A stretch of DNA of 15,309 nt from contig CALGBY010000127.1 of NCBI GenBank assembly GCA_937886445.1, positions 1 through 15,309 on the forward strand, in the 5' to 3' direction. A program made the translations under genes and the position numbers. The notes under the pieces are model-generated. The model was not told the DNA's origin and made no database searches. It worked only from the letters and a program-made list of their open reading frames with translations. The stretch's first letter is position 1, and every line of letters starts with the position of its first letter. This document shows, piece after piece, positions 1 to 15,309 of the stretch. This DNA is from an uncultured Clostridia bacterium. GTDB taxonomy: Bacteria > Bacillota > Clostridia > Christensenellales > Aristaeellaceae.

Positions 1-187
1 CGACATGCGCGTCGCCGAGGAGCGGCTGAAAGCCGCTTCCGCTATCCATTTCCGGCCGTAAAATGAGCGTTTTTGTAATATACAAAAATGCCATTTTGCA
101 GGAAACCGATGTGATCGCGTGAAAGCAGGTAACGCCCTGCTTTCATTCGCAGCGAAAGCAAGCGCGCCCCTGCCCCGCTTGCTTTCG
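1..187 (-). repeat. Copy A (cut by the window edge) of a multi-hairpin REP/BIME-like intergenic mosaic element, lying immediately 3' of the SDR gene
   Basis: The reverse complement of 1-118 aligns without gaps to 12788-12905, at roughly 90% identity by hand count; the last 36 nt are identical. The 17-mer CGAAAGCAAGCGGGGCA (rc of 171-187) recurs at 12757-12773 and 13069-13085. Hairpins: 153-187 (12-bp arms), 121-144 (9-bp arms, absent from copy B), 58-99 (about 18 bp). Confidence 0.8.
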
Positions 188-204
188 AGGGCCGCAAGGC
201 CCCT

Positions 205-1002
205 TTAGGGTTGTTTCCCGATATACGCCAGAATACCGCCGTCCACATACAGCACATGGCCGTTCACAAAGTTGGAGGCGTCGCTGGCAAGGAACACAGC
301 GGGGCCCTGCAGGTCGCTCGTGTCTCCCCAGCGGCCGGCGGGCGTTTTGCTTACGATGAACTGGTCAAAGGGATGGCGGCTGCCGTCTGCCTGACGCTCG
401 CGCAGCGGCGCGGTCTGCGGTGTGGCGATGTAGCCAGGCCCGATGCCGTTGCACTGGATGTTATACGCGCCGTATTCGGAGCAGATATTGCGGGTGAGCA
501 TCTTCAGTCCGCCCTTGGCGGCGGCATAGGCGGAAACGGTCTCTCTGCCCAGCTCGCTCATCATGGAGCAGATATTGATGATCTTGCCATGGCCCTTTTT
601 GATCATGGCGGGGATCACGGCCTTGGAGCAGATGAAGGGCGCGGTCAGGTCCACATCCACCACCTTGCGCCATTCGGCGGCGCTCATCTCGGTCATCGGG
701 ATGCGGCGGATGATACCGGCGTTGTTCACCAGAATATCCACAACGCCCACCTCGTTTTCGATGCGCTCAACAAGGGCCTTCACGGCCTCCTCATTGGTCA
801 CATCGCACACATAGCCCTTCGCGGGGATGCCCTTTTCGGCATAGGCGGCAAGGCCCTTATCCACCAGCTCCTGATTGATGTCGTTGAACACGATCGCGGC
901 GCCGGCGGCATGGAACGCCTCGGCGATCGCGAAGCCGATGCCGTAGGAGGCACCGGTGATCCAGGCAATTTTACCCTTCAGGGAAAAATCATTCATATCC
1001 AT
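205..1002 (-). CDS. Short-chain dehydrogenase/reductase of the gluconate 5-dehydrogenase (IdnO) / KduD type. It is probably the 2-dehydro-3-deoxy-D-gluconate 5-dehydrogenase partner of kduI.
   Basis: 265 aa with TGASYGIG (TGxxxGxG), NNAG and YAAAK (YxxxK) motifs. The INICSMMSELGR, KMLTR, NIQCNGIGPGY and RWGDTSDL...FLASDASNFVNGH blocks closely resemble E. coli IdnO/KduD as I recall them. An AGGAGA SD lies upstream, and the start is 23 nt after the kduI stop, so this is an operon. Confidence 0.9.
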   Translation of the reverse strand: MDMNDFSLKGKIAWITGASYGIGFAIAEAFHAAGAAIVFNDINQELVDKGLAAYAEKGIPAKGYVCDVTNEEAVKALVERIENEVGVVDILVNNAGIIRRIPMTEMSAAEWRKVVDVDLTAPFICSKAVIPAMIKKGHGKIINICSMMSELGRETVSAYAAAKGGLKMLTRNICSEYGAYNIQCNGIGPGYIATPQTAPLRERQADGSRHPFDQFIVSKTPAGRWGDTSDLQGPAVFLASDASNFVNGHVLYVDGGILAYIGKQP

Positions 1003-1025
1003 CGCTGTTTCTCCTTTTTCGCCTG

Positions 1026-1868
1026 TCAGCGCAGCTCGGTAGTGGGGATGGTATCCATATCGTCAAACGCCTGGTTTTCACCGCCCATGGCCCAGATGAA
1101 GGTGTAATTGCTGGTGCCGGCACCGGCATGGATGGACCAGGAGGGGCTGATCACGGCCTGCTCGTTCTGCATCACGATGTGACGGGTCTCATTGCCCTCG
1201 CCCATCATGTGGAACACCACATTGTTCTCGGGCACCTCAAAGTAGAAATACACCTCCATGCGGCGCTCATGGGTATGCGCGGGCATGGTGTTCCACACAG
1301 AACCGGGCTCCAGCACCGTCATGCCCATGGAAAGCTGGCAGGTCTTGAGTACATCGGGGTGGATGAACTGGTTGATCACGCGCTTGTTGCTGGTCTCGGC
1401 CGCGCCGCAGGGCTTCTTGGCGGCGTCCGCGATGCGGATCAGACGGCTTTCATAGCTCGTATGCGCGGGAGCGGACACGATGTAGAACTTGGCGGGAGCG
1501 GCGGGGTCTGAGCTTTCAAACACCACGTTCTTCACGCCCTTAGTGATATACAGGCAGTCCTTATAGCCCAGCTCGTACACGGTATCATCGGCATACACCT
1601 TGCCCGCGCCGCCCACATTGAACATGCCCAACTCGCGGCGCTCGAGGAAATAGTGCGTTCCGAAATTTTTCCAGATATCGATGCCCTTATCCAGCGGCAC
1701 CTTTTCGCTGACGGGCATCACGCCGAGGGTGACCATCCGGTCCACATGGCTGTATACGGCCGTCACCGTATCCGGGGTAAACAGGTTTTCGATCAAAAAC
1801 TCTCTGCGGGTCTCTTCGGTAGTATAGCGTTTGAAATCGCGCTGGTTGCAGGAATAGCGAATATCCAT
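1026..1868 (-). CDS. kduI: 5-dehydro-4-deoxy-D-glucuronate isomerase (4-deoxy-L-threo-5-hexosulose-uronate ketol-isomerase)
   Basis: 280 aa, typical KduI length. N-terminus MDIRYSCNQRDFKRYTTEE, cupin metal site HTHERRMEVYFYF, and C-terminal FIWAMGGENQAFDDMD. AGGAGG SD 8 nt upstream. Confidence 0.95.
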   Translation of the reverse strand: MDIRYSCNQRDFKRYTTEETRREFLIENLFTPDTVTAVYSHVDRMVTLGVMPVSEKVPLDKGIDIWKNFGTHYFLERRELGMFNVGGAGKVYADDTVYELGYKDCLYITKGVKNVVFESSDPAAPAKFYIVSAPAHTSYESRLIRIADAAKKPCGAAETSNKRVINQFIHPDVLKTCQLSMGMTVLEPGSVWNTMPAHTHERRMEVYFYFEVPENNVVFHMMGEGNETRHIVMQNEQAVISPSWSIHAGAGTSNYTFIWAMGGENQAFDDMDTIPTTELR

Positions 1869-1898
1869 AAAGCAGCCTCCTTGTTGTTTGTTGAGGGT

Positions 1899-1927
1899 AT
1901 TATACCATACTCCCCCTGCTCAGGCAA
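1899..1927 (-). promoter_or_regulatory. Sigma-A type promoter for the kduI operon
   Basis: On the minus strand: TTGCCT (1922-1927), 17 nt spacer, TGgTATAAT (extended -10; TATAAT = 1899-1904), about 30 nt upstream of the kduI ATG. Confidence 0.6.
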
Positions 1928-1975
1928 TCATTATGTGATGTAAGTGCTTTCAATTTTTGTATTTTCCCCGTTTCA

Positions 1976-2004
1976 TTGACAGCGCGCGCGTTTTTACCTA
2001 TAAT
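1976..2004 (+). promoter_or_regulatory. Perfect-consensus sigma-A promoter for the Wzy_C membrane protein gene
   Basis: TTGACA (1976-1981), exactly 17 nt, TATAAT (1999-2004). The TTG 'start' of the tracked ORF at 1976 is actually the -35 hexamer. Confidence 0.75.
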
Positions 2005-2038
2005 AGGCACATACTTTCCGAATAAACGGGAGGAAGCC

Positions 2039-3484
2039 ATGAAGAAGCGGATCTCGGAAAAAACGCGTTTTGAAAAAATCTGTGAAGCCGGGCTCACGGC
2101 GCTGGCCGTGCTGACCGGGGTATACCATCTTGCCGTCATGCTGTGCGCCTATGTGTTCGACAGCACAAAGTCGGCCTCCCCCTGGCTGGCGGCCGACCGG
2201 TACACGGTGCTCGTGTTTTTCGTTCTGGCCCTTCTTTATATCCCGGTCAAGGCCTTCGCCTTTCCGGAGAGAAGAAAAGAGCTTTCCCGCTTTTTCAAAA
2301 ACGCCTTCGGCGGCGACCGGCTGTGGCCGGTGCTGCTGCTGCTCTGGGCGGTCATCGGCTGCATCGCGATGAAGGGGCGCACGGATGACTTTTTCACCTT
2401 CATGAGGGATGGCCAGGCCCGCCGCTACCTTACCGAAAACGCCTTTCCGATCAACGACAAATTCCTGATGGACCTTGCCGTATGCGCGCTGATCCTCTTC
2501 CCGCTGCCCGCACTGCTCGGAAAATACCGCAAGGCCGTGTGCGAAGGGATCCTCCACCTGTTCACGGCCGGGTGCGCGCTGTTCATGATCACCGTACTCA
2601 TCCCCTATTTTGGCGGCCGCGTCGTGAACGCTCCGGGCGGGCAGATCGGCGTGAACACCAAGGGCAATATGGTGATCGCCTGCAATTCCAACACCACAGG
2701 CGCGTTTTCCGCCCTGTTCCTGATCCTCAGCCTGTATTTCGTCACCTCTCCCCGCGCGCTGCCGGTGCGCGTGCTTTACGCCGTTTCCGCCGTGATCCAG
2801 CTGGCCGCGCTCGGCCTTTCGGGCAGCCGCGCTTCGCTTTTGGCCTCCGCCTGCGCCGCGGGCGTGATCGCGTTCCGCGCGGTATACGGCATGAAGAAGC
2901 TGCAGGATAAGACGCTTTCGCGCCGTCTGCTCATTTCCGTGCCCGCGGGCCTTCTCGCGGCCGGGCTTGTGCTGCTTTCAAGAGATCTGATACGCGATCT
3001 CTATGTTGCCGTGACGGGCTTCAGCTTTGTTTCCGATAAGGCGGCCGGCTTGAGCGGACGCCTCCGCCTGTGGGGCAACTGCCTGCAGGCCACCTTCGCG
3101 AACGCCTCCAACGCCGTGTTCGGCGTTACACCGGGCTTTGTGGAGCATGCCATCGGCATCGTGCGCAATAACCCGGATAATGTGCTTTACGCGCACAACC
3201 AGTTTTTGCAGGTGCTGCTCGCCTTCGGCCTGCCCGGGCTGGCGATCTTTTGCGTGTGGCTGTATAAAACAGCCGTGCGCTGCGTGCGCGTAGGGCTAAA
3301 AAAGGCCTGCTACGCGCTGCCGGCGGCGGTGCTGCTGCTGGTGGTATCCAACCTGGCCGAAAGCTATCTCACCGCGTATTTCTACTTCTGCGGCGGCATG
3401 TTCTTCCTGATCGCGGGCTGTGTTGCCGCCGAGGATGAAGAGCTGCCGGTAAAAAAGAAGACTTCCCCCGCCCGCAAAAGGTAA
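2039..3484 (+). CDS. O-antigen ligase / O-antigen polymerase family (Wzy_C domain) polytopic membrane protein
   Basis: Start moved to the ATG at 2039 (MKKRISEK), which has a GGGAGG SD 5 nt upstream. There are many hydrophobic segments. Wzy_C-type signature blocks are LSGSRASLLA, GRLRLW and YAHNQFLQVLLAFGLPGLAIF. Confidence 0.85.
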   Translation: MKKRISEKTRFEKICEAGLTALAVLTGVYHLAVMLCAYVFDSTKSASPWLAADRYTVLVFFVLALLYIPVKAFAFPERRKELSRFFKNAFGGDRLWPVLLLLWAVIGCIAMKGRTDDFFTFMRDGQARRYLTENAFPINDKFLMDLAVCALILFPLPALLGKYRKAVCEGILHLFTAGCALFMITVLIPYFGGRVVNAPGGQIGVNTKGNMVIACNSNTTGAFSALFLILSLYFVTSPRALPVRVLYAVSAVIQLAALGLSGSRASLLASACAAGVIAFRAVYGMKKLQDKTLSRRLLISVPAGLLAAGLVLLSRDLIRDLYVAVTGFSFVSDKAAGLSGRLRLWGNCLQATFANASNAVFGVTPGFVEHAIGIVRNNPDNVLYAHNQFLQVLLAFGLPGLAIFCVWLYKTAVRCVRVGLKKACYALPAAVLLLVVSNLAESYLTAYFYFCGGMFFLIAGCVAAEDEELPVKKKTSPARKR

Positions 3485-3510
3485 ACTGATCCATCCTGTT
3501 ACTGAGGCTG

Positions 3511-3552
3511 AAAACAAAAAGACGTCGCCGCGGATGAACTGCCCGGCGGCGT
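3511..3552 (-). terminator. GC-rich hairpin whose U-tract lies on the minus-strand side. It could also act as a weak terminator for the + strand gene ending at 3484.
   Basis: Arms are ACGTCGCCG (3522-3530) and CGGCGGCGT (3544-3552): 9 bp with one G.U pair and a 13-nt loop. The A-tract AAAACAAAAAG at 3511-3521 reads as CTTTTTGTTTT after the stem on the minus strand. The + side is followed by ATTGATCC, which has no T-run. Confidence 0.4.
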
Positions 3553-3789
3553 ATTGATCCGGAGTTGCCTTGTGCCCCGAACGAAAAAACGCTCGGCCCT
3601 GATGCCGAACGGTTGACGAACAAAGCTTCGAAATTTCAGATCGTAAACACACGTGATCAGGCTTTCCCGTCTTTGTCTCAGCAGTAGCCTTCCTTACCGT
3701 ACCACCGTATATATAAACGGAACCGCGGCAATGAACAGGGCCTTCCGGTATGCGGTCCCCGCGCAAATATACTGAAGGGAGAAACCGGT

Positions 3790-4044
3790 ATGAAAACAAA
3801 TGACGCGATGAACACCGTCAAAAAGGATGCTGAGATCCTGAACAGGAATACCCGTGCGCTCAGCGAGGAAGAAAATGCTCAGATCACGGGCGGTCAGAAC
3901 ACAGACGGCAGACATGATGACTATGTAACAAAGATGGTCTGTCCCTGCGGCTATTCTAAAGATTGGTACGGCTATTTTGTGGGCGATGTGTTTGACTGCC
4001 CGAAATGCGGACAACATACCTTAAAGGGAGAAAGAAAGGTATAA
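3790..4044 (+). CDS. Small protein (84 aa) with a double-glycine-type leader and a Cys-rich (CxC-N16-CxxC) core. It is a candidate secreted peptide, bacteriocin or RiPP precursor.
   Basis: GGGAG SD 8 nt upstream of the ATG. Residues 24-35, LSEEENAQITGG, fit the LSxxELxxIxGG leader consensus, with the predicted cleavage after the Gly35 codon at 3892-3894. The 49-aa core contains CPCG...CPKCG. Confidence 0.6.
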   Translation: MKTNDAMNTVKKDAEILNRNTRALSEEENAQITGGQNTDGRHDDYVTKMVCPCGYSKDWYGYFVGDVFDCPKCGQHTLKGERKV

Positions 4045-4211
4045 GCGCGCGGCTTATCGGAAAAGCGAACGCGTCCGTCCCTGCATCGTCGATGTCCGGC
4101 AAAATCTCCGCGCCGGAAGCGATCAGGCAGACATCGGAGCTTCTTCCGGCAGGCAGGTCATAAGTCACACATTGTACCTTCTGCAAGCCGGCGAAAGAGA
4201 CAGAATGATTC

Positions 4212-4251
4212 AAAAGGGGCAGTTCAATAAAGAGCTGCCCCTTTTCATTTT
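4212..4251. terminator. Bidirectional Rho-independent terminator between the convergent small-peptide gene and recG
   Basis: The stem is AAAAGGGGCAG (4212-4222) / CTGCCCCTTTT (4235-4245), with a 12-nt loop. It is followed by TTTTCATTTT on the + strand and preceded by an A-run, which gives TTTTG on the minus strand. Confidence 0.75.
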
Positions 4252-4505
4252 GATAAACAGCACACCGATCACCACTCATACACCGGAAAACAGCCGTTTA
4301 TCACGCCATGACGACAATGGTATTTTGTGCGTCCAAGGTTTTTATGTGCAGGAAACACCGGATTTCTCCCGGGAAATGACATACACAGAAACAGATCCGC
4401 CGCGTTATATCAGGTAAGCCATATTATAACTGATCCGCAGCGGTATCTTTTTATGCGGAAATATATCGGTCAGGCATTTACCGTCATCCCGGCCTGCCGC
4501 GTCCG

Positions 4506-6506
4506 TCAGTTCAGCGCGATCTCCTCCACCGTTTCCCTGAAGAGCGCCGCCGCGTTCTTTTTCACCTGCTCCCATTCCTCCTCATAGCCCCTGCCGCGCA
4601 GCAGCCTTACACAGGAGGCGGTCTCATCGATCAATCGCGCGTCCGCGGCGTATTTCATGCCCGGGATCAGCGCCGCCCCGTGCTGGCGCGTGCCCAGAAA
4701 ATCTCCCGGCCCGCGCATCTCCAGATCCTTTCTCGCCACCTCAAAGCCGTCATTGGTCTCGCAGAGGGTCTTCAGGCGGGCATTCTTTTCCGCCATCAGG
4801 AAGCACCAGCTTTTTTCCGCCCCGCGGCCCACGCGGCCGCGCAGCTGATGCAGCTGGGAAAGGCCGAAGCGATCGGCGTTTTCGATCACCATCACGGTGG
4901 CGCCCGGCACATTCACGCCCACCTCCACCACCGTTGTGGATACCAGCACATCGATATCGCCCTTCTGGAAGGCGGAAAGCACCCTTTCCTTTTCGGCGCT
5001 GTCCTGATCCCCCCAGGTGAGGCCCAGCCGCAGAGAGGAAAGCGGGCCGGTGCACAGCCCGGCGTAGGTCTCCTTCGCGCTGTGCAGGTCCAGCGTTTCG
5101 CTTTCCTCCACCAGCGGGCACACGATATACGCCTGACGGCCCTTTTCATGCTCCGAAAGGATAAAGCGGTACAGATCCTCCCGCTTCTCCTCGCTCACGG
5201 TGCGGGTGGCCACCGGCACGCGCCCGGGAGGCATTTCATCGATCACGGATATATCCAGATCCCCGTACAGCACAAGGGCCAGGCTGCGCGGGATGGGCGT
5301 GGCGCTCATCACCAGCGCGTTGGGGCGGATATTTGTTTTTTTGTTCAGCAGATTGCGCTGCTTTACGCCGAAGCGGTGCTGTTCATCGGTGACCACCAGC
5401 CCGATGGAGGCAAACTCCACGCCGCTGCTGAGCAGCGCGTGTGTGCCGATCACCGTTTGCCATTTGCCGGAAGCGATATTTTCCAGCGCTTCCCGCTTTT
5501 CCTTTGCCTTCATGCCGCCCAGCAGCAGCCCGCAGGAGACGCCCAGCGGCTCCAGCAGCTTTTTCGCGCTTTCATAGTGCTGGGAAGCCAGGATCTCCGT
5601 GGGCGCCAGCATCACGCCCTGAAAGCCGTTCATCGCGCAGGCGTACAGCGCGGCAAAGGCCACGGCGGTCTTTCCGCAGCCCACATCGCCCTGCACAAGC
5701 CGGTTCATCGCCCGCGGCGAGGCCATATCCCGCGCGATCTCGCCCAGCACCCTTTTCTGCGCCCCGGTGGGCGGGAAGGGCAGCGAGGCAAGAAAGCGCC
5801 CCGTCTCTCCCCCGTCCGGGATCACGGTGCCCTCCGTGCGCTCTCCGTACATCACGGCGGTGGCCGTCTGGTAGAAAAGCAGGCTTTCAAAGGAAATGCG
5901 GCGCAGCGCGATCTCCAGGCTTTGCATATCGGTGGGAAAGTGCGCCTGGCGCAGCGCGAAATTGCGCTCGCACAGCTGATATTTCATGCGCACAAGCTCA
6001 GGCAGGGTCTCGGGGCAGCATTCATCCGTCTGCTCAAGCGCCTGCCTTATCATCTCCCGCAGCACCTTGCCGGGGATGTCCTTCAGCGCACGGTATTCGC
6101 TCTGGATGGTCCTTTCCCGCACGATCGCCGCGCCGTTCATCACAGTCTTCCCCTGTTTGGTACGTATGACCCTGCCGTAAAGGGTAAGCTCTCCCTCCGC
6201 GGGCAGCTGATCCTTCACCCACGGCTGGTTGTACCACTGCAGGGCCAGCCTGCCGCTGTCATCCTCTATCTCCGCCGTTACGGCAGTGAGGCCGCGAAAG
6301 CGGCTCAGCCTGGGCGCGCGGGAAATAAAGCCCGTCACGCAGCAGGTGCTGCCGGGCGTCGCCTCGCTCACAGGCACGGATACCGTCATGTCGCGGTAGC
6401 GGTCAGGCAGGGTCAGGATGAGCGCCGTCACGCTGCGTATACCGGCCTTTTCCAGCGCCGCCAGCCTGCCGGGGCCTACCCCCCTCAGATCCTTCAGTTC
6501 CAGCAT
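4506..6506 (-). CDS. recG: ATP-dependent DNA helicase RecG
   Basis: 666 aa with an N-terminal wedge/OB region, Walker A GDVGCGKT, the DEQHRFG box, and the C-terminal helicase motif QLHQLRGRVGRG. The start is 18 nt after the PBP stop, so it is probably co-transcribed. Confidence 0.97.
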   Translation of the reverse strand: MLELKDLRGVGPGRLAALEKAGIRSVTALILTLPDRYRDMTVSVPVSEATPGSTCCVTGFISRAPRLSRFRGLTAVTAEIEDDSGRLALQWYNQPWVKDQLPAEGELTLYGRVIRTKQGKTVMNGAAIVRERTIQSEYRALKDIPGKVLREMIRQALEQTDECCPETLPELVRMKYQLCERNFALRQAHFPTDMQSLEIALRRISFESLLFYQTATAVMYGERTEGTVIPDGGETGRFLASLPFPPTGAQKRVLGEIARDMASPRAMNRLVQGDVGCGKTAVAFAALYACAMNGFQGVMLAPTEILASQHYESAKKLLEPLGVSCGLLLGGMKAKEKREALENIASGKWQTVIGTHALLSSGVEFASIGLVVTDEQHRFGVKQRNLLNKKTNIRPNALVMSATPIPRSLALVLYGDLDISVIDEMPPGRVPVATRTVSEEKREDLYRFILSEHEKGRQAYIVCPLVEESETLDLHSAKETYAGLCTGPLSSLRLGLTWGDQDSAEKERVLSAFQKGDIDVLVSTTVVEVGVNVPGATVMVIENADRFGLSQLHQLRGRVGRGAEKSWCFLMAEKNARLKTLCETNDGFEVARKDLEMRGPGDFLGTRQHGAALIPGMKYAADARLIDETASCVRLLRGRGYEEEWEQVKKNAAALFRETVEEIALN

Positions 6507-6524
6507 ATTATATGATCCGATCCA

Positions 6525-9500
6525 TTATTCGTACATGGCCAGCGCCTGCGTAAGCTGCGTCATCGCCACGGTGAGCGTGCTGTTATCGGGAGAAGCGTTC
6601 AGCACATTTTCCATGTTCTCCGCCGCGTAGTACAGCGCGGCATACGAGCTGCTGCCCACATCCATGCCCTGCATGCGCTGCCACGCCTTTTCAAGCAGAC
6701 TGCGCGCGTCCCGCAGCCGCCATTCATCCGCGCTGCCGGCAGGCGTATAGGGAGAGGTATAGCTCGCGTGCAGCGTGCAGGAGGAAAGTGTTCCGTAGGG
6801 GTCCTGAAGGGCGTATTCGCCCAGATAATCCTCCAGCACGCCGGCGTACCTTGTGTTTCTGAAGCGCTCCAGCGCGTGCCCGGCGGGGATAACGATCACA
6901 GACTGTGTCTCGGTATCGGGGCAGTAGGGAGAGGCCACCTGCCCGCTTTCACGGCAAAGCTCCACCGTGCGGTGCATGCGGCAGTATTCGGTGGGCTGCG
7001 TGCCCGCGCGCCAGTAATCCGACACCGTCTTGTATCCCATGGCGTCATGGCGGCAGGCATCGGTGGCCAGCTCGCCCGATACGGAGCATACCTCCACCTT
7101 CACCAGCCCGTAATCCTGAGCGGTGCCGTTCATGATATCCCGGTTTTCCAGGTTCTTATCCTTATGGATCTTTTCCATAAAGGCCTTCCACAGCAGCGCG
7201 GCGCTGTTGCCGCCGGTCGTCTTGGAGGAAAGCGCCTTGTAATTATCATGGCCGATCCACACCGCGGCGCAGTACCAGCCCGTCATGCCGGCAAAGAACA
7301 CGCCCTTCTGATCGGAATTGGTGCCCGTTTTGCCCGCCACGGTCTGCCCCTTGATGGCCGCCTTGGTGGCGGTGCCGCTCTTGACGGCGTCCTTCAGGAT
7401 ATCCACGGTGAGCCACGCGGTGGAGGGAGAAAACACCTTGCGCATCGTCTGCTTCTGGTGGCTGTCCCAGATATTGACGCGGTTGCCGTTTTCATCCTCC
7501 TTGAAAAGGCCCAGGAAGGTGATAGGCCGCTGGTATACGCCGCCGTTGGCCAGGCAGGAATACGCCACCGCCATTTCAAACGGCGTGATGCCCGAGGAGC
7601 CCAGCGTAACGCCGAAGGGCGTGGCGCTGATGCGGCTCTGGCTTACGCCCAGCTTGCGCAGGAAGCCCACGCTGTCCTCCACATACACGATGTTCATCAT
7701 CGCGTACGCGGCGGCGGTGTTATCGCTCTTTTTCAGCGCCGTACGCAGCGTTTCGGGCCCGGCGTAGCTGCTTCCGCCGTAGTTGGTGGGCCAGGAATCC
7801 TCCTGCTTTTCGTTCAGCCAGCCCTGAATGGGCACGGGCATATTGTACAGCACCGTGCCGCCGCCCGCGCCCTTCTCAATGGCGGGGGCATATACCGAGA
7901 AGGGCTTGATGGCACTGCCCACCGGCATGTTCATATCGGCCGCGCGGTTCAGCGTTTTGCGGCGGGTGGGCGTTTCGCGGCTGCCTACGATGGCCTTCAC
8001 CTCGCCCGTTCTGTAATCCATCACCACGGCGGCCGCCTGCGGCTGGATGATCTCCTCATAGGTGCCGTCGCTGTTGCGCGCGCGGTAGATCTTATCCTCC
8101 GGGTCTCTCAGCGCGGGATAATCCTTAAAATCGCGCAGCGTTTCCTCCACGGTCTTCTGTATGCCGGTATCCAGCGCCAGCCACACATGGTAGCCGCCGG
8201 TGCGCAGCTCATTATCCATCCGGTTGCGGTTGGCGGCGGTATCCTCAAGGCCGTTCAGCTCCAGCAGCGCCCGTATCACATCGCGCATCGCGTATTCCAC
8301 ATAGTGCGGATAGGCGTACATGCTTTCGCTGTCCGGCGCTTTTTCCAGCACATTGGCCGTGGAGGGGTCCAGCGCGGCGTAATAATCCGCGGCGGAAATA
8401 AAGCCGTTTTCATACATGCAGCGCAGCACATAATCGGTACGGTCATCGGTGATCTTACGGTAATCGGTCTCCTCGCTGTGCCGCAGCCAGTAGTTGCGGC
8501 GGCAGTTGTAATAATAAGGGTTGCGCGTCATGCCGGCCAGCATGGCGCACTCGCGCAGCGTGAGGGAAAACAGGTCGCTCTTGCCGAAATAGCCCGTCGC
8601 GGCGGTCTCCACCCCGTAGTAATCCTCCCCCAGGTAGATGGTGTTCAGGTAGCACTGCAGTATCTGATCCTTGGTATATTTGTTTTCCAGCTGCATCGCA
8701 AGGTAGGCTTCCTGTATCTTGCGCTTATAGCTCTGCTCGGAGGAGAGCAGCGTGTTCTTGATCAGCTGCTGGGTGATCGTGGATCCGCCCTGATTGGAGC
8801 CGGTGGTCAGGTTGGTGATGAACGCGCCCACGATGCGCTTGAGATCCACCCCGTTATGGGAATAGAAGCGGGCGTCCTCCACCGCCACAAAGGCATAGCG
8901 CAGCATCATGGGCATGCTACGGATATCCACCTTCACGCGGTTCTCAACACCGCGCCAGCGGCAGATCTCGTTTCCCTCGGCGTCATAGATAAAGCTGGTT
9001 TCCGCCTGGCTGTCCAGCACCTCCAGATCCAGCACCGGAGCGGCGTCCACATAGGCCTTGGCGATCCCCACCACCGCGCCCGCGCCGGAAAGCCCAAGCA
9101 GCAGAATGATGAGCAGCAGCAGCCGCATGGAGTTGACCGCCACGGTGAGCACAAAAGAGGGCTTGCGGCGGCGCTTTTTGAAAATGCTTTTTTTGCCGTT
9201 CCCCGGCCTTTCCTCCTCCGCTTCCTCCTGCCCGGCGGCAAAGCCCAACAGCTCCTTCCATTCGCCCTTCGCGAAAATGCGGCTTTTCCCGCCGGCGTCC
9301 TGCCGGCTGCCGGTGTATTCCTCCTTGGCGTAGGGGGCCACATTGCCGCCGGAAAAATAGCCGTTCGCGCCGTCCTCCGCTTCCCGGAAGGTGTATTCCG
9401 GCTCAGCGCCGGCGCCGTACCCCGAGGCCGCATCTCCGCTGCCGCCCGCGTAATATCCCTGCTCCGCCGCGCCGTACTGCTCCGCGGGGTCTTCGTGACG

Positions 9501-9839
9501 TCCGGTACCGTATTCCTGCCCGTTGACGGGGTATTCAGGCACAGAGCCGGCGGTGTACCCGGCGTTATATCCCTGCCCGGCGGCGGGGTATTCAGGTGCG
9601 GAGCCGGCGGTGTACCCGGCGCTATACCCCTGCCCGGCGGCGGGGTATCCAGGTGCGGAGCCGGCGGTATCGCCCTGCCCCGCGCCGGTGCTTTCCCACT
9701 CGCGGGGCGTGTTTCGCGTGCTTTCAGGCATCGTAAATCTGCGCGTCATGCCGTCAGGCCGCGCGCCGGTGTTTTCCTCTGTATAACTCCCGTTCACGGG
9801 GATGTTTTCATTTTCGGTATCGCTGTTTTCCGGGTACAC
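6525..9839 (-). CDS. Class A penicillin-binding protein (bifunctional glycosyltransferase/transpeptidase, PBP1A type) with a long low-complexity N-terminal cytoplasmic tail and a Cys-rich C-terminal extension
   Basis: GT51 motifs: AVEDARFYSHNG, GGSTITQQL, RKIQEAY. Transpeptidase motifs: SAIK (SxxK), SDN (SxN), KTGT. There is a single TM segment (LLLLIILLLGLSGAGAVVGIA). The start is uncertain. GTG 9839 has an AGGAGG SD (9846-9851) 6 nt upstream. ATG 9857 and the tracked TTG 9896 have no SD, and the TTG sits inside a hairpin arm. Confidence 0.95.
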   Translation of the reverse strand: MYPENSDTENENIPVNGSYTEENTGARPDGMTRRFTMPESTRNTPREWESTGAGQGDTAGSAPGYPAAGQGYSAGYTAGSAPEYPAAGQGYNAGYTAGSVPEYPVNGQEYGTGRHEDPAEQYGAAEQGYYAGGSGDAASGYGAGAEPEYTFREAEDGANGYFSGGNVAPYAKEEYTGSRQDAGGKSRIFAKGEWKELLGFAAGQEEAEEERPGNGKKSIFKKRRRKPSFVLTVAVNSMRLLLLIILLLGLSGAGAVVGIAKAYVDAAPVLDLEVLDSQAETSFIYDAEGNEICRWRGVENRVKVDIRSMPMMLRYAFVAVEDARFYSHNGVDLKRIVGAFITNLTTGSNQGGSTITQQLIKNTLLSSEQSYKRKIQEAYLAMQLENKYTKDQILQCYLNTIYLGEDYYGVETAATGYFGKSDLFSLTLRECAMLAGMTRNPYYYNCRRNYWLRHSEETDYRKITDDRTDYVLRCMYENGFISAADYYAALDPSTANVLEKAPDSESMYAYPHYVEYAMRDVIRALLELNGLEDTAANRNRMDNELRTGGYHVWLALDTGIQKTVEETLRDFKDYPALRDPEDKIYRARNSDGTYEEIIQPQAAAVVMDYRTGEVKAIVGSRETPTRRKTLNRAADMNMPVGSAIKPFSVYAPAIEKGAGGGTVLYNMPVPIQGWLNEKQEDSWPTNYGGSSYAGPETLRTALKKSDNTAAAYAMMNIVYVEDSVGFLRKLGVSQSRISATPFGVTLGSSGITPFEMAVAYSCLANGGVYQRPITFLGLFKEDENGNRVNIWDSHQKQTMRKVFSPSTAWLTVDILKDAVKSGTATKAAIKGQTVAGKTGTNSDQKGVFFAGMTGWYCAAVWIGHDNYKALSSKTTGGNSAALLWKAFMEKIHKDKNLENRDIMNGTAQDYGLVKVEVCSVSGELATDACRHDAMGYKTVSDYWRAGTQPTEYCRMHRTVELCRESGQVASPYCPDTETQSVIVIPAGHALERFRNTRYAGVLEDYLGEYALQDPYGTLSSCTLHASYTSPYTPAGSADEWRLRDARSLLEKAWQRMQGMDVGSSSYAALYYAAENMENVLNASPDNSTLTVAMTQLTQALAMYE
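9528..9690 (-). repeat. In-frame 57-nt tandem repeat (about 2.8 copies) inside the PBP N-terminal tail
   Basis: Units start at 9528, 9585 and 9642 (GGGGTATTCAGG...). They encode the 19-aa repeats GSAPGYPAAGQGYSAGYTA / GSAPEYPAAGQGYNAGYTA / GSVPEYPVNGQEYGTG. Confidence 0.9.
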
Positions 9840-9866
9840 GCTGTACCTCCTGTTCATATCAGGTAA

Positions 9867-9898
9867 GTTTGAAAATAGTGTACGGCCTATTTTCAAAC
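9867..9898 (-). promoter_or_regulatory. Perfect 11-bp-stem hairpin in the PBP mRNA leader, just upstream of the start codon
   Basis: GTTTGAAAATA (9867-9877) and TATTTTCAAAC (9888-9898) are exact reverse complements, separated by a 10-nt loop. Confidence 0.6.
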
Positions 9899-9915
9899 AG
9901 ACATCGGTGCTATAT

Positions 9916-10029
9916 CTGGAGAACTAAAAGTTATAAACTATGAGCTGTAAGCTCATCATGCCTCATCCGGAGAACTAAAAGTTATTAACTATAAGTTAAT
10001 AGTTTTGAACTATGAGCTGTAAAGCTCAT
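9916..10029. repeat. Duplicated AT-rich module (GGAGAACTAAAAGTTATWAACTAT plus hairpin ATGAGCT-GTA(A)-AGCTCAT) in the PBP/purR divergent intergenic region
   Basis: Copy 1 is 9916-9956. Copy 2 is 9968-10029, with an internal expansion that creates a 19-bp palindrome, TATTAAC-TATAA-GTTAATA (9983-10001). The hairpins with 7-bp arms are at 9940-9956 and 10012-10029. Confidence 0.8.
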
Positions 10030-10074
10030 TACCGGAGGACACAGCAAACAAGTGTGCATTGTCTCCGCTTCATG

Positions 10075-10103
10075 ATTATAACATTTTTCGTATGTTTTGT
10101 CAC
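10075..10103 (-). promoter_or_regulatory. Strong sigma-A promoter directed toward the PBP gene
   Basis: On the minus strand: GTGACA (10098-10103), 17 nt, TGtTATAAT (TATAAT = 10075-10080, with an extended -10 TG). This would give a leader of about 210-230 nt containing the duplicated hairpin modules. Confidence 0.6.
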
Positions 10104-10195
10104 AGAAATGAAAAACTTTACAAATATTACACGTTTCAGGATAATTCGCGATATTTGGGGACCCTTTAGAATGCGGGCATCTGTAATTCTTATGA

Positions 10196-10224
10196 AAAAC
10201 CGAACATTTTCAAAATTCGGTATG
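10196..10224 (+). promoter_or_regulatory. PurBox-like inverted pair (candidate PurR autoregulatory operator)
   Basis: AAAACCGAACATT (10196-10208) matches the B. subtilis PurBox consensus AWWWCCGAACWWT, as I recall it, at 13 of 13 positions. An inverted weaker box, AAAATTCGGTATG (10212-10224), has 2 mismatches. Together they form ACCGAA-N11-TTCGGT and overlap the -35 region of the putative purR promoter. Confidence 0.55.
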
Positions 10225-10251
10225 GTAATATTCGTTTGCATGCGGTATAAT
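10223..10251 (+). promoter_or_regulatory. Putative purR promoter
   Basis: TATAAT at 10246-10251, 38 nt upstream of the ATG. The -35 is weak (TGGTAA, 10223-10228, 17-nt spacer). Confidence 0.45.
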
Positions 10252-10289
10252 GATTATGTATACCCCTAGAACGACAGGAGGATGCCGCC

Positions 10290-11108
10290 ATGGAAAAAGT
10301 AAAGCGCACGGAACGCGTTGCCGCCATCACAAGGGTGCTTACCGAAAGCCCCAACAGCATCATTCGCTACAGCGTGTTCTGCAATATGTTTTCCGCCGCG
10401 AAAAGCAGCGTGAGCGAGGATATCGCCATCGTGAGCGAAAGCCTGCAGAAGTACGGCCTGGGCACGGTGGAAACGGTAGCGGGCGCCGCCGGCGGCGTTC
10501 GTTTCCGCCCCGCGCTTTCCGGAGAAAAGGACAAGGAATTTCTTGAAAAGCTGTGCACGTTCTTTTCTCAGGAAAACCGCCGTCTTCCGGGCGGATACCT
10601 CTATTTTTCCGATCTGCTCAGCGACCCTGCCCTGGTGCGCACGATGGGAGACCTGATCGCCTCCCGTTATTACGCCATCCGGCCCGATTTTGTACTCACG
10701 ATGGAAACCAAGGGCATCCCCGTAGCCCTGATGGCCGCCGAGGCGCTCAGCGTGCCGCTCATCATTGCCCGCCACGCCACCAAGGTGTATGAGGGCAGCG
10801 CCGTCAACATCAGTTATGTGACCGGCAGCGGCAAGATCGAGACCATGTCCCTCTCCCGCAGGGCGGTACACGAGGGGCAGACGGCCCTCATCGTGGACGA
10901 CTTTATGCGCGGAGGCGGCACCGCGGGCGGCATGATCTCGCTGATGAAGGAATTCGGCGTGCAGGTGGCGGGCGTATGCTTCGTGCTCGCGCTGGAAGGC
11001 AGCTGCGAAACGCTGGGGGCCAACGCTTCCAGCCTGATGATACTGGAAAAGCTGAAGGACGGCGAGCCCATCCGCATCACGCCCTCCCCCGCTTTTCTGA
11101 AAGACTGA
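10290..11108 (+). CDS. purR: Purine operon repressor PurR (PuR_N winged-helix domain plus phosphoribosyltransferase-like domain)
   Basis: 272 aa with N-terminal KRTERVAAITRVL...IIRYSVFCNMFSAAKSSVSEDI, typical of Bacillus-type PurR, and the PRPP-binding loop ALIVDDFMRGGGT. AGGAGG SD 8 nt upstream. Confidence 0.93.
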   Translation: MEKVKRTERVAAITRVLTESPNSIIRYSVFCNMFSAAKSSVSEDIAIVSESLQKYGLGTVETVAGAAGGVRFRPALSGEKDKEFLEKLCTFFSQENRRLPGGYLYFSDLLSDPALVRTMGDLIASRYYAIRPDFVLTMETKGIPVALMAAEALSVPLIIARHATKVYEGSAVNISYVTGSGKIETMSLSRRAVHEGQTALIVDDFMRGGGTAGGMISLMKEFGVQVAGVCFVLALEGSCETLGANASSLMILEKLKDGEPIRITPSPAFLKD

Positions 11109-11150
11109 TCTGATATTTTATAACGGTCACAGACCGATCCCGGAGGTACT

Positions 11151-12749
11151 ATGTCTGAACTGAAACAGGCGGTGGAATGCCGCCGCACCTTTGCCATCAT
11201 CAGCCACCCCGACGCGGGCAAGACCACCCTTACCGAAAAGCTGCTGCTCTACGGCGGAGCCATCCGCCAGGCCGGCAGCGTAAAAGCCCGCCGTGCCGAG
11301 CGCCACGCCACCTCCGACTGGATGGAGATCGAAAAGCAGCGCGGCATCTCCGTCACCTCCTCGGCCATGCAGTTTGAGTTTGACGGCTTTCATATCAATA
11401 TTCTGGACACCCCCGGCCATCAGGACTTTTCGGAGGATACCTACCGCGTGCTGGTGGCGGCGGACAGCGCCGTCATGCTGATAGACGCCGCGAAGGGCGT
11501 GGAAGAGCAGACGAAAAAGCTGTTCAAGGTGTGCCGTATGCGCGGCATTCCCATTTTTACCTTTGTGAACAAGATGGACCGCGCCGCGCGGGATCCCTTT
11601 GAGCTGATGGAGGAGATCGAAAATGTGCTGGGCATCCGTGCCTGCCCGGTCAACTGGCCCATCGGCGTGGATGGAGATTTTCAGGGCGTATACCACCGCG
11701 ATGAAAAAACGGTGGAGCTCTATTTCGGCGGCGACCACGGCAAAACGAAGGCCCAGAAGACCGTGATCCCCGCGGACGATCCCATGATCCGGGATGTGCT
11801 TTCCGACCATTATCTGAACCGCCTTCATGACGAGATCGAGCTGCTGGACGAGGCGGGCGATCAGTTTGATATGGACGCCGTGCGCCGCGGCGAGCTGACC
11901 CCCATGTTCTTCGGCAGCGCCGTTACCAACTTCGGCGTGGAGCCCTTCCTGTACCGCTTCCTGCGCTACACGCAGCCCCCGCTTTCAAGGGAGAGCGATC
12001 AGGGCACCGTATACCCCGAAAATGAGGATTTTTCCGGCTTCATCTTCAAGATCCAGGCCAATATGAACCCCGCCCACCGGGATCGCCTTGCCTTCCTGCG
12101 TGTGGTGAGCGGCGTGTTTGAAAAGGGCATGACGGTTTGGCATTCCGGCACCAACAAGGAAATGCAGGTCAAGCAGCCGCAGCAGTTTATGGCGGATGAG
12201 CGCGAGGGCGTGGAAAAGGCCTATCCCGGCGATATCATCGGCCTGTTCGATCCGGGCGTGTACCGCCTGGGCGATACGCTGTGCACCGGCAAAAAGCTGC
12301 GCTTTGACAAGATCCCCGTTTTTGCCCCCGAACGCTTTGCCCGCGTGCGCCCGCTGGACAGCATGAAGCGCAAGCAGTTCATCAAGGGCATCACCCAGCT
12401 GGCGGAGGAGGGCGCGATACAGACCTTCCGCCGCGATGAAACAGGCATGGAGGAATTCATCGTGGGCGTTGTGGGCGAGCTGCAGTTTGATGTGCTCACC
12501 TACCGCCTGAAGAGCGAATACGGCGTGGACCTTGTGATGGAGCGGCTGGACTGGCGCTTTGTGCGCTGGGTGACCGCCTGCCCCGTGGCCGATTATACCG
12601 ACCTGCAGCTCACCTCCACCTCCGCCCGGGGCTACGACAGCCACGGCCTGCGCGTGCTCTTCTTTGAAAACGAATGGTCCATCCGCCTTGCCGGCGAAAA
12701 GAACAAGGGGCTGGAACTGGGCGATATCGCACCGAGAGAAACAAACTGA
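11151..12749 (+). CDS. prfC: Peptide chain release factor 3 (translational GTPase)
   Basis: 532 aa with G1 SHPDAGKTT, G3 DTPGH and G4 NKMD motifs. The block RHATSDWMEIEKQRGISVTSS is typical of RF3. GGAGG SD upstream. Confidence 0.97.
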   Translation: MSELKQAVECRRTFAIISHPDAGKTTLTEKLLLYGGAIRQAGSVKARRAERHATSDWMEIEKQRGISVTSSAMQFEFDGFHINILDTPGHQDFSEDTYRVLVAADSAVMLIDAAKGVEEQTKKLFKVCRMRGIPIFTFVNKMDRAARDPFELMEEIENVLGIRACPVNWPIGVDGDFQGVYHRDEKTVELYFGGDHGKTKAQKTVIPADDPMIRDVLSDHYLNRLHDEIELLDEAGDQFDMDAVRRGELTPMFFGSAVTNFGVEPFLYRFLRYTQPPLSRESDQGTVYPENEDFSGFIFKIQANMNPAHRDRLAFLRVVSGVFEKGMTVWHSGTNKEMQVKQPQQFMADEREGVEKAYPGDIIGLFDPGVYRLGDTLCTGKKLRFDKIPVFAPERFARVRPLDSMKRKQFIKGITQLAEEGAIQTFRRDETGMEEFIVGVVGELQFDVLTYRLKSEYGVDLVMERLDWRFVRWVTACPVADYTDLQLTSTSARGYDSHGLRVLFFENEWSIRLAGEKNKGLELGDIAPRETN

Positions 12750-12756
12750 CTTGCTT

Positions 12757-12905
12757 CGAAAGCAAGCGGGGCAAGCCGCGCTTGCTTTCGTTCACATCCG
12801 TTTCCTGTAAAATGGCGTTTTCGTATATAACGAAAACGCTCATTTTACGGCCGGAAACGGATAGCAGATGCGGCTTTCAGCCGCTCCTCGGCGACGCGCA
12901 TGTCG
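12757..12905 (+). repeat. Copy B of the multi-hairpin REP/BIME-like mosaic element, starting 8 nt after the prfC stop
   Basis: Hairpins: 12757-12790 (12-bp perfect arms CGAAAGCAAGCG/CGCTTGCTTTCG), 12807-12848 (about 18 bp, one bulge), 12870-12884 (GCGGCT/AGCCGC), 12890-12907 (GGCGAC/GTCGCC). It aligns to the reverse complement of 1-187, apart from a hairpin module present only in copy A. Confidence 0.85.
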
Positions 12906-12928
12906 CCGCCTGCGGATCAAAAATTGAA

Positions 12929-13045
12929 GGGTTGCGGCCCTTCGATGCATCCCAAAGGGGGTAAAACAGGTTGCGGTCCTTCGATGCAACCTGAAGAGGA
13001 ACGCGATACACACGGGGGCTGGGCTGCGGCCCTTCGATGCATCCC
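12929..13045 (+). repeat. Three dispersed copies of a 25-nt stem-loop unit (RGGYTGC-GGYCCTTCGAT-GCAWCCY)
   Basis: R1 is 12929-12953, R2 is 12968-12992 and R3 is 13021-13045, with gaps of 14 and 28 nt. R2 forms a perfect 7-bp stem (AGGTTGC/GCAACCT). R1 and R3 have one internal mismatch. The outermost pair covaries (G-C in R1/R3, A-T in R2). Confidence 0.75.
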
Positions 13046-13068
13046 GGGGAGGGGCTGCAAGCAGCCCC

Positions 13069-13098
13069 CGAAAGCAAGCGGGGCAGTGCCGTGCTTGT
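13069..13098 (+). repeat. Degenerate second copy of the CGAAAGCAAGCGGGGCA hairpin module, closing the repeat mosaic
   Basis: The 17-mer at 13069-13085 is identical to 12757-12773 (312 nt upstream). The right arm has diverged (GTGCTTG versus CGCTTGCTTTCG). Confidence 0.7.
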
Positions 13099-13114
13099 GA
13101 TATATTTGAAAAAG

Positions 13115-13168
13115 GAAGAAAGCAGCGTTCCCATGCTTTTTGTGTCACGGGAATGCTGCTTCTTTTTG
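13115..13168. terminator. Bidirectional Rho-independent terminator between convergent prfC and the AAA+ ATPase gene
   Basis: The stem is GAAGAAAGCAGCGTTCCC (13115-13132) / GGGAATGCTGCTTC (13149-13162), about 13 bp including one G.U pair. It is followed by TTTTTG on the + strand and, on the minus strand, by TTCCTTTTTC. Confidence 0.7.
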
Positions 13169-13198
13169 TGATGCTTTATGAAATACGCTTTCTGCTGA

Positions 13199-14473
13199 TC
13201 AGTTTTTCAGGCATCCGATCGGCACGACCATCACGCCGTCGGCCCGTTGATATGCACAGTCTCCAACACCTGTCAGGACCATCATAAAGCTCGGCGCTTT
13301 CATTTTATCCGTGTCGATTTTCGCGCTCAGTGTGAGCAGGCTTGCTGCCCCTTCATCGATCAAATGCCTGCCGCCCAGCTTTATTTCTATCAGGCCGTAA
13401 GCACCGTTTCTCAGGTGAACGACGGCGTCACATTCCAGACCGTCCTTATCACGGTAATGATATACTGAACCACCCAGAGAATCGGCATATACACGAAGAT
13501 CTCTTACGCACAGTGTTTCAAAAAGAAGACCCATGGTATTCAGATCGTTGACCAGATCCTGCGGGCCGATCCCGAGCGCGGCTGCGGCAATGGACGGATC
13601 AACATAGTACCGGTTGTCTGTGCTGCGGATCGCTGTTTTGGACCGAAGGTTCGGATTCCACGCGGGCATATCCTCAATGACAAAGATCGTTTTCAGCGCG
13701 TTGATATAGGAGGCGACTGTTTCTTCGCTGATGGTTCTGTCATTTACGGTTATATCCGCGGCGATGACTGTATTGGGCACTTGCGTTCCCTGGTTTCTGG
13801 CGTAGGATCTCATCAGGCGCTTTACGCGTTCGGTGTTTTTTTGCACACCGTCGGCCCGGTTGATATCAGAATGCACTACACCGTCATAGTAGTTGATCGC
13901 CAGATCAAGCGCGATCTCATCCCGCATACCTATCGACTGAGGCCATCCGCCGCGGCAGATCAGGAAGGCGATACGGTCAATATCCAAAGCGGCGCGCCCG
14001 TTCGGCGCGGATTTTCCGCTGAAAAGGTCTCCGAGGCTTACTTCGCCGGTGGAATCTCCGGATTCATACAGGCTCATGGGGCGCATCGTCAGCCATGAAT
14101 AACGGCCGGTACCGGAGTGGGTGATCTCTTTTGTGCTTGCGGGAACCGCGGAACCCGTTAATATGAACTGACCGGCGGCATGACGGTGATCAACTTCAAA
14201 GCGTATCGCGTCCCATAACTGCGGAGCAAGCTGCCATTCATCGATCAGGCGGGGAGTATCGCCCTGCAGGATGCGCCTGGGGCTCAGATCTGCCAGAGAC
14301 AGGTTTTGTGCTTTTGTTTCCGGGTTATCCATGTACAGAATGCTTTTCGCGATCTGCTCTGCCGTGGTCGTTTTTCCGCACCACTTGGGGCCTTCGATCA
14401 GTACGGCGCCGATTCCTTCAAGCTTCCGGGCAAGTATAGCATCGGCAATACGTGGTCTGTATTGATCCTGCAT
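13199..14473 (-). CDS. Stand-alone AAA+ ATPase of the AAA_14/DUF4143 (COG1373-like) family with a C-terminal PD-(D/E)xK nuclease-like motif
   Basis: Walker A GPKWCGKTT and Walker B RLIDEWQ. The C-terminal region has LFETL...ECDAVV...LIEIKLG, an E...D...ExK pattern. The GGAGG SD (14481-14485) is 7 nt from the ATG at 14473 but only 1 nt from the tracked ATG at 14479, so 14473 is favoured. G+C is visibly lower than in neighbouring genes. Confidence 0.85.
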   Translation of the reverse strand: MQDQYRPRIADAILARKLEGIGAVLIEGPKWCGKTTTAEQIAKSILYMDNPETKAQNLSLADLSPRRILQGDTPRLIDEWQLAPQLWDAIRFEVDHRHAAGQFILTGSAVPASTKEITHSGTGRYSWLTMRPMSLYESGDSTGEVSLGDLFSGKSAPNGRAALDIDRIAFLICRGGWPQSIGMRDEIALDLAINYYDGVVHSDINRADGVQKNTERVKRLMRSYARNQGTQVPNTVIAADITVNDRTISEETVASYINALKTIFVIEDMPAWNPNLRSKTAIRSTDNRYYVDPSIAAAALGIGPQDLVNDLNTMGLLFETLCVRDLRVYADSLGGSVYHYRDKDGLECDAVVHLRNGAYGLIEIKLGGRHLIDEGAASLLTLSAKIDTDKMKAPSFMMVLTGVGDCAYQRADGVMVVPIGCLKN

Positions 14474-14531
14474 GTTCATCCCTCCGTTTCCCGGCTCAGT
14501 ATATCACAGAGAATAGGCGATTACAACATTT

Positions 14532-14623
14532 TTCCGACGATTGGCGGAAATTTATTCCGACGATTGGCGAAAAATCATTCCGACGATTGGCGGAAATTTA
14601 TTCCGACGATCGGCGAAAAACGG
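14532..14623. repeat. Four tandem 23-nt direct repeats (TTCCGACGATTGGCGRAAAWTYA), each containing the short inverted repeat TTCCG-N8-CGGAA
   Basis: Units start at 14532, 14555, 14578 and 14601, an exact 23-nt period. Units 1 and 3 are identical. The array begins about 55 nt upstream of the ATPase start codon. Confidence 0.9.
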
Positions 14624-14671
14624 ACCGGCAATATGAATGTCAAAACGGTCACGGCGGTGCCGGTACGCGAA

Positions 14672-14751
14672 ATATTGAAAAGTGGCAAAATATCGGGCAA
14701 AAACATATTGAAAAGTGGCAAAATCGAAGCCTGAAATATATTGAAAAGTGG
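14672..14751. repeat. Three direct repeats of ATATTGAAAAGTGG(CAAAAT) with an exact 33-nt period
   Basis: Copies are at 14672-14691, 14705-14724 and 14738-14751. They lie between the 23-nt array and the VOC gene start (14845). Confidence 0.9.
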
Positions 14752-14844
14752 ATATTCCCGCGCTGTTCGGGTTTTCCTCTTGCCTTTTGACCGGCGAAAG
14801 GGTATGATATCTGCATCAGAATCCAAATCAAAGGAGAGATCATT

Positions 14845-15309
14845 ATGTCTGCACCCTTGCTTGGCGGAGCGTCTCCGTGCCAGGTCGGCATGATCGTACG
14901 CGATATCGAGGCCTCCAAACAAAAATGGGCGGCATTTCTGGGGATGCCCGTTCCGGCTGCCCGCCCCTGCGGCGATTATGCCGTCTGCAAGACGGTTTAC
15001 CGCGGTCAGCCCGCTCCCGAAGCCAACAGCCTGCTTGCCTTTTTTGACCTTCCCAATATCCAGCTGGAGCTGATCCAGCCAAACGAAGCCTGCTCCACCT
15101 GGCGGGATTTTCTGGATGAGCACGGTGAAGGCGTGCATCATTACGGCTATCAGGTGCCGGATATCTTCAAAGCCATGGAGGATATGAAAGCCGCCGGGTA
15201 TGAGCTTGTCCAGTTCGGCTATTACGGCGATGCCAGCGGCGCGTATGCCTATTTCGACTGCACGGCGCAGCTCGGGTGCTTTATCGAATTGCTGTGCAAT
15301 TTTGGCTAA
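14845..15309 (+). CDS. VOC (glyoxalase/bleomycin-resistance/dioxygenase fold) family protein
   Basis: 154 aa with an AGGAGA SD 7 nt upstream. The pattern QVGMIVRDIE...LELIQP...EGVHHYGYQV...CFIELL is typical of the beta-alpha-beta-beta-beta VOC modules in methylmalonyl-CoA-epimerase/glyoxalase-like proteins. The TAA stop is the last codon of the window. Confidence 0.7.
   Translation: MSAPLLGGASPCQVGMIVRDIEASKQKWAAFLGMPVPAARPCGDYAVCKTVYRGQPAPEANSLLAFFDLPNIQLELIQPNEACSTWRDFLDEHGEGVHHYGYQVPDIFKAMEDMKAAGYELVQFGYYGDASGAYAYFDCTAQLGCFIELLCNFG

Follow-up and report, generated by a model that had tools for sequence, protein, structure and literature searches.

A conserved small gene in a low-G+C islet

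The window, by which we mean the whole 15,309-nt stretch of DNA that was analysed, carries a gene for an 84-residue peptide precursor on its forward strand. The genes around it have ordinary housekeeping functions: kduD, kduI, a gene for a Wzy/O-antigen-ligase-like membrane protein, recG, a class A PBP gene, purR and prfC. These names were read off the translations and we take them to be correct; the exception is Wzy_C, which is a Pfam match at a homologous locus. The peptide gene is accompanied by the following features.

3485..4505, no strand: low-G+C islet of about 1 kb between the Wzy-like gene and recG, containing the peptide gene only (GC 0.46-0.52 versus 0.58-0.65 in the flanks)
3706..3789, + strand: upstream or 5' leader region, kept in the homologue locus L006; it starts with CGTATATATAAA, a possible -10 element
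3774..3781, + strand: Shine-Dalgarno-like GAAGGGAG, 8 nt 5' of the ATG (direct sequence reading)
3790..4044, + strand: gene for the 84-aa precursor, with its stop codon at 4042-4044 (homologues at 58-98% identity; dN/dS 0.16-0.25)
4212..4245, + strand: terminator-like hairpin, stem 14 bp, flanked on either side by a T-rich tail (terminator scan and inverted-repeat search)

An earlier note on this DNA had described the open reading frame at 3790-4044 and its well-placed Shine-Dalgarno sequence, and both are exactly as described. AAGGAG- or AAGGGAG-like elements similar to that of the window also lie 5' of the homologues, and the conservation of 3706-3789 with L006 was judged by eye from the printed upstream sequences. 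The hairpin, which is inverted repeat I3 (93% complementary), lies between the peptide gene and the convergent recG. No sigma-70 consensus site was found on the + strand of the window, and the exact ECF-type sequence TGTAAC-N16/17-CGTA is absent from the window, where only versions with two mismatches occur, at 3674 and 3683. A search of the whole window against Rfam returned no RNA family.

The 84-aa ORF is a real gene under purifying selection. A search of 5.8 billion proteins returned four homologues (98, 65, 63 and 58% identity), in which the TGG motif, the four cysteines and the frame are all retained; about 50 remoter homologues are also in frame. Codon-level comparison with homologues gives a dN/dS of 0.16-0.25 over the whole gene, at a dS of about 0.9-1.5; taken by part, the ratio is lower for the core (about 0.1) than for the leader (0.3-0.45). 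The conservation and these ratios rule out the notion that the ORF is not a gene. The exact protein of the window recurs on a 551-base contig (L004), and the gene is absent from the 185,579 species-representative genomes scanned. Pfam, NCBIfam and PHROGs place the window protein in no significant family.

The low G+C content remarked on earlier is borne out by the numbers. The peptide gene has 46.7% GC and a GC3 of 54%, compared to 57-63% and 78-81%, respectively, for the neighbours used in the comparison (kduD, kduI, the Wzy-like gene, recG, the PBP gene, purR and prfC). The deviant composition of the gene and its islet points to horizontal acquisition, possibly via phage. The loci of the core family, defined below, differ from each other in context, and several are phage-related. 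In one (P0028), the gene sits between those for the distal tail protein Dit and a large tail protein in a phage tail module; in another (P0002), it lies downstream of small membrane genes of holin-like type, and one of these matches a PHROG whose function is not assigned. A scan of IMG/VR for the core gave no match. Positions 3485-4505 contain no second convincing ORF and no plausible immunity-like or small membrane-protein ORF, and no convincing insertion-site repeats flank the islet.

The leader and its fit to double-glycine signals

The N-terminal part of the precursor comprises two features.

3790..3894, + strand: 35-residue double-glycine leader MKTNDAMNTVKKDAEILNRNTRALSEEENAQITGG (gapless alignment to the canonical leader profile)
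3889..3894, + strand: codons of G34 and G35, after which putative C39 cleavage follows (both residues invariant in 23 of 23 aligned members)

Residues 1-35 of the window protein align without gaps to the profile of the canonical leader, at 49% identity (hhalign probability 96%, E 2.3e-9), and the two are homologous. Eight residues are invariant in the 23 full-length sequences, namely G34, G35, T47, M49, C51, C53, C70 and C73, and the GG marks the switch from leader to cargo conservation. It is also present in every core-family sequence listed, so all homologues found conserve the motif whose loss the earlier note had considered. The window's copy carries a 5-residue insertion, QNTDG, directly after the GG.

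It had been proposed that residues 24-35, LSEEENAQITGG, match the double-glycine consensus with -7 as the sole deviation. The match and the asparagine at -7 are as proposed, but position -15 (T21) is non-hydrophobic as well. The window leader thus has isoleucine at -4 and leucine at -12, but polar residues at -7 and -15. In P0003, P0004 and the canonical leader, positions -4, -7, -12 and -15 are all hydrophobic (V, I/L, L and L, respectively), with leucine as the consensus at -7 and -15. Hydrophobic residues at these four positions are contacts for PCAT peptidase domains and count for ComAB/BlpAB-type PCATs, while some PCATs depend more on N-terminal leader motifs (PMC7018657). AlphaFold2 predicts the leader to be helical, with low confidence.

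Model searches divide the family. TIGR01847 (bacteriocin_sig, the double-glycine signal) has a curated cut-off of 15.7 bits, and it matches neither the window protein, nor its isolated leader, nor P0002-P0005, even at E up to 10. Five GG-leader relatives exceed the cut-off, with 16.6-18.3 bits; four of these carry the canonical 35-aa leader and one, P0030, a short leader. The search with double-glycine models that had been suggested therefore succeeds for canonical relatives and falls short for the window protein itself. The NHLP (TIGR03793) and Nif11 (TIGR03798) leader models do not match the window protein, and a Nif11 match appears only in a distant relative, P0138, where it is weak (17.5 bits against a cut-off of 32.3). 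Judged by sequence, the leader family is separate from the NHLP and Nif11 leaders. Weak, sub-threshold matches were obtained to the RiPP-target models TIGR04149 and TIGR04497.

A large leader family with its own exporters

A profile of the five sequences of the window protein's clade, searched against 1.84 billion cluster representatives, matched 1,698 of them at E up to 0.001. Among the best 150 of these, a near-invariant 35-residue N-terminus, MKTKEELNALKEEVETLNKKLAELTEEELAQVTGG, precedes wholly unrelated C-termini, and many of the 1,698 matches cover the leader only, with unrelated cargos. The architecture is thus modular, with one leader placed before many cargos. When the profile is built on the leader, the number of clusters at 90% identity exceeds 6,054, which is a lower bound. 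The peptide gene is therefore an orphan in its location, as the earlier note had called it, but not in its kinship.

Nearly all family members come from ENA or Logan metagenome assemblies and are unnamed products. The label ‘bacteriocin’ stands on one to a few NCBI records of the leader family, which contradicts the earlier suggestion of a peptide class that had gone unrecognised. In full-text literature searches, neither the leader sequence nor GG peptides of a zinc-ribbon or hypervariable kind led to a description of the family. In a leader-selected sample, 73 of 101 cargos lack cysteine and the median cargo is 30 residues long; some cargos have precomputed Pfam matches to the cold-shock domain or to LysM.

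In three independent loci (L015, L019 and L029), tandem arrays of leader-family genes adjoin a C39-peptidase ABC exporter, found by ORF listing, Pfam and tblastn. The exporters of L015 and L029 contain Peptidase_C39, ABC_membrane and ABC_tran domains, and that of L019 is 77% identical to the L029 exporter by tblastn. The L029 exporter matches TIGR03796 at equivalog level (916.8 bits; cut-off 853.3), a model that bears the name ‘NHLP family bacteriocin export ABC transporter peptidase/permease/ATPase subunit’. On its 3' side lies a TIGR03797-like second ABC subunit (695.7 bits against a cut-off of 709.4), and on its 5' side a protein of 139 aa with a match to the N-terminal part of the HlyD-like TIGR03794. 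This co-location of a three-gene cassette is seen for the leader family and not for the window. The same three-gene cassette has been linked to the long GG leaders of the NHLP and Nif11 types, whose precursor genes are frequently distant from the export genes and whose leader conservation is apparently driven by the transporter (Haft et al. 2010; PMC2887384).

Because canonical relatives pass TIGR01847 and C39 exporters adjoin genes of the leader family, we assign this leader type to the double-glycine export signals. On the same grounds, we dropped a reading of the N-terminal helix as an encapsulation or targeting peptide. Together with the retention of GG in the window peptide, these observations support the earlier suggestion that it is the precursor of a secreted peptide.

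The L029 cluster also encodes an ECF sigma factor. There are 12 copies of TGTAAC-N15-18-CGTA, a sequence that we read as a sigmaX/sigmaW-like ECF promoter, in the 286 kb of fetched loci, where about two are expected by chance. Ten of the 12 sit 60-115 nt 5' of a leader-family gene, including P0003 and P0004. Canonical members of the leader family usually stand behind such a promoter, and the family is apparently under ECF-sigma control.

At the window and other loci of the core family, the picture is one of isolation. The window contains no transporter gene, and no C39 exporter was found in its 15.3 kb or in ten core-family loci; neither exporter nor maturase is present at the window, at the homologue loci L001-L003 and L005-L010, or at L004. 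A search for radical-SAM enzymes, LanM, cyclodehydratases or other maturases found none in the window or the related loci examined, and none in the multi-peptide clusters L008 and L029 either. With a maturase in zero loci, we set aside a radical-SAM or lanthipeptide reading. The absence of exporter and modification genes from all core-family loci fits the idea, raised earlier, that the processing and export genes lie elsewhere.

The cargo and its zinc-ribbon relatives

The part of the precursor that follows the GG contains the cysteines.

3895..4041, + strand: 49-residue core or cargo, a predicted Cys4 zinc-ribbon-like mini-domain (pLDDT, core alignment and profile matches)
3940..3948, + strand: first Cys knuckle, C51-P-C53 (C-x-C in the window's subfamily, C-x-x-C in most relatives)
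3997..4008, + strand: second Cys knuckle, C70-P-K-C73, as CPKCG (alignment)

The putative cut after G35 leaves precisely the 49-aa core with CPCG and CPKCG that had been noted before; the two motifs occupy residues 51-54 and 70-74, and the knuckles are 16 residues apart. The predicted core has a mass of 5648.3 Da (5644.55 Da monoisotopic, reduced), a pI of 6.9 and a net charge of about 0, which argues that it is not a classical cationic bacteriocin. In the model, it appears beta-rich and globular and has no helix, amphipathic, hydrophobic or other.

AlphaFold2, run with a 23-sequence alignment, predicts the fold of the core with confidence (pLDDT 90-95 over residues 45-84) and places strands at residues 46-50, 56-60 and 78-83. 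Foldseek searches with this model found no significant match in the PDB (best E 0.64) or in the BFVD viral library (best E 0.41). The top non-significant PDB matches include MCM N-terminal domains, RbpA, Mcm10 and ribosomal proteins, all of which we take to contain zinc ribbons. When the core profile is compared with PDB sequences, the best match is to a zinc ribbon whose structure has been solved experimentally, that of SARS-CoV-2 nsp2 (E 0.002; ‘..TLMKCDHCGETSWQTGDFV..C.FCG’), and generic zinc ribbons rank below it. Zinc-ribbon models of Pfam and NCBIfam give sub-threshold matches only. The confident beta-fold prediction and the profile matches to genuine zinc ribbons nonetheless support the zinc-ribbon-like core proposed earlier, a cargo that is, as had been remarked, atypical for the GG export route.

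In the scan of the 185,579 species genomes, only three loci with FDCP[KER]CGxH came up, and none of the three is a true GG-leader orthologue. One of them, in a Faecalibacterium MAG, is a leaderless 98-aa ORF with multiple knuckles beside a phage primase/helicase. It is clearly homologous to the core (hhalign probability 96.9%, E 1.7e-10). This leaderless phage protein is presumably intracellular, so a cytoplasmic role for the fold exists. Taken together, the fold prediction, the profile matches and the homology to the phage ORF point to a zinc-ribbon-type Cys4 mini-domain with intracellular, phage-borne relatives, in which the core is a putative zinc binder.

The core family numbers about 50 clusters among the best 150 of the 1,698 representatives and has the invariant pattern T-x-M-x-C-x(1-4)-C...C-x-x-C. 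In an alignment of 38 cores, M14, C16, C18, C35 and C38 are invariant and T12, G26 and G45 nearly so (core numbering); tryptophan, aromatic residues and F-D are common. The first knuckle is C-x-x-C-G in most relatives and C-P-C-G in the subclade of the window.

This one core occurs behind three types of GG leader: the long 35-aa leader, short leaders of 14-24 aa (P0027, P0030, P0075 and P0151) and an 80-aa Nif11-like leader (P0138). The N-terminal 35 residues, which the earlier note expected homologues to retain, are replaced in some of them by a shorter or Nif11-like leader that still ends in GG. Whichever leader is present, the GG lies a few residues upstream of the core, and no leaderless copy of the core was found among the best 150 of the 1,698 matches. 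Recruitment of one core by three leader types argues that it is a true export substrate, and we regard this as our strongest argument.

Core-family members also occur in L008, a cluster of about ten GG-leader genes driven by the shared ECF-type promoter. Among the other cargos of this cluster are further pairs of Cys4 knuckles, a motif that resembles rubredoxin, another, 2x(CxxCxxCxxxC), that resembles ferredoxin, and very basic peptides free of cysteine.

Comparison with known systems

Export of GG-leader peptides by PCATs is well known for short bacteriocins, pheromones and RiPPs. As in class II bacteriocins and GG pheromones (TIGR01847), the leader here ends in GG, has hydrophobic residues at -4 and -12 and is acidic at about -8 to -10. 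Canonical relatives pass TIGR01847, genes of the leader family adjoin C39-ABC exporters, and the cargos are hypervariable. However, the leader, at 35 residues, is longer than the average (about 24) and its N-terminal helix is highly conserved, and the window copy lacks the hydrophobic -7 and -15 and fails TIGR01847. The cargos of class II bacteriocins are cationic and amphiphilic, whereas the one here is neutral and predicted to be a folded, zinc-ribbon-like Cys4 domain, and the adjacent immunity or exporter gene is absent.

The resemblance to NHLP and Nif11 precursors lies in a long leader conserved up to the GG, a hypervariable cargo and many paralogues per genome, often distant from the export genes (PMC2887384). 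As in those systems, canonical relatives lie beside an exporter that is a TIGR03796 equivalog and has a TIGR03797-like partner after it, and one relative with the same core (P0138) has a Nif11-like leader. In contrast, the leader sequence is unrelated and about half as long, and the HlyD-like partner is truncated to 139 aa. Also unlike the NHLP/Nif11 case, TOMM or lanthipeptide enzymes were not found nearby and many cargos resemble small folded domains (zinc ribbon, cold-shock, LysM).

With zinc ribbons, which have rubredoxin-like Cys4 knuckle pairs, of the nsp2, HVO_2753 (small zinc proteins) and FmdB (CxxC_CxxC) types, the cargo shares two Cys knuckles, the classic CPxCG, a beta-hairpin of about 16 residues between them, a predicted three-stranded core and profile matches to zinc-ribbon families. 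It differs in that the first knuckle is C-x-C in the window's subfamily and all matches to curated families are sub-threshold. To our knowledge, the known zinc ribbons of these types are all intracellular, and we know of none with an export leader.

Gallocin A (PMC10100652) and the bacteroidetocins (PMC6671954) come close in combining a GG leader, PCAT export and an unmodified, Cys-dependent cargo, a combination that would hold here if the peptide is exported as we propose. Their cargos have one disulfide and are otherwise helical or class IIa-like peptides, whereas the cargo here has four cysteines as two putative metal-binding knuckles and a predicted beta fold. As far as the searchable literature shows, the mechanism is of a known kind, and what is new is the type of cargo, the extent of the leader family and its apparent ECF-sigma control.

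A model for the window peptide and its alternatives

We favour, with moderate confidence, a model in which the gene encodes a GG-leader precursor that is cut and exported by an NHLP-type PCAT encoded elsewhere, giving an unmodified Cys4 mini-protein of zinc-ribbon fold that is probably extracellular. The leader, a diverged copy of a very widespread leader of uncultured animal-gut anaerobes, would dock on the C39 cysteine-peptidase domain of an NHLP-type exporter encoded elsewhere in the genome. This exporter would comprise a TIGR03796-like PCAT, a TIGR03797-like second ABC subunit and a short HlyD-like protein. Following a cut after G35, the 49-residue cargo would be pumped out and fold into a compact mini-domain of three strands, whose four cysteines would bind zinc or, in the oxidised state, form two disulfides. 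Most probably it would act as an unmodified, bacteriocin-like extracellular effector between bacteria, although probably not as a classical cationic membrane-active peptide, and the gene would form a single-gene islet apart from its export machinery.

We consider it unlikely that the precursor is instead a small intracellular zinc-ribbon protein, such as a phage-derived regulator or nucleic-acid binder, with the N-terminal helix and GG representing a decayed leader or a helix plus linker. Without export, it is difficult to see how the same core came to stand behind three independent types of GG leader. In addition, the GG is invariant in all family members, the leader keeps the exact length and register of the canonical one and is still under purifying selection (dN/dS below 0.5), and core-family members occur in arrays of other GG-leader genes with a shared ECF-type promoter (L008). 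An intracellular role would nevertheless fit the loss of hydrophobic residues at -7 and -15, the failure to reach TIGR01847, a leader dN/dS (0.3-0.45) that exceeds that of the core (about 0.1), the lack of both an exporter and an ECF promoter near the window gene, the homology of the core to the leaderless zinc-ribbon ORF by the phage primase/helicase, and the neutral, domain-like cargo. The polar leader positions, the TIGR01847 result, the lack of a nearby exporter and ECF-type promoter, the neutral cargo and the leaderless phage homologue likewise speak against the export model, as do the lack of an adjacent immunity-like gene and of a significant fold match.

Two further alternatives keep export and change the nature or the use of the peptide. 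Radical-SAM thioether bridges are typical of sactipeptides and ranthipeptides, and the window peptide could be a RiPP precursor whose four cysteines are modified (thioether, heterocycle or lanthionine) by distant enzymes before the GG cut and export. We find this improbable, given that no maturase is present in the window or in related loci, L008 and L029 included, that the pattern of conservation (T, M and four Cys invariant; W, G, aromatics and FD conserved) is the one seen in domains that fold, that the structure prediction is confident and the core homologous to ordinary zinc ribbons, and that 73 of 101 cargos behind this leader lack cysteine. In its favour are the Cys-rich cores, the weak sub-threshold matches to TIGR04149 and TIGR04497, and the fact that NHLP/Nif11 leaders and their cassette often serve modified peptides with distant enzymes (PMC2887384). 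Alternatively, the peptide could leave by the same PCAT route as a signal or pheromone sensed by the producer population, rather than as an antagonistic effector. PCATs export quorum-sensing GG peptides as well (PMC7018657), the exporter clusters with an ECF sigma factor while peptide genes have a matching ECF-type promoter, suggesting a regulatory loop, and a neutral, non-membrane-active cargo suits a ligand. There is little chance, in our view, that this is the answer: no sensor kinase or receptor is found consistently beside core-family genes, the diversity of cargos (more than 6,000 clusters, in tandem arrays) resembles an arsenal more than a signal, and a folded domain of 49 aa is large for a pheromone.

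If the favoured export model holds, it would extend GG-leader/PCAT export to a folded, probably metal-binding mini-domain, and would provide a test case for the amount of folded structure that a PCAT can handle. The analysis also exposes a leader family of more than 6,000 clusters that is almost wholly unannotated and metagenome-only, with its own exporter cassette and a likely ECF-sigma regulon. The conserved leader offers a simple handle on genes for small secreted peptides that gene callers and family models have missed. Should the cargos be active, the family would amount to a large natural collection of gut-anaerobe mini-proteins that could be synthesised cheaply.

A broader reading, which we put forward tentatively and regard as possible rather than probable, is that uncultured animal-gut anaerobes have a PCAT-based mini-protein secretion system, apparently ECF-sigma-controlled, in which one 35-residue GG leader serves thousands of cargos, some of them small folded domains usually confined to the cytoplasm. 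Examples would be LysM and cold-shock domains, Cys4 zinc ribbons, and Cys motifs of the rubredoxin-like and 2x[4Fe-4S]-ferredoxin-like kinds. If this is true, the zinc-ribbon cargo would be the first metal-knuckle mini-protein to act as a secreted interbacterial effector. Within such a system, it would probably have been recruited from phage zinc-ribbon proteins and spread by phage.

Cargos of the double-glycine leader

In proteins P0225, P0255 and P0242 and in L014 at 1036-1251, the same 35-residue leader is joined to domains of two kinds, cold-shock (PF00313) and LysM (PF01476). The cargos of this export leader include whole small domains besides short peptides. Unusual cargos are also found in the double-glycine (GG) peptide cluster of L008, a locus with a core-family homologue, where a very basic, cysteine-free cargo (…RRRKNTEYRKREKPAEAKKHRY) occurs in two copies. 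At the edge of the cluster lies a gene (1468-2811) whose 447-aa product only marginally exceeds the cut-off for the choloylglycine/linear amide hydrolase family (CBAH; 22.5 bits, cut-off 20.4 bits). A conserved 299-aa membrane protein, encoded beside the GG-peptide clusters of both L007 and L008, had no match in Pfam or NCBIfam and may serve in immunity or in processing.

GG-peptide genes and the neighbouring membrane protein
L008 800-5522, cluster of about ten genes with GG leaders and unusual cargos
L008 3248-3460, ferredoxin-like cargo, 2x(CxxCxxCxxxC), joined to a short GG leader
L008 4692-4919, rubredoxin-like cargo, CxxC...CPGCG
L008 5534-6433 (-), 299-aa membrane protein
L007 10168-11067 (-), 299-aa membrane protein

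Upstream regions

A motif of the ECF-sigma promoter type, TGTAAC-N15-18-CGTA, occurs 12 times in 286 kb, and ten of these occurrences precede a peptide gene of the leader family at a distance of 60-115 nt. In L029, where tandem leader-family genes stand beside a C39-peptidase ABC exporter, a gene for an ECF sigma factor separates the exporter gene from the peptide array.

TGTAAC-N15-18-CGTA upstream of leader-family genes
L001 9912
L002 1020
L003 5923
L008 2869
L014 971
L017 4356
L026 9937
L027 9937
L028 4559
L029 9938

The window gene lacks this motif. When its upstream region (3706-3789) is compared by eye with that of the 65%-identical homologue in L006 (about 845-925), the roughly 85 nt before the start codon are about as similar as the coding sequences. 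This conservation suggests that the 3706-3789 stretch is functional, either as a promoter or as a 5' UTR element, and that it differs from the ECF-type promoter of the leader family.

Genes around core-family relatives

The homologue P0003 is followed directly, on its 3' side, by genes for a small lipoprotein-like product, a Redoxin/AhpC-TSA thioredoxin-like protein, a 49-aa product and a 300-aa protein with matches to 4Fe-4S ferredoxin-type (Fer4) domains. Judging from its N-terminus, the thioredoxin-like protein appears to be membrane-anchored, and these downstream genes may be linked to thiol redox handling of the putatively secreted Cys4 peptide. The window does not share this arrangement.

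Gene set directly 3' of P0003
L001 10493-12505
L002 1593-3608

P0028, a member of the core family, is inserted as a moron in a phage tail module (L009 1728-6100), flanked by the genes for the distal tail protein (Dit) and for a tail protein of 990 aa. In a prophage of a Faecalibacterium MAG, a leaderless 98-aa ORF (L011 9899-10195) adjoins a primase/helicase and carries three C-x(1,2)-C-G knuckle repeats, the middle one homologous to the core of the window gene (hhalign probability 96.9%).

Other features of the window

The 426-aa AAA-ATPase-like gene is also atypical in composition (GC 53.7%, GC3 59%) and is followed by lower-GC DNA; together they may be another horizontally acquired segment. 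The intergenic stretch that separates the PBP gene from purR holds two copies each of GGAGAACTAAAAGTTAT(A/T)AACTAT and of the palindromic ATGAGCTGTAA(A)GCTCAT.

Window features
13199-14479 (-), AAA-ATPase-like gene
14480-14850, lower-GC DNA
9897-10289, 390-nt AT-rich gap (36-43% GC), PBP gene to purR
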